Source of the DNA: an uncultured Puniceicoccaceae bacterium | GTDB taxonomy: Bacteria; Verrucomicrobiota; Verrucomicrobiia; Opitutales; Oceanipulchritudinaceae | Assembly: GCA_963933835.1 (NCBI GenBank) | Contig: CAWVVV010000001.1 | Coordinates: forward strand, 448,001-512,000 | Reading direction: 5' to 3' | Length of the DNA: 64,000 nucleotides | Shown here: positions 1 to 64,000 of the stretch, in pieces | Layout: each line of letters starts with the position of its first letter | How positions within the stretch are numbered: position 1 is the first letter of the stretch | Program-made: the position numbers and the translations under genes | Notes under the pieces: generated by a model | The model's input: the letters and a program-made list of their open reading frames with translations, nothing else | What the model was told of the DNA's origin: nothing | Databases searched by the model: none

Positions 1-672
1 GCGGAGAAAGAACTGCTCGGTTTCTACGTCAGCGGTCACCCCATGGACGCCTTCAAGGGACTCAGCGATAAACTCGACACCTTCCAAGGCGAAGACTTCC
101 GCAAAATGGAGAACCGCGAAGCCTTCCGTCTCTGTGCTGTCATTACTGGAGTTTCGAAGAAGATTTCCCGACGCGACAACAGGGCATGGGCGATTCTGAC
201 GGTCGCCAATCGGACCATGTCTTACGAAGTTTGCGTTTACTCCGAGAGCTTCGAAACCTGTGGAGATCACCTTGAGATCGGACGCTGCATCATGCTCGAA
301 GGCTACATTCAACGCCGTCAAGACGACGAAGTGACGCTCGCAGCGACGAAGGTAGCAGACCTCGTGGCATCACTTCCCTCGGTCATGAAAGAATTGACCT
401 TCGTCATATCGCCCAATGGCGACTCAGAAGATTTTATCGATACGCTTAGAGACAGACTATTGCCTGCCCAGGGACCGCTGAAGGTAACCCTCGGTTTCCT
501 CGTCGATTCTGACCATGTCGTCGTAGCCGACCTCGCAACTTCACTCAACTGGTCCATGCCAATGGGAGACTTTCGTGAGCTGGCGGCTCATCCCGCCGTT
601 GAAGATATCCTTCTTGTTGCAAGCGAACCTGAAATTCCAGCGCCTCGCTGGGCAAAACGAAAAAGCAGTTAG
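1..672 (+). CDS. dnaE: DNA polymerase III subunit alpha, C-terminal part (gene starts before the window)
   Basis: Frame is open from base 1 and reads AEKELLGFYVSGHPMD (typical DnaE EKELLGxYxSGHP motif), followed by an OB-fold-like segment and the C-terminal domain. Confidence 0.9.
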   Translation, partial: AEKELLGFYVSGHPMDAFKGLSDKLDTFQGEDFRKMENREAFRLCAVITGVSKKISRRDNRAWAILTVANRTMSYEVCVYSESFETCGDHLEIGRCIMLEGYIQRRQDDEVTLAATKVADLVASLPSVMKELTFVISPNGDSEDFIDTLRDRLLPAQGPLKVTLGFLVDSDHVVVADLATSLNWSMPMGDFRELAAHPAVEDILLVASEPEIPAPRWAKRKSS

Positions 673-708
673 GAAGAAACCAAGCCGCCTAAACCTCCCA
701 CCCTTTCC

Positions 709-1587
709 ATGACCAACGATCCTGCCAAAAACCCGATCAAATCCGATTTTGCGACGGGCTTACTGATCTACTCGATCACCGCCTTTATCTTTTTTCCGCT
801 CACGCGGTTTCTTTTTGATCAGACGGTCAATCAAGACCAGCTACTCCACTCCTTCCTCGTCTTGTCGATGGCTGGCGCGCTCCTAGTTTATGAGAAGCGC
901 GTGAGGCTGAATCCGGTCTGGGAGCTCGGGCTCTGGAGTCGACGCCTGCTCATCATCTCCTACGTCATCCTCATTACCGTGGTCATGACGGGCTGGACGC
1001 TGTTGATGATTCCAAGCTTTTCCTGCGCAGTCGCATCGGCTGCTATCTTTGTTTTTGGTGACCAAGTAAAGCGGTTCGTCGCTGCACTCGTCGGCGCCTT
1101 CACTCTTTTCCAAGGCTTCGTCCTTGCTCTACCATTTCTCGACTGGCCGCTTCGAGGAGTCGCTGCGCAGATGTCGGGGAGCGTCCTGAAGTTTCTTGGT
1201 CGAGAGATCGAAATACGTCTCTATCAACTTGATGAACCTGCCCTCCTGCTCCTTAGCAATGGGAAGGAGTTCCTCGTCGCACCTGAGTGCAATGGCTTTG
1301 GCGTCACCGTCTCTTCTCTACTCCTCGCGCTCCTCCTCGTCGTCTTCCGCCGGATTAAACTTTCAGGAAAGATCGGGTCTTTCTTCCTCGCTGGAATCAT
1401 CGGTCTGATCGGAAATACGATTCGGATTACGATCATCGTTCTCCTCGCGCCCATCGTTGGCGAAGACGGCTACCATCTAATGCATGAGATCGTCGGCACT
1501 ATCGTCTACTACGGAACCTTAACCTTTATCTGGTGGATGATTCTCCGCCTCCCGACGATCAAAGAAGTCCCCCCTCCCTCTTCCTAA
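709..1587 (+). CDS. Exosortase/archaeosortase family membrane transpeptidase
   Basis: About 8 hydrophobic helices; catalytic-type motifs VAPECNG (Cys), GNTIRI (Arg) and MHE (His). Confidence 0.8.
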   Translation: MTNDPAKNPIKSDFATGLLIYSITAFIFFPLTRFLFDQTVNQDQLLHSFLVLSMAGALLVYEKRVRLNPVWELGLWSRRLLIISYVILITVVMTGWTLLMIPSFSCAVASAAIFVFGDQVKRFVAALVGAFTLFQGFVLALPFLDWPLRGVAAQMSGSVLKFLGREIEIRLYQLDEPALLLLSNGKEFLVAPECNGFGVTVSSLLLALLLVVFRRIKLSGKIGSFFLAGIIGLIGNTIRITIIVLLAPIVGEDGYHLMHEIVGTIVYYGTLTFIWWMILRLPTIKEVPPPSS

Positions 1588-1673
1588 TCCTAATCCCAAT
1601 CTTAATCTTAATCTCCATCCGAATCCGTCGAGATTTGGATTAGGATTATGAGTTTAGATTTGGATTTGGAGTT
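1585..1673. repeat. Inverted array of degenerate hexamers, (YAATCY)x7-GTCG-(RGATTW-like)x7, between convergent genes
   Basis: Read directly: taatcc taatcc caatct taatct taatct ccatcc gaatcc | gtcg | agattt ggatta ggatta t gagttt agattt ggattt ggagtt. Confidence 0.85.
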
Positions 1674-2046
1674 AATCCCAGAGTGCGATTCTCAAGAGCC
1701 ATAACCACCCGGCGAGAAATGCGAGGCCTCCGATCGGGGTGATCGCGCCCAGCCACCCGATGCCAGTGAGGGAGAGGATATAGAGGGAACCTGAGAATAT
1801 CACTATCCCCACGATCCACGCATGACGCGTGAAGCGCACTAGGCTAGCTCGGACACCCAAGCCACCCAGTGCAAGCAGTCCCACGGAATGAATCAGGTGG
1901 TAGAGCACCGCGGTCTCCCACGTATCAACGCGGTCCATTGCGATCAGGCGATCTTCGAATAGATGGGCTCCAAATGCACCGATTGCGACCCCTAGAAAGC
2001 CAAGGATCGCAGCCGCTCGAATCGATTCATTAACGTCATTTCGCAT
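1672..2046 (-). CDS. DUF423 (YgdD/TMEM256-like) small membrane protein
   Basis: Motifs GAFGAH, WETAVLYHLIH, IFSGSLY and LGAITPIGG. Start placed at ATG 2046, which overlaps the upstream A2M stop. Confidence 0.9.
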   Translation of the reverse strand: MRNDVNESIRAAAILGFLGVAIGAFGAHLFEDRLIAMDRVDTWETAVLYHLIHSVGLLALGGLGVRASLVRFTRHAWIVGIVIFSGSLYILSLTGIGWLGAITPIGGLAFLAGWLWLLRIALWD

Positions 2047-5000
2047 CCTTAACCTCCAATCTCCATTCATCAGTATTTCCAAATACGTGATTGAGATACA
2101 TCGGTTCGACGATGGCTGGTTGTGCCTGAAAACGACCAGGGGATTCTGCCCTGAGTCTGTAGCGAATTTCCCATACACCCTCCGGCAGTCGGTCAAAAAG
2201 AAGGCCGACATGCTTATCTCTGAGCTCCAAGTATCCAGAGATTTGTTCGAGGTTCGGCGCTGGATTAACCGTATCAGCAACACGACGGGCAATCGCACTT
2301 GGCCCGCTCAATACCTGAACGGCCTCAAATCCAGCCGGCTTAGGATCCTCGATCAAAACGTAGCTCATGTCCCGCGGACATTCGATGCGCAGGACCACTT
2401 CGATCCGATCACCAGAATTCACGAATGCTTTATCATCGAGCGGCGTCATAATCTCACTGACACCTTGTAGAAGAGTTGGGACGGGCTTGAGATGAACATA
2501 GGAACGCGAGATAGAAATATCACTTGAGCCAGCATTCAAACGCTCTGATTGGTCATAAAACTCCGCGTAGAGCTCAAAATTAAACCCAAGTCTAGAATCC
2601 GAACGTTTGATCGAAATCACATCTTCAGGGTTGATTGACGCTGTATCCAAATCTGCCACCGCGGGCACCCAATCCTTCGAAGTCAGCTCGATCGTGGTGT
2701 CACCGGACGTCGCCGAATAGACAACCGCCTTCTGATCATCCTCCGCTTGGCGTAAGTAGTTGGAAATAGCGATCACAGCCAATCCCGTAGAGCGCGTATT
2801 TTGCCAATGCGTACCTGTCCTGTTACGCGCTAACCAAGTAACGGCAGGCTCAATCAAGCGGCTGCGTTGATCAATTTCGAGTAAGGCCGAAAGCACCCAT
2901 GCGGTTGATTCCACCGCTCCTTCGCTCCAATGATAGTAGCCCACTTGTCGGCCCCAGAAGGCCGTCGGCAAGGTCAACGGATGACCCTGTGCGTCTTTGC
3001 TGCCGCTTAAATTACCTGAGCTTTCTTGCACCGTATTCTCCAGATTACGGATGATCAATTCAGCGTCTTCATCGAAACCAAAGTAGTGCGCGCTCAAGGC
3101 AAGCATCGCGAGATTCATTGGCTTAAGCGTACCACGCCTAGACATCAGGTTGAGAAAGCTCCGAGCCTCCATCCGGGAAGGGCGCCCCACTCCGTGGCCA
3201 CGGTAGCGGCTCGACAATGCGAGCAGGACCCAGGATTCACGCGAGGGTGATAACTCGGATTCGATGAGCTGGCGTTCCAGCCAGTCGCGCGCTGCACCCA
3301 TATCAATCGATTCCAAATCGACGTCCATTTCCTCTGCTAGGGTGAGTGACCAGACCGCGTAGGCTGTCATGAAAAGATCACTACGCCCGCCCGGCATCCA
3401 TGGCCAACTGCCGTCTGCCAGCTGAAGTTCTTCCATTCGAGTAATACCATCAGCAATAACTTCTTCGAGAAGATCACGAAAATCTTCTCGCCCACCAACG
3501 GCTTCATTGGAAAGCTCTCCGAAGATAAAACTATCGATCTCTTCTAGATCAAGCGCGAGCTGTTCTGCAGCTCCCATCACCGCCACAGAAGGCAGGAAGC
3601 GACTGAGCGTCTGCTCGGTGCAGCCATAAGGAAATTCGATCAAATACGGCAACGCGCCAAGCATCTGAGTCGCATATGTCGTCGAGAGTTTAAGCGTCAC
3701 TTGTGTATCTTTGCGCTCCTCCGAGGCGGGCAGATCTAGCTTCAGCTCTACGTTGTCTTCACTCGTGCGACCAACAAGACCCACCGTCCGATTCATCCCA
3801 CTCGGGATGATTTCGATCATGCGCTCTACGCCGTCTGAGTGATTGTGTGAGATGGCTCCAAGGCTGAGTTCAGCCTGACCCACTGTTTTTGCCTCTACTT
3901 CCCACTCAGCTCGAAAAAGCCCTCCAGCGGGCACCCGCTTGCGAAGGATCTCAGCACCCTCTAATTCAAGAATCTCGTCCACTTCAAAAGCCGCCGTGAC
4001 GTCGATCGGGCTCTCGGTGTTGTTCTGAATGATGCCACTGAGCTTCGCGACATCCCCTTCAACAAGGAAGCGCGGGGTCTGCATCCGAGCAACGAGCGGC
4101 AGGCGCGTTGTCGTGCGCAAACTAGTTTCACCGACACGGGTATCTCCTGTGATCGCGAGTGCTTGAAGCCTCCACGCAGTGAGGTTGTCTGGAAATTCGA
4201 GCTCAACGGTCGCTTTACCCTCCGCATCGGTCTGCACACGAGGAAGCCAAGCTAGGGTCGAGCGGAAGTCGCTGCGAAGGGACATTTTTGATATGTCCAA
4301 TTCCAGTAGAAACTCATTGTCAATTGCAGCGGCCGATAATGGCAAATCCCTCAAGGACGTGTTCAAACTAGTTCCTGAAATAGAATTAATAGAGCGATAC
4401 CCGACATCGTCGGATAAATCTACAGTGAATGGTGACAACTCGATTATTTCATCCTGCGATTCGAACGGAGAAGACTCCGCAGACTGTTCCAGCGGCTGAA
4501 AGAATGGCTGGTTCCTTAAAGAACTGCGCGAACCAAAGTCATGCGTGTTCTTATCCCCGTAGAAAGCTTCGAGAACTGAAAGCCTCGAGGTGTCGACGAG
4601 CGAATAGAGCGCTTCGTCAGATGCGAAAAAAGTCAGCTCGGTTTCAACTGGGGTTCCATCCGCATCGAGCACGAGCAAATCTACCGATGCCATGTCTCCT
4701 GGCTCATAGCCATCCTGATCAGGTGAGATTAAGACATCGAGATATTGCTCACTCGGCGGGACTTCTAATTCGATTGAATCAGTCAGGTGAGCTTCATTTG
4801 AGATGAGCGAAACATCGACGAAGGCATTTGGGAAAAATTCGGGCGATGGCAGGATTGTAATCAACTTACTACTACCATCGAGACGAATAACTCGGTGCTC
4901 GATAAGTGCGTCTGCGCTGATCGTTAACAAGGCCCAGCGATTCTGAGCCGGAGCGGCGATCATGAGCGGGATCGGAGTCCCAACTTCAAATGGCCCATTA

Positions 5001-7765
5001 TTTGCGACAAGCTGAACCCCACCGGGACGGTAGCCCAGCTCTGTAACCGCTTTGTCGCTGACCCAGAGTGGCACCTCCGCCGTAACTGGCCGCCCACGCT
5101 CTCCTCGGCTGATCCACTCGAAAACGTAGTAGCCCGTCTCGGGAGGACTAAAGACGTAGTGGGCGAAGCCCTCGGCATTCGTCACGAGTGCCTCACGCAC
5201 AATTTCTTCGGTTACAAAGCCAGACTCCAGAAGGCGGTAATCACTCTGAGCGGCATTTATGATAGAGCGGTCAGGCAAGGTGCGGTAGGTCTCCCCACTG
5301 ATTTCTGAGCCCCTTTTGCGATGCACGTAGACTTCACGCCATTGCTCCCGAGTCACCCGCAAGGTGCCGTCATCGACGACGGGCTGTTCATTCGCATCTT
5401 GTAGTGAAATTTTAACGCGCCCGCTATCGCCGGGGGCAAGTAATCTACGATCTAAGGTCAGCTCAGAAAAATACGCCTGCTGCGTTACATGGACACTCGC
5501 CGCCGTTACCGTTTCACGCCGTGACAAGTCACGCACTCGCGCTTCAAAGGCGTAGGTGTAATCCTGATCAGCGTCTCTAAGCGTGCGATAGGAGAAGGTT
5601 GCATGGCCACGTGCGTCTGTCGTGAGGTTGATGCGCTCAAGCTCTTCGGACTCGTATGACGGGTAGAAGTCCCTTCTCCTCAGGTCCAGATCTGCATAAC
5701 CATCGTAGGGCACAATACTCCAAGACTGATACGGCGTCCGCGTGACAATGATTTCAACGGTCGCATCTTCAACCGCTCCTCCCGCGTAGTAGTTCACGTT
5801 CAGAGTCCCCTCGAGTTCATCTCCTGGATAAATCGGAGCGCTCGAACCAAAGCTTATCTTCGCTTCGATGTCTGGCGTGCGATACTCTTCAACATAGAGG
5901 GCAAAGTTGTCGCTGTCCCAATACTCCAATGCATCTCTTTCGACGCTAAACCCGTATTCTCCGAGCGGAGCATCCGAGGGAAGCTCAAAATCGAGGACAA
6001 AACTCCCACTCGAATTCATCTCAAGGGAACCCTCTGTTATATAGTCACCGCCCCAAGATCCAAATTCGTATTTAAAATCTTCCGACAGGTCCGGAAGCGA
6101 CCACTGATTGTCCGTCTTCTCTCTCAACCAGCCAACGAGGCGAACAGTATCTCCCGGCCGATAAATCGAACGGCCAGTGACTAGATAGACCATCCTTTCG
6201 CTAGTGTCGCGAGTGCCTGACCACGAATTATTGACGAGCGCTGTAGCGCCTTCGCCAAAACTACTCGAAGCCAACAAGACCCGCTGCACACTCCCACGCA
6301 AATGGTCGGGGACAGTGTAGCTCCAGAGACCCTCGTCATCCGTCGTGCCCGAAAGCTGAACTTTGACAGGATCCTTTCCGCGCCCATCGGGCCACGCCTT
6401 GAGCTCAAGGGAAAGATCTACATTGGGGCGCGGTTCGCCATCATCGGCGTCGGCGAGATAGAAGAGAATCTCATCGCCTACTTCGTGACTCAAAATGACA
6501 AGGTCGGTCACATAGAGCGGAGCGAAAGCGACTGTCTCGCCACTCGTGGCCACAACAACATATGCCCCGGGTTCAAGCGATTGCTCGAGACGCACGCGAT
6601 CCAGAACAGGATAATGCGGAAAAGCTGGGAGTGCCTGCAAATTACTCAGGCTACTCGACGGCACGAGTAGATCCAGCGGCGGAGGCACCTCACCTGCTTT
6701 CCCACTATGGAGCACATGGCTGAGGGGGTCGACGCGGTAGACTTCGACCGATGGGGCCTCGATGTTTCTCCAGCGCACTGCGAATTGAACCTCGGCCTCA
6801 AGCCGGAAGGCATGGCTGACAAGGACCTTCAAATCGGGCGTCTCAAGACGTTCGATCGCCCGCTTAGCACGATCACGGAAATGGCTCCATTCCTCCCTCT
6901 TGGTCTCAAGGAGCTTTTCATAAGCCAGCTTAGCGTCGATGTAGTCAGGCTTAAAGATGAGTTGGCCGACGTCGTTATACTCCGACATGCCGTAGCGCTC
7001 TGACCACTGCCCATGTTCCCAGAGAGCCAGAGCATAGGTCGACGTCTTCGACCCAGCCGCGACCGCCCGAGCAAGGGCATCGCCTTGGCGGATACGTATC
7101 TCAGGGGCGTTCTCCATCGATTGCCGTGCGTAGGCGTGAGCTAACTCGAGATTGAAATAGGCACTGTCTTCGTCGCTCTGTGCGATGTGCACCGCTTGAC
7201 GCAAGACGCCGAGCGCGTGATCTGTGTTGCTGTAAGTTCGACCCAGTTTGCGAACGAGACGCAGGTATTCCGGCCTCGCACGCACCAGATCGGTCGACGA
7301 TGCCCAGTATTCGAGCAACTCGTCGAAGAGCGTCTGCCCGTCGTCCGTTCGAGAAAGGTAGGTCGCGGCATTCTCGTAGAGGCTCTGCCAAAAAGCGTCC
7401 TTCGGTCTATCTTGACGAATTTCCCGCGCTGCCGAGAAGACGGCCTCACTTAACTCAGAGAGAATGCCCTCTTCAGCCTCGTCCCAGGTGCGATTCTGAA
7501 GCCGCAGTTGGTAAGTGGTCAGGCGGTCGTAAGCCTGCGCTTGCAAGCGATCGAGCGGAGTCGCCCGCGCATCGACAGCAAGCTCAACAAAGATCGGCTG
7601 AGCGATGGCAAACGAACCTTCCTCAAACGCAGCCATGGCCTCTTCGAAACGGGTCGGGGTCGACCCCCGTTCGGCGGCTTCTTGGGCGCTGAGCGGTGCA
7701 AGAAGCACGCTAAGCAGGCAAAAGACGGTGTAGACTAGGCGGGGAGGGAGTGGGAGCGCACGCAT
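2036..7765 (-). CDS. Bacterial alpha-2-macroglobulin (MG2/A2M) family protein with intact thioester motif
   Basis: 1909 aa with signal peptide; MG-domain motifs (RSIYRPGDTV, VEEYRTP, FPDNLTAWRL, PRFLVEGD); thioester PYGCTEQT at 3611-3622; C-terminal YRLRAESPGRF. Confidence 0.92.
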   Translation of the reverse strand: MRALPLPPRLVYTVFCLLSVLLAPLSAQEAAERGSTPTRFEEAMAAFEEGSFAIAQPIFVELAVDARATPLDRLQAQAYDRLTTYQLRLQNRTWDEAEEGILSELSEAVFSAAREIRQDRPKDAFWQSLYENAATYLSRTDDGQTLFDELLEYWASSTDLVRARPEYLRLVRKLGRTYSNTDHALGVLRQAVHIAQSDEDSAYFNLELAHAYARQSMENAPEIRIRQGDALARAVAAGSKTSTYALALWEHGQWSERYGMSEYNDVGQLIFKPDYIDAKLAYEKLLETKREEWSHFRDRAKRAIERLETPDLKVLVSHAFRLEAEVQFAVRWRNIEAPSVEVYRVDPLSHVLHSGKAGEVPPPLDLLVPSSSLSNLQALPAFPHYPVLDRVRLEQSLEPGAYVVVATSGETVAFAPLYVTDLVILSHEVGDEILFYLADADDGEPRPNVDLSLELKAWPDGRGKDPVKVQLSGTTDDEGLWSYTVPDHLRGSVQRVLLASSSFGEGATALVNNSWSGTRDTSERMVYLVTGRSIYRPGDTVRLVGWLREKTDNQWSLPDLSEDFKYEFGSWGGDYITEGSLEMNSSGSFVLDFELPSDAPLGEYGFSVERDALEYWDSDNFALYVEEYRTPDIEAKISFGSSAPIYPGDELEGTLNVNYYAGGAVEDATVEIIVTRTPYQSWSIVPYDGYADLDLRRRDFYPSYESEELERINLTTDARGHATFSYRTLRDADQDYTYAFEARVRDLSRRETVTAASVHVTQQAYFSELTLDRRLLAPGDSGRVKISLQDANEQPVVDDGTLRVTREQWREVYVHRKRGSEISGETYRTLPDRSIINAAQSDYRLLESGFVTEEIVREALVTNAEGFAHYVFSPPETGYYVFEWISRGERGRPVTAEVPLWVSDKAVTELGYRPGGVQLVANNGPFEVGTPIPLMIAAPAQNRWALLTISADALIEHRVIRLDGSSKLITILPSPEFFPNAFVDVSLISNEAHLTDSIELEVPPSEQYLDVLISPDQDGYEPGDMASVDLLVLDADGTPVETELTFFASDEALYSLVDTSRLSVLEAFYGDKNTHDFGSRSSLRNQPFFQPLEQSAESSPFESQDEIIELSPFTVDLSDDVGYRSINSISGTSLNTSLRDLPLSAAAIDNEFLLELDISKMSLRSDFRSTLAWLPRVQTDAEGKATVELEFPDNLTAWRLQALAITGDTRVGETSLRTTTRLPLVARMQTPRFLVEGDVAKLSGIIQNNTESPIDVTAAFEVDEILELEGAEILRKRVPAGGLFRAEWEVEAKTVGQAELSLGAISHNHSDGVERMIEIIPSGMNRTVGLVGRTSEDNVELKLDLPASEERKDTQVTLKLSTTYATQMLGALPYLIEFPYGCTEQTLSRFLPSVAVMGAAEQLALDLEEIDSFIFGELSNEAVGGREDFRDLLEEVIADGITRMEELQLADGSWPWMPGGRSDLFMTAYAVWSLTLAEEMDVDLESIDMGAARDWLERQLIESELSPSRESWVLLALSSRYRGHGVGRPSRMEARSFLNLMSRRGTLKPMNLAMLALSAHYFGFDEDAELIIRNLENTVQESSGNLSGSKDAQGHPLTLPTAFWGRQVGYYHWSEGAVESTAWVLSALLEIDQRSRLIEPAVTWLARNRTGTHWQNTRSTGLAVIAISNYLRQAEDDQKAVVYSATSGDTTIELTSKDWVPAVADLDTASINPEDVISIKRSDSRLGFNFELYAEFYDQSERLNAGSSDISISRSYVHLKPVPTLLQGVSEIMTPLDDKAFVNSGDRIEVVLRIECPRDMSYVLIEDPKPAGFEAVQVLSGPSAIARRVADTVNPAPNLEQISGYLELRDKHVGLLFDRLPEGVWEIRYRLRAESPGRFQAQPAIVEPMYLNHVFGNTDEWRLEVKDAK

Positions 7766-7921
7766 GGTGTTCTGCAGAGTTGGACGCTGCTAAGGTAAGA
7801 ACGTTCTCGATCTTTCAAACTTAGGAAAGTTGCCATTGTGCACAATAATCCTGCACGGTAACCACCTACAGATCGGATTGGACGGGAATAACACCCAGCG
7901 ATCAAACATCTTTCGGAACAC

Positions 7922-10063
7922 ATGCGCCTCAGTTACTTCACATCCTTTTGCCTCTTTATCACTCTCAGCCTGCAGAGCCTCAACGCTGCGCCCGTGCGTG
8001 ACATTCACGTCGAGGCCGAGCTTATCGCCCAAAATTTGAGCATCCAGCCCGGTGAAACCTTTACCGTCGGCCTACGGCTCGATCACGACGAACACTGGCA
8101 TACCTACTGGAAGTCCTCCGCCACGGGCTACGCGACTTCGGTCGAATGGGATCTTCCAGAGGGGTTCACTGCCAGCGATATTCAATGGCCGACACCCAAA
8201 CCCTATGCGCTGGGCGACTTCGTCGATTTTGTCTTCGAGGGCGAAATCATCCTCGAATTTGAGCTGACCGCCCCTGAAACCATCGCAGCTGGCGATCAAA
8301 TCACTTTAAACGCCTCCGCCGAATGGCTCATGTGCAAAGACACCTGCATACTAGGGAGCGCCGAGTTGAGCCTGAGTTTGCCGGTTTCGGATGATGCTTC
8401 AGCCCCCGACGCCCAATGGGCAGCACTCTTTGCTAAGAATGCTTCTAAAATGCCCCTCGCAGAGACCCCCTACTCGGCAACGGCATGGACGGAGGGCAAT
8501 AAAGTCTACCTCGCGGTGAGCGGTGATGAAGCCGTCCCAAGCGACCTCTACTTCTTCGACGATCAAATTTTCCTCAAACCTGTCGTCACGCAGCCTTCGC
8601 CAACACTCTCTGATGGCACTGTCGTGATTGAACTCGAAATCAATCCCGATGGCAGCGGCGAAGCTGACAGCCTGACCGGTGTGCTTTCGACGAGCGGCAG
8701 CTGGATAGCTGGCGCGCAACAAGCCGGATGGGCCCTCGATGTCGCGTGGGGTGAGCCGGTTAAAGCTGCGGTCACAAATGAAAGCGGCTCCGCAGACGAA
8801 GAGCCCACCAGCCTCCTCGGAATCATCGCCTTTGCTTTTATTGGCGGCCTCATTCTCAATCTCATGCCCTGTGTTTTTCCGGTTATCGGGATCAAGATCA
8901 TGGGCTTCGTTAATCAAGCGGGCGAAGATAAGAAAAAGATCGTCCTACACGGGCTTACCTTCACCGCAGGCGTGCTGATTTCGTTTTGGCTCCTCGCCGG
9001 CCTCCTCCTCATTTTGCGGAGCGGCGGCAACCAAGTTGGTTGGGGTTTCCAGCTCCAAAATCCAGCCTTCGTCTTTCTCCTCACTGCCTTCCTTTTTGCC
9101 TTCGGCCTGAACATGAGCGGTCTCTTCGAGATCGGAACCTCAGCAATCGGTGTCGGCAGCGGTCTGACTGCGAAATCCGGCCTCAGCGGCTCCTTCTTTT
9201 CTGGAGTCCTCGCCACCGTCGTAGCAACTCCGTGCGCCGCCCCATTCCTCGCTCCCGCTTTGGGCGTGGCACTCACGATTCCGCCCCTGCCCTCCCTGGT
9301 CCTATTCACCGCGATTGGACTCGGGCTCTCGACCCCCTACCTTCTGCTTTCGGCCTTCCCAAGTTTGATCAACAAGCTTCCGCGCCCCGGGCCATGGATG
9401 GAAACCTTCAAACAAGGCATGGCCTTCCTCCTTTATGCCACCGCTGGCTACCTCCTCTGGGTGCTCGTCGGGCAAATGGTCGAGGAACAAGGCTACGCCG
9501 TCGATGCCCTCCTCTGGTCGTTCTTCGCCCTCGTCCTCCTCGCCGTTGCGCTCTGGGTCTATGGCCGCTGGTGTGCGCCACATATGCCAAAGAAGACCCG
9601 CCGCATCGGCCTAGCTGTAGCGATCCTCGTCGGGCTCGGCGGGCTAGCCCTCGGGTATCCAAAGCAGGCCTACAACCCTGCCGCCTTAGCCGCAACCGAT
9701 GCCCCACCCGTGCAATGGGAAAAATGGGCTCCTGGCAAAGCCGAGGCACTCGCCGCTGACGGAAAGGTCGTCTACGTCGACTTCACCGCCCGCTGGTGCA
9801 CCACCTGTCAGGTAAACAAGAAAGCTGTCTTTAGTTCCGCCGAGGTCCGCCGCTTCTTCGCTGAAAACGACGTCGTCGCCCTCAAAGCCGACTGGACAAG
9901 CAAAGACGCTACCATCGCCCAAGCCATCGAGTCCTACGGGCGCGCGGCCGTGCCGCTAAATCTCATCTTCAGTCCTTCCCTCGAAGAGGAGATTCAACTC
10001 CCCGAGCTCCTCACGCCAGGTGTTGTCCTGAATGCGCTGGAGAGAGCGAAGAGCCAACCCTAG
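7922..10063 (+). CDS. dsbD: Protein-disulfide reductase DsbD family (N-terminal domain, TM domain, thioredoxin domain)
   Basis: WHTYWK; WLMCKDTC; TM cysteines in NLMPCVFP and TPCAAP; C-terminal DFTARWCTTC. Confidence 0.88.
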   Translation: MRLSYFTSFCLFITLSLQSLNAAPVRDIHVEAELIAQNLSIQPGETFTVGLRLDHDEHWHTYWKSSATGYATSVEWDLPEGFTASDIQWPTPKPYALGDFVDFVFEGEIILEFELTAPETIAAGDQITLNASAEWLMCKDTCILGSAELSLSLPVSDDASAPDAQWAALFAKNASKMPLAETPYSATAWTEGNKVYLAVSGDEAVPSDLYFFDDQIFLKPVVTQPSPTLSDGTVVIELEINPDGSGEADSLTGVLSTSGSWIAGAQQAGWALDVAWGEPVKAAVTNESGSADEEPTSLLGIIAFAFIGGLILNLMPCVFPVIGIKIMGFVNQAGEDKKKIVLHGLTFTAGVLISFWLLAGLLLILRSGGNQVGWGFQLQNPAFVFLLTAFLFAFGLNMSGLFEIGTSAIGVGSGLTAKSGLSGSFFSGVLATVVATPCAAPFLAPALGVALTIPPLPSLVLFTAIGLGLSTPYLLLSAFPSLINKLPRPGPWMETFKQGMAFLLYATAGYLLWVLVGQMVEEQGYAVDALLWSFFALVLLAVALWVYGRWCAPHMPKKTRRIGLAVAILVGLGGLALGYPKQAYNPAALAATDAPPVQWEKWAPGKAEALAADGKVVYVDFTARWCTTCQVNKKAVFSSAEVRRFFAENDVVALKADWTSKDATIAQAIESYGRAAVPLNLIFSPSLEEEIQLPELLTPGVVLNALERAKSQP

Positions 10064-10126
10064 AGCTCGCATGCGGGGACAACCAAGCTGTATCCAAGTT
10101 ATACAGAAACAACCTTTTTGACCGAG

Positions 10127-10393
10127 ATGAAAACGGCCCTATTGATTTCGATATTAGCTATAGCCTTCTATTCGACACTGAAGGTCTCCGCTCAGCCAAC
10201 CATCTACGGTGTCCAGAGCCGCGCGTCCTCGCCCAATTTCCAGCTCTTCAACCATATCAATGACGACTCCACTATCGCCAATCCGGATGCTCCTCTTTTC
10301 GTTTTAGCCGGCGGCATCCATGGAGCCGCATTTAAGGATGAAGTCTTCTATGGGGTAGAATTAGAAAACGGAGCTGGGTGGGATTTTCTATGA
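10127..10393 (+). CDS. Secreted hypothetical protein, apparently truncated at the 3' end
   Basis: Signal peptide MKTALLISILAIAFYSTLKVSA; ends after 88 aa while overlapping a convergent truncated ORF. Confidence 0.45.
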   Translation: MKTALLISILAIAFYSTLKVSAQPTIYGVQSRASSPNFQLFNHINDDSTIANPDAPLFVLAGGIHGAAFKDEVFYGVELENGAGWDFL

Positions 10394-10817
10394 AGAAGGC
10401 AGAGAGGATGTGGTAGCTGTTATCGGTTGCGTCGCCTTCTACGCCGATGTCGCCGGAGAGGATGGTTGCGTTTGTAGTCACTCTAGCCTGGGAAAGCAGA
10501 GTTTCGCTGCCTGCGAAGCCGCCGTAGATGCTTACGCCTTCCCTGAGGGAGAACGTTGCGGAGCGGTTGCCGACTGTCTGGCTACCGCCTTCGTCCGGGT
10601 AGTAGGTGCCTGCTGCGACCCAGATCTCGTCGCCGGAGACGGCGAGCGCGAGGGCGTCTTGGAGGTTTTGAGAAGCGGTCTCCCAGGTGCTGTAAGGACT
10701 GGCGCTGGAGGCGGGGGCGATGCTCGCATTGACGTAAAGGCGGGCCGACGGGAGGGTGGCTGCGGCGGTGCCGAGCGTGAGGAGGAAGGCGGCGGCGAGA
10801 ATTCGACAGAGTTTCAT
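10332..10817 (-). CDS. N-terminal fragment of a secreted right-handed beta-helix (pectin lyase-like) surface protein
   Basis: Signal peptide, then LQDALALAVSGDEIWVAAGTYYP...SIYGGFAGSET...TILSGDIG...DNSYHI, the usual N-terminal cap of large beta-helix proteins. Similarity stops near 10390. Confidence 0.7.
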   Translation of the reverse strand: MKLCRILAAAFLLTLGTAAATLPSARLYVNASIAPASSASPYSTWETASQNLQDALALAVSGDEIWVAAGTYYPDEGGSQTVGNRSATFSLREGVSIYGGFAGSETLLSQARVTTNATILSGDIGVEGDATDNSYHILSAFFIENPTQLRFLILPHRRLHP

Positions 10818-11212
10818 AAGAACGGAGCGATCTAAAAAGAGACTAAATGAGCACAGCAGGGAGTGTGTTGAGTTGGAAGAGAGGTAAGGAAACACGCAAT
10901 GTATTTATAAGAATCCCACAGCCTATAAGTGCTCATCATATAATCGAGAGGCTCTCGCCTCCAAAGCCCTAAAATGGGGCCGTCCACTAATTTCACCTTC
11001 CTCACCGTTCCCCATCTATTCCCTTTCAAGCATCTCCGCGTGAGGCAGTTGATGACTTGTCTCATGATTCACGGGTTCACTAGCGCCAGTCGTCGTGCTG
11101 GACTCGCGGGAGAAGGCGAAGGGGAATCTCTAACGAAGCGCCCAGCTCCCCCTAAGAGGAGATGGCAGACCCCTCTTCCTCTCCCTCCGTGCCTATAGCA
11201 CCCGCGCTATAG

Positions 11213-11237
11213 GTAGGGCCGCTTGTCCCCAAGCGGC
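11213..11237 (+). repeat. GTAG-type REP-like palindrome
   Basis: GTAG-G-GCCGCTTG-TCCC-CAAGCGGC: GTAG tetranucleotide followed by a perfect 8-bp stem, downstream of purC. Confidence 0.5.
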
Positions 11238-11277
11238 TGTCACGAGGAACGTTCAGTAAGCGTAGTCGCTTTCCGTC

Positions 11278-12192
11278 CTACCCTACGATCTTCCCAAACG
11301 CCTTGAGGTAGAGCTCGCGGGTGTTGTCGATGACGTGCGCTGGCAACGACGGGCCCGGCGCGGTCTTGTCCCAGTCGAGGGTCTCGAGAAAGTCGCGCAC
11401 GTATTGCTTATCGAAAGCCGGCTGAGTTTTACCCGGCTCATAGACGGGTGCAGGCCAGAAACGCGAACTGTCTGGCGTGAGCACTTCGTCGATCAAGCAA
11501 AGCGTTCCATCGATATCAAAGCCGAACTCGAATTTTGTGTCCGCGAGGATGAGACCTGCGTTCTTCGCGGCGGCATTTCCGAGGGCATAGAGCTCTAGGC
11601 TGATCTCGCGGGTCTGCGCAAAGACGGCCTCACCCACAAGCGCCCCTCCTTCCGGCACCGTCACGGGCATATCGTGATCACCCACCGCGGCCTTCGTCGT
11701 GGGGGTGAAGAGCGGTAAAGGCAACTTTGCCGACTCGCCAAGGCCTTGCGGCAATTCCTGACCAAACAGGTTTCCATGCGCCAGATAGTGCTTCCATCCA
11801 CTGCCCGAGAGGTAGCCGCGGACGACGGCCTCGAGCGGCAGTGGTTTCATCTTCCGAACGAGCATCGAGCGCGCGATGAAAGCGGGAAAGTCCTTCAACA
11901 GGGCCGCCAGCTTTAGATCGTGATCTGGAACGAGGTGGTTCGGCACGATCTTCGTAATTTCCCCGAACCAATGCAGACTGAATTGGGTCAAGATAACGCC
12001 TTTCCCTGGAATCCCATCGGGCAGAACGACATCAAAAGCCGAAAGCCGATCGGTCGCGATGATAAGAAGCGTCTCACGATCGACCTCAAAGATTTCCCGC
12101 ACTTTACCCGAAGCGAGATGACGGAAGGGAAGCTCGGGAAGCTCTAATAATGCCGTCTCCGGGAGACGTGAGCGCAGTTCAGCAAGATTCAT
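11278..12192 (-). CDS. purC: Phosphoribosylaminoimidazole-succinocarboxamide (SAICAR) synthase
   Basis: GKVREIF, TDRLSAFD, EAVVRGYLSGS, LADTKFEFG, DEVLTPDSSRFW, DKQYVRD. Confidence 0.97.
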   Translation of the reverse strand: MNLAELRSRLPETALLELPELPFRHLASGKVREIFEVDRETLLIIATDRLSAFDVVLPDGIPGKGVILTQFSLHWFGEITKIVPNHLVPDHDLKLAALLKDFPAFIARSMLVRKMKPLPLEAVVRGYLSGSGWKHYLAHGNLFGQELPQGLGESAKLPLPLFTPTTKAAVGDHDMPVTVPEGGALVGEAVFAQTREISLELYALGNAAAKNAGLILADTKFEFGFDIDGTLCLIDEVLTPDSSRFWPAPVYEPGKTQPAFDKQYVRDFLETLDWDKTAPGPSLPAHVIDNTRELYLKAFGKIVG

Positions 12193-12270
12193 GGATAGAT
12201 ATATCTAATTCAAGGAAACCGAGGAAAATGAACTGAAACGCATCTGCGGCAATTTTTTTAGGAAAAAGAC

Positions 12271-12298
12271 TTGCTCGTCCACCTTCCTAAAGTAGCTT
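12271..12298 (+). promoter_or_regulatory. Candidate sigma70 promoter for tRNA-Glu
   Basis: TTGCTC-16 nt-TAGCTT, about 16 nt upstream of the tRNA and preceded by A/T tracts. Confidence 0.35.
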
Positions 12299-12314
12299 CC
12301 TCCCTCTTCACCGT

Positions 12315-12392
<78 letters not shown>

Positions 12393-12487
12393 TTTTTAAA
12401 AAATGGCATCCGTAGCTCAGAGACACGAAGAACAGGAAGTTTAGCACGACAACTTCTGTTCAAATCACTCCAAGAGCGCAAAACCCG

Positions 12488-12925
12488 CTATTCGCGGATT
12501 TCATCCTTGATCGCATATAAACTACGCGAGGCTTCAAAGGCAGAGTTTAGCAGTGCGATGCAGATCAGAAGCATACCTGAAACGAAGCTTATGACTGTTC
12601 CCATTAGGAATGAGAAAGGCGTCAGTATCGTTGCGGTGAAGAATCCAATCGAGAGCAGAAAGCAGAGCATCGCGAGGTAATGTCCGGCGACGCTATTGCG
12701 GAGCATCCAAGCCCGGCGTTGTAGAAACTCAAGCTGGCCAAAGTGCTTTTGTTGCGTCGCTTCATCCTCCGATCCCAAATGGGCCGACATCGCTCGAATC
12801 GTCTGAACGACACGACTGTAACGGGTCTGAAGGGCCCACACCAGCGTGGCGCACGAGGTAATGAGGAGAAAGGGCGACAGTGCAGTCGTAAACTGCAATA
12901 GAACACCAGCGCCTAACTCCTCCAC
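12488..12925 (-). CDS. DUF2721-like membrane protein (tandem paralog 2)
   Basis: Pattern ALSP.LLITS...LQTRYSRVV..IR...L.RRAWMLRNS followed by two TM helices. GTG start chosen at 12925. Confidence 0.65.
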   Translation of the reverse strand: MEELGAGVLLQFTTALSPFLLITSCATLVWALQTRYSRVVQTIRAMSAHLGSEDEATQQKHFGQLEFLQRRAWMLRNSVAGHYLAMLCFLLSIGFFTATILTPFSFLMGTVISFVSGMLLICIALLNSAFEASRSLYAIKDEIRE

Positions 12926-13374
12926 TCTTTCGCCTCCAAACACACGATTTGGAAGGAAAGCAAGGCCTCCCAGGTTGCGATCAGAATGCCGCTAAAAAGC
13001 GATAAGAGGGCTAGAACAAAGGCGATGAGTGATACGACCGGAGGCACGAACACCCCGATAAATGGCAGACCAAGCCCAAGCGACGCACAGACGAGGAAAA
13101 AGATCGTGAGGTAAAACGCACAGATCGAGTTACGCACTAAACGAGCGCGGCGCATGAGCGATTCCATCTGCGCGCGCAACCTCACCTTACGTTTTGTCGG
13201 CAAATCTTCAGTCCCTTCGGCCAAACTCTCCACATGCATCTGACGCAGGGTTGCGACCAAAGTGCTATACTTTGACTGCAAGCCTGCGAGCAACAGCCCG
13301 ACACCCGTAAAGACGACGGCAGGCGCAAGCGAGGCGTTGATAAAAGAAACGGTCGATTCAAGAGTGAGACTCAA
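12913..13374 (-). CDS. DUF2721-like membrane protein (tandem paralog 1)
   Basis: ASLAPAVVFTGVGLLL..LQSKYSTLV..LR...LMRRARLVRNS followed by two TM helices. Confidence 0.7.
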   Translation of the reverse strand: MSLTLESTVSFINASLAPAVVFTGVGLLLAGLQSKYSTLVATLRQMHVESLAEGTEDLPTKRKVRLRAQMESLMRRARLVRNSICAFYLTIFFLVCASLGLGLPFIGVFVPPVVSLIAFVLALLSLFSGILIATWEALLSFQIVCLEAKEWRS

Positions 13375-13401
13375 GGGGGCCTTGTTCGAAAGTGTCGCTG
13401 A

Positions 13402-13971
13402 CTACTCTGCTGCCGCCGGAGCGGGAGGAGGAGCCATCGGCGGGCCGGATGGACCCATGTTGTGCGGGAGCAAAAGTAGGCGTGACCAGCGAGCCTCTGA
13501 TGTCGTCGTGCCGTCTGCGGCGGCGGCCTTGCCATGAATCGTGATGGTAGCTCCCGCTGGGATCGCTGTCTTGGGCCACATCAACATCGTTTTCCGCTTT
13601 GTATCCGCTTCAGTGCGAGCAACTTTCACTCGCTTCTTTTCCAGCATGGTGTCGTTCACTTCGACCCAAAAAGTCGAGGTGCCCGCCAAACTGAGTCCCG
13701 CATCGACGACGACGGTGTAGGAGCCGCCAATCGGAAGTCGGATCGAGGCAGACGCTTCGGTGTGCTCGGGGAGGTCGAGTGTCATCCATTTCTCGGCGTC
13801 ATATTTAAAATTCGATTCACTCAGATCGAACATATCGGCTGAGAAAGTCACCGCGCCTGGGACCGTTGAGAGATCCGGCAAGACGAAGTCCGCTGGTGGT
13901 TTGCCCGATGGCTGAGCCAGTAAAGAACCGGCCACAACGGTCGCGGCGAGAAGAGATAAAAGTAGTTTCAT
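13402..13971 (-). CDS. Secreted hypothetical protein with beta-sandwich-like core and Pro/Ala-rich tail
   Basis: Signal peptide MKLLLSLLAATVVAGSLLA; beta-rich body; tail GPSGPPMAPPPAPAAAE. Confidence 0.6.
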   Translation of the reverse strand: MKLLLSLLAATVVAGSLLAQPSGKPPADFVLPDLSTVPGAVTFSADMFDLSESNFKYDAEKWMTLDLPEHTEASASIRLPIGGSYTVVVDAGLSLAGTSTFWVEVNDTMLEKKRVKVARTEADTKRKTMLMWPKTAIPAGATITIHGKAAAADGTTTSEARWSRLLLLPHNMGPSGPPMAPPPAPAAAE

Positions 13972-14150
13972 TGGGGCAGAGGGGATCAGAGCTATCATTG
14001 TTTACGAGGAGTTAGATATGTGACGCCGGTCTAAGCAAGCTTCAGCGCGCAATTCTATAGATGCACTAAACCCTAAAGGCGTTCAGTCAAAGCGTTCGAA
14101 AATTGCGCTATTGAATCGCCGCTTCGTTTCGGACGATATCAGATCTCATC

Positions 14151-15053
14151 GTGAGCAGCTTCTCCATAACCCATTTACTCGCAAAACTCGTGCTGCTCGC
14201 ACTCGTTTCTGCCCTATCGACAAACCGAAGCGATGGAGCTTCGGCCGTGGTTACGACAGATTTCGAGCAAGGGCTTGGTCCATGGCAAGCGCTCTCAGAA
14301 GGCCTCTGGGAACTACAGGATATTGATGGCAATACCGTCGCCGCCCTCGTTGAAACAGGGGTCGATCGCCCACCCGTTCGGCGCCCTCAAGCCTACATCC
14401 TTTTAACTCAGCATGCTTTTCTTGACTTTACGATAACCGCCCGGGTCCAGTCGCTCGAGCCGAATACTCAGCTCGGGCGTGATGTTGTAGTGATTTTCGG
14501 CTACATCGACGATACGCACTACTATTACGCGCATTTAGCAAACAGCAACATTGGCACTTACCACAACATCATCGTTAAAGTGTCAGGTGATACGCGTGCG
14601 ATCATACAAAATAAAGCCAAGCCCGAGGCACGACTTTTTGATGGCTGGCAGGCTGTTAAAGTCACCCGAGACACCGAAGGTAATATCGCAGTTTTCATGG
14701 GTGATTTCGGAACCCCGATCATGACGGCTACTGAGATCGACTACCCTCTTGGGACGATCGGCTTCGGTTCCTTTGATGGCCGCGCGCTTTTTGACGACAT
14801 CCACGTCGAAGGAACACCTCCTGATTCGCTAACGATCGAACGACCGACAACACAGAGCGTAACGAGTGTCCATTACACCGTATACGAAGGCATTCCTGTA
14901 ACGATCGAGAGCTCCGCTGATTTCAGCAATTGGAGCCCGCTCTTCGAGCCAGTCACAACGCTCTTCACAAGCGTCCAGAGCTATGCACTGCCCACTCCGA
15001 TCAATACACCGACTTTCTTCCGAGTGGACTACGTATATCCTGCGCCCCTATAG
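14151..15053 (+). CDS. Secreted lectin/LamG-like domain protein with a verrucomicrobial-type C-terminal domain
   Basis: Signal peptide; DFEQG...DFTITARV...VVIFGYIDDTHYYY...GTIGFGSFD..ALFDDIHV (concanavalin-like); C-terminal IESSADFSNW...FFRV. Confidence 0.6.
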   Translation: MSSFSITHLLAKLVLLALVSALSTNRSDGASAVVTTDFEQGLGPWQALSEGLWELQDIDGNTVAALVETGVDRPPVRRPQAYILLTQHAFLDFTITARVQSLEPNTQLGRDVVVIFGYIDDTHYYYAHLANSNIGTYHNIIVKVSGDTRAIIQNKAKPEARLFDGWQAVKVTRDTEGNIAVFMGDFGTPIMTATEIDYPLGTIGFGSFDGRALFDDIHVEGTPPDSLTIERPTTQSVTSVHYTVYEGIPVTIESSADFSNWSPLFEPVTTLFTSVQSYALPTPINTPTFFRVDYVYPAPL

Positions 15054-15171
15054 ACCTTGGGTTAAGTTTTCGGGTAATATTCAGGCATAATTGGCTAGGT
15101 AATGTGGCCTAAAAAACCCCACCACTTACATTGACCCCAGCCAAACACTACTGAATAAGGGCTCTAACATT

Positions 15172-16794
15172 ATGGACAAAAAGCCTTTTTCAGAGCTGGG
15201 ACTATCCCCAGAAACCCTCAAAGCCGTCTCTTCGATGGGCTTTGAGGAAGCCTCACCGATTCAATCTGCCGCCATTCCCGTGCTCATGAAGGGAGGCGAT
15301 GTTGTCGGCCAATCCCAAACAGGTTCAGGTAAAACAGCCGCTTTCGCGATCCCTGCGATCGAGCGGGTCGACACCCATTCAAAGGCCACCCAGGTTCTCA
15401 TCCTTTGCCCGACACGCGAACTCGCTGTTCAAGTCGCGGAAGAGACCGCCAAGCTCGCCGTAAACTTTAAAGGCCTGCGTGAACTTCCTGTCTACGGCGG
15501 GCAGTCCTACGAACGTCAGTTCCGCGGCCTCAAAGCGGGTGCCCATATCGTTATCGGGACTCCAGGCCGCGTCCTCGACCACATCGAGAAAGGCACTCTC
15601 AAGCTCGGTGAGATCAAGACCGTCATCCTTGACGAGGCCGACCGCATGCTCGACATGGGCTTCATGGAGGACATGCAGAACATTCTTTCCTTCATGCCGA
15701 AAACGCGCCAGACGGTGCTCTTTTCCGCCACTGTTCCCAAGCCGATCGAGCGCTTGATCAAAGAGTTCACAAATAATCCTTCGTGGGTCAAAATCGAGTC
15801 TAAGGAACTCACGGTTCCCCTCATCGAACAAGTCTGGTACGAAGTCTCTCGCCGCACGAAAGTCGAAGCTCTGTGCCGCATCATTGACAGCGAAGACATC
15901 GGCTACGCCGTCATTTTCTGTGCGACGAAGATGATGGTCGATGAACTCGTAGAACACCTTCTCGCCCGGGGCTACCCCGCTGACCGTCTACACGGCGACT
16001 TGAGCCAGCCCTTGCGCGAACGCGTCATGAGCCGCTTCCGCAATCGCTCAATCGAATTTCTCGTCGCAACCGACGTGGCTGCGCGGGGTCTCGATGTCAA
16101 AGATGTGGAAGTCGTCTTCAATTTCGACCTCCCGAACGATGGTGAAGACTACGTTCACCGCGTCGGCCGCACTGGGCGCGCCGGGAGCAAAGGCAAGGCG
16201 ATCACCTTCGTAGCCGGGAAAGAAGTCTATAAGCTGCAGAACATCATCAAGTTCACCAAAGGCAAAATCCGCCGTGAACAAGTGCCTACGATCGAGCAGA
16301 TCGAAGAACGCCGATCGAATGTCTTCTTTGAAAGTCTGCGCGGTCTCCTCGAAGAGGGGAACTTCAAATCTTTCGACCACTTCACTGACCGTCTCCTTGA
16401 GCAGGGCTATTCACCGACTGCGATCATTTCCGCTCTCGTCCATCTGCGCGAACAAGAGAATCCGAAAGTCAGCAAAACTGGGACCAAAGACATCGACTTT
16501 TCCGACACCAAACCGAAGCGGGATCGTGGCTTCAGCAAGGGCCCTTCAAACAAGAGCTACGGAAAGAAAAGGACCTTCAGCAGAAGGGGCGATGGTCCTG
16601 CACCTCGCCTCAATCGTGATCGAAAAGACAGCTATTCCGGTGGCGAAGGTTCAGGTGAAAAGAAACCGTACGAAAAGCATGGGCCGAAGAAAAAGTTCGA
16701 AGGGGCATCTTCATACGGTGGGGGAAAATTCGGAACCTTCAAAAACGCAAAGAAGAAGACCTTCGAGTTTAAGCATAAGCCGCGCGAAGACTAA
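15172..16794 (+). CDS. DEAD-box ATP-dependent RNA helicase (DeaD/CshA-like)
   Basis: Q motif, QTGSGKT, PTRELA, TPGR, DEAD, SAT, ARGLD, HRVGRTGRAG; Lys/Gly-rich basic tail. Confidence 0.95.
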   Translation: MDKKPFSELGLSPETLKAVSSMGFEEASPIQSAAIPVLMKGGDVVGQSQTGSGKTAAFAIPAIERVDTHSKATQVLILCPTRELAVQVAEETAKLAVNFKGLRELPVYGGQSYERQFRGLKAGAHIVIGTPGRVLDHIEKGTLKLGEIKTVILDEADRMLDMGFMEDMQNILSFMPKTRQTVLFSATVPKPIERLIKEFTNNPSWVKIESKELTVPLIEQVWYEVSRRTKVEALCRIIDSEDIGYAVIFCATKMMVDELVEHLLARGYPADRLHGDLSQPLRERVMSRFRNRSIEFLVATDVAARGLDVKDVEVVFNFDLPNDGEDYVHRVGRTGRAGSKGKAITFVAGKEVYKLQNIIKFTKGKIRREQVPTIEQIEERRSNVFFESLRGLLEEGNFKSFDHFTDRLLEQGYSPTAIISALVHLREQENPKVSKTGTKDIDFSDTKPKRDRGFSKGPSNKSYGKKRTFSRRGDGPAPRLNRDRKDSYSGGEGSGEKKPYEKHGPKKKFEGASSYGGGKFGTFKNAKKKTFEFKHKPRED

Positions 16795-18098
16795 GCATCG
16801 GCAAAGGGGTTAACACCATCAACCCACGTTGCACCAACCTGATAGGAAAGGTTAGTGCCAACGTATGGCGAATGACTGTGTCGATCGAGCAGATCCGATT
16901 TCGACACCGTAGCCTCCGCTCTTTTCAAACGACAGAGATCAGCCGGAAAGCCAACCTCTAGGCGACCGGTATCGAGGCCGAAGATATCGGCAGGCGCATG
17001 CGCAACCAGATCGGCCACCGTTTCGATTCGCTGCCCACGGCACACTAGCCCTTCTGCAAGCAGCGGCAGTGAATGCTGAACACCCGATATGCCACCCCAA
17101 GCGGCAGCGAAGTTTTCGCCCTGTTTCATCGAAGGAGGACAGGGCGAATGGTCTGAGCCCACTGTATCCACTTCCCCTCTACAAAGCGCTTCCCAGAGCT
17201 TTGTTTGTTCAGCTGCGTTTCTCAGCGGAGGTGCGCACTTCGCCAATGGGCCGAGCCGCTCAAGGTCATCCTCCGTCAAGCAGAGATAGTGTGGGCAGGT
17301 CTCGGCGGTCACATCGATGCCTTTTCCTTTAGCTCCTGTAATAAGCGCAAGGCCATCTGCCGAAGTCACGTGCACGATATGCAACGGACAGCCTGTTTGC
17401 TCGGAGAGGGACAGCGCTTCGCGGATTGCGATCAGCTCAGCTTCGATCGGGCGACTCTCTAAAAATGCATTCACATCACAACGGCCCGCCGATGTCATCT
17501 CGGCCGCAAGTCGTGCGGTGAGCGCTTCGTCTTCGGCATGCACTGCGACACGCATCCCCGGAAGCTTTGCGACGATTTCCATCCCCTTGCCGAGTGAATC
17601 TGAGTCCACGCGCGCAAAATCGTCGATGCCACTGTCAGCCATAAAGGCCTTAAAGCCAATCACGCCGCACTCATAGAGCGGCTCAAGTTGATCAAGGTTA
17701 TCTGGTGTCAGCCCGCCCCAGAGTTTTACCTTCACGCGGCTATGCTTCTTCGCCGCCGCTTCCTTTTCTCTGAAACGTTCAGGAGTGAGCAGCGACGGAG
17801 ACGAGTTAAGCGGCATATCAAAGACGGTTGTTACTCCACCCGCAGCGGCCGCGGCCGAGCCACTTGCAATGCCTTCCCAGTCTGTCCGACCCGGCTCATT
17901 GAAGTGCACATGCGCATCGATCATTCCGGGTAAAAGCCAATCACCTCCAAGATCGATTTCTTTGACCGCCTTTCCTGACACGTCAGCTCCAATCTCGCTG
18001 ATTCGGCCCTCTGAAATCGCGAGGTCTCCTTGGATTGGACCCGAAGGCGTAATCAATATTCCATTACGAAAAATAAGGTCATGCAACGACATCGCCAA
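16791..18098 (-). CDS. allB: Allantoinase
   Basis: PGMIDAHVHFNEPGRTDWEG, GGVTTVFDMPLNS, VHAE, ETCPHYL, KCAPPLR, GSDHSP, AWGGISG. Confidence 0.9.
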   Translation of the reverse strand: MAMSLHDLIFRNGILITPSGPIQGDLAISEGRISEIGADVSGKAVKEIDLGGDWLLPGMIDAHVHFNEPGRTDWEGIASGSAAAAAGGVTTVFDMPLNSSPSLLTPERFREKEAAAKKHSRVKVKLWGGLTPDNLDQLEPLYECGVIGFKAFMADSGIDDFARVDSDSLGKGMEIVAKLPGMRVAVHAEDEALTARLAAEMTSAGRCDVNAFLESRPIEAELIAIREALSLSEQTGCPLHIVHVTSADGLALITGAKGKGIDVTAETCPHYLCLTEDDLERLGPLAKCAPPLRNAAEQTKLWEALCRGEVDTVGSDHSPCPPSMKQGENFAAAWGGISGVQHSLPLLAEGLVCRGQRIETVADLVAHAPADIFGLDTGRLEVGFPADLCRLKRAEATVSKSDLLDRHSHSPYVGTNLSYQVGATWVDGVNPFADA

Positions 18099-18445
18099 AG
18101 CCTTCCTCTGCTAAGCGTGCAACTGCATCCACGAAGACCTCTAGGGCTGCTCGGATGTCTTCGGGTTTCACGTATTCATCGGGGTGGTGGCTGAGCCCTT
18201 GGCGGCAGCGAACGAAGAGCATTCCCACGGGGCAAATCTCCGACATCGCGACGGCATCGTGTCCAGCCCCACTGATAATCTGGGGAGCCTTACCCTGCAC
18301 CGCCTCAGCGCTGCGCGTAAGCAGATCTACTAGGTGCGGATCCATCGGCACCACTTCTGATTGCTGCAGGTAATCGAAACGCAGACGAAGCTTTCTCACC
18401 CGAGTGACTTCAAGGCACTTGGCATGGATCATTTCCGCCCGAAGG
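18079..18445 (-). pseudogene. allC: C-terminal fragment of allantoate amidohydrolase (M20 family); the N-terminal part is missing
   Basis: SGAGHDA, GMLFVRC..GLSHHPDE. The frame meets a stop upstream near 18487, so only ~120 aa of a ~410-aa enzyme is present. Confidence 0.75.
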
Positions 18446-18536
18446 TGCCATATATGGCGTATATATCGAGATTGACTTATCGTGCCTTATATGACGTCTT
18501 ACTGCCTTTCATACGATTTATACGTCACAAAGGACG
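18446..18536 (+). promoter_or_regulatory. Three palindromic operator-like boxes (YGYC-N6-GRCG) upstream of the hipBA-type operon
   Basis: TGCCATATATGGCG (18446), TGCCTTATATGACG (18483), CGTCACAAAGGACG (18523); spacing 37 and 40 nt. Confidence 0.6.
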
Positions 18537-18540
18537 CTTA

Positions 18541-18888
18541 ATGATAATCGAGCCAAATACGCCCGTTGAAAATATTCTCATCGAATGGGGGCATCGTCTC
18601 GCTGCAAGGCGACTCGCTAAGAACCTAACCCAAAAGATCCTAGCTCGTGAGGCTGGCATCGGTTTGCGCACCTTGCAGCGTCTCGAGAGCGGGGCCGTCG
18701 CATCGCAGCTATCGAGCCTTGTGGCCGTTTGCAAAGCGCTCGGTCTCGACGGCGAGCTGGCGGCATTCATCCCAGAACGAGCGATTAACCCGATGGATCA
18801 GCTCCGCCTAGCAGGCAAAGAGCGCCAGCGGGCTTCCAACGTCGCCCAAGATTCTGCTCCTGACGAACCTTGGGCGTGGGGCGAGTAG
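18541..18888 (+). CDS. XRE-family helix-turn-helix antitoxin (HipB-like)
   Basis: GHRLAARRLAKNLTQKILAREAGIGLRTLQRLESG; C-terminal WAWGE; 3 nt upstream of hipA. Confidence 0.85.
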   Translation: MIIEPNTPVENILIEWGHRLAARRLAKNLTQKILAREAGIGLRTLQRLESGAVASQLSSLVAVCKALGLDGELAAFIPERAINPMDQLRLAGKERQRASNVAQDSAPDEPWAWGE

Positions 18889-18891
18889 ACC

Positions 18892-20193
18892 ATGATTGCC
18901 GAAATTCGCCTCTGGAACCGCACGATCGGAGCCGCCTCGAGTATACCCGGCGATCCGATCACTAGCTTTCAATACGACCCCGACTTCATCAAAAGCGGAA
19001 TCGAAGTCTCACCGCTACACCTTCCACTCAGGGATGAGCCTTATCGTTTCCCGCAGCTCGCGCGTGAGACTTTTCATGGGCTTCCAGGGCTGCTCGCCGA
19101 CGCCCTGCCCGATCGCTTCGGAAATGCTGTCATCGATGCATGGCTAGCGAGCGAAGGTCACCCAACTGACAACTTCAATGCACTTGAGCGACTCTGCTAT
19201 ACGGGCAATCGCGGGATGGGTGCCCTTGAATTTCGGCCAATGCAAGGCCCCCAAGCTCGCCGCTCTAGCACGCTCGATATCGATACCCTCGTAAACCTCG
19301 CCACCGAGGTCCTCACAAACCGCAGTGAGCTCGCAGGTAATCTTGCAGAAACCGCCCGAACCAAAGCGCTCAACGACATTCTCCAAGTGGGGACCTCGGC
19401 GGGTGGAGCCCGTGCCAAAGCGGTCATCGCTTGGAATCTATCCACAAACGAAATGCGCTCAGGCCAGATTGAAAGAGGAAGTGGCTTCGAGTATTGGCTT
19501 CTCAAGTTCGACGGCATCGCCGCCACGGTCGAGCGCGGCCTCACCGATCTCCAAGGCTACGGAGCGATCGAATACGCCTACAACCTCATGGCCATAGCGG
19601 CAGGCATCACAATGAGTCCGTGCCGTCTCTTTGAAGAACGTGGCCGACGTCACTTCATGACACGTCGCTTTGACCGCACCGCCAGCGGCGAAAAACTCCA
19701 CATGCAAACCCTCGGAGGCCTCGCCCACTTCGACTACAATCAGGCTAATGCGCACAGCTACGAGCAGGTCTTCGCCGTGATGGAGCAGCTCGGCCTCACG
19801 GCCGCTGAAATCGAAGAACAATTCCGACGGATGCTCTTCAACATCGTCGCGCGCAATCAGGATGATCACGTCAAAAACATCGCCTTCCTCATGGATAAAG
19901 CGGGGCGCTGGGCGCTCTCCCCCGCCTACGACATCACCTACGCCTACAAACCCGGCAACCCATGGCTGAACAGCCACCAACTCAGTCTCAACGGCCAACG
20001 CAAGACCTTTACCCGTGCTGATATCCGCGCTATCGCCAAACGGACCCGCCTCCCACGAGGCCGCGCTGATACCCTCCTCGAAGAAGTCACGAGCGCCGTC
20101 CAACGGTGGCCCGAATTCGCATCCGAGGCCATTGTTCACAAACACCAGATCAGCGCCATCGGGCAAACTCACCGGCTCGAATTCGTTTCATAG
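18892..20193 (+). CDS. hipA: HipA-family Ser/Thr kinase toxin
   Basis: N-terminal couple domain (LADALPDRFGN, RGMGALEF); P-loop GTSAGGARAK; WLLKFD; RRFDR; catalytic NQDDHVKN; LSPAYD. Confidence 0.93.
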   Translation: MIAEIRLWNRTIGAASSIPGDPITSFQYDPDFIKSGIEVSPLHLPLRDEPYRFPQLARETFHGLPGLLADALPDRFGNAVIDAWLASEGHPTDNFNALERLCYTGNRGMGALEFRPMQGPQARRSSTLDIDTLVNLATEVLTNRSELAGNLAETARTKALNDILQVGTSAGGARAKAVIAWNLSTNEMRSGQIERGSGFEYWLLKFDGIAATVERGLTDLQGYGAIEYAYNLMAIAAGITMSPCRLFEERGRRHFMTRRFDRTASGEKLHMQTLGGLAHFDYNQANAHSYEQVFAVMEQLGLTAAEIEEQFRRMLFNIVARNQDDHVKNIAFLMDKAGRWALSPAYDITYAYKPGNPWLNSHQLSLNGQRKTFTRADIRAIAKRTRLPRGRADTLLEEVTSAVQRWPEFASEAIVHKHQISAIGQTHRLEFVS

Positions 20194-20257
20194 CCATCGC
20201 TCTATAGGCTGGATGTTGAGAAATAACTCCCCTGAAATCATTCGCATCTCCTAGCTC

Positions 20258-21244
20258 ATGTTTCGACCTTTCCTAAGCAGTATCACCCTCATCGCCCTAG
20301 CCTGTCTCACGGCTTGCGTCCCCGAGGCTAAAGATACCGCGGAATCGACCCGACTCACCGTCATCCTAGACTATCTGCCTGGGCCCATCCACGCAGGCTT
20401 CTACGCCGCTGATGCGAGGGGAGACTACGCCGCCGCTGGACTCGACGTCGTCATCCAGACCCCATCCGCCACGACTGACACCCTTCGCCTCATGGCTGCA
20501 GGTCAAGCTGACCTTGGACTCGTGCCCCTTCTCGACTTTATCAATCTCCGCTCTGAGGGACGGGAGATGAAGCTGCTCATGGCTGTGGTGCAAACACCGC
20601 TCAATGCCATCATTACCTCGGCCGAATCTGGGATCAAAAACCCCCTCGATCTTGAAGGGCGTTCTATCGCGACGACTGGAATCTTAGGCGATGAAATCGT
20701 TCTTCAAGCCCTCCTCAAAGCTCATGGAGGTGACGCCACAAAAGTAGACACCATCAACCTCGGGTTTAACACTATTCAAGCCCTCGCCTCTAGCCGGGTG
20801 GATGCCGCCTTTGGTTTTTGGAACGCCGAGGGCGTGCAGTATCAAGAATCTCATGACGCTGTCGTTCTCCGAAGCTTTGAACAAGGCATCCCTGCCTACC
20901 CGGAGCTCGTTCTCTTTACTAGCGATGACCGCATCGCCGAGAAAGAAGACGCTATTCGCCGCTTTATAGAAATCACTCTCGCTAGCTACGAAAGCCTGCT
21001 CGCTGATCCCGAGGAAGCACTCATTTATTTCGCAGCATCCGTCGATGGCTATGAAATTGAAAGCGCCCGGCCCTACTACGACATCCTTCTGCCCGTCTTC
21101 CAATATCAAGCGGCCAGCTACGGACTGATCGACCGCCAAACTCTGATCGAAACAATGGACTGGCTGAGCGAGAGTGGCTTCCCGCAATACCAACTTCCCG
21201 TCGACACCCTCCTTGCTCCAGGCCTCACTGTCATTGCCCCATGA
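20258..21244 (+). CDS. ABC transporter substrate-binding lipoprotein, NMT1/THI5 (ThiY-like) family
   Basis: Lipobox LTAC; LDYLPGPIHAGFYAA..RGDYAAAGLDV; DLEGRSI; FWNAEGVQ. Confidence 0.82.
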   Translation: MFRPFLSSITLIALACLTACVPEAKDTAESTRLTVILDYLPGPIHAGFYAADARGDYAAAGLDVVIQTPSATTDTLRLMAAGQADLGLVPLLDFINLRSEGREMKLLMAVVQTPLNAIITSAESGIKNPLDLEGRSIATTGILGDEIVLQALLKAHGGDATKVDTINLGFNTIQALASSRVDAAFGFWNAEGVQYQESHDAVVLRSFEQGIPAYPELVLFTSDDRIAEKEDAIRRFIEITLASYESLLADPEEALIYFAASVDGYEIESARPYYDILLPVFQYQAASYGLIDRQTLIETMDWLSESGFPQYQLPVDTLLAPGLTVIAP

Positions 21245-22029
21245 CGACCGCTACGAACGCTTTTGAGCTCATCGGGCTCAGCCACGCCTACCAAGACGAT
21301 GGGCAGGAGACTCCGGTCCTAAACGACATCAATCTCCGTGTCGTGCAAGGTGAGTTTGTCTCGCTCATTGGTCCGAGCGGTTGTGGGAAATCAACCCTCC
21401 TCAAAATCGCTTGTGGTCTCCTACCGCCAAGCGAAGGCAAACTCACTCTCAACGATAGCCCTGCTGCGCCTCTCGGCACGATAGGCTACATGCCTCAGAA
21501 CGATCTACTCATCCCTTCGCGCACCATCCTCGACAACACAATCGTCGGATTAGAGATCGCTGGGATTGCAAAACGTGACGCTCGTAAAAAGGCCCACGAG
21601 CATTTCTCAGCTTTTGGACTCGAAGGTTTCGAAGACCGCTACCCCGACCAGCTCTCTGGCGGCATGCGCCAGCGCGCCGCCCTCCTCCGCACCTTCCTCG
21701 TCGAGCGCAGCTTCTATGTCCTCGATGAACCGTTCGGGAGTCTCGATGCCCTCACACGGCTATCGATGAACCGTTGGCTTACGGACATATGGAAACACTC
21801 TGGAGCCGGGATTCTTTTCACCACGCACGAGCTCGACGAAGCCCTCTTCCTCTCTGATCGCATTTATGTCATGGGGCCTAGGCCTGGGCGAATCATAGCT
21901 GAAATTCCGGTCACAGCCACCCGACCCCGCGACCACGCAAAGATGGCGCGCGACCCAAAGATCACGGAACAAAAAGCGCAGCTGCTAGAGCTCCTCGCAC
22001 CCGCAAAAGCGGAAGGCGGTGCTCAGTGA
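21241..22029 (+). CDS. ABC transporter ATP-binding protein (NitT/TauT family)
   Basis: GPSGCGKST, LSGGMRQR, LDEPFGSLD, TTHELDEA. Confidence 0.92.
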   Translation: MTTATNAFELIGLSHAYQDDGQETPVLNDINLRVVQGEFVSLIGPSGCGKSTLLKIACGLLPPSEGKLTLNDSPAAPLGTIGYMPQNDLLIPSRTILDNTIVGLEIAGIAKRDARKKAHEHFSAFGLEGFEDRYPDQLSGGMRQRAALLRTFLVERSFYVLDEPFGSLDALTRLSMNRWLTDIWKHSGAGILFTTHELDEALFLSDRIYVMGPRPGRIIAEIPVTATRPRDHAKMARDPKITEQKAQLLELLAPAKAEGGAQ

Positions 22030-22796
22030 GTAAGCTTTCCACAAGCGCTCCAGCCATCCTCTTCGGCCTTGGACTTTTTGGCCTTTGGGAAGCCTACGTT
22101 CGCTTCGCTGAAATTGATCCACTTCTGCTCCCTGCTCCTTCGGCTGTATTAGAATTCATCCTCGTCCACTTCCGCCTCCTTGCACCTCACACTCTTGCGA
22201 CAGCCCTGATTATTATCCTCGGGGTCCTACTAGGCGCAAGCGGTGGGCTCGGCATTGGCATCGTCCTTCACCGCAGCGAATGGATACGACGCGCGAGCTA
22301 TCCCTGGCTCGTTGCCTCCCAGATGATACCCATTCCAGCGATCGCGCCCGTTCTTCTCCTCTGGATGGGTTTCACCATCTGGCCAAAACTACTCGTCGTT
22401 GCTCTAATCAGTTTCTTCCCCGTTGCCGTCAATACGATCGATGGTCTTCGCCGAGTGGAACAGGGAGCGTTGGATCTCCTTCGCACTTTTAAGGCCAGCC
22501 CTGCCCAACAGCTTAGAATCGTGAGCCTGCCGGCCGCGTTACCTTCGATCTTCTCTGGACTCCGTATCGCAATGGCCCTTGCCGTCGTCGCCGCTATCTT
22601 TGGCGAGTGGGTCGGCACCCGCATGGGACTGGGTAAACTGATGCTCGTTTACAACAATCAAGCACGCACAGACGGCCTCTTCGCTACCATTGCACTGCTT
22701 GCCATCGTCGGCATCACTCTCTTTCTCTGCCTCGGGTGGATCGAGCGGAAACTCATGCCTTGGATCAACCCGCGATCAGCTGCCAAACGCCTTTGA
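22026..22796 (+). CDS. ABC transporter permease (NitT/TauT family)
   Basis: LLPAPS, QMIPIPAIAP, FFPVAVN, LPAALPSIFSGLR, GEW. Confidence 0.9.
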   Translation: MSKLSTSAPAILFGLGLFGLWEAYVRFAEIDPLLLPAPSAVLEFILVHFRLLAPHTLATALIIILGVLLGASGGLGIGIVLHRSEWIRRASYPWLVASQMIPIPAIAPVLLLWMGFTIWPKLLVVALISFFPVAVNTIDGLRRVEQGALDLLRTFKASPAQQLRIVSLPAALPSIFSGLRIAMALAVVAAIFGEWVGTRMGLGKLMLVYNNQARTDGLFATIALLAIVGITLFLCLGWIERKLMPWINPRSAAKRL

Positions 22797-24021
22797 CTCC
22801 CATCGCGGACGTGATCACCGCGAAGACAAAGATGGCTGAAAGGATTAGGTTCATCCCTACGCCATTCTTGTGCTCCCCCATCAAATCTCGGCGGTTCGTC
22901 AGATAAAGAATACACCCAACCGTCGCTGGTAGAATTAATGCTCCAAACGCCTGCGACACAATCATGACGAAGACCGGGCGGGCATCAAATAGCGGAACAA
23001 CGAGCCCCAACAATGAGATGAAAAAGACGATTACACGATAGCGCGTCATCGTCATATCGCGCTCGGAATTATTGTAGTCACAGAGCAACCACGGCAAAAG
23101 TAGCACATTCGGAAACTGTGATGAAACACCCGCCGCTATAATCCCGATGACAAAAATCGACGTCGCTAGGCTGCCGGCTAAAGGCTCCAATAATTCGACC
23201 ATTTGCGAAGCCCTTGAAAGGCCTAAACCCTCTGCGTAGAGCGTGCCCGCCGCAGCCGCCATGATCGAACCGCTGATAACAAACATCAATATAACGGAGA
23301 CCAAGGCATCATTGCGCTGAACTTTAGCATCCTTGATCGTCCACCCAGCCTCCTTCACCAGCGTCGAACGAATAATAAAAAGGCTCGATGAAACGGTGGT
23401 GCCTACCATCGACGCAATGATCAGAAACGGACCTTTGCCCGCATCGGCAGGAACCTCTGGGAGGCTCGGGATCAACCCCTTCGCGATCTCGACGGGGGGT
23501 GGCATCATGATGAAAGAATTGATCAGAAAGCACGAGGCCATGACCGCAACAAGCACCGCCAGCGCGCGTTCGAAAAACTGAGTCCGACCGCCCCAAAAGA
23601 TGAAGTAGACTAAAGAGATAAAGAAGATCGCGAAGGAAATCGGGGGAATGCCGCCATCAATGAACGCCTTCGACCACTCATAAGACATATCCGCTACGAT
23701 CCCCATGACCCCCATCACGCCGCCACTAACTCCAGCCGTCATAGCGATGATGAAGAAGATCCCGACGGCTGGGTGGATGTGCTTTCGGAAGGCCTGTAGA
23801 GCAGTTTCTCCGGTCACCAAGGTGTAGCGACCGTAGATCAAGATCATAAAATAAGTCGCCAGACACGACGCCACAATCGTCCAAAGCAGCGACATCCCGT
23901 AGGTTGCACCGGCCTTTGCCATCGCGGTGACAGAGCCCGTCCCGATGTTAAAACCGAGAAGAAAAATTCCGGGAAGAAAGAGTGCGAGCGTCTTGGAGAA
24001 TCTAGATTGAAGGAGAGTCAT
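22765..24021 (-). CDS. Nramp-like divalent metal transporter (divergent, lacks DPGN)
   Basis: About 11 TM helices; PGIFLLGFNIGTGSVT..AKAGATYGMSLLW; MVGTT; overlaps the convergent permease by 32 nt. Confidence 0.75.
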   Translation of the reverse strand: MTLLQSRFSKTLALFLPGIFLLGFNIGTGSVTAMAKAGATYGMSLLWTIVASCLATYFMILIYGRYTLVTGETALQAFRKHIHPAVGIFFIIAMTAGVSGGVMGVMGIVADMSYEWSKAFIDGGIPPISFAIFFISLVYFIFWGGRTQFFERALAVLVAVMASCFLINSFIMMPPPVEIAKGLIPSLPEVPADAGKGPFLIIASMVGTTVSSSLFIIRSTLVKEAGWTIKDAKVQRNDALVSVILMFVISGSIMAAAAGTLYAEGLGLSRASQMVELLEPLAGSLATSIFVIGIIAAGVSSQFPNVLLLPWLLCDYNNSERDMTMTRYRVIVFFISLLGLVVPLFDARPVFVMIVSQAFGALILPATVGCILYLTNRRDLMGEHKNGVGMNLILSAIFVFAVITSAMGVKGVWQLIAG

Positions 24022-24181
24022 AGGGGGAATTCAAAGGAGCGGAGCAAGTATTAGGGGTAGTATAATACTTCATAAAAGCGCATTCAGATCGAAATACCTC
24101 CCTCGCGTCAAACGTATGAAATATGTCCACAGACGGTAAATTCACAATACAATGACCTCACCACTGCACTATTTTCCCTCT

Positions 24182-25135
24182 TCAAAGAAATCCCACTAAG
24201 GCATTGAGCAAATATCCCGTCACTACGATTGATAGTGTAGTGATTCCAAAATACATCGCGATCAAAGGTAGGCGCATCGTGCGGCGAAGCATGATGGCTT
24301 CGGGTAAGCTCAGCGCTGCCATTGCCATCATAAAGGCTAGTGCGGTCCCCAATGGAATACCTTTTTCAAATAGCACCACTGCGACAGGGACAATTGCCGC
24401 GCAGCTCCCGTACATCGGCACTCCTAAGACCGTAGCAATTGGGACCGAAAAAATACCCGTCGCATCCATCACACGGTGAATCGTCTCTTGTGGGACGTAG
24501 TTGTGAATGAATGCGCCAACCCCAACGCCGACGAATACCCATAGCCAAATCTGTTTCAGAACACTCACCGCTTCATTCCATCCGTAACGTATCCGATCAC
24601 TCCACTTTAAGACTTTAGGCAGCATGGCAGCAGTCGAGACGTCCGTGATGTCGGTCTCAAGATGCCTCTCAAGCTTCATCCGCCCGAGCACTGCGCCCGC
24701 AAGCGTCCCAATTATCAGACCACTCAAGACATACGCCACGGTGATTGATACGCCAAACTCACCCGCCATCAGGATCACCAAGTATTCATTGATAATTGGT
24801 GATGTAATGAGAAATGAGAACGTCACACCAAGCGGTACTCCCGCCTTCAGTAGACTGATAAAAATCGGTATCGATGAGCAGGAGCAAAACGGCGTAATCG
24901 CCCCAAAAAGGGCCGCGACGACATTACCCCAGAGACCACCGCGCCCCATCCACCGCTTCAGTCTCGCCTCCGGTAGCCACGTGCGCAGGACTCCGATAAC
25001 GAAGATCATCACTGCAAGCAATAGGAAGATCTTAACCGTATCGTAGAGAAAGAAATGGATCGAGCCGCCTAGGCGCGTCGCTGGATCGAACCCGCCAAGG
25101 TCGTAGACCAAAAGATCGACGAGTTTTAGCAACAC
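24182..25135 (-). CDS. ArsP-like permease (DUF318)
   Basis: [34 protein letters not shown]...LSLPE. Confidence 0.88.
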
Positions 25136-25335
25136 TTGTCGCCCTTGGAATCATCGCCGCCACAGCAGTCGCCTACGTTGGCTTTTCCCTCGGCCTTCGC
25201 TTTCATCTTCTCGTCGATCGAAGAAAAGATCCGCTTGAAGAAGCCGGGGGGTTGAGCAGAAGGCTCTGTTCCACAGCAGCTAGAGTCTTCCACTTCACAA
25301 CATAATGGTGTCTCTTTAGTTTTCTTTTCTGACAT
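25126..25335 (-). CDS. Small Cys-rich protein with four Cys-Cys pairs
   Basis: 69 aa; strong RBS (CAGGAGGA) upstream; overlaps the permease start; LCC..SCC..DCC..KCC. Confidence 0.7.
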
Positions 25336-25445
25336 AATTTCCTCCTGATAAAAAAGTTAGACTTCAGCCTTCAGCCATATGACTGCGGCTAGATTACCCA
25401 TGCACAAAATTAGTATCTTTGGTTTGCTGATATCAAAAGTAGTCG

Positions 25446-25808
25446 TTAACAAATACATGGCGCGCAAGCCACCGACTCTTCAGAAAGCCTAGCAACAATC
25501 GCAGAACGCTTCTTTAGATCCGTCCCAAAAGAGAGGTGTTCGCTCGAACATTCCTGAAGGCATTTCAGGTTTTCGACGAGCAGAGGGTTTTCTGCATCTT
25601 TTAGTCGATAGACCATCCATTGCGCCTGCCGCTCGCCTTCGACCATACCTAGCTCCTTCATGTAGCGCAGCTGTTTAGAGATCTTCACTTGTTCAGCTTC
25701 GAGAATCTCAATCAAGTGGCAGACGCAAAGTGGACCCTCCTTCAGGAGGTTTAAGATGCGAAGCCGCTGGATATCGCAAAGACACTTATAAACGCTAATG
25801 CATTCCAT
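25446..25808 (-). CDS. ArsR/SmtB-family metalloregulator
   Basis: RLRILNLL..GPLCVCHL (alpha3 CxC As-sensing type), ISKQL..MKELGMV, C-terminal CAPCIC. Confidence 0.9.
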   Translation of the reverse strand: MECISVYKCLCDIQRLRILNLLKEGPLCVCHLIEILEAEQVKISKQLRYMKELGMVEGERQAQWMVYRLKDAENPLLVENLKCLQECSSEHLSFGTDLKKRSAIVARLSEESVACAPCIC

Positions 25809-25827
25809 GCCCTACATATTCCACTAA

Positions 25828-25843
25828 TTGCATATGCTTGCAA
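25828..25843. promoter_or_regulatory. Candidate ArsR operator (TTGCA-N6-TGCAA)
   Basis: Imperfect palindrome TTGCATATGCTTGCAA, 20 nt upstream of the arsR-like start. Confidence 0.4.
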
Positions 25844-25902
25844 GTGCATTTTGACTTTCTACGTTCGACGAACCGTCATTCATGACCAAAGCTACCTGGA
25901 CC

Positions 25903-26535
25903 ATGTATACCGGAATCGTCACCGCCACCTTTCCTATTGCTAGTCTAGAGCGCCGAGACAACTCGGCCACTTTTGGCTTCGATTTTGATCCCGAGCACCT
26001 CGGTGATCTCAAAATTGGAGCGAGTGTCAGTCTCGACGGCGCCTGCATGACAGTCGTTTCCATTCAAGATGCACGCGTAACCTTCGATGCCTCAATCGAG
26101 ACCCTGCGTCTAACAACACTCGGCGAGAAGACGGTTGGCGACCGGATGAACATCGAGCGTTCGGCCAAGAGCGGAGCCGAAGTGGGCGGCCATGGCATTA
26201 GCGGTCATATCGACGGCATGCTCAACCTTACCGGTGTAGATCGAACGAGCGAGAACTGCGTGCTCAGCCTCAAGGTTCCTGATGCCTTTCGGCGCTATGT
26301 CTTTAATAAAGGATACATTGGAATGAACGGGTGCAGTTTAACCGTGAGCGATCTGAACCGAGCGACTGGCGAGTTCAAAGTATTCCTCATCCCTGAGACA
26401 CTTCGCCAAACCACCTTCGATGCGACCGCTGTCGGTGATCAGATCAATTTCGAAATCGACCGGCAGACTCAGATCATGGTCGATACGATCCATGATGCTG
26501 TCCATCTCGCCCTGAGCGAAACAAAGGGCAGTTGA
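25903..26535 (+). CDS. ribE: Riboflavin synthase alpha chain
   Basis: MYTGIV start, GASVSLDGACMTV, ETLRLTTLG, NIERS, GGHGISGHIDG, KGYIGMNGCSLTV, LIPETL, INFEID. Confidence 0.93.
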   Translation: MYTGIVTATFPIASLERRDNSATFGFDFDPEHLGDLKIGASVSLDGACMTVVSIQDARVTFDASIETLRLTTLGEKTVGDRMNIERSAKSGAEVGGHGISGHIDGMLNLTGVDRTSENCVLSLKVPDAFRRYVFNKGYIGMNGCSLTVSDLNRATGEFKVFLIPETLRQTTFDATAVGDQINFEIDRQTQIMVDTIHDAVHLALSETKGS

Positions 26536-26538
26536 GGC

Positions 26539-26931
26539 CTACTTCTCGTCAGGCTCTGACGGCTTGTATGCAAAAGACGCCTCACAATCCAGGCAGTCCA
26601 CTTCGCGATTCTTCGTCGGGATGAATGCACCGAAGAGAAAGTAGCCGATCAATGCTGGCAGACCCAGCTCACGCATCCGCACATCATTCGAACCACAGTG
26701 TGGGCATTTTAAGATCCCCACCTGATCCCGCGCCACCTCCAGCAACTCACGCGCCAGCGCTACATCCTCCTCAGCCACCTCTACTTTTACGCCGCCAATC
26801 GCATTCGAATAAATCCAGTTTACTGAAACCGTCTCCGCATCCCGCACCTCCACCGCGATCCCATTGCCCTCCAGCATCGACGCCGCTAAATAGGCATCTT
26901 CCGATTTCGAGTAAGAAGCGATCGTCACCAT
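26539..26931 (-). CDS. DUF2007 domain protein with a CxxC...CxxC zinc ribbon
   Basis: AYLAASMLEGNGI, YSNAIGGVKVEV, CPHCGS...CLDC. Confidence 0.78.
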   Translation of the reverse strand: MVTIASYSKSEDAYLAASMLEGNGIAVEVRDAETVSVNWIYSNAIGGVKVEVAEEDVALARELLEVARDQVGILKCPHCGSNDVRMRELGLPALIGYFLFGAFIPTKNREVDCLDCEASFAYKPSEPDEK

Positions 26932-27172
26932 AATTTTAATAATCATGCTCCAAAAACACCCACAGAGCAAGCCAACCCATGAAAGATCCGCATCGCCGCG
27001 ACCTTAAAACCCGGACGAGTGCCCCGCAGTTGGTCGGAAGCTACGTAAAGCGTTGGCAAGAGATAGAGTTGGACGCAGCGCGGTGAGGAATTTAAATATA
27101 GAAACCTACGGAATGACCCCTTTTGAACCCTAGTATCAAACCGATTTCCATCGACCATTCGCTCCAATGTGA

Positions 27173-28107
27173 AAATCTTACTCCAAGACGTTATCAGATT
27201 TCAATGCTGCCCGAGAATTACTGAAGAAAAGCTCAATACGTGAGCTAGGGCTTACTACGAAAGACGAACAAATCTGGGGTGAGTATTACTGCTCTGAGTT
27301 CTATAGGAACGAAGGCGCTATAGTGGAATTGGGCCCCTGGCTAGGCTCATTGACTAAAGCGATGCAAAGAGGCTTAGTTAAAAACGAGAGATATAAAATA
27401 AACCCGAACCAAATCCATTCCTATGATCGATTCGAATGGTTAGACTGGTGCGAGAACAACGTTCGAGGGACAGAACATGCGGGGAAGTATCAGAATGGCT
27501 CATGCTACAAAGACGTTTTTCTCGACGTTGTGCGTCACTCTGCCGTTCCAGTAGAAGCTCATAAGGTAAATTTAGAAAAAGACTTCTGGCTCCCTGAAGA
27601 GATCGAATTTGTTCTCAATGATGCGGTGAAGGTCTGGAGTACGGCTAAGACTCTCGTGAATGAAATCATTCCGAAAATGATCCCAGTGCCTACTTAGCTC
27701 ATCAAGACTTTCAATGGTCAACAGAAGCCTTTCTCGTCCCTGTCATGTATTTGCTTCGCGACTACTTCATACCCATGTATGCGATTCCAGAGTCATGCAT
27801 GGCCATTTTTCAGCTATCTAAAAAACTGGAGAATCCATCCTCGATCGGACTTCCGAATCAAATACATGGTTTGTCCGCTGAATTGATTAATGAATCATTT
27901 ATGTGGATGCAGCAAAGCATAGAGGGCCAAGATCCAACCATATCGCATTTAGGACACGCCGTTACTCTTTGGAAAGCAGGACACCTCGACGAAGGTAAAG
28001 CTCTTATCAAAAAGTATCAGCTGGCAACAAATGCATCAAACCCAAGGCTTAAATTCCAAAGAAAAGCCATAGCTGGGGGAAGTATTAAAGCATTACTGGA
28101 GGACTAG
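27173..28107 (+). pseudogene. Class I SAM-dependent methyltransferase-like gene, frameshifted near 27686 and lacking an in-frame start
   Basis: Open frame from 27173 reads LTTKDEQ...GAIVELGPWLGS...IHSYDRF...EFVLNDAVK...MIP. It continues in another frame as AYLAHQDF...MYLLRDYF to the stop at 28107. Confidence 0.6.
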
Positions 28108-28126
28108 ATATCTCCCTATAATGCTG

Positions 28127-28999
28127 CTATCGCATTGCGAAACCAGTCATCGCATCGAGCAGGCCCCCGGGGAGGCCAAAGCCAAAGCGCTCTTCATTTT
28201 TGAGTTCAAGCGCGCGATAGCCTTCTAACTTCATGAGGCGATTCTGGGCTTCGGTAAGCTGCAGTTCTCCTTCTCTAATTTCATCGGTCATCACCTGCAA
28301 AACATCAAAGAGCCTCGGGGTAAAGACATGTAGTCCGAACCAGCCGAGCCAAGTGTCCTTGGGTAGTCCTTCGATATGAAGCTCGGAACGCGCGACTTCG
28401 GGCGAAGGTTTTTCGATCATGCGCTTCACCTCAATCAAGCCACTTTCACTGAGCCGTTCTCCTCCGATCGTTCCGTAGCCATGGAGCTGTTCGGCGCTGA
28501 CTTGGGTTACGGCGGAGAGTGACTTCTCGGGCGTCAATTCAAAGGCTGTCGTGACTTTTTCATGACAGCCTTTCCGATAAAGGATATCTCCGGTGCAAAG
28601 CAGAAAAGGCTCATCCCCGATAAAAGCCTTAGCACACAAGACGGCATCTGCAAATCCGTTGGGTATGGATTGTTCAATAAACTCTAGGCAACTCAGAATA
28701 CGAGCCATCTCATTGAGCTCTTTGGCATGCTCTGGACGCTGGGTGTAAAGCTCACGCCGATCTACCGAGGGGCCTGAGAAGTAGCGTCGAATCGCCTCTT
28801 CGCCGCCTGGGTCAACGACCAGGCCAATCTGTTCGATGCCTGCGGATAGAAGCTCACGCAGCTGAAAATGTAGCATAGGGCGCGCGACTCCATCCGGCCC
28901 AACGACGGGGAAGAGCTCCTTTCGGCAGGCCAAAGTCGCAGGGAAAAGGCGCGTTCCGAGCCCCGCCATGGGAACGAGTGCTTTCTTGATCAGGCTCAT
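28127..28999 (-). CDS. Sugar-phosphate nucleotidyltransferase (GalU-like)
   Basis: [53 protein letters not shown]. Confidence 0.85.
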
Positions 29000-30768
29000 G
29001 AATCACCTCCCTGAAAAAACGATTTCACCCCTTCGAGGCTCCGCGAATTCAGCACATGCTTCGCTTCGACCCAACCCTTCCGAGCAATGATAACGCCCGC
29101 CTCGGTAAAGTCGAAGTGTTCCGGTGCGTGAGCATCGGGATTGATCGAGGTGAGCACACCCGCCTCTGTAGCTGTTTTCCAATGACGCCAGTCCATGTCT
29201 AGTCGACTCGGGTTTGCATTGATCTCGATAACGACGCCGTACTCTACGGCGGCTTCAATGATCGCAGAGACATTCACTGCATAAGGTTCACGACGCAGAA
29301 GGATGCGGCCGGTGAGATGGCCAAGCATCTTGCGGGTTTTGGTCGGGGTAGCCATCGCCCGAATGATACGGTCGGTCATCTCATTCTCCGACATCCCCGT
29401 CATCGAGGCGTGAACAGAGATGACCAGATAGTCCAGCTGATCGAGAATCTCTTTTGAGAAGTCTAGGCTGCCATCCCTTAGGATATCGACCTCACTCCCT
29501 GCGAACAGGTGCAGGGGTGCTGTGCCGCTTTCGTTCAGGCTTCGTATCGTCTCAACTTGCTTAAGCAGACGTTTTTCATCGAGACCATTCGCTTGGAAGC
29601 TAGCTTTCGAGTGGTCTGCGATTCCAAGGTATTCCCAGCCTTTCGCCGCCGCGGCCTCTGCCATTTCAAGCAGTGTCGCAGAGCCGTCTGAAGCGTTCGT
29701 GTGATTATGAAAGACTCCGCGCAGATCAGTAACCTGTAGGCGCTCAGGAATAGGTGCATTTTCGGCAAATGAAATTTCGTCACGCCCTTCACGAAGCTCC
29801 GGCGGGATGACATGAAGGTCGAGCGCCTTGAAGAGATCGCCTTCAGTCTTCACCGTATCCACAGCTAAGATACGCCCTTCGCCTCCTGCAGTATGTGCCG
29901 CATCATCGTTCGCGTCGAAGAGCCCCCACTCGCTCATGCTCCAGCCACGTTCCAAAGCCCGCTGCCGCATCATGACATTGTGTTCCTTTGAGCCAGTGAA
30001 GTGGTGTAGTGCGAACGGAAAGCGATCGAGCGGGACAACACGCAGGTCTGCCTGCAAGCCGCCTTCAAAGCGGACGCTCGATTTCGTTTCCCCCTTAGCG
30101 CTGACCTCAAGCACTTCCGCCCTAGACGTAAACCATTCCATGACGAGCCCGGGTTTTGAGGATGCTACAATGAAGTCGAGGTCCCCTACTGTTTCTTTAC
30201 CCCGTCGATAGCTTCCCGCGATCTCGGCGCGATCCACATCTGGTAGTTTCCGCAAGCCATCGACGATAGGAAGAGCGATTGAGCGCACATTCCACCAGAG
30301 GTGTCGCTGGGCATACGCTTCTCGGTTAGCAATGTCGCTGAGCAACTTCTCTTCGGACTTTTTACCAAAGCCCGCAAGCTCGGCAATCTTACCTGCCTCC
30401 GCAGCGGAACGAAGCGCATCGACGGAATCAATGCCAAGCGCCTCATGCACCTTCTTGATTTTCTTAGGCCCAAAATTTGGAATCTCAAGCATCTCGACCA
30501 GACCTGGGGCAACGGAAGCTTTGAGGTCATCGTAGTAGGCAAGATTGTCCGTCTGATGCAGTGTAGTGATTTTATCAACAAGTGCTTTGCCAATTCCTTT
30601 CACGGATCCAAGTCGATCCTCCTCGATAACGTCAGACAAAGCGTCGTCCATGCTCTCTAGCGCGCGTGCTCCATTTTGGTAGGCGCGAACCTTAAAGGGA
30701 TTCTCTCCTTTTAATTCAAGCAGAACACCGATCTCTTCGAGGACGCTGACAATGGAAGCTTTATCCAT
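28996..30768 (-). CDS. polX: DNA polymerase X / PHP 3'-5' exonuclease
   Basis: [48 protein letters not shown] motifs HNHT, ADHS, GHLTGR, NPDAH. Confidence 0.94.
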
Positions 30769-30827
30769 GCCTCAAGATGGACAGGTTCTGAGTCACGGGT
30801 CAACGGGCGGAATCATTGAAATCGCGC

Positions 30828-30856
30828 AAAAAAGAGCCCACCTAGCAGGTGGGCTC
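30828..30856 (-). terminator. Rho-independent terminator after gpmI
   Basis: Perfect stem GAGCCCACCT-agc-AGGTGGGCTC with an A6 tract (U6 on the minus strand). Confidence 0.85.
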
Positions 30857-30882
30857 CCAATTAAGAAAAACTGTAATCAAAC

Positions 30883-32451
30883 TCAGTCTTCGAGAAGGCA
30901 TTCACCCGTCATCGCGACCGGCTGAGGGAGCTTCATCAAGCGGAGTAGCGTCGGTGCAATATCACCAAGACATCCACCCTTCTTCAGTTTAAGTTCTGCA
31001 CAGCCATCGCCATAAACAACCATTTCCACTGGGTTAAGGGTGTGGGCGGTGTGAGCACTTCCATCGACTTGCTTCATTTGGTCACTGTTGCCGTGATCGG
31101 CAGTAATGATCGCACGACCTCCCATCTGATCGATTGCCTCGAGGAGTTCACCCACGCAACTATCAACCACTGCGCATGCCTCAACCGCAGCATCGAGCGA
31201 GCCGGTATGGCCGACCATGTCTGCGTTCGCAAAATTAACCACGACCAAGCCGTACTTGCCACTTAGAATCGCAGCCAAGGTCGCATCCTTAATTCCATGA
31301 GCACTCATCTCGGGCTTCTGGTCGTAGGTAGCGACTTCCTTGGGGCTTTGAATCAACTCACGGTCTTCTAAATCATACGGCTCTTCTCGGTAGTCGTTGA
31401 AGAAGAACGTGACGTGCGGAAACTTCTCCGTCTCGGCGCAACGAAATTGCGGGATGCCCAAATCAGCAACAAAGCTACCCAAGATATGCTTCATCTGAGG
31501 CGGCTTGCGGAAGACAACGTTCGGGCACAGTCCTTTTTTATACTCCGTCATCGTGGAGTAATAAAGGTCGAGCTTCTTGCCGCGATCAAAGCCGTCGAAA
31601 TCGTCCTCTGTAAACGCTCGCGTGAGCTCACGGGGACGATCCCCTCTGTAGTTGAAAAATAATACTGTATCGCCATCTTGCACCGTCGCGAGCGGCTCTC
31701 CGTCATCGCCAATGACAGCGGTCGGGACGACAAACTCATCGCCCTTGCGCGAATCGTCGAGGGGGTTGTCGTAGTAAAATTGGACGGCTTCGGTCGCACT
31801 CTTGGCTGTGCGCTCGATTTTTCGACCGGTCAGGCAGTCGTAGGCCTTCTGCACACGTTCCCAGCGCAGATCGCGATCCATCGACCAGAAGCGCCCGGTC
31901 ACGCTCGCGATTTTTCCGACCCCAACTGACTTCATCTTCTTTTCAATCGCAGCAACAAAGCTCAGACCGGAAGTAGGCGCCGTATCACGGCCATCGGTAA
32001 AGGCATGCACGTAGACCTCTTTGACACCCGCCTCAGCACATAAATCGAGAAGACCAGAAAGGTGCTCCAGCATGGCGTGCACGCCGGCATCTGAAATGAG
32101 GCCAAAAAGATGCAGTTTGCCGCTCTCACGAACACGCTCAAAGGCTGCATTCAAGACAGCGTTGTCCTTCAATGCACCACTGGCGAAGCCCTTATTAATG
32201 CGGACGAGCTCCTGGTCGACGATACGCCCAGCACCGATATTTTGGTGCCCAACTTCACTGTTTCCCATAATACCAGCGGGCAGACCAACTTCGAGCCCAC
32301 AGGCGTTCACTTCGGTCCGCGGCCATCCGTCTGTGAGGGCATCAGCGACAGGTGTAGGAGCGACTTTAATCGCATCGAAAGAATCATGATCAGGGTTGTG
32401 GTTGCTTCCCCAGCCATCGCGGATGATTAAAACTACAGGTTTTCGTGACAT
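30883..32451 (-). CDS. gpmI: 2,3-bisphosphoglycerate-independent phosphoglycerate mutase
   Basis: [52 protein letters not shown]. Confidence 0.97.
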
Positions 32452-32609
32452 ATCAGATCGGGTTGTGTCTTTTCTAGAATCGCGCCCATTGGAGGCACAA
32501 TCAATGCTGGCTGTTAAAATCTACGAGTCAACGAAGTGACAAGGAGATTGCTCTCAAGAGTTTCTCCCGCTCAATACTCAGACTAGCCATCTACCAAAGA
32601 TTCGACGCT

Positions 32610-33314
32610 ATGCGGACCCTTCAAAACATTGCCTTCGACGCAGACGACACCCTCTGGCACAACGAAACTATCTTCGCCGAGTCGCACCGCCGTTACTGCG
32701 ACTTACTTGCACACTACCACGATAGTGAGACGGTTGAGAAAACCCTCTTTGCCACCGAGATGCGCAACCTTGAGCTCCTCGGCTACGGGGTGAAGGCACA
32801 CGCCCTCTCCGCTATCGAAACCGCGATTGATCTTACTGATGGAACGATAACGGCAGACGAAATCAAAGGCATCCTGACGATTACGCGCGACATGCTTCGC
32901 CAGCCCGTCGAACTCATCGATGGGGTCGTCGATGTACTTGAAAAGGTGGCCCAACGCTACCGCCTCTTTTTAATTACGAAGGGCGATCTACTTGACCAAG
33001 AGCGCAAAGTCGCGGCCAGTGGCTTGAGTCACTATTTCGAGTACATCGACGTTGTTTCGGAAAAAGATCCTCAAACCTACGAACGTCTCATCAAGCGCCT
33101 CGACGTCGATATTTCTCGTTTTGCGATGATCGGTAATTCACTCAAATCAGACGTCAAACCCGTGCTCGAACTTGGCGGTTACGGCATTCACGTCCCTTAC
33201 GCCATCACATGGGCCGCTGAAGAAACCTCCCTACCCGACGACAAGCACGCCGGCCGGTACTTCAAGATCAATGACCTCAGCGAGCTGCTTCCGCTCCTTG
33301 ATGAGATAGACTGA
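32610..33314 (+). CDS. HAD-family hydrolase
   Basis: FDADDTLW, ITKGDLLDQ, MIGNSLKSDV. Confidence 0.9.
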   Translation: MRTLQNIAFDADDTLWHNETIFAESHRRYCDLLAHYHDSETVEKTLFATEMRNLELLGYGVKAHALSAIETAIDLTDGTITADEIKGILTITRDMLRQPVELIDGVVDVLEKVAQRYRLFLITKGDLLDQERKVAASGLSHYFEYIDVVSEKDPQTYERLIKRLDVDISRFAMIGNSLKSDVKPVLELGGYGIHVPYAITWAAEETSLPDDKHAGRYFKINDLSELLPLLDEID

Positions 33315-33319
33315 CGCCG

Positions 33320-33868
33320 TTAAGCGTCGGTCGATGCGCCGTAGTCAGCGGCCGCTCGGCGGTAGACACGCACGACATTCCCCGTCACTTCATCGAGCGT
33401 TCGCCCCTCAGCGGAGACTCCAATGCCGCAGGACATGTAGACCGGTTCACGCACCGCAAGCAGCTTTCGAATACGGCCCTCGGGGTCTTCACCGTCGAGC
33501 AGCGGACGGCGATTATTCGTCGAGGTGCGGCGTAAAATTGTTTCTACACTAGCAAAGAGGCAGACAACAACGCCGAGCCCGGAGAGCAGTTCTCCACGTC
33601 CTTCTGGAATCGGCAAACCGCCACCACAGGCAACGACCTGACCAGACGTCGGATGCCCTTCGACGAGGAACTTTCGCTCCTGTTCACGAAAACAATCTTC
33701 TCCATCGGTCTCAAAAATCTTTCGAATACGGCGGCCTTCGGCAGCCTCGATGGCTGTGTCGGAATCAATGAACGGGTATTTCAATATCCGTGCAACGTTG
33801 CGCCCGACCGCGCTTTTGCCGACGCCCATAAAGCCAACAAGGTATAAGTTTGGGCGATTCTCAGACAT
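33320..33868 (-). CDS. aroK: Shikimate kinase
   Basis: LVGFMGVGKS, FIDSD, GEDCFRE.E, ACGGG, RPLL, REPVY. Confidence 0.93.
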   Translation of the reverse strand: MSENRPNLYLVGFMGVGKSAVGRNVARILKYPFIDSDTAIEAAEGRRIRKIFETDGEDCFREQERKFLVEGHPTSGQVVACGGGLPIPEGRGELLSGLGVVVCLFASVETILRRTSTNNRRPLLDGEDPEGRIRKLLAVREPVYMSCGIGVSAEGRTLDEVTGNVVRVYRRAAADYGASTDA

Positions 33869-34016
33869 ATCTTCGAGCGTGGGCGTCCCTTCTCATGGGG
33901 CAACAGCAAAGGCGTTGCCGCGCCACCTAAGGATGGCTTCAAAGAATCCAGCTTGCGGACGCTTACCCGCCTTTGCATCGTCCTAGACCCACTGCAGACG
34001 CCCGAAACAAAGCCCA

Positions 34017-34496
34017 ATGCCTCCACTTCAAATACACCACCCAGACTACAAGTTCAGTGACCCAGCGGATTTCTCGACGACCTATTCGCGCCTAAAATCA
34101 GACGCCGGAGTTGACGCGTCGCACCTCCACGCCCGGTTTCAAATCAATGAGATCGAAGAGATTGCGCTCTTTTCGGAAGTAGAAAACGCCCTCATTGGAG
34201 GTCTGTCTCACGCAACACGGGAAGACGGCGCAGTGGTTGCCTTTCAAATTTGGATCGCTCCTCCATTCCGCGAACGAGGCCACGCAACGGTAGCCGGGAA
34301 AGCATTTGTTCAGGCTCAATTTGAAAACGGATGCCATCGCCTCGAAACCGCCCACCGTTCTGGAGATGGAGCGCCTGATCGGCTCGTCCAAAATCTGCGT
34401 TTCTTGCCCGAAGGCATTCAGCGCTCAGCACTCCGACAGAAGGGGCAATGGATTGACCTCGCTCATTACGGGCTTTTGGCACTCGACCCACGGTGA
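34017..34496 (+). CDS. GNAT/RimJ-RimL-like acetyltransferase
   Basis: IWIAPPFRERGHAT; F.PEGIQRS...GQWIDL..YGLL. Confidence 0.7.
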   Translation: MPPLQIHHPDYKFSDPADFSTTYSRLKSDAGVDASHLHARFQINEIEEIALFSEVENALIGGLSHATREDGAVVAFQIWIAPPFRERGHATVAGKAFVQAQFENGCHRLETAHRSGDGAPDRLVQNLRFLPEGIQRSALRQKGQWIDLAHYGLLALDPR

Positions 34497-34549
34497 GATT
34501 GAGGAGCAACCTCTCTTGCAACTCGGATCAATCGAAGTAGGTTAGTTTC

Positions 34550-35032
34550 ATGCAACGGGAAATCTCACCAGCAAAAGTCAAAGGAGTCATGCCGACCTCA
34601 AACGGCTGCGCCCTCTTTGTTGGCCCGGAAGAGAAGACCTTCATCATCTATGTCGACTCAAGTGTCGGCAGCACGATCTCGATGATCATCGAAGACGTGA
34701 AGCGTGACCGCCCGATGACTCACGAACTCATCGGGCATTTTTTCACAGGCTTCGGCGTCGAGCTTCAGCGGGTCGTGATCAATCACGTTTCCGAAGGAAC
34801 CTTCTATGCCCGTATCATCCTAAAGATGGAAAACGAGCTCGGCCAAAAAATCGTCGAAATCGATGCTCGACCGAGCGATTCGATCGCACTCGCTCTCTTC
34901 CATAAGAGCCCAATCTACGTCCATCAGTCAGTGCTCGATTCAGTGGAAGATGTCACCGAGCTCCTCGAGCGCATCTTAAAAGAACAGTCGGACTCAGAGA
35001 AAAATAAAACCGACGACGATCCTGTGTTATAG
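34550..35032 (+). CDS. Bifunctional nuclease family protein (DUF151)
   Basis: RPMTHEL, GTFYARI, IDARPSDSIALAL, PIYV. Confidence 0.9.
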   Translation: MQREISPAKVKGVMPTSNGCALFVGPEEKTFIIYVDSSVGSTISMIIEDVKRDRPMTHELIGHFFTGFGVELQRVVINHVSEGTFYARIILKMENELGQKIVEIDARPSDSIALALFHKSPIYVHQSVLDSVEDVTELLERILKEQSDSEKNKTDDDPVL

Positions 35033-35035
35033 AGC

Positions 35036-36115
35036 ATGCACTCGCTCCCTCCGACCCTCGATGCCAGCACGCTGCCCACGGCACTGGCACCCATGCAGGA
35101 CGTAACGACGCTCCCCTTTATGCGGCTGATGCTGCACTACGGAGCACCGGACTACTTCTTCACTGAATACTTTAGGGCCCATCCACAATCGACCCCCGAA
35201 CGCCAAATTCTAAGCGCACTCGATGGCATCGGACCACAACACCCCATCTTTGCCCAGATCATCGGTGAAGACATCAGCTCAGTTACGCGGACCATGCGTG
35301 CGCTAGAGCCCTACCCGATCGCAGGCATCGATCTCAACATGGGCTGTCCTGCCCCCAAGATTTATAAAAAGAACGTAGGCGGTGGTCTGCTCCGTGACCC
35401 AGCAAAAGTTGATCAACTCCTCGGAGCGATGAGAGAGACGACCGACGGACGTTTCACCGTGAAGATGCGTATTGGTTTTGCTGACACGTCATTGTTTTTC
35501 GAACTCCTAGATGTGATTCGAAGCCATGCCGTTGAACTCGTTTCGATTCACGGGCGCACAGTGAAACAGATGTATCGGGGTGAGGTGGACTATGAGATGA
35601 TTGCAGAGGCAAAGAAACGACTCACCTGCCCTGTCTTTGCCAACGGCAACATCACTTCGGCAGAAAAAGCCCTCCAAGTGCAAAAAGCCAGTGGAGTCGA
35701 CGGCATCATGATCGGCCGTAGCGCGATCAGGAACCCGTGGATTTTCACGCAAATCAGAGCGCTCGCGCGGGGAGAGCCACTCTTTAGGCCCACCCTCGGT
35801 GACGTCCGCAACTATATCGACGCGCTCTGGGAGACCTTTAAAAACCCAGATGTGCCAGACCATCTGCAGACGAATTTCATCAAAAAGTTCCTCAATTTCG
35901 TCGGACAGGGCGTGGATCCAGAAGGACAGTTTCTTAAGAAAATGCGACGTGCCAGCTCTCGGTCCGAGCTCTTCGAGATCTGCGACTATTGGCTCATCGA
36001 GAACGGCCGCTGTGATCAACCCTTTGCCACGGAGCCTTACGAGGGCGTGATCGCTCGCCCAAATCGAGAAGGCGATGAGCAATCAAAGAATGCGGCGCAG
36101 AGCTGCTCTCTTTGA
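35036..36115 (+). CDS. tRNA-dihydrouridine synthase family protein
   Basis: [41 protein letters not shown]. Confidence 0.92.
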
Positions 36116-36185
36116 GCACTTCGAAGCCTTTCAACAAATCTGGCGTTGCACTCTTTCTGCACGGGAGCTCATGCTATTTATAAAT

Positions 36186-37154
36186 ATGAACTCTTCCACA
36201 GACCAACTCTCACAACTGAAGCAATTCACCACCGTAGTGGCGGATACTGGCGACTTTACGTCGATGAAGGCCTATACGCCTCAAGACGCGACAACGAACC
36301 CGACTCTCATCCTGAAAGCGGTCCAAAAGGAAAAATACGCTTCGATTCTCAACCAAGCGATCAAAGATGCTTCCGCCAGCGGCGCCTCGGGCGAAGAGCT
36401 TGTAGATAAAGTCGCTGACCGCCTTCTCGTTTTGTTCGGCCTCGAAATCCTTAAAATCGTTCCAGGCCGCGTCAGCACTGAGATCGACGCCCGCCTTTCT
36501 TTCAATACTGAAGCGAGCATCGCGAAAGGCCGTGAGATCATCGCGATGTATGAGGCTGAAGGCATTCCTCGTGGACGCATCCTGATCAAGATCGCCTCGA
36601 CCTGGGAAGGTCTTGCTGCTGCCAAAGTGCTGCAAGCAGAAGGCATCAACTGTAACCTGACTTTGCTCTTCTCCCTCGCTCAAGCGGTCGTAGCGGCAAA
36701 CAACGGCGTAAAGCTGATCAGCCCGTTTGTCGGCCGGATTCTTGATTGGCACAAAGCTTCGGCAGGAAAAGACTTCGTCGGAGCAGAAGACCCAGGAGTT
36801 CAATCGGTCACCGAGATCTACCACTACTACAAGCGTTTCGGCCACACAACCGAAGTGATGGGCGCCAGCTTCCGTAACATCGGCGAAATCCAAGAACTCG
36901 CTGGATGCGACCTGCTCACGATCAGCCCGAACCTGCTCGAAGAACTTGCATCTACGAATGCGCCGCTTGAAAAGAAATTGAACTCGGACGCTTCGGCCAA
37001 TCTCGACATCAAGGAGCTTAACCTAGACGAAACGAGCTTCCGCTGGGCGATGAACGAAGATCCGATGGCGACCGAAAAACTCGCCCATGGTATCCGTTCG
37101 TTTGCAGCAGACACCGAATCACTCTTCGCCCTCCTGCGCGAAAAGCTGGCTTAA
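36186..37154 (+). CDS. tal: Transaldolase
   Basis: [56 protein letters not shown]. Confidence 0.97.
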
Positions 37155-37174
37155 TTCGCTGAAGCAATCTTCCA

Positions 37175-37480
37175 ATGATACACCATCTCGTCTTTTTCCG
37201 TTTTAAGGAAACCGCTCGCGGTAACTCAAAAACGGCAAATATCGCAGAGGTTCAAGCGATGCTTGAGGCGCTGCCAGACGCGATTCCAGGTATCAAGACC
37301 TTGAGCTGCGGCAGCGATTTCAGCCAAACGCCCGTCTCCTTTGATTTCGGACTCTACACTGCGTTTGAGACAGCCGAAGACTTGGAGGCATATCGGGTGC
37401 ACACAGCGCACCAAGCTGTCGTTGAATTGATCAAAGAAACGACAAGCGACCGCGCGGTCGTGGATTACGAAACAGCGTAG
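37175..37480 (+). CDS. Dabb (stress-responsive A/B barrel) family protein
   Basis: MIHHLVFFRFK, IPGI, F...EDLEAY.VH.AH, VVDYE. Confidence 0.88.
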   Translation: MIHHLVFFRFKETARGNSKTANIAEVQAMLEALPDAIPGIKTLSCGSDFSQTPVSFDFGLYTAFETAEDLEAYRVHTAHQAVVELIKETTSDRAVVDYETA

Positions 37481-37506
37481 CGAGCAAAGTATCGCTTACT
37501 TTTTAT

Positions 37507-37545
37507 AAAGCCCTTCGGCCGCAGTGTGTGGTCGAGGGGCTTTTT
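37507..37545. terminator. Probable terminator between convergent dabb and glgE
   Basis: AAAGCCCTTCGGCC...GGTCGAGGGGCTTTTT hairpin with A and T tracts. Confidence 0.75.
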
Positions 37546-37553
37546 CTTACTCC

Positions 37554-39524
37554 CTAATGGCGCTGAACTTGAAAAATGTGTGCGGGTGACTTTGCAGGAT
37601 CGAGCTTCACGAAATTATTAGTCCCACGCCAGCGGTAACTCGTCCGTGACGGGTCGAGCAAATCTGTAATGGTGAATTCTGCATCCGGCCCAAAACCCAT
37701 GCTTTCGAGCGAGATATTAAGCGTTCCAGACTGAGGGTTAAACCAGTCCATATTCACTACCACGATAAACTGATTCGTGCGATCAAAGTTCTGCTTCATG
37801 TAGGCAATAATCTGTGGATTGTCACAGTCGATGAAGCTGACGTTTTGCGTCCGTTGGAAAGCGCGGTTCTCGTTTCGGATGCGATTAACTGCCGCAATCT
37901 CCGCTTTGATATTACCAGGAGCGTTCCAATCCCATGCCTTGAGCTGATACTTCTCATTGTTGATATACTCTTCCTTGCCTGGGTAAGGCTCAGTGTCGAG
38001 TAGCTCATATGCCGGTCCATAAATCCCGATATTCGAGGAAAGCGTCGCCGCGAGAACGTATCGGCCAATGAAGGTCGCTCGATTCCCTTTCTGCAAATCA
38101 GCGTGCAAAATGTCTGGGGTATTCGGCCAGATGCTCGGCCAAAAGTAATCAGCCACTTCGGTCTGGGTTAACTCTTCGATATACTCGCGGAGATCGCTCG
38201 GGTTGTTTCTCCAAGTGAAGTAGGTGTATCCATGAGTGAATCCAGCTTTTGCCAACCAGTACTTCCGCTTTGGGCGAGTGAAAGCTTCGGCGAGAAAAAT
38301 CGTCTCGGGGTGGACCATCTTTAACTCCAGAATACACCAGTGCCAAAAGGCCATCGACTTGGTGTGCGGGTTATCCACACGGAAGATCGTTACGCCCTGC
38401 TCGATCCAAAATTCGAATACTGATTTCAGCTCTGCCCACAGTGCCTTGTAATCCGCAGTCTCGAAATTGATTGGGAGGATATCTTCGTAGCGCTTGGGCG
38501 GATTTTCTGCATATTGAACCGTTCCGTCTGGGCGCCAGTTAAACCACTCCGGATGTTCTTTCACCCATGGATGGTCTGGGGCGCATTGAAAGGCGAGGTC
38601 GAGAGCAACTTCGAGACCATGATTGGATGCGTCACTAACGAGATCAGCAAAATCGCCCAAGGTCCCAAGCGCAGGTAAAATCGACTTGTGCCCACCCTCT
38701 TTAGATCCAATCGCCCATGGGCTACCGACATCATCCTTCGTCGGCGTCAGCGAGTTATTACGCCCTTTGCGATTAACATGGCCAATAGGGTGAATCGGCG
38801 GGAAGTAAATCACCTGGAAGCCCATCCGAGAGACCTCTCCAAGCCGCGAACGGGCATCTTGAAGCGTGCCATGGCGGACGCCATCATTCGAACACGAGCG
38901 CGGAAAGTATTCATACCAAGTGCTGAACGATGCCCTTTCACGTTCAACAAGCATCTGCCCAGGTTGGCTTTTTACCTCGAGGGCTTTGTCCGGATAACTA
39001 CGGAGAAGTTCGTTCAGCGAATGCTCCCGAATGAGCTTCAAGCGCTGGTCAAAGTCTCTCTCGGTGTCGCTGAGAAAATCAGCCCAGTCACTCATCTGCT
39101 TGGCCGTGTCACCACGAGCGCGGGCAGATGCCTTCTTGATGAGCTCAGCACCTATCAATAGGTCGACCGAAATATCTGTCCCACTATCGACTTTCTTAGC
39201 AAAGCCGGAAGCCCAACTGCCAAAGTGGTCAATGCCAGCCCCCACTTCATACTCGAAGAGTCCCAATTCAGTTAGATCGTATTCGCAGGCATACTCATCA
39301 TTTCCCGTCGGCCCCATCTTCAATCGATCCCAATTCCTGGAACCAGCCTTCCTAATTCTCAACTCTACCGTGAGTAAATCATGGCTATCCGTAATTACAG
39401 CGGCTCGGAATGTCACACGATCCCATAACACGCGCTTGAACGGAAACGCACCACCATCAACAGATGGCTTTACATAATCGATAACGACCCGCTGTGGGCT
39501 AGGCTGATGACTGACCTTAAGCAT
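37554..39524 (-). CDS. glgE: Alpha-1,4-glucan:maltose-1-phosphate maltosyltransferase
   Basis: WYEYFPRS, PPIHPIG, KGRNN, GSPWAIG, YAENPPKRYEDI, FRVDNPHTK, FLAEAFT, NTPDIL. Confidence 0.95.
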   Translation of the reverse strand: MLKVSHQPSPQRVVIDYVKPSVDGGAFPFKRVLWDRVTFRAAVITDSHDLLTVELRIRKAGSRNWDRLKMGPTGNDEYACEYDLTELGLFEYEVGAGIDHFGSWASGFAKKVDSGTDISVDLLIGAELIKKASARARGDTAKQMSDWADFLSDTERDFDQRLKLIREHSLNELLRSYPDKALEVKSQPGQMLVERERASFSTWYEYFPRSCSNDGVRHGTLQDARSRLGEVSRMGFQVIYFPPIHPIGHVNRKGRNNSLTPTKDDVGSPWAIGSKEGGHKSILPALGTLGDFADLVSDASNHGLEVALDLAFQCAPDHPWVKEHPEWFNWRPDGTVQYAENPPKRYEDILPINFETADYKALWAELKSVFEFWIEQGVTIFRVDNPHTKSMAFWHWCILELKMVHPETIFLAEAFTRPKRKYWLAKAGFTHGYTYFTWRNNPSDLREYIEELTQTEVADYFWPSIWPNTPDILHADLQKGNRATFIGRYVLAATLSSNIGIYGPAYELLDTEPYPGKEEYINNEKYQLKAWDWNAPGNIKAEIAAVNRIRNENRAFQRTQNVSFIDCDNPQIIAYMKQNFDRTNQFIVVVNMDWFNPQSGTLNISLESMGFGPDAEFTITDLLDPSRTSYRWRGTNNFVKLDPAKSPAHIFQVQRH

Positions 39525-39556
39525 TTATGATGGTGTGACTTGGAAATAGGGAGGCA

Positions 39557-40762
39557 TTACTTTTCGAGAAGCGATTCGTAGAGTTTGCTCGTTTGCTCCG
39601 CGATAGAGGTCCAACTGAAGTTTTCAATTGCCCGCTTACGCCCAGCAGCGGCGAACTCAGCTCGGCGCTCGGGATTCGCCATTAGGCGATTTACCTGAAA
39701 GGCTAGGTCCTTCGCAAAAGCTTCCGGATGCAACGGACTAAATGGGCTCTCGGGCTCTTGCGCAACGGGAACTAAATAACCGGTTTCATCATGAACAACG
39801 ACCTCTGGAATCCCGCCCACTGCAGACGCTACAACAGGTGTTTCACAAGCCATTGCTTCTAAGTTTATGATCCCGAACGGCTCGTAAATTGAAGGGCAGC
39901 AGAAGACATCTGCACCTGAGTAAAGTTGAATGAGCGCCTTTTTATCGACCATATCTTCAACCCAATAAACGCCCTCACGCTCTTTTTGAACCTCAGAGAC
40001 TGCTGAGGCCATTTCTTTGGCAATTGCAGGCGTATCTGGAGCGCCTGCGCAAAGGACGACATTAAACCCTTTATCTAGATGCTTAATCGCATCGACGAGG
40101 TGAATGATGCCTTTTTGACGAGTGATACGACCAATAAAAAGGATGTAGGGCTCGTTCTCAGGTATTCCAAAGCGTTGAAGAGTTGCCTTCGGGTCGACCT
40201 TCCTAAACTCTTCCGGATCAATCCCGTTGTAGATGATCTCGATTTTGTCTGGATCGACCGCAAAATGCTCCAATACATCGCGACGCGTTCCAGCTGATAC
40301 CGCGACGACAGCATCAGCCATCTCTAATGCGGTCTTTTCCACCCAAAGGCTAAAATCATAGCCGCCCTCAAGCTGTTCACGCTTCCACGGTCTCAATGGT
40401 TCGAGCGAATGAACCGTCACCACAAGCGGAATGCCGTAGGCCATTTTTGTAAGAATTCCAGCCATGTGCACATACCACGTATGGCAATGGACCACGTCTG
40501 CATCGATATTATCGAGGTTGAAGTTCAGCCCTCGTCCAATTGCCCCAAGGACGCTTAGGAGGTGCTTAGGAGCGGTCGCCTCATCTAGCTTAAAATCATA
40601 GCCTTTGACTCGGGTAGAACCATCCACCGAGTCTTGGTCACCAAAAGCGCGAACATCAACGCCGACCAATTTAGCCAGCTCTCGACTGAGATACCCTACA
40701 TGGACACCAGCGCCACCATAGGTGTAGGGGGGGAATTCGTTCGTATATAGGAGAGCCTTCAT
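39557..40762 (-). CDS. glgA: GT4 glycogen synthase, actinobacterial GlgA/GlgM type (maltose-1-phosphate synthase-like)
   Basis: EFPP..YGGAGVHV, HCHTWY, HSLEPLRPWKREQL, GRITRQKG, GAPDTP, CPSIYEPFGIINLEAMAC. Confidence 0.9.
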   Translation of the reverse strand: MKALLYTNEFPPYTYGGAGVHVGYLSRELAKLVGVDVRAFGDQDSVDGSTRVKGYDFKLDEATAPKHLLSVLGAIGRGLNFNLDNIDADVVHCHTWYVHMAGILTKMAYGIPLVVTVHSLEPLRPWKREQLEGGYDFSLWVEKTALEMADAVVAVSAGTRRDVLEHFAVDPDKIEIIYNGIDPEEFRKVDPKATLQRFGIPENEPYILFIGRITRQKGIIHLVDAIKHLDKGFNVVLCAGAPDTPAIAKEMASAVSEVQKEREGVYWVEDMVDKKALIQLYSGADVFCCPSIYEPFGIINLEAMACETPVVASAVGGIPEVVVHDETGYLVPVAQEPESPFSPLHPEAFAKDLAFQVNRLMANPERRAEFAAAGRKRAIENFSWTSIAEQTSKLYESLLEK

Positions 40763-40818
40763 CGGGACATAATAGCGAAAGTTTACGAACGTCCCGCAAT
40801 CTCAATTCTTCAAAATCG

Positions 40819-41855
40819 CTATGCGGGCTGCTCGAACTTGAAATTAAAAATCGGCACGAGCACCAAGAGAGCGAGCACGACTGGGGCAATGACGGCATAT
40901 CCCAGAAAATCGTGCAGTGAACCTAAGTCCTGCCCGACCAAGAAAATGTGCTCATCGATCGCATCAGGCCCGTGATTGTATGCCCATATTGTGAGAAAGA
41001 GGCTTCGCCCAATATTCGTCAAAAAGGCAAAGAACATCGCCGCAATAACCATTGTGACTTTCTTCCAGAGGCTACCAAATCCGACTGGAAGAGACATCGA
41101 AGCCAAGAAAGATCCGGCAAACAATGAGGCCATTAGCGAGTAAATCCCCGAACACGCCTCCGCGACACCTACCCTGCCCGTTGGCAACACAAGGACGCTC
41201 CCTTCTCGCACAATAGAAAAGCCCAAAATGTCGCAGATTCCAAATACAATGACCGCGACCTTGTTCATGAGAAAGGTGCGGATGGTATTGTCTAAAAAAC
41301 TAAATAACGGAGCCGAAAGCACCCATATCAAGGCAGGAAAGAGAAACAACCCAACCAACATCCACCGCTCAGCTAATGGAATCCGCTCACCACACTTTCG
41401 TCGTTCGCAGAACACATAGACCGCAGCCAACATCAAAGCGCGTTGGACATCGCCATGAATTGAGTCGTCACAAGATTATGGCCCTCCATCACTCGATAGA
41501 GCGCAGCAAAAGCGACCCAAACAAAGCCCAAGACGACAGCTGCCCCGGCGGCTAAATCTGAAAACCGTTCTACCCAAGTAGGTAGTTTCAAACTTCTCGC
41601 TCTCGTCAGACTACGAGCCCAAGCACGCTCCTCTTCGGATCTCCCGGGGGTCGCGGACCCATCAATGATCAAACGAAAATATGCCTTACGCTCATTCAGC
41701 ACCCAAAAGACCAAAACAGGAACGAGAAAGCCAAACAGATACTCCTCGCGAATCCGCCACCAATACTGTTGATCCCAGATCAGAAAAAGCAAAATAAGAC
41801 CGACCAAGGCTGCCGCAGTGCGGCTAAAATTATCCCATTTGAAAGACTCAACCAT
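40819..41855 (-). pseudogene. Exosortase family gene split into two frames (41433-41855 and 40819-41436)
   Basis: N-part carries W...EEYLFGFLVP; C-part carries GVAEACSGIYSL, NIGRS and LHD. The junction sequence is GCG CTT TGA TG TTG. Confidence 0.75.
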
Positions 41856-41978
41856 TTTTCAAGAGATCCGACAAAGTCTTGTTCATTCTACACTGGCAAG
41901 CTTGCAAGGTAGCTTGAGGAGCAATTCACTTAAAAATCACTTGCCAAGGACATAAATGCACAGCTCTATGGGATGTTT

Positions 41979-42179
41979 ATGAGCGAAGAACAGCCAGCAG
42001 AGACAACAGCATCTAAGAACCCGATGGAACTTACTCATCTGGATGTTGAGCTCCTATCCCGCCACGTCACTGACACCGGAAAGATTTTACCTCGTCGCAT
42101 CACGGGCCTCACAGCTGTGCAGCAACGCCACATTACGCGCCAAATCAAACGTGCACGTAATCTCCTCCTCATGAAGTAA
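41979..42179 (+). CDS. rpsR: 30S ribosomal protein S18 (short, Cys-free form)
   Basis: [22 protein letters not shown]...[12 protein letters not shown]. Confidence 0.93.
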
Positions 42180-42192
42180 TACTTGTCGGCCA

Positions 42193-43236
42193 GTGATCGC
42201 CGCAAGAGACCAATTTGAGTTTACCGAAGCTCCTACAGACGATGTAGGAGCTTCTTTTATTTTCCCACCGACTGAGAGAAATCTCGCGGCCGCGGCGCGC
42301 ACGCTTAGGAATGGAGGCTTAGTCGCGATTCCGACGGAAACTGTCTACGGCCTAGCTGCAGACGCCCTCAATGAAACAGCTTGTCGAAACATATTTGAGC
42401 TCAAGGGGAGGCCTCTTATCGATCCGCTCATTGTCCACCTTTCCGAATTAGAGCATGTTCACGAGCTATCGATTTGGACTGAGATGGCTAAAGCTTTGGC
42501 CGACGCGTTCATACCCGGGGCGCTAACCCTAATCCTAGAGAAAAAACCGTGCGTCCCCGATATCGTTACCGCCGGGAAGCCTAGCATCGCAATACGACTA
42601 CCAAGCCATCCAATTTTTAGAGCACTTTCGAATAAAGCAAGGGCACCACTGGCCGCCCCAAGCGCGAACCCCTTCAGCTATGTCTCGCCATCTACAGCCG
42701 AGCACGTTCTAAGATCCTTTCCGAACGCTGGACTACCCATCCTGCAAGGAGGCCCCTGCAAGATCGGAATCGAGTCAACGATAGTTGATGTCCGAGACCC
42801 AAGAAAGCCGATCCTCCTAAGACATGGAGACATCCAAAAGCATCAGCTAGAAAAGGCCCTAGGGATATCTGTTACAGATAAAACTGATTTCACGCCTAAA
42901 GATAAGAATGAAGCTCTTTTGGCTCCTGGCTCTCTCGCGCGCCACTACAGTCCGAAGACACCAACCTACCTACTGCAAACAAGCGCCATCCATGAGGCGC
43001 AAATTGCCGGTCAAGCGCGTGTATATTTCGAAAAGCCAGCCGATTCAGCGAGCGCCGAAAACATCTTCTGGCTCTCAGAAGACGGAGACACACAAACGGC
43101 ACAAAGGTCGCTCTACAGCCTCTTAAGGTCTCTCGACGAAGACAAAAAGGTCCTTCAGATTCTTATCGAATTACCCACGCCTACGGCCGCGAATACGGCT
43201 CTCATAGATCGGCTGCAGAGAGCCGCGAGTAAATAA
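42193..43236 (+). CDS. tsaC: L-threonylcarbamoyladenylate synthase (Sua5 type)
   Basis: AIPTETVYGLAA, KGRP..DPLIVH, PGALT, AAPSAN, GIESTI, APG...HYSP; C-terminal SUA5 domain. Confidence 0.93.
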   Translation: MIAARDQFEFTEAPTDDVGASFIFPPTERNLAAAARTLRNGGLVAIPTETVYGLAADALNETACRNIFELKGRPLIDPLIVHLSELEHVHELSIWTEMAKALADAFIPGALTLILEKKPCVPDIVTAGKPSIAIRLPSHPIFRALSNKARAPLAAPSANPFSYVSPSTAEHVLRSFPNAGLPILQGGPCKIGIESTIVDVRDPRKPILLRHGDIQKHQLEKALGISVTDKTDFTPKDKNEALLAPGSLARHYSPKTPTYLLQTSAIHEAQIAGQARVYFEKPADSASAENIFWLSEDGDTQTAQRSLYSLLRSLDEDKKVLQILIELPTPTAANTALIDRLQRAASK

Positions 43237-43268
43237 AAACCCTGAGCCGCAAGAAACGACTCAGGGTT
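43235..43268. terminator. Terminator hairpin between convergent tsaC and wzc
   Basis: AACCCTGAGCCG-caagaaa-CGACTCAGGGTT, with an A tract on the left (U tract for the minus strand). Confidence 0.7.
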
Positions 43269-43290
43269 CAAAAAGTAGCTAGGCAAATGC

Positions 43291-45537
43291 TTAAGCTTGC
43301 TGTGTGTCTGTCGCTGACTCCTCTTCGACAGCATCGGATTCCGCGGTCCCAGTTCCACCTTGCACGTAGTAATGACGATAGGAGCTGTCGTAGTAATGGC
43401 TGTAGTAGTAGCCCGCTACGCTTGTATTGATATTGTTCAATACCGCGCCCAAAATAGGGACATTTGAATCTCTTAAGCGTTTCACGTTGAGGGCGGCTGT
43501 CTTACGCTTCACCATATTGAAACGAACCACGTAAATAACCCCATCGACCAGCGACAAAATGTTCAACGCATCACTGACTGGCGCCAAAGGCGGACAGTCG
43601 ATCATGATCTTCTCGTAGCGAGGACGCAGCTCTTCTATGACCTTCTCAAAAGCCGTGCTACTGAGGAGTTGTGTTGGATTCTTACTACGGCCACCCGTAA
43701 CGAGGACATCCAGCCCAGGTGCGAAATCTTTGATGATCGCCTCATCAAGGGTAGCTTTACCCGAGAGAACTTGGATCAAACCCACCTTGTTCGAGATATT
43801 TAAAGACTTACCTACATTCGGCATGCGAAGGTCGCAGTCCATAACCAACGTGCGCTCGCTGTGATGTGAGAAAGTGAAGGCTAAGTTCGTGGAGACGAAA
43901 GACTTACCTTCACTGGGGATCGTCGAGGTGGTTAGAATCACCTTCGCGTTTCTACCCTCTTCACTGATCTTCAAAGTTGAATGGATGGCACGGAAGGCCT
44001 CCACTGAGTGCTTTTCCAAGCTATCGAGGACAACCCGCGCTTTCTGAGTCATATCGACAAGTGAGATACGTGGAACGATCCCGACAATAGGGAGGCCAAT
44101 CGTGGTCTCGATGTCGAAAGCCGTCTTCACTTTATCATCAAGAACGGCTAGGAGGATCACAAAACCAAAACCCATTCCGAGGCCCAGCACTAATCCGATA
44201 CCCAGATTCATTACCGTATTTGGGCTATCAGGCCTATTCAATGGCGCCGGACTCGCTCGGTCGATAATACGCGCGCTGTCACCCTCCGTATCCATGATCG
44301 TGGCGAGCTGTTGATAACGGAAATATGTCGCCTCGTAGTTATGTTGGCTGATCGTTAAATCACGAACGAGGGCATTGTATTCTGGGCGCAACCGATCCAA
44401 CGAAATCATGTCCTTCTCTTTAGCACTAAGATTCGCCTCAGAAAGCGTCCAATTTTCTCGAGACCGATCGTATTCATTTATTATCCCATTTGCCTTGCGG
44501 TCGGTCGCCTTTGATAGCTCTGACTTAGCCTGCTCCAAGGCTCTCAAGGCAGAGGCCATGATTGGATGCAAGGAACCATATCGCTTCGCCAGCACTGCAA
44601 CATCCACTTCACGAGTGGATAACTGTGAATTCAAGCTGATGATCGCATGGTCGTTGCCAATCAGCGAAAGCTCTTGAAGCGGCGTGCCGCTTTCCTGCGC
44701 ACGAATAACTTGTTCGTGATACGTTCTTTTCTCGTCAAAATCACGCTTTGCCTCTGTCAGAAGTGTCCGTAACTGGAGTAATTCTTGACTATCAATATCT
44801 TGGCGCTCGCTAAAAGTAATGCCGTTCTTCGATTTAAATTCAGTGATCCGCTCCTCAACCTCTCGAACGCTTTCAGCCTGAAACTTAATTTTCTGCGCTA
44901 ACTCTTTAACCCCTTCTACGGTTGTTTCCGTAGTCTGTCCTTTCGAAAACTGAATATACGCTTTGGCGAAAAGATTGGCTACATCTGCAGCCACCTCTGG
45001 GTCTGGGTGAATGTAGTGGATATAAATAAAAAACGACAACCGCTGGGGCTGTATCTTCCGGTTTAAGAAGAGGATATCAAGCGCTTCGCGTTCACCGCTA
45101 ATAGCAGAGTCAATTCCGGACTCATAAGGAGCGATAAAGCGCTTGCGAAAAGCACCTTGGATACGTTTATCAACCTCTCGAGCAATCTCAAGACTCTCAA
45201 GGATGTTAATCTGTGTCTGGAGATCTTCCGTCCCGTAAAGGCGATCATCTGCAACCATCTCAATGTCCACCGCAGCCTCGCGAGCTCTCAAGATCTGAAC
45301 TGAGGATGTCGCCATGTAGAGCTTAGTCGAGTTAAACGTAAAGAGTGCAACGCCGAGCAAGACAATGAAGACAGTAGTCACGAACCACCAGATGCGTTCG
45401 CGCAGGATTATAAGGTAATCGTTCAGCCCCCTCGGAGAAAGAGCCGCGTCATTGTACCCGCCGCCGTAGCCTTCGCCATAGTAATAACCACCGTAGGAGC
45501 CAGAGCCTCCTGAAGAACGTTCATCTTGATTGTGCAT
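43291..45537 (-). CDS. wzc: Polysaccharide co-polymerase / tyrosine autokinase (Wzc/GumC family)
   Basis: Two TM segments flanking a coiled-coil periplasmic domain; Walker A STIPSEGKS; DCDLR; IDCPP; C-terminal Tyr cluster YYYSHYYDSSYRHYY. Confidence 0.92.
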   Translation of the reverse strand: MHNQDERSSGGSGSYGGYYYGEGYGGGYNDAALSPRGLNDYLIILRERIWWFVTTVFIVLLGVALFTFNSTKLYMATSSVQILRAREAAVDIEMVADDRLYGTEDLQTQINILESLEIAREVDKRIQGAFRKRFIAPYESGIDSAISGEREALDILFLNRKIQPQRLSFFIYIHYIHPDPEVAADVANLFAKAYIQFSKGQTTETTVEGVKELAQKIKFQAESVREVEERITEFKSKNGITFSERQDIDSQELLQLRTLLTEAKRDFDEKRTYHEQVIRAQESGTPLQELSLIGNDHAIISLNSQLSTREVDVAVLAKRYGSLHPIMASALRALEQAKSELSKATDRKANGIINEYDRSRENWTLSEANLSAKEKDMISLDRLRPEYNALVRDLTISQHNYEATYFRYQQLATIMDTEGDSARIIDRASPAPLNRPDSPNTVMNLGIGLVLGLGMGFGFVILLAVLDDKVKTAFDIETTIGLPIVGIVPRISLVDMTQKARVVLDSLEKHSVEAFRAIHSTLKISEEGRNAKVILTTSTIPSEGKSFVSTNLAFTFSHHSERTLVMDCDLRMPNVGKSLNISNKVGLIQVLSGKATLDEAIIKDFAPGLDVLVTGGRSKNPTQLLSSTAFEKVIEELRPRYEKIMIDCPPLAPVSDALNILSLVDGVIYVVRFNMVKRKTAALNVKRLRDSNVPILGAVLNNINTSVAGYYYSHYYDSSYRHYYVQGGTGTAESDAVEEESATDTQQA

Positions 45538-45569
45538 AACAGTAAAATTTAAATTTTGACAGACTTGGA

Positions 45570-46193
45570 TTAAATACGGCGCCGAGAGATAACGATAAGA
45601 TCGCCATCCTCAAGTGGGTGATCGCGGGTCGTGATGTCTCGCGTATCAACGGAAATCTCCACCTGCTCACCGTTTTCGTCAGCGCGGCGAATGATCACAT
45701 TTTTGAGATCCCCCAGCGGTTGAGCTCCTCCAGCCATGGATAAAGCCTCGAGCAAATATAGCCGTTCTTCTGCCGGGATCGGAACACTCCCTTGTCTCAT
45801 TACTAGGCCCATAACTTCGACGGTCTGCGCAGAACTGGCATAGATTGTTAAGTCAAGCTGTGGGTCGATGAAGTAATCTCCATCGTATAGAGTATAGATG
45901 TGCTTTTGTGCGTCAGCCACGGACATTCCAGCGATATTAACCGCCTTAATAAATGGCAGAACCACTGCACCGTCGTTCGAAACTCGCATTTGAACATCGG
46001 CCTCTTCGCCAATAATTCTAAACAAGACAAAATCCAGCGGCTTAATAACGTACGAGCTGGAAGCCTGATCGCCCAACGAGCCAATTCGCGAGCTTTGCGA
46101 GCTTTGCGAGCTTTGCGAGCTTTGCGAAAAAGACACCAAAGGGGTTATTACGAACACGAAAAAGATGATAAATTGCGACATGGAGCGACTCAT
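45570..46193 (-). CDS. Short periplasmic OPX polysaccharide export protein (Poly_export + SLBB)
   Basis: YVIKPLD, RVSNDGAVVLPFI..V.IAGMS, P, V.VMG.V..QG, LLEALSMAGG, L.DGDLIVI. No lipobox and no C-terminal OM helix. Start uncertain (46202/46193/46181). Confidence 0.85.
   Translation of the reverse strand: MSRSMSQFIIFFVFVITPLVSFSQSSQSSQSSQSSRIGSLGDQASSSYVIKPLDFVLFRIIGEEADVQMRVSNDGAVVLPFIKAVNIAGMSVADAQKHIYTLYDGDYFIDPQLDLTIYASSAQTVEVMGLVMRQGSVPIPAEERLYLLEALSMAGGAQPLGDLKNVIIRRADENGEQVEISVDTRDITTRDHPLEDGDLIVISRRRI
46088..46127. repeat. 9-bp tandem repeat (GCGAGCTTT)x4.4 encoding Ser-Gln-Ser repeats
   Basis: Perfect copies read directly; they lie just after the OPX signal peptide. Confidence 0.9.
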
Positions 46194-46210
46194 ATGCTTC
46201 AAATTTAGAC

Positions 46211-46250
46211 AAAAAAAGGCCGACGGGGCAATGTCAAAGACCCGCCAGCC
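46211..46250 (-). terminator. Intra-operon terminator between the beta-barrel and OPX genes
   Basis: Minus strand GGCTGGCGGG...CCCGTCGGCC (10 bp, 2 G-U pairs) followed by U7. Confidence 0.7.
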
Positions 46251-46281
46251 GGCAAAGGAAATGTAAGACTGTCTACCGCAA

Positions 46282-47481
46282 TTAGTAGCGAACAGACGCC
46301 GTCAAGCTGAAGACGGTGTTTTTGTATTCGTCAAATGCAGGATTAATGAAGTCGTAGTTGAGATCATTGATCTTATAGGCACCTGTGATGCGGACGTATT
46401 CGTTCGGGCTCCAAGTGACACTTGCCGAGGCTGATACTAAGTGATCAACACGACCCTTCCTGGCCGATGTATCTTCGAACTCAGTTTTCGCCAAGGTGAG
46501 GTTACCGCCGGCTAACCACATCTCGCTGATGAGATACTGAGTGCCGATGCTAATCTGGTCTCGGGTGTATGAAATCGCTGCGTCGCTAGTGCCTTGTCCA
46601 AAGTCACGTGAGAGAGCACCATATACGTTCCAATTAGTGTCCGCTGCGTAGTTCAAACGGGCATTGTAGGAGAACGTGCTGGAAGATCCACCGATCAGAG
46701 CACTGCCATCGAAGTCACGAGTCTGGTAACCTAAATCGATCGAACCCGTCCAGAGAGGATTGAAAATCTCACCTTCGATACCACCAAAGATGTAGTGGTC
46801 TTCAGTATCTGGGATATCACTACCTGCTGGCGCATTAAAGGGCGATGCAGTCCGGTAACGGTAGCCAACGAAAGCGCTCACTGCGGGGTCGAACGCATAG
46901 AGGACTCGAAGCGGAACAGAAACAGCGTCCGAGCCCGCGAGAAGCGAAGCATCATTAAAGGAACGGTGGAGATAATCCACACCGCCGCTGAGCGATACTT
47001 GATCAGACAAAAGATAGTTGACGGAGCCACCGATCGCGACATCCGAGCGTTCAGCAAGGTCTGCGGTCGGAGTCGTGGTAGAGAAATCTACGCTGTTAGT
47101 TCCAAGCTCATTGGCAGACGCATAGCCCTTGAAAAGAGCAACACCAGTGTCGTAGTAACCTAATGAGTTGAATCGGATGTATTCACCATCGAGATTATCT
47201 AGATCGTCGTGCACACGAACTTCAAGACCGAGCGTTGCCTCAAGATAGGCAGCATTTTCGGTCCCAAGCTGGAGCTCAACACCCGGTGTAACCGTGAAGA
47301 TCATTTCTGATTCTTCGTTAGTTTTCTGGCGGGTAGTATTCGATTGGTGCTCGATACCTCCAGACAGCGTGAGGAACAAGATAGCATCGTCCCCGAGGCT
47401 AACAGATGGGGCTGCCTGCAACTGAATTGCAACAGTCGTGAGAAGTCCTGAGAGGAGAGTATTTTTTATGAAAGTATTCAT
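46282..47481 (-). CDS. Outer-membrane beta-barrel protein associated with polysaccharide export (BBP2/EpsX-like)
   Basis: Signal peptide; alternating amphipathic strands throughout; C-terminal aromatic beta signal SLTASVRY; first gene of barrel-OPX-Wzc. Confidence 0.8.
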   Translation of the reverse strand: MNTFIKNTLLSGLLTTVAIQLQAAPSVSLGDDAILFLTLSGGIEHQSNTTRQKTNEESEMIFTVTPGVELQLGTENAAYLEATLGLEVRVHDDLDNLDGEYIRFNSLGYYDTGVALFKGYASANELGTNSVDFSTTTPTADLAERSDVAIGGSVNYLLSDQVSLSGGVDYLHRSFNDASLLAGSDAVSVPLRVLYAFDPAVSAFVGYRYRTASPFNAPAGSDIPDTEDHYIFGGIEGEIFNPLWTGSIDLGYQTRDFDGSALIGGSSSTFSYNARLNYAADTNWNVYGALSRDFGQGTSDAAISYTRDQISIGTQYLISEMWLAGGNLTLAKTEFEDTSARKGRVDHLVSASASVTWSPNEYVRITGAYKINDLNYDFINPAFDEYKNTVFSLTASVRY

Positions 47482-47805
47482 GCGTTTCAGTTACGATTAA
47501 CTAGGATGAAACCAACGGCTTCAAAAATATTCAATAGACAAGTGTGATTCCAAAGCAATGTTATTTTTTCACCTATAAATGATGTTTTCAAATCAGGGCG
47601 CCGCAGTCCGAGCCAACCAGTTTATCGGATAAAACGGGTAATTGTGATTTAAAAGATCGTCATTTTTTGCAAAAAGTCTCGAAAAAGCTACCTGACACGC
47701 TCTTATGGCAACCTCCAAAACACCTCCAGCTCCCCACCGCTCCACATGGCTAGGATTCGCCGAAAAACGGTCTACAGGGCGAGGAACGGTTAAGATCCAC
47801 CTCCG

Positions 47806-49146
47806 CTAGTCTTGATGTGTCTCTGACTCAGTTACTTCAGTCTTTTCAAATTTGCTAGTATCGGAGACGCGAATAGAGGCCTCGATGACGCGCGTTTCGT
47901 CAACCTCCGTCACTTCCAAGATGAGTCCGTGCACTTCAATAGACTCTCCCTCTTTGGGGATGTAGCCCATCTCGAGTGTGATCAAGCCATTGACGGTCGA
48001 GACTTCGTCGTTGCTCAGATCGACGTCAAAATGTTCTTCAAGCTCATGGAGCGGGGTCAGGCCATCGACGATGAGGGTGTTTGCGGTTGAGGGTGCTTCA
48101 CGAATAAGATCTCCCTCTTCCGCATCAAATTCATCACGTATATCCCCTACGAGTTGCTCGAGAATCTTTTCTAGCGTCAGCACCCCTGCGACCCCTCTGA
48201 ATTCATCAACGACGAGTGCCATATGGATATTGTGGGTGAGGAGTCTAGAGAGCGCCTTCTCAAGCGTCTCATCGCCGTCGACCCGAATCATATCGCGTTT
48301 CACCGTTCTCAAATCGGTTTCGCCTACGCCATGTCGAAACAGGTCCTTCACGTGAACCAGCCCGATGCAGTGATCCAGATCACCATTACACAGCGGAAAA
48401 CGCGTATGGCCCGTTTCCCTCGCTAGCTTCAAATTTTCATCAATCGGCAGCGAAGTGTTGAGAATCTTCACCTGGTTTCGAGGGAGGAGCACGTCCGCCA
48501 CGACCAAATCCCGAAGCTGAAAGGTGTTGCGCAAGATCGATTGGACGGCGGTCGATACATCTTTATCGTCGAGCAATTCTAGCTGCGCCTCAAGTTCCAT
48601 GCGCGCTAAGGGGCGAAACTTAAATGCCTCCAAAAATGGCGCGATAAGCAAATTTGAACCCTTCTTTCCAAAAATCACAACTGGCCGGAAGAGCGTTCTG
48701 ACGAACATCAGTGGGTAAAACCCCAACTTAACTACCTCGAGAGGATAGCGGGTGGCCATCGAGCGAGGAAATAAGTCGCTCAAGGTATACACGGGCGGAA
48801 CGAAAACAATGAGCGCCAAGCCGTAGGTTGCGAATAGAGACAGAGAAACTCCCGTCTTATCGATAAGGTCTCGGAATCCGCCCTGTGCTAACAGAAAAAG
48901 CAGTGTTCCGACTCCTAGATTACAAAGAACCGACGCCACTCGCAATGACTGAACCAGCTCATCGGGAGACTTCATCAGTTTTTGCAGCCGGCCATCCCTT
49001 TCAAACTGCGCCAGTAAATCCGGGTTGAAGTGGCTGAATCGCAAGCGAACTAGGGCAAGCTCAGCTCCCGCAAAAAACCCGTTTGCAATCAAGCAGAACG
49101 TAAGAACGACCCAAAACTCCCAGCTATCAAAATAAAGTGTGATCAC
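47806..49146 (-). CDS. Hemolysin family / CNNM (DUF21-CBS-CorC) protein
   Basis: ANGFFAGAELAL, HTRFPL, IGLVHVKDL, HMALVVDEF.G..GVLTLE.ILEQLVGDIRDEFD, CorC domain. Confidence 0.9.
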   Translation of the reverse strand: MITLYFDSWEFWVVLTFCLIANGFFAGAELALVRLRFSHFNPDLLAQFERDGRLQKLMKSPDELVQSLRVASVLCNLGVGTLLFLLAQGGFRDLIDKTGVSLSLFATYGLALIVFVPPVYTLSDLFPRSMATRYPLEVVKLGFYPLMFVRTLFRPVVIFGKKGSNLLIAPFLEAFKFRPLARMELEAQLELLDDKDVSTAVQSILRNTFQLRDLVVADVLLPRNQVKILNTSLPIDENLKLARETGHTRFPLCNGDLDHCIGLVHVKDLFRHGVGETDLRTVKRDMIRVDGDETLEKALSRLLTHNIHMALVVDEFRGVAGVLTLEKILEQLVGDIRDEFDAEEGDLIREAPSTANTLIVDGLTPLHELEEHFDVDLSNDEVSTVNGLITLEMGYIPKEGESIEVHGLILEVTEVDETRVIEASIRVSDTSKFEKTEVTESETHQD

Positions 49147-50244
49147 TTACTTCGATCCTGAAACGCTAGATAAGGCGTTAAGACAACGGCTATTTTGAGC
49201 CGCTGTTCCAATCGTCACCCGCAGGTGGTTAGGCAATCCATAGCCAGCAACGGGTCGGACAATGACACCCGCTTGCTGCAGATCGCTTGAGACCTCCGCG
49301 GCATTCGGGACTTCGACGAGAATGAAATTCGCCTTCGAGGGCGTCCAAGAAAAGCCGAGTTGATCAAAGCCTGCTTCCATCTGTCGAAGCCCAGCCTCGT
49401 TTTCCGACCGGCTTCGCTGAACCCAGAGATCGTCGTCCAGCGCAGCCAGGGCTGCCTCTTGTGCGACGCTGCCAGTGTTAAATGGCGGCCGCACCTTCTG
49501 AAGGAGCGTGGCGAGTTCAGCTTCCGCGTATCCATAGCCAATGCGAAATCCCGCCAATCCGTAGATTTTCGAAAAGGTCCTCGTTGCGACGATTTTTCGA
49601 CCAGCTCTCATCAAAGGCCGCAGATCAACCGCAGCCTCTTGATACTCCGCGTAGGCCTCGTCGTAGCAGAAAACAACGTGCTCGGGTAAACTCTCGGCGA
49701 ATGCTAAGACTTCATCTGCTGGCAGATAAGTCCCGGTCGGATTGTTTGGATTGGGAAGAAAGACAAGCCGCGTGCGCTCGGTTATCGCCGCCCGCATCGC
49801 CGCGAGATCATGAACGCCATCAGGCATCGGCACTAAGACCTCTGTGCCGCCGCGTAGAAGCGTTGAAATTCGATAAGTGATAAATGCCTGCGCTCCCATC
49901 ACTACCTCCGCACCTGGGGCAACGAAGAGGTCCCCTAGCCGGTAGAAAACTTCATTTGAGCCGGCAGTCAATACAATCGATTCAAATGGCACGCCCATCG
50001 TTTCTGCCAGACGGCCAGTCAAGTCGTAGCCACCATTGTCTGGATAAAGCCAAACATCCTTCAGCGCCTTGGCGGCAGCTTCGAGCGCGAGTGGAGAGGC
50101 TCCGAGTGGGTTTTCGTTCGAAGCTAATTTTATAATCTCCGCTGGATTCAAGCCAAGCTCGCGGGCCACGACTTCAATCGGGCGACCGGGTTGGTAAACC
50201 GGGAGCGTATCGATCTGCGGATTCAATAGCGTAGCATAGCTCAT
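49147..50244 (-). CDS. hisC: Histidinol-phosphate aminotransferase
   Basis: KLASNENPLG, NPNNPTG, DEAYAEY, RTFSKIYGLAGFRIGY, LRVTIG. Confidence 0.94.
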   Translation of the reverse strand: MSYATLLNPQIDTLPVYQPGRPIEVVARELGLNPAEIIKLASNENPLGASPLALEAAAKALKDVWLYPDNGGYDLTGRLAETMGVPFESIVLTAGSNEVFYRLGDLFVAPGAEVVMGAQAFITYRISTLLRGGTEVLVPMPDGVHDLAAMRAAITERTRLVFLPNPNNPTGTYLPADEVLAFAESLPEHVVFCYDEAYAEYQEAAVDLRPLMRAGRKIVATRTFSKIYGLAGFRIGYGYAEAELATLLQKVRPPFNTGSVAQEAALAALDDDLWVQRSRSENEAGLRQMEAGFDQLGFSWTPSKANFILVEVPNAAEVSSDLQQAGVIVRPVAGYGLPNHLRVTIGTAAQNSRCLNALSSVSGSK

Positions 50245-50326
50245 GCATCTCATAGGATTTTGAAGTACAAGAATCGCAAACCCAATCTTGCCCTACCCAT
50301 CTAAGGGCTGGCACCAATTTAGAGTA

Positions 50327-51034
50327 ATGGAGCGACTCCATCTAAGTGTTCTGAGCACAGAAACCCGAACGGCGGCTGAAAACATGGCAGCCGACCTTGC
50401 GATGAGGCATGCGCTCAGCCCTGCGTCACCGGTCGTCCTGCGTTTTTACGACTGGGCTGAGCCCTCGCTGAGCTTTGGATACTTTCAAAGATGGGTAGAC
50501 GTTTGCAAAAGACTCGAAGCAGAGGCGCCAGTCAGCGTTGTTCGCCGACCAACCGGGGGCGGCATTGTAGATCATCGCTCTGATGTCACCTACGCCCTTG
50601 TCTTCGCGCGTGGGACATCTTTCGCCGAACAAAAGACTACTTGCCTGTACGAAGCCGTTCACACGGCCCTATTCGAGGCGCTGAATGAACTCGGTGAATT
50701 TACCTGTTTAAGCCACGACGCTCCGCTCAAAGCAACTGCCCTGAGCTGTTTTGAAGCGCCTGTTCGCTCAGACATCATCGATTCCATCAGCGGCCTGAAA
50801 ATTGCCGGCTCAGCCATTCACCGTGGCAAAGAATCTATCCTCGTCCAAGGCAGCCTAGAATCAAAACGCCTCTCGAAGTCACTCACTCCAGAAGATCTCT
50901 CAGAAGCATTTGCTCATCGACTCGGCGTCAAAGTCGGCTTGGCCTCAACAGCCTCAATACCGCTTTTTACATTGCATGTCGCCGCCGCTGATGTAGCCCG
51001 ATTTTCCAACACCTCGTGGACCCAGCGCCGTTGA
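50327..51034 (+). CDS. Lipoate-protein ligase A / LipM-like protein
   Basis: NMAADL, LRFYDW..PSLSFGYFQ, VRRPTGGG.VDH, CF, KIAGSA, LVQGS. Confidence 0.85.
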   Translation: MERLHLSVLSTETRTAAENMAADLAMRHALSPASPVVLRFYDWAEPSLSFGYFQRWVDVCKRLEAEAPVSVVRRPTGGGIVDHRSDVTYALVFARGTSFAEQKTTCLYEAVHTALFEALNELGEFTCLSHDAPLKATALSCFEAPVRSDIIDSISGLKIAGSAIHRGKESILVQGSLESKRLSKSLTPEDLSEAFAHRLGVKVGLASTASIPLFTLHVAAADVARFSNTSWTQRR

Positions 51035-51046
51035 ACCAACTCCCCG

Positions 51047-51775
51047 ATGCGCCTACATTTTAGAGAAAGCTCTGTCGACTACCGCCACTACACTTTTCCC
51101 TATAGAGTGTTGGCCGAAAAAGAATCCAGCGACACGCTCGCTTCAATCTACGAGCAAGGTTTCCTCCCCGCATCGAACGACTACGCAGAAGAGCGGGAAC
51201 TTTTCTACCTCGCAAGGAGTCTTCGTCTGGATCTTCGAGAGCTGGGTTTCGACAAGAAACGTCGCTATCTGCAACACCGCGGCACAGAAACAGGCTTACA
51301 CAGCAATCGCCTTAGTATCAAGGAGCTGATGGCGAGTCACCCACGCTGGAAAGAGTCCGTCATAGAGTGGGTCGAAGGCCGATTCCAGCCACCCTACATG
51401 ACCTCAGAGCGACTTGAATACATCCTCAAGCGCAACTTCCTAACTCAATGTATTGCGACCTATTGCGACACGGAGCTGGTCGGCATCACACTGCTGCCTC
51501 ATGACGCCGCTATCGCTCACTACTGGTTTGTTTTTTATGATCCAGAATGGAACCCTGAGCGATCTCTTGGTAAATGGATTCTAGGCGACTGTGGACGGTT
51601 GCACCAAGAGCAAGGATTTGAATACTTGTATTTAGGAACCTGCTACACAAAAACTGCTGCCTACAAATTCCAAGGCATTGCGTCCGGGGTAGAATTTTAC
51701 GAAGGAAGCACCTGGTCAGACTCCATCGAAGAGCTTCAAAAAAGACTTACTTCCGACGGACTAAGCTCTGATTAG
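51047..51775 (+). CDS. Aminoacyl-tRNA:protein transferase-like GNAT protein (ATE/Bpt C-terminal domain type)
   Basis: GFLP, RSLRLDL, FYDPE...SLGKW, YLYLGTCY...YK. Confidence 0.6.
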   Translation: MRLHFRESSVDYRHYTFPYRVLAEKESSDTLASIYEQGFLPASNDYAEERELFYLARSLRLDLRELGFDKKRRYLQHRGTETGLHSNRLSIKELMASHPRWKESVIEWVEGRFQPPYMTSERLEYILKRNFLTQCIATYCDTELVGITLLPHDAAIAHYWFVFYDPEWNPERSLGKWILGDCGRLHQEQGFEYLYLGTCYTKTAAYKFQGIASGVEFYEGSTWSDSIEELQKRLTSDGLSSD

Positions 51776-53238
51776 CTGCCGCCATTTTCAGCTTGTATCC
51801 ATTCTTCCACGACGGATCGATCCGAGAACGATAATTTCTGATCACCCACCAACTGATAGTCCTCATGGCCCTTACCAGCGATCAGAATGAGGTCCCCATC
51901 CCTGGCTTGTTCCAACGCTGCGAGTATAGCGTCCTTCCGGTCTTCGATCGTCGCTACCCTACCTGCGTCCATAACCCCAGTCTGTATATCCGCGATGATT
52001 GATCGCGCATCTTCCGAACGCGGGTTGTCAGAAGTGATCCAAACTTGATCGGCGAGACGTGTAGCAATCTCACCCATTATCGCCCGTTTACCTCGATCCC
52101 GATCGCCTCCACATCCAAAAATGAGGTGCAAGGAACGAGGTGCCAGCTGTCGGCAAGCACTCAAGACAACTTCGAGCCCGTCCGGGTTGTGAGCATAATC
52201 GACTACCACCGCTGCTCCATTGGGCAGTTCGATGCGCTCCATTCGGCCAGGAATAGCCTGCACACCCGAAAGCGCCTCCCAGCTGGCTTCAAAGGAGTGC
52301 CCCAGCCCCAGCAAGGTTGCTCCTGCAGCCATCAGATTCTCTAATTGAAAAAAGCCTACCAACGAGGTTCGAAGCTCGGCCCGGGCACCTCTCCATTCAA
52401 CGCAGAAGTCAGTCCCAGTAGATTCGACCGAAGTATGAATCAGTTTCAAATCCGCCCAAGGTTCACTGCCATAAGTGACAACCGTCCCTGCGGTCTGAGA
52501 GGCATATACCGGAGTCATCGGAGAAGCGGTTGGCAAAACGGCGACGGCGTCCTTCCGAAGCGAACGAAAGAGCAAGCCTTTGGCCTCATGATAGTCCTGC
52601 AATGATCCGTGGAAATCGAGGTGATCGCGGGTAACGTTTGTCAGGACCGCTGCTTTCCATTGCACCGCAGCGACACGATCAAGGGCCAAGGCGTGTGAGG
52701 AAACCTCCATTGCAATAGCCTGTGCACCGTCCGCTCGAAGCCCGGCAAGCTTGCGATACAATTCTACAGATAGATCGGTGGTGTACTCGGGTGGAGACCA
52801 AAGCTGCCCGTTAAGAAATGTTCCAAGGGTTCCCAGGGAACCCGCCGAGCCTGTCAGCTTACGGAGGGCTTGATAGAGCAACTGTGTTGTTGTCGTTTTT
52901 CCGTTCGTCCCCGTTACGCCGATGAGAGGGAGAGATTCATCCGGCGAACCGTAAAAAGCTTTTGCGAGGCGAGCACAGGCTACGGGCACATTTTCGCTTT
53001 TGATACGAGTGCCTGTCGACTGACTGCTCACGACAAAGGCAGGGCCTCCACCCTGCACCGAGGCATGGATTTCATCTTCGCTCCACCACTGCTGGTAATC
53101 GTGGTATTCTGGAAAAACAAAGAATGCCTTCCCTTCGATATCTGCGCTCGGACGGCATTCGACACCTCTCACGACAATCGACCCATCGAGCCCTGGGTTC
53201 TCCAACCCGATAATCTTGAGCGCCTCGGCTAGTTTCAT
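51772..53238 (-). CDS. murE: UDP-N-acetylmuramoyl-L-alanyl-D-glutamate:meso-diaminopimelate ligase
   Basis: GVTGTNGKTT, MEVSSH, TNVTRDHLDFH, DYAH.PD, FGCGGDRD, SDNPR (DAP-specific), AGKGHE. Confidence 0.95.
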   Translation of the reverse strand: MKLAEALKIIGLENPGLDGSIVVRGVECRPSADIEGKAFFVFPEYHDYQQWWSEDEIHASVQGGGPAFVVSSQSTGTRIKSENVPVACARLAKAFYGSPDESLPLIGVTGTNGKTTTTQLLYQALRKLTGSAGSLGTLGTFLNGQLWSPPEYTTDLSVELYRKLAGLRADGAQAIAMEVSSHALALDRVAAVQWKAAVLTNVTRDHLDFHGSLQDYHEAKGLLFRSLRKDAVAVLPTASPMTPVYASQTAGTVVTYGSEPWADLKLIHTSVESTGTDFCVEWRGARAELRTSLVGFFQLENLMAAGATLLGLGHSFEASWEALSGVQAIPGRMERIELPNGAAVVVDYAHNPDGLEVVLSACRQLAPRSLHLIFGCGGDRDRGKRAIMGEIATRLADQVWITSDNPRSEDARSIIADIQTGVMDAGRVATIEDRKDAILAALEQARDGDLILIAGKGHEDYQLVGDQKLSFSDRSVVEEWIQAENGGS

Positions 53239-53451
53239 CGCTTAGACAAAAGACCCAATTTCAACAAAAGCTAAAGGAGAATCCCGGAAAAAGAAAAGGG
53301 ACCCGATGGGGGGGCCTTCAATATTCGACCTACAGAGATAGTGCTGCGATCTGATGAGTCTATGACGACTCAAAAAGTGATAACTAACTGGAAATAGAGA
53401 CTGCTCTAGTTATTCACACCGGTCAATTTTACATTTGAGCCCATTATTGTT

Positions 53452-53743
53452 TTACAAATGGTTTACAGAGCCACCGACGCTGTAAACGTCGGCCATCATT
53501 ACCACGTAGGAATCACCGGCGATTTTCTTGGCCTTATCGAGCGAACCCTCAGTCGGTCCCATCCAGTTCGGGATCATCAGGATGCCCGGCTTCAGCTCGC
53601 CACCCAAATCGGAGTAAACGATCGTAGACTCAAACATGAGGTCACCTAGTTGATGCTGAACAACCTTGGTCACCTGCTCACCCCAAGCGCAAAGCGTAGT
53701 AATGGCGACCAAGGGAAAGAGATGAATAAGTCTAAAGCTCATC
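53452..53743 (-). pseudogene. Dienelactone hydrolase family N-terminal fragment
   Basis: Signal peptide, KPGILMIPNWMG, YVVMMADVY. Ends before the GxCxGG catalytic motif. Confidence 0.6.
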
Positions 53744-53768
53744 CCTACACGCATAGCCACGCTGCAAC

Positions 53769-54554
53769 TCAAAGCGAATTCAAATCGTCTTTTGTTACGG
53801 TGTAGTGAGCCGCGCAACGTGGGCAATTTACCGTCGCCGTTGGATCGTTGCCAAATATCTGTTCGGGGTCCTGCTCACAGATTGGGCGAAGCACCTCTTG
53901 GATCTTCTCCAAGCTGCATCCACAAAACCAACGATAGCGGCGGGTCTCGAGAAGATTGCTCTCCTCATTTTCCGACAATCCCGCGAGAATATCAGTGCTC
54001 ATCGTCGTGAACCAGCCCTCGTCGTAATCAGGGTGAGCCGTCGCTAGCACGCCCACATCGCCCTCGGGGAAAAACAGCCGCCCGGGGCGCTGCTCGCTTT
54101 GCGCATAAAAACGCTCCACAGGTGCGATCGCTCCCTGCCCCTTGAAATCGACGTAACTGCGATGCAGCGGTTTGTTCGGGCGCTTGATTTCCTGATACAT
54201 CTCACTTTCGCCACCCGGGCGAATACCCGAAGTAAAAAGCCGACCCGCGACCGTCCCTCGCTCAGTGTCGCCGGCAAAAAAAGCACTACAAAGCGGATTG
54301 GCGAAGCGGATCGTCCAAGCGATGACTTCGTTTTGCGGACGCGATGCACAATGCAGCGTAAAGGCCGCGAGCAATTCCTTGAAGAGTTGGTCAAATTCGG
54401 GTTCGTGGTGAATGCCCTGATCCTTGCAATGCAAGTAGTAGTCCACGTAAAGCGGCGAAAAATCGGCTTCGGAAAGGAGGACATTTCGATGGCGAACAAA
54501 GGTATTTTCCACCGTCACGCCACTTTCTAGAAAAGCTTTATCTTCTGCAGACAT
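53769..54554 (-). CDS. hslO: Hsp33 family redox-regulated chaperone
   Basis: YAQSEQ.P, FCGCS...VNCPRC..HY zinc motif. Start placed at MSAED. Confidence 0.82.
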   Translation of the reverse strand: MSAEDKAFLESGVTVENTFVRHRNVLLSEADFSPLYVDYYLHCKDQGIHHEPEFDQLFKELLAAFTLHCASRPQNEVIAWTIRFANPLCSAFFAGDTERGTVAGRLFTSGIRPGGESEMYQEIKRPNKPLHRSYVDFKGQGAIAPVERFYAQSEQRPGRLFFPEGDVGVLATAHPDYDEGWFTTMSTDILAGLSENEESNLLETRRYRWFCGCSLEKIQEVLRPICEQDPEQIFGNDPTATVNCPRCAAHYTVTKDDLNSL

Positions 54555-54585
54555 CTCTTTCTCCAAATCACCCACCCCACGAAGG

Positions 54586-55311
54586 TCAACTATCGTCCGC
54601 AAACTTTCGGATATCGACATAGCTGCCAGAAGCGACCTGCTCGACCAACTTCGGGGCGACATCCCAGAGCCGTAGCCCTACTTCCACCCCGTCCGGCATC
54701 TGTTCAGTCCCTTTTGCCGCCTTCAAGCGCTCAATCGTCGGATAGCGCTCATCGACTGCCAATGCGGTCAGATAATCCTGCATCTCTGAATCCACGAGAC
54801 CCGGTGCCAGAGCTGTAAAATGCGTCTTGGGCAATTCAGCAGCAAAGGATTGCACCCACATATTCAAAGCTGCCTTCGAAATTCCGTAGGCATTCCAACC
54901 GCGATGCCCACTAATAGAGGCGCCCGAAGAAATTGCCACCACCTGTTCAATCTGCGCCCTTCCCTCGAGAAGACTAAGCAACCAGTGATTAGCGAAGACA
55001 TTGACCTCGAAGGTTGCTTTCAAAATGCTCAACGAGGTTGCACGCAGATCGGCGATGGGCGGGAGGATCCCCGCGTTGAGCCAAACCTGGTCCCACTTGC
55101 CCACATCCGCCACCCAGTTCTCAACGGCAGCCGAGGCGTTCTCAGCGTCTGACAAATCTGCTGACAAAAAACGCAAGCGCTCCCTGTAAACTGAGAATGA
55201 CTTGTCCGGTGGGCGGCGACTGATCCCCCACACGTTTGCACCCGCCCTGAGTGCCGCGTGAGCCAGCCCCTCTCCAAGCCCTGAACTGATCCCTGTGATT
55301 AATACATTCAC
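54586..55311 (-). CDS. Short-chain dehydrogenase/reductase (benzil/sepiapterin reductase-like)
   Basis: LITGISSGLG, LNAG, ISSGA, YGISK, APGLVDSEMQ. Confidence 0.88.
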   Translation of the reverse strand: MNVLITGISSGLGEGLAHAALRAGANVWGISRRPPDKSFSVYRERLRFLSADLSDAENASAAVENWVADVGKWDQVWLNAGILPPIADLRATSLSILKATFEVNVFANHWLLSLLEGRAQIEQVVAISSGASISGHRGWNAYGISKAALNMWVQSFAAELPKTHFTALAPGLVDSEMQDYLTALAVDERYPTIERLKAAKGTEQMPDGVEVGLRLWDVAPKLVEQVASGSYVDIRKFADDS

Positions 55312-55377
55312 GCCGCCAAATGAAGCATTTCCACACAACAAGGCAACCTCGCCGCGTTGCAAAATTTTGCAGAACCA

Positions 55378-55884
55378 TCATTGATGATCGATACTTAGAA
55401 TGACTCGACTTGCCATCCAAAGCTCAACTGTGACATCAACTGGATTCAAATGAGTCGCCGCCAAGCGAGCGGTGCTGTAGCGCTTCTTGAGCTCAAGGCG
55501 ACTTTTGAGATATTGAAGGTGCCGCATCCCGACCTTTAAGTTTATCCGCCAATTGTAGGCCTGCTCCCAGGAGTGGTCTGATCGATCCGACCAAGCCGCA
55601 TGAGACAGCTGCATCATGCCCCGCGCGTAGTCGGTGTCAGCATGCGCGTTGAGCGTACTCTCAGCGTAGGCAATGTTGAGAACAAAGGCTGGATCGAGCC
55701 CATATTGAGGCGCTTCTCGCTGAATTTCCGCCCAAACGACTTCCTTCGGAATGTAGGCATCTCCCCGACGCGAGCAGGTGAAGAGGAAAACGAGGCCCAG
55801 GAGTCCCGCGAGGGCTAAGAAGAAGTTTCGCCCGTTGATCGCGATGGAGAATGTCGCAGGCAAATCTGAATGATTTTTCTTCAA
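55378..55884 (-). CDS. Lytic transglycosylase SLT domain protein, C-terminus possibly truncated or chimeric
   Basis: TM anchor; YGLDP, YAES (catalytic Glu), ARGMMQL, NLKVG..HL..L. The expected AYNxG motif after LAA is absent. Confidence 0.7.
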   Translation of the reverse strand: MKKNHSDLPATFSIAINGRNFFLALAGLLGLVFLFTCSRRGDAYIPKEVVWAEIQREAPQYGLDPAFVLNIAYAESTLNAHADTDYARGMMQLSHAAWSDRSDHSWEQAYNWRINLKVGMRHLQYLKSRLELKKRYSTARLAATHLNPVDVTVELWMASRVILSIDHQ

Positions 55885-55902
55885 TGAGATATCACTGGCT
55901 CT

Positions 55903-56935
55903 CTACCAGCGGCTCTTTAGATTCCAAAGCTCGCGGCCATCTTTAATCACCTGCGCGAGGACTTCGGGCGTAATGCTCTGCTTCGGATCGTCTCCGATTC
56001 CATGCCTTGGATTACAGTGGGTTTCGATGATCAGGCCGTCCGCTCCATAAGCTAGCGCTGAGAGGCAGCACGCAGGCACGTATTTCGCCCGTCCGACGGA
56101 GTGTGATGGGTCCACCACAACGGGCGCCCACGTCCGCTCCTTCAGCAGCGGCGTGATCGACTCGTCAGGATGGTTCCGGTAGCCATCGAGGCCGGGCAAG
56201 GTGCCCCTCGGGCAGAGGAGAACATTTGGGTTACCATTCGCCACGAGGTATTCCGCCGCCGCGATAAATTCGTCAACCGGGGCCATCGCCCGCCCCCGCT
56301 TCAGGAGGATGGGGATGCGGTGCTCGCAGGTCGCCCGGCCTATCGCCCCGAGAAGCGAGTAGTTCAATGCGTTGCGCGCACCAATCTGGATAGCGTCCAA
56401 CTTTGCCTCCATCGAGAGCTGCAAATGCTCAACCTCCATCACCTCAGCGATGACGGGGAGGCCAGTCTGCGCTCGGGCTTCGAGCAGGATGTCGAGCGAC
56501 CGGGCCGCCTTGAAAGGAGTGTGGCGATGTCCTTGGTTTCCAAACGCCACCGCGGATCATATGCGCCCCTGCTTCTTTGACCCCTGCGGCGGTTTCGAGA
56601 AAGTGCTGTGGCTCGTCGGGGTTGATGGTGCACTGCCCAGCGATAAAGAGTGGCTCGGCGCCCATTTTCACCCCCGCTACCTCCATCGCCTGCGCCCCAA
56701 GATCACTACGGCGATCCATCAGCTTATAGACGGAGTCCATCCGATCAACACGATCGACACAGGAGAGCCCAAGGAGGCGGTTGACCATCGTCTCACTACG
56801 TTCGTCGCCGATGATTGCGTAGATATTCCGACGCGCCCCATGGATGACTTGGATTGAGCACTGAAACTCGCCCACGATGGCTTCGACTTCTGTGAGTTCA
56901 TCCGGTGAAAAAACGGGGGCTTTAGGAATTATCAT
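55903..56935 (-). pseudogene. aroF: DAHP synthase type I-beta with N-terminal regulatory domain, frameshifted near 56507
   Basis: First frame: IAGQC, RGGVWKPRTSPHSFQG. Second frame: SLDILLEAR, QIGARN, PILLKRG, LCPRG, VDPSH, ADGLIIETH. Confidence 0.85.
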
Positions 56936-57048
56936 AGTTTACTCTACATGAGTGAGCACAGACGGGGAGTAGGTCGAGGCAATTGGATCGCTCATAAGTC
57001 GCGACAAAGAGTTGCGCCCATCTCACTTAGCCACCCTCTTGTTCCTCT

Positions 57049-57708
57049 ATGTCATCCTCCGAGCATCGCATGCGATTCAACGACAAGCCACGAGGCTCAA
57101 CCGTCGTTCTCAACCTGCTGATCGCAAACATCCTCGTCTTCATCCTTCAGCAGATTAGCGCACATCTGGATGTCAGTCTGCTCTACCAGTATCTCCCGCT
57201 CTACAGTCTGGAAACGGGGCTGTTCCGGCCCTGGCAACTGCTCACGTATGGCTTCATGCATGATCCAGGGGGCATCATGCATATCTTGTTCAATATGATT
57301 GTGCTCTGGATGTTTGGCCGAATCCTCGCCGCCGACCTTGGAGAAAAACGGTTTTTAATCTACTTCCTATGCTGCATTGTCGGAGGCGGACTGGTGCAGC
57401 TCTTGATCGCTCCCTTTTTCGGACCCTTTAACGTCGTCCTGGGTGCCTCTGGTGGAACGATGGGCCTGCTCCTCGCCTTCGGATGGCGCTATCCCACCTT
57501 GGAGATCATGCTGCTCTTTCCTCCGATACCGGTGAAGGCACGCAATCTCGTAATTTTCCTCGCCCTCTTTGATGTCGTCGGCGGCATCGGCGGCGGGCCG
57601 TTCGGCATCGCTCACTTTGCCCACATCGGCGGCTTACTATCGGGTCTGCTCCTGATGGCTTATTGGCGCGGGAAACTACCGCTCAAGCCCAAGGAAATGC
57701 TGCCTTAA
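57049..57708 (+). CDS. Rhomboid family intramembrane serine protease
   Basis: WQLLTYGFMH, HILFNM, GASG, AHFAHIGG. Confidence 0.93.
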   Translation: MSSSEHRMRFNDKPRGSTVVLNLLIANILVFILQQISAHLDVSLLYQYLPLYSLETGLFRPWQLLTYGFMHDPGGIMHILFNMIVLWMFGRILAADLGEKRFLIYFLCCIVGGGLVQLLIAPFFGPFNVVLGASGGTMGLLLAFGWRYPTLEIMLLFPPIPVKARNLVIFLALFDVVGGIGGGPFGIAHFAHIGGLLSGLLLMAYWRGKLPLKPKEMLP

Positions 57709-57719
57709 GGCGCGACTGT

Positions 57720-58850
57720 TTACTTCAGCGGGCGGCCTGTTCGCGAAAAAAGCCAGAGCGCAAAACAAAGCATCAAAACCGTTGGCATCGCCGCGACTCC
57801 GAAGGCCGAGAGCGTCGAGGGCAGAAGCGCACCCATCGCTTGGGTCGAGCCAAAGTAGACGACGTATAGAGCAATCGCCTTCACGATGCCAAAGAGTGGG
57901 TTCGCGCGTATAGGACCGATCGCAAACGGCACTGCCAGCCCAATTGCGATGAGGACATCGAGGGGGTTTAGCAGGACGCGCAGGTAGCGCAGAGTGTACT
58001 TCCGCGCCGAGGGGTCATTCGCCTCCTCGAGGGCATTGCGCACCCGCTTAAGCTGCCAAACAGAGAGCTCCTGTGGGCGCTTTTTCAAATACTGCATCAG
58101 CGTCGGGTCTTCTTTCATCTCGAGCATCTCGCGACGCTCAAACCCGATGTTGCGGAGCGCATCGCCTTCAACCGGATCAAACGTCACTTCGCGGCCGTTG
58201 AGAAAGACCCAGTGCCCGCTCAACTCTTCATAGTAGCCACGGTTGGCAACGATTCGACTGATCTCTGCCCCCGTTTCATCGAAGTTTGAGACCGTAATTC
58301 CGTAGGCGTTGTAGTCGTATTCGCTAAAGAGATTTATAAACCAACGACGGCGGCCTTCAGGGTTGTTGAAGGTCAGATTGGGCACACGGCCAATTTCCTC
58401 CGGGGATTTATCTTTAGCCTTCTCACCTTCGAAGCGGTAGGCATTCCAAAGTTCATTTGAGCTCTCTTTTGCCCACGGCACAAAGTGTCCATTGAGCCAG
58501 AAGAGCAGCCCTGCCAAGATGACTCCAACAACCCAGCAATAGCGCGTGATACGGGCGGCTGAGAGGCCCGCATTACGCATCGCTACGATTTCTAGGCGAC
58601 GGTGCATCCCAGCCAGCGCCGCCAACGCTGAGATCAAAACCGATAGCGGCAAAACGAGCGGGAAAAACGTTGGGATAATAATCAGGTAATACTGCAAAAT
58701 CTCCGATGCCGAAGCGCCAAAGCGGATCAAATCGATCAGGCGGTTCTGCATGTCTGCGACGAGAAACAGCCCCACGAGGGTCGACGCGGTCAGCAAAAGC
58801 ATACGCAGCCACTCTGTTAAAACGAGGCGATCTAGACGGGTGAAGTGCAT
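57720..58850 (-). CDS. LptF/LptG family LPS export permease
   Basis: LDR.V..E, LPLSVLIS, EIVAMR.AGLS, periplasmic beta-jellyroll, three C-terminal TM helices. Confidence 0.88.
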   Translation of the reverse strand: MHFTRLDRLVLTEWLRMLLLTASTLVGLFLVADMQNRLIDLIRFGASASEILQYYLIIIPTFFPLVLPLSVLISALAALAGMHRRLEIVAMRNAGLSAARITRYCWVVGVILAGLLFWLNGHFVPWAKESSNELWNAYRFEGEKAKDKSPEEIGRVPNLTFNNPEGRRRWFINLFSEYDYNAYGITVSNFDETGAEISRIVANRGYYEELSGHWVFLNGREVTFDPVEGDALRNIGFERREMLEMKEDPTLMQYLKKRPQELSVWQLKRVRNALEEANDPSARKYTLRYLRVLLNPLDVLIAIGLAVPFAIGPIRANPLFGIVKAIALYVVYFGSTQAMGALLPSTLSAFGVAAMPTVLMLCFALWLFSRTGRPLK

Positions 58851-58955
58851 TGAAGAACCATGAGAAGAGCAGGCCGAGGCAGACTGTCCAAGTGTCTTTT
58901 TCATCTACCCATGGGCAACCCTTGACCTCCCATTTCCAGCGCCCACGATTTTTGT

Positions 58956-59414
58956 ATGCGCTGGTTGGAGAAGCATCTTGAGAAGAAGGCGGAGCCGGAG
59001 CTCTGGCAATTCGCCTACGAAGCCTTTTCGCAGACACCGATCACTGATGATCAGGCGGAAACCATCGCGACCGCATGTCAAAGCCCAGCGCAACTCGCCC
59101 TCATGGGGAAACTTCTCGGCGAGAGCCTCATCGAAAAAGAACCACCAAGCGAACGTGTTCGGCTCCTCTTATCTATTGTGGATGAATCCGTTGCCTCGCT
59201 TGCAGAGTGGATCGCTGCCCTCGAGGGCTTTTATGCATGGCTCAAAGAGGAAGGGCGCTCCACGGGCTTCGGCCTCGCCCTAGGCTACATTCACTGCAGC
59301 AGCGATGCGATCGCGGGCGGCGCCCCCTTCAGCAATCTCTCCCAAGCCACGGACGAGATGCTCGGCCTCTACGGCTTTGACGGCGATTCCGACGCTAAAA
59401 ACCCGCCCGAATGA
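58956..59414 (+). CDS. Hypothetical protein
   Basis: 152-aa helical ORF filling the gap between the lptG-like gene and the epimerase; no recognised motif. Confidence 0.55.
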   Translation: MRWLEKHLEKKAEPELWQFAYEAFSQTPITDDQAETIATACQSPAQLALMGKLLGESLIEKEPPSERVRLLLSIVDESVASLAEWIAALEGFYAWLKEEGRSTGFGLALGYIHCSSDAIAGGAPFSNLSQATDEMLGLYGFDGDSDAKNPPE

Positions 59415-60330
59415 TCGCCTCGTAGCCTGAGGCAAAGGATGGATGTGCAGGCTCCCAATCGAGTTCATCCCTTATTTTTTGCGCCGCGATGCGACGGTTT
59501 GGCGGACGTCCATTGGCGAACAAGCGACGCTGCATTCGCTCCGTCACTAGCTCCGGCGAAAAGACCGGCATCGGCACGTTGAGACGCTTCGCCGCCCACG
59601 CAACGATGTCCTCCTTGAGCGAAGGTGAACCATCGGCAAGATTCCAAACAGTGTAGCCTCGTTTCCGCTTCTCGAGCGCGCGTAGAATCGCCCTCGCGGC
59701 ATCATCCCGGTGAATAAGGTTCAAATAGTAGTCTCCCACTCCGGGAATCTTATCCACGCCCTCGCGTAGCATATCCAAAAGATAATGACGGCCCGGACCA
59801 TAGATGCCTGCTAACCGCATCACGGCACCCGAGGACAGATCGCCTGAGCCGACAGCCTCCGCGATAAGGTCTTCGGTCTCGACCAGCACTTCATTCATCG
59901 GCGTCGAGGGAGCCGTCGGTCCTTGTTCGTTCAGCCAACCCCCATCCGAATCCGGATAAACGGACGTGCTGCTCGTATAAACCAGGCAGCGCACCGCACC
60001 CTTTTTCGCCCAGTCCAGGAGGCTGGTCATCCCTTCGTAGTAGGATTTCCGATAGCCTTCGACGCCACCGCCACCTGAGCTGACGCAGTTTACGACCGAG
60101 ACGCCATCGGCGGAGATCCGATCATGCCACTCCGAAGAATCCAGATCTGCCACAATGACTTCGATGCGATAGGTCGCCTTCAGGCGAGCTGCCTTATCAG
60201 CATTTCGAGTCAGCGCCGTAACCCTCCAGCCTTTCTCCACCGCACCCGCCACAACAGCACTGCCAATGTAGCCACAGCCAACGACGAAGAGTCGCCCGCC
60301 TTCACTGGTTTTGGGTGCACTATCTGACAT
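59395..60330 (-). CDS. NAD-dependent epimerase/dehydratase family (atypical SDR)
   Basis: [34 protein letters not shown]...ELDW.P. True start taken as MSDSAPK. Confidence 0.87.
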
Positions 60331-60381
60331 GAGCGCAACAAAAGGCTGTTCTTGGCCTTCCGCAATGCTTTGCCTGCCCTT

Positions 60382-61293
60382 ATGACGACTCCGCGCTGGG
60401 AAGACATCCGCAACTACCTCCAAGGCCTTCAATCCGATTTGATCGGTGAACTCCGCGCGCTGGATCCCGAGGTTGAGTTTCGCGACGACCCTTGGGAACG
60501 CGAGGCAGGCGGCGGCGGGCGCACACAAGTCATCGGCAATGGGCAGCTCTGGGAAAAAGGAGGGGTCAACTTTTCCGAAGTCTTTGGACCCGGCCTCCCG
60601 GCTTCCGCCACCAAAGAACGCCCCGAGCTCGCAGGTCGCCCCTTCAAGGCAATGGGAGTCTCGGTCGTCATTCACCCGAAGAACCCCTACATCCCAACCA
60701 CGCACATGAACGTGCGCTTCTTTACTACCACTGACGATGAACCGATCTGGTGGTTTGGAGGCGGTTTCGATCTGACGCCCTACTACCCTTTCGAGGAAGA
60801 TGCGGTCAGCTGGCACCAGTCTGCCAAAGATGCCTGCGACAAGATCAACCCCAGCCTGTATTCGAAATTCAAGGACACCTGCGACGACTATTTCTACTTA
60901 AAGCACCGTGATGAAACCCGTGGCGTCGGTGGACTCTTCTTCGACGATTTAAATGAGTTCGGCTTTGAGGAAAGCTTCCGCCTCATGCGCTCCGTCGGTG
61001 ACACCTTCTGGCAGGCATACCAACCAATCGTCGAAAAGCGAAAAGAGGCCCACTACGTCGAACGTGAACGCCAATGGCAGCTCTATCGCCGCGGACGCTA
61101 TGTCGAGTTCAACCTTCTCTACGACCGCGGAACCCTCTTCGGGCTGCAAAGCGGTGGGCGCACCGAAAGCATCCTCATGAGCCTACCGCCGCTGGTCCGC
61201 TGGGACTACCTCCCAGAGATTGCACCGGACTCGCCCGAAGCAAGTCTCGCAAAAGACTTTCTTAGGCCGCGTGACTGGCTAGGATTGCAGTAA
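60382..61293 (+). CDS. hemF: Oxygen-dependent coproporphyrinogen III oxidase
   Basis: [68 protein letters not shown]. Confidence 0.97.
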
Positions 61294-61303
61294 GCCGATC
61301 AAT

Positions 61304-62326
61304 CTACCCCTCCAGCAGATAAGAGCTCAACGTCGTCCCGGCATACCCAACGAGGAGAATAATGCCAAAAGAGCGGCCCAGCTTCTCTTTCTCGACCCAT
61401 ATACCGACCCGGAAGATCACTAAGAGGATCAACATGCCGGGGAAGAGGAGTCTGAAGAAGCGAGGATCTGCGTTCAGCCCATTCGGAGTCACTGCCGCAC
61501 TCAAGCCCGCCACAAAGAGGACATTTAGAATATCGGCTCCGATCACATTGCCTACCGCCAGTTCACCATGGCCGCGCCGAACCGCATTCAGTGCGGTCAC
61601 TAATTCCGGCAAGGACGTGCCAAATGCCACCAGCGTCGCTGCGATGATCGCTTGAGGGATTCCCAAATCAAGCGCGATGACCTCAATCGTCGGGATCAAG
61701 ACATGCGAAGAGCCAACGACTAGAAAGATGCCAAAGCACAAAAGAGCGAGCACGTGCCAGGTCGGTTTCTTCTCATCAACATCCGGAACCTCGGTTGCGA
61801 TGCTCGAGCCCCGCGCTCCGATGACTGAGCCGACGAGATAAACAATCAAGAGCCCAACGAGAACAAAGCCTTCCCACTGCGCTAAAGTTCCGCCGGTGGA
61901 CCATGCCGTGCCCGGAGCACTCCAAGGCACGCATAAAAGCACGAGCAAAACGCCTGCGCCGATTTGAATCCATCCTTGCCGGTTAACTACCGACTTTTGC
62001 AGCGGCAACGGTGAGATCACTGCCGCAAGTCCAAGAATGAGCCCGCAATCCGTGATGATCGAGCCCACAGCGTTGCCGAGCGCGAGGTCAGGATTGCCGC
62101 CGATGGCCGCCATGACCGAAACCGCCGCTTCCGGGAGTGTCGTCCCGAGACTTACAATCGTCGCCCCGATGATCACGGTCGGCACGCCCCACGCCTTCGA
62201 AAGCGTCACTGCTTCCTCGACGAGAAGGTCAGCCCCTTTTGCCAAAACATAGAGCGCTATCGCAAAAATCCCCAAGAGGGCAATCAGGGGCAACGCATCC
62301 AAATTGCTGTGCAACCAAGCTTCCAT
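61304..62326 (-). CDS. Calcium/sodium antiporter (YrbG family)
   Basis: Two alpha repeats: GTTLPE...GNAVGS and GTSLPE...GNVIGA. Confidence 0.92.
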   Translation of the reverse strand: MEAWLHSNLDALPLIALLGIFAIALYVLAKGADLLVEEAVTLSKAWGVPTVIIGATIVSLGTTLPEAAVSVMAAIGGNPDLALGNAVGSIITDCGLILGLAAVISPLPLQKSVVNRQGWIQIGAGVLLVLLCVPWSAPGTAWSTGGTLAQWEGFVLVGLLIVYLVGSVIGARGSSIATEVPDVDEKKPTWHVLALLCFGIFLVVGSSHVLIPTIEVIALDLGIPQAIIAATLVAFGTSLPELVTALNAVRRGHGELAVGNVIGADILNVLFVAGLSAAVTPNGLNADPRFFRLLFPGMLILLVIFRVGIWVEKEKLGRSFGIILLVGYAGTTLSSYLLEG

Positions 62327-62531
62327 TCGTAGCTCGAAACCACACCGCCGGCGCTGAGACTAGCAAGCGAATTGAAGTCATCCGACTCCATTCTGGTCGT
62401 TTTCGGGCCTCTTTCAGCCTGATTTGAGACAATCCACCCGCTGAGACCTGAAACACTTGACTTGGTCAACCCGCTGAGCATTTTCGGCGCCTTCATCGCG
62501 CGCGGGGACAGCCCCGTGCATCGAGAGAGCC

Positions 62532-64000
62532 ATGGCCAAAGCTTTTAAAGATACCCTACAGCTTCCAAAGACAGACTTCCCGATGCGGGGAGATTTGGCT
62601 AAGCGCGAACCTGCCCGCCTCGAAGCTTGGAAACAAGAGGACCTCTACGCTGGGATGCAGGCTGCCCGCGCCGAGGCTGACACCTTTGTCCTGCACGACG
62701 GCCCCCCCTACGCCAACGGTGACATTCACCTCGGCCACACCTTAAACAAGGTTCTCAAAGATCTCGTCCTCCGCTATAAGCACATGAGCGGCTACCGGAC
62801 GCCCTACATCCCGGGGTGGGACTGTCACGGTCTACCGATCGAGCAGCAGATTCTCAAAAAGATCGGCAGTAAGATCCATACCATGGAGCCCCTTGAGCTC
62901 CGCCAGCGCTGCCTCCAATACGCCAAAGGCTGGGTCGGCACACAGCGCGAACAGTTTAAACGCCTCGGAATCCTCGCAGATTGGGAGAACCCTTACACAA
63001 CGATCGACCCCGAGTTCGAGACCGGCATTCTCCAGGTCCTCCTCGCTCTCGTTGAGAAAGGCCTCGTGCGCAAGGGCTACCGCGCAGTGCACTGGGACTA
63101 CGTTTTCCGCACTGCCCTCGCTGAAGCCGAGATCGAATACGAGAAGCACACCTCGCCGTCGATCTACGTCGCGATCCCTCTCATCGATCCAGCAAGCGTT
63201 CCTGAGCTCGAAGGCATCAACGAGGTTTCCATCGTCATCTGGACGACCACACCGTGGACCATGCCGGCGAATCTCGGCATCAGCCTGCACCCAGAATTCG
63301 ACTACATCGTTCTACAGACGAACGAAGGGAGAAATTTCATCGTCGCTGAGGAGCTGCGCGAGCGCTTCGAGAGCGAATGTGGGCTCGAAGGCACCTCAGT
63401 GCTCAAGAAATTCAAAGCGACGAACCTCGATAAGAAGCTCGCGCATCACCCTATTTTTGAAGGCCGCACGAGTCTCATCATGCTCGGCAAGCACGTCACC
63501 CTAGAGCAGGGCACTGGCTGTGTTCACACCGCGCCAGGACATGGTGCAGATGACTTTACGATCGGCGCAAAATACGGCCTCCCCGTTTTCTGCCCTGTCG
63601 ATGCGCAAGGACGCTACACGCCAGAGTATCCCGAGATGGAAGGCACCTTTGTCTTCGACGCAAACCCGCTCGTAGTCGAAAAACTTCGCGAAAGCGGCCT
63701 CCTCATTGGCCACAAGCTAGTCGAGCACGAATACCCGTATTCCTGGCGCTCGAAGAAGCCGATCATCTTCCGGGCGACCGAACAATGGTTCCTCGAACTC
63801 GCCGAAGGCGGCATCCGCGAAGAAGCCCTCAAGGCGATCGACGAAAACGTGCAGTGGATTCCTCACTGGGGTCGCGATCGCATCCGCGGGATGGTTGAGC
63901 GTCGCCCTGAGTGGTGCATCTCCCGCCAGCGTCACTGGGGTGTGCCGATCCCGGCCGTCCGCAATGTTAAGACAAATCAAGCCATCCTCGCCCCCGAGGT
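62532..64000 (+). CDS. ileS: Isoleucine--tRNA ligase, N-terminal part (runs off the window; absent from the ORF track)
   Basis: Manual translation: MAKAFKDTLQLPKTDFPMRG, LHDGPPYANG.IHLGH, PGWDCHGLPIE, WTTTPWT, GTGCVHTAPGHG, WCISRQRHWGVPIP. Confidence 0.96.
   Translation, partial: MAKAFKDTLQLPKTDFPMRGDLAKREPARLEAWKQEDLYAGMQAARAEADTFVLHDGPPYANGDIHLGHTLNKVLKDLVLRYKHMSGYRTPYIPGWDCHGLPIEQQILKKIGSKIHTMEPLELRQRCLQYAKGWVGTQREQFKRLGILADWENPYTTIDPEFETGILQVLLALVEKGLVRKGYRAVHWDYVFRTALAEAEIEYEKHTSPSIYVAIPLIDPASVPELEGINEVSIVIWTTTPWTMPANLGISLHPEFDYIVLQTNEGRNFIVAEELRERFESECGLEGTSVLKKFKATNLDKKLAHHPIFEGRTSLIMLGKHVTLEQGTGCVHTAPGHGADDFTIGAKYGLPVFCPVDAQGRYTPEYPEMEGTFVFDANPLVVEKLRESGLLIGHKLVEHEYPYSWRSKKPIIFRATEQWFLELAEGGIREEALKAIDENVQWIPHWGRDRIRGMVERRPEWCISRQRHWGVPIPAVRNVKTNQAILAPE

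Follow-up and report, generated by a model that had tools for sequence, protein, structure and literature searches.

We found that the bait loop of a predicted alpha-2-macroglobulin (A2M) carries a segment whose similarity to the N-termini of TonB-dependent receptors is far above the chance level. The sequence comparisons support a derivation of this segment from the N-terminus of receptors of the Opitutales type, and the structural model together with the domain borders supports its placement in a thioester A2M, within the loop that is disordered and serves as bait. As judged from the alignments, this receptor-derived segment, hereafter the cassette, is retained across several genera. A bait with such a receptor front end, kept in related bacteria, is not described in the literature that we searched. 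The role that we tentatively favour for the cassette is that of a docking motif for TonB. The gene lies in the window, i.e. the whole stretch of 64,000 nucleotides that was analysed, and all positions given below are those of the window.

The A2M gene and its bait loop

The A2M gene, P0001, occupies positions 2036..7765 of the minus strand as an open reading frame of 1909 aa. Its product consists, in this order, of a signal peptide, a helical N-terminal region, MG2, the bait-region domain, the A2M domain, the thioester domain and bMG10. The Pfam matches, all over the cut-off, were MG2 (aa 526–611), A2M_BRD (918–1056), A2M (1170–1257), TED_complement (TED; 1369–1496) and bMG10 (1775–1890). The thioester motif CTEQ was read in the translation at aa 1382–1385 (3611..3622, minus strand), and C1382, E1384 and Q1385 of this motif were invariant in a 10-row alignment (A2). 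In the same alignment R1164, F1167 and W1173 were also invariant; these belong to the post-bait motif LRSDFRSTLAW (aa 1163–1173; 4247..4279, minus strand), which is the conserved start of the next domain. This motif aligned with residues 717 onward of the A2M 7s62, i.e. those after its bait, and also with the RSYFPESWLW stretch of C5, which comes after the C5a domain. In a Foldseek search, the AlphaFold2 model of aa 880–1320 matched the structures 5a42 (E 2.6e-19), 4u48 (E 1.3e-18) and 4ziq (E 2.9e-17). By its domains, its CxEQ motif and its modelled fold, P0001 is classed as a bacterial thioester A2M of the ECAM/SaA2M type, and it is predicted to be an exported, periplasmic protease trap of the cell envelope.

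Read by eye, the N-terminus of the translation resembles a signal peptide ending in ...APLSAQE, and the sole N-terminal cysteine, C16, stands outside any lipobox-like context. The A2M gene is flanked by a DsbD-like open reading frame and by a small membrane protein. The former is a divergently transcribed neighbour of 713 aa (7922..10063, plus strand), which appears DsbD-like when its sequence is read by eye; its relatives adjoin the A2M gene in 8 of the 30 relatives' loci examined by tblastn, where the flanks covered ∼1.5 kb only. Among the neighbouring open reading frames of the window, neither a PBP1c gene nor a receptor gene was found to adjoin the A2M gene.

The minus-strand translation of positions 4292–4453 gives 54 residues, aa 1105–1158 of P0001. 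This segment falls between the A2M_BRD and A2M matches of Pfam and ends just before LRSDFRSTLAW. The AlphaFold2 model, made from a 30-row alignment, had a mean pLDDT of 80.3; at model residues 207–220 and 222–282 the pLDDT was <50 and no secondary structure was present, with flanks of ∼90. From this model and the Pfam borders, the disordered bait loop was delimited at aa 1086–1161 (4283..4510, minus strand). The Pfam borders, the post-bait alignment and the low pLDDT thus agree with the original prediction that the segment resides in the bait rather than in a structured MG domain.

The same prediction had described the DNA of the segment as AT-richer than its flanks. We observed a GC content of 0.407 for the cassette as against 0.541 for the whole gene, the lowest value among 309 sliding segments of 54 codons, and a GC3 of 0.426, which is in the lowest 5% of these segments. 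Elsewhere in the A2M gene, stretches of 150 bases also fall to 0.43–0.47 GC. A part of the dip arises from the amino-acid composition, because the first two codon positions (GC1 and GC2) are likewise GC-poor.

Similarity of the bait segment to receptor N-termini

We built a profile of 80 positions from the N-termini of 67 TonB-dependent receptors. The hmmsearch match of P0001 to this profile scored 82.0 bits (domain E 1.6e-25), spanned profile positions 4–72 of 80, and delimited the receptor-derived cassette at aa 1094–1162 (4280..4486, minus strand), which encloses positions 4292–4453. By BLASTP, the cassette was 58% identical to residues 33–89 of receptor P0004 over 57 aa and 65% identical to residues 42–89 of receptor P0283 over 48 aa. 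The only non-self matches among 409 candidates were five Plug-domain proteins, with E values of 1e-10 to 6e-7 (5.8 billion sequences). A phmmer search against 1.84 billion representatives returned 760 matches at E ≤ 0.001; among the 150 top-ranking ones we counted 146 in which the match starts no later than residue 150 of the protein. The sources of the best-scoring sequences call them TonB-dependent receptors of Opitutaceae and Puniceicoccaceae, and in five such receptors the Pfam Plug domain begins at residues 65–75. The earlier reading of the segment as similar to Opitutae-type receptor N-termini is therefore upheld by significant matches.

Neither the 54-aa segment nor one of 113 aa matched Pfam Plug (PF07715) or any other Pfam family at E ≤ 10, and scans of the segment alone against Pfam and NCBIfam returned nothing meaningful. 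We attribute the missing Plug match to the length of the segment, since the Plug model does not reach so short a piece. The Pfam scan of the whole of P0001 contained neither Plug nor a family of the 22-strand outer-membrane barrel. The protein thus has the TonB box and linker stretch of the receptors, but in an internal and not in an N-terminal position. Two further candidates were set aside in these searches. P0031, considered as a soluble protein with a cassette, proved receptor-like: its box is preceded by a VIT and VWA extension, its Plug is incomplete, and its C-terminal part is long. P0100 was a chance hit of low complexity.

The cassette of P0001 is composed of an acidic run, an ELSPFTV box, a GY...SGT linker and a stretch matching the first plug strand. 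The one known activity of TonB boxes is to add a strand to the C-terminal domain of TonB and so to bind it. From its position and from the TonB-box consensus, we infer that the core ELSPFTV (aa 1109–1115; 4421..4441, minus strand), which follows acidic residues, is a TonB box. The plug-strand stretch (aa 1140–1153; 4307..4348, minus strand) aligned to receptor residues ∼75–89. In the 67 receptor N-termini, conservation was highest at positions of the box, namely L (63), S (64), P (61), F (67) and V (64). It was highest at these positions in 11 A2M cassettes too, with L in 10, S in 11, P in 9, F in 11 and V in 8. The G and the Y of the linker were both present in 9 of 9 A2M cassettes, whereas N45, which is equally conserved in the receptors, was kept in only one of eight. 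The plug-strand stretch was retained in three of the 11 (the P0001 copy, P0203 and L035). As the box and GY are kept and other receptor-conserved positions are not, the pattern fits selection on the part that would contact TonB.

The P0001 cassette is the only copy in the host genome, a small verrucomicrobial genome of marine type (1.94 Mb), from which receptors of the donor type are also absent: a protein search found neither a second cassette nor such a receptor, and the receptor-N-terminus profile, when run over 18,563 six-frame open reading frames of the genome, gave a next best E of 0.29 after the A2M. The genome has seven TonB_C matches over the Pfam cut-off, two of them, on contigs 6 and 3, adjoined by ExbB/ExbD sets. 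Its own seven receptors bear look-alike boxes at their N-termini and have only the short box core in common with the cassette.

Distribution of the cassette in related A2Ms

The receptor profile matched 11 distinct A2Ms of the same family among 159 sequences searched, duplicates included. In all of them the match lies 1–45 residues ahead of the post-bait motif, the distance for P0203 being read from the bait comparison. The length of the cassette varies among the 11 proteins. It had been asked whether LSPFxV is conserved in the baits of orthologues; the motif is kept there, and these 11 family members carry the cassette at the same spot. The cassette is not confined to P0001, contrary to a one-off graft.

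Within the clade of P0001, the box and GY were kept in 9 of the 14 complete sequences. The proteins of this clade are 33–49% identical overall, and the two elements are conserved inside a bait loop that is otherwise unalignable. The motif was lost or degraded in P0160, a close relative, as well as in P0163, L010, L012 and L016. The sister protein P0159 keeps the box alone; the 82 bits of the P0001 copy lie within the range of real receptors. Outside the family, 78 of the 80 A2Ms from other taxa had no cassette match, and the motif was found in 0 of the 72 baits of non-family A2Ms having the anchor. The carboxypeptidase-regulatory-like domains of the A2Ms P0176, P0197, P0248, P0256 and P0268 reside at aa 30–290, outside the bait.

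FastTree and free IQ-TREE searches (lnL −45902.67) placed L021, as well as the pair of L035 and P0203, apart from the clade of P0001 with high support. An IQ-TREE search in which the clade of P0001 and L021 were held together gave a better tree (lnL −45867.37). As the constrained search scored better, the free searches had evidently been stuck in a local optimum. A free search started from the better tree kept L021 as the sister of the clade, as seen in the intermediate tree of an incomplete search. With the free tree of lower likelihood as the reference, all three groupings passed the AU tests without rejection (p 0.90, 0.80 and 0.80), and the tree with L035 and P0203 held with the clade was ∼14 log-likelihood units below the best found. 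Three independent origins, which the free trees had appeared to demonstrate, were accordingly withdrawn in view of the better constrained tree and of the AU tests. The phylogeny makes it likely that the cassette arose once, at the root of the family clade, and a second origin possible. The identities between cassettes and between cassettes and receptors come from stretches whose shortness prevents a decision on origins, and the set of receptors in the cassette comparison was picked by its likeness to P0001 and is hence biased.

Possible roles of the cassette and comparison with known systems

Bacterial A2Ms are described as anchored in the inner membrane, with the untethering of the bait as the activating step, in the available extract of one source (PMC4498604). 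The explanation that we place first, which we hold to be slightly short of probable, is that the cassette of the bait is a TonB-docking motif. A TonB box residing in the bait would still add its strand to the TonB C-terminal domain, and the trap would be docked via its trigger loop to the Ton machinery of the inner membrane. Such docking would bring the trap, for which a lipid anchor is not evident, to the meeting place of receptors and TonB. Cleavage of the bait could then free the trap from TonB; alternatively, a pull of TonB on the loop could help the untethering of the bait, which is normally supplied by cleavage. We counted in favour of docking the homology to receptor N-termini, the exact placement in a disordered bait, the Ton machinery in the genome together with the look-alike boxes of its receptors, the retention of the box and GY, the recurrence of the cassette at the same spot and its clade specificity, and also the absence of a PBP1c neighbour and of an evident lipobox cysteine. 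On the other side, the motif is dispensable in some lineages, since five members of the clade have lost or degraded it. Docking alone is also an insufficient explanation of the length that is kept, because a box needs ∼7 residues and ∼60 receptor-like residues with a plug strand are present. Finally, as the cassette was placed repeatedly in the bait and not at a terminus, a role related to the bait itself fits no worse than docking.

Such a role is offered by mimicry of a self substrate, which we consider rather unlikely, although it is the likeliest of the alternatives. Here, the bait would imitate the exposed and disordered periplasmic N-terminus of a receptor. A protease reaching the periplasm, where it would clip TonB boxes and so disable nutrient uptake, would cut the trap no less readily and be captured, and binding to TonB would be incidental or absent. 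We know of no protease directed at TonB boxes, and the literature search gave none. The idea accounts directly for an insertion in the bait and nowhere else, as the cassette is placed exactly where A2Ms hold the substrate of the protease, and the full unstructured receptor N-terminus is covered, beyond the minimal box of seven residues. Baits are, in the extract cited above, cleavage targets and largely disordered (PMC4498604). However, the genome is without a receptor of the mimicked type, its own seven receptors sharing the short box core only, and the drift outside the box and GY in most cassettes is odd for a long recognition sequence.

It is also conceivable, but improbable, that the cassette is a neutral graft, in which the insertion-tolerant and hypervariable bait once acquired part of a receptor gene through illegitimate recombination; this part would now be decaying and act as generic disordered bait only. 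The cassette lengths that differ between lineages and the loss in five clade members, including P0160, would be expected from this. One event could suffice, as the monophyly of all cassette A2Ms was not rejected (p-AU 0.80–0.90), and the GC content of the cassette, the lowest in the gene, would suit DNA that is foreign or has moved recently. Against a neutral graft, the box and GY persist in 9 of the 14 clade sequences, in proteins of 33–49% identity and within an unalignable loop, and the P0001 copy scores 82 bits like real receptors, while its sister P0159 retains the box only.

We regard as still less probable the stronger form of TonB docking, in which TonB, driven by the proton-motive force, would pull the box, untether the bait and arm the thioester without proteolysis. 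If this force triggering were true, the trap could be fired by the cell where foreign proteins such as bacteriocins or phage parts hijack TonB, or upon a state of the envelope. Least of all do we expect the box and first plug strand to let the trap associate with the barrel or plug of a receptor, either through strand complementation or as cargo of a receptor-like exporter; the plug-strand residues of the P0001 copy, P0203 and L035, and a receptor reportedly needed for protein secretion in one study, speak for it, but P0001 has neither a Plug nor a barrel domain, no receptor gene adjoins it, and the plug strand is missing from most cassettes.

The cutting of the bait by a protease is regarded as the only trigger of A2Ms, and the known bearers of TonB boxes are receptors and imported toxins. 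Our literature search found no paper joining an A2M and a TonB box. A conserved TonB box in the bait would thus be the first sequence-level link of a protease trap to the energy-transducing Ton machinery, and it points to an unstudied means by which the trap is positioned, baited or perhaps even fired.

The closest known systems for the protein as a whole are E. coli ECAM/YfhM and Salmonella SaA2M (5a42, 4ziq, 4rtd and 4u48). P0001 has the same order of MG, bait-region, thioester and MG10 domains and the same CxEQ motif, and its modelled region shares their fold, with a disordered bait ahead of the conserved post-bait motif. The pbpC gene (PBP1c) is the usual neighbour partner of a bacterial thioester A2M. 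P0001 differs in that its bait bears the receptor-derived cassette with a putative TonB box, its N-terminus is long and helical with no evident lipobox (by eye), and its conserved neighbour is DsbD-like and not PBP1c; its identity to the solved bacterial A2Ms is only ∼14% in the structural alignment. In the system of FecR, TonB force is coupled to a cleavage cascade via the receptor FecA, and the available extract of the source describes no TonB box outside receptors (PMC12036975).

The receptors of Opitutales and Puniceicoccaceae (P0004, P0283 and P0012) have the same elements as the cassette in the same order, with 58–65% identity over 48–57 residues (BLASTP; P0004 and P0283). In the receptors these elements come directly after the signal peptide and are succeeded by the full Plug and the barrel, whereas in P0001 they are internal, at aa 1094–1162. 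Colicins and pyocins are imported bacteriocins that resemble P0001, as read here, in that they are not receptors and yet have a TonB box within a disordered region. However, bacteriocins are foreign toxins, the N-terminal box of which drives their import via a receptor, whereas the putative box of P0001 is internal and belongs to a resident defence protein of the envelope.

Position of the cassette in the alpha-2-macroglobulin

The gene for the alpha-2-macroglobulin (A2M) is a single ORF on the minus strand (2036-7765), from which the ORF call and translation gave a protein of 1909 aa, P0001. The Pfam matches over cut-off were MG2 (aa 526-611), the A2M bait-region domain (aa 918-1056), the A2M domain (aa 1170-1257), the thioester domain (aa 1369-1496) and bMG10 (aa 1775-1890). 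The thioester motif CTEQ, read in the translation at aa 1382-1385, is invariant among the relatives, and a lipid anchor is not evident. We place P0001 among the type I bacterial A2Ms; its bait module is undescribed in the papers searched.

The original prediction was that the front end of a TonB-dependent receptor had been grafted into the bait of this protein, and the 54 residues that it quoted are the exact translation of 4292-4453 (aa 1105-1158). By the Pfam boundaries, 113 aa separate the bait-region domain from the A2M domain, and the segment falls among them. Five residues beyond its end starts the post-bait motif LRSDFRSTLAW; phmmer aligned this motif with the post-bait residues, 717 onward, of an A2M of solved structure, 7s62, and also with the stretch after the C5a domain of C5. 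In an AlphaFold2 model of aa 880-1320 (30-row alignment, mean pLDDT 80.3), aa 1086-1161 had pLDDT <50 and were without secondary structure, and their flanks were well-modelled beta-sandwich domains (pLDDT ~90); the best structural matches of the model included CD109, ECAM (5a42, E 2.6e-19) and the Salmonella A2M (4u48, E 1.3e-18). From the domain gap, the post-bait alignment and the disordered model region, we concluded that the cassette lies, as predicted, in the disordered bait loop between domains and not in a folded MG domain. The AT-richness claimed for the segment was also confirmed: its GC of 0.407 is the minimum of the gene (1 of 309 sliding windows is as low), and its GC3 of 0.426 is within the lowest 5%. 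The low GC and GC3 would agree with a receptor gene having renewed the cassette later, but they are in part an effect of amino-acid make-up. No donor for the cassette was found.

Likeness to receptor N-termini

Pfam and NCBIfam scans of the segment alone gave nothing informative. When the 113-aa stretch was searched against 5.8 billion proteins, six were returned out of 409 candidates (proteins of 199-2000 aa): besides the A2M, these were five proteins with a Plug domain, 960-1141 aa long (E 1e-10 to 6e-7). By BLASTP, the match spans residues about 20-97 of these Plug proteins (58% identity over 57 aa for one of them, P0004), in which the Pfam Plug begins at residues 65-75; it therefore runs from the mature N-terminus over the presumed TonB box and the linker to the first plug residues. 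An exhaustive phmmer search of 1.84 billion representatives gave 760 matches at E <= 0.001, and among the best 150 of them, counted from the table, 146 started at or before residue 150. Ordinary Plug proteins made up 11 of the 14 phmmer matches scanned with Pfam; P0011 is a 919-aa A2M fragment matched in its own bait, and P0100 was rejected as a low-complexity chance match. The cassette alone, searched among proteins of 1049-3341 aa, found seven Plug proteins and no other A2M. The best match (65% over 48 aa) was a receptor listed by its source under Puniceicoccaceae bacterium K14, and another source name among the matches is Opitutaceae bacterium. The proposed similarity to the N-termini of verrucomicrobial TonB-dependent receptors is supported.

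The remaining one of the 14, P0031, is a metagenome protein of 1321 aa in which VIT and VWA domains precede a TonB-box cassette; a partial Plug is also present, and the C-terminal part is long, with Phe as the last residue. It appears to be receptor-like, extended at its N-terminus by VIT-VWA sequence of roughly 700 aa.

Distribution and origin among related A2Ms

A2M relatives were found in 26 of 41 related genomes and in 27 of the family's 37, the window's own genome being counted each time. When baits were extracted and aligned, a box, [LM]S[PA]F.[VL], recurred at the same bait place with acidic residues before and GY after, and the rest of the loop was unalignable; an LSPFxV-type motif is kept in the baits of orthologues. 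A profile built from 67 receptor N-termini was run over 159 sequences, some of them duplicates, and matched 11 distinct A2Ms (domain E < 0.01), each 1-45 residues before the post-bait motif: P0001 (82 bits), P0203 (73), L035 (54), P0011 (42), L015 and L018 (26 each), L021 (22), P0161 (21), L050 (20), L011 (11) and P0159 (9.5). The motif is visible in P0162 (the same protein as L009), with a profile score below significance. Within the window's own clade, the box is kept in 9 of 14 complete sequences and not kept in P0160, P0163, L010, L012 and L016; L013 stops at a contig end. L035 (G012:C20), which is a family member's second A2M paralogue, has a long bait cassette; the match by which the gene was found in that genome contains one in-frame TGA.

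We counted the same residue at profile positions in the receptors and the A2M cassettes, respectively: L20, 63/67 and 10/11; S21, 64/67 and 11/11; P22, 61/67 and 9/11; F23, 67/67 and 11/11; V25, 64/67 and 8/11; G32, 67/67 and 9/9; Y33, 65/67 and 9/9; N45, 62/67 and 1/8. The plug-strand part was alignable in just three A2M cassettes. As controls, 80 A2M loci were taken from Acidobacteriota, Omnitrophota, Planctomycetota and other Verrucomicrobiota. Two matched the profile, both being already-seen members of the window's family (one "uncultured Puniceicoccaceae bacterium"), and the simple box motif occurred in none of the 72 other control baits having an anchor. Five A2Ms with carboxypeptidase-regulatory-like domains (P0176, P0197, P0248, P0256 and P0268) were also scanned; in these the domains lie close to the N-terminus, at aa 30-290, and outside the bait.

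In trees built on the A2M part after the bait, L021 fell outside the window's clade, as did L035 and P0203 as a pair; this placement was highly supported both by FastTree and by free IQ-TREE searches. A search constraining this clade and L021 together reached a better log-likelihood (-45867.37 versus -45902.67 free), and in a free search from the better tree L021 stayed with the clade, amid cassette-free Opitutales A2Ms (intermediate tree of an unfinished run). AU tests, with the poorer free tree as reference, rejected no grouping of cassette bearers (p 0.80-0.90). The free IQ-TREE searches, quick and careful, ended 35 log-likelihood units below the constrained one, and the misplaced branch had 98-100% support in their trees, so support values here are to be read with care. 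The cassette was likely acquired once, at the base of the family clade, and underwent erosion and loss afterwards. L035 and P0203, mutual best matches at 33% with only about 27% identity to P0001, may stem from a second acquisition, or the cassette may have passed between paralogues. The window's cassette is nearly equally close to receptors (56%) and to other A2M cassettes (50%), a comparison biased because the receptor set was picked by likeness to the window.

Ton machinery of the host and possible roles of the cassette

The assembly (1.94 Mb, 10 contigs, 97% complete) encodes receptors with six Plug matches and one Oar-like receptor (carboxypeptidase-regulatory-like domain plus barrel). 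Their N-termini carry short look-alike boxes, e.g. VVELESFDV and VIELEPFEV, and none is of the long GY...SGT type. Run over the full set of 18,563 ORFs in six frames, the receptor profile matched the A2M bait only (82 bits, E 8e-24; next best, E 0.29), and because nothing else matched, this bait is the genome's sole copy of the long-type front end. Contigs 6 and 3 each carry an ExbB/ExbD set adjoining a TonB gene, and TonB_C has nine matches, seven of them over cut-off, as many as the receptors in this 1.94-Mb genome. Several of the TonB_C matches sit in long proteins (318-449-aa open frames) that look unlike classical TonB and have paralogous copies; the loci noted, all outside the window, are G000 C1:253081-254034, C8:1038-1589 and C2:195278-196624.

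The divergent neighbour of the A2M gene, a 713-aa ORF (7922-10063, plus strand), is by eye presumably DsbD-like (thiol:disulfide interchange type), and its relatives adjoin A2M in 8 of 30 relatives' loci (tblastn; flanks short). A 292-aa multi-pass membrane ORF (709-1587, plus strand), which looks exosortase-like by its motif, has a relative adjoining the A2M locus in a same-genus genome (L009; 57% over 243 aa). PBP1c is the usual A2M partner; no PBP1c gene is adjacent to the window's A2M.

We regard as established where the cassette came from, its bait position and predicted disorder, that the box is retained across the clade, and that the genome has Ton machinery; anything further we infer. 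The most likely reading, which we hold tentatively, is that the putative TonB box of P0001 still binds the TonB C-terminal domain. Such binding would dock the trap to the Ton complex via the trigger loop. Bacterial A2Ms are described, in the part of PMC4498604 considered here, as inner-membrane-anchored, and their activation as the untethering of a disordered bait. Given this mode of activation, a TonB grip on the loop could position the trap, could be undone when the bait is cut, or could contribute force to triggering.

The main rival is that the bait mimics an exposed receptor N-terminus, luring proteases that would disable nutrient uptake. Such mimicry best accounts for the location of the cassette in the bait, but it accords poorly with this genome's lack of the mimicked receptor type and with drift in all but the box; we rate it less likely than docking. 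A neutral graft of a receptor piece is still less probable, as it is disfavoured by selective retention. A role of the cassette with a barrel has little support and seems very improbable.

A full-text search, in which few subscription journals were covered, found no paper holding both alpha-2-macroglobulin and TonB box. In the FecR system, a cascade of cleavages in the periplasm is driven by TonB force acting by way of a receptor (PMC12036975); the part of that paper considered here describes no TonB box outside a receptor.
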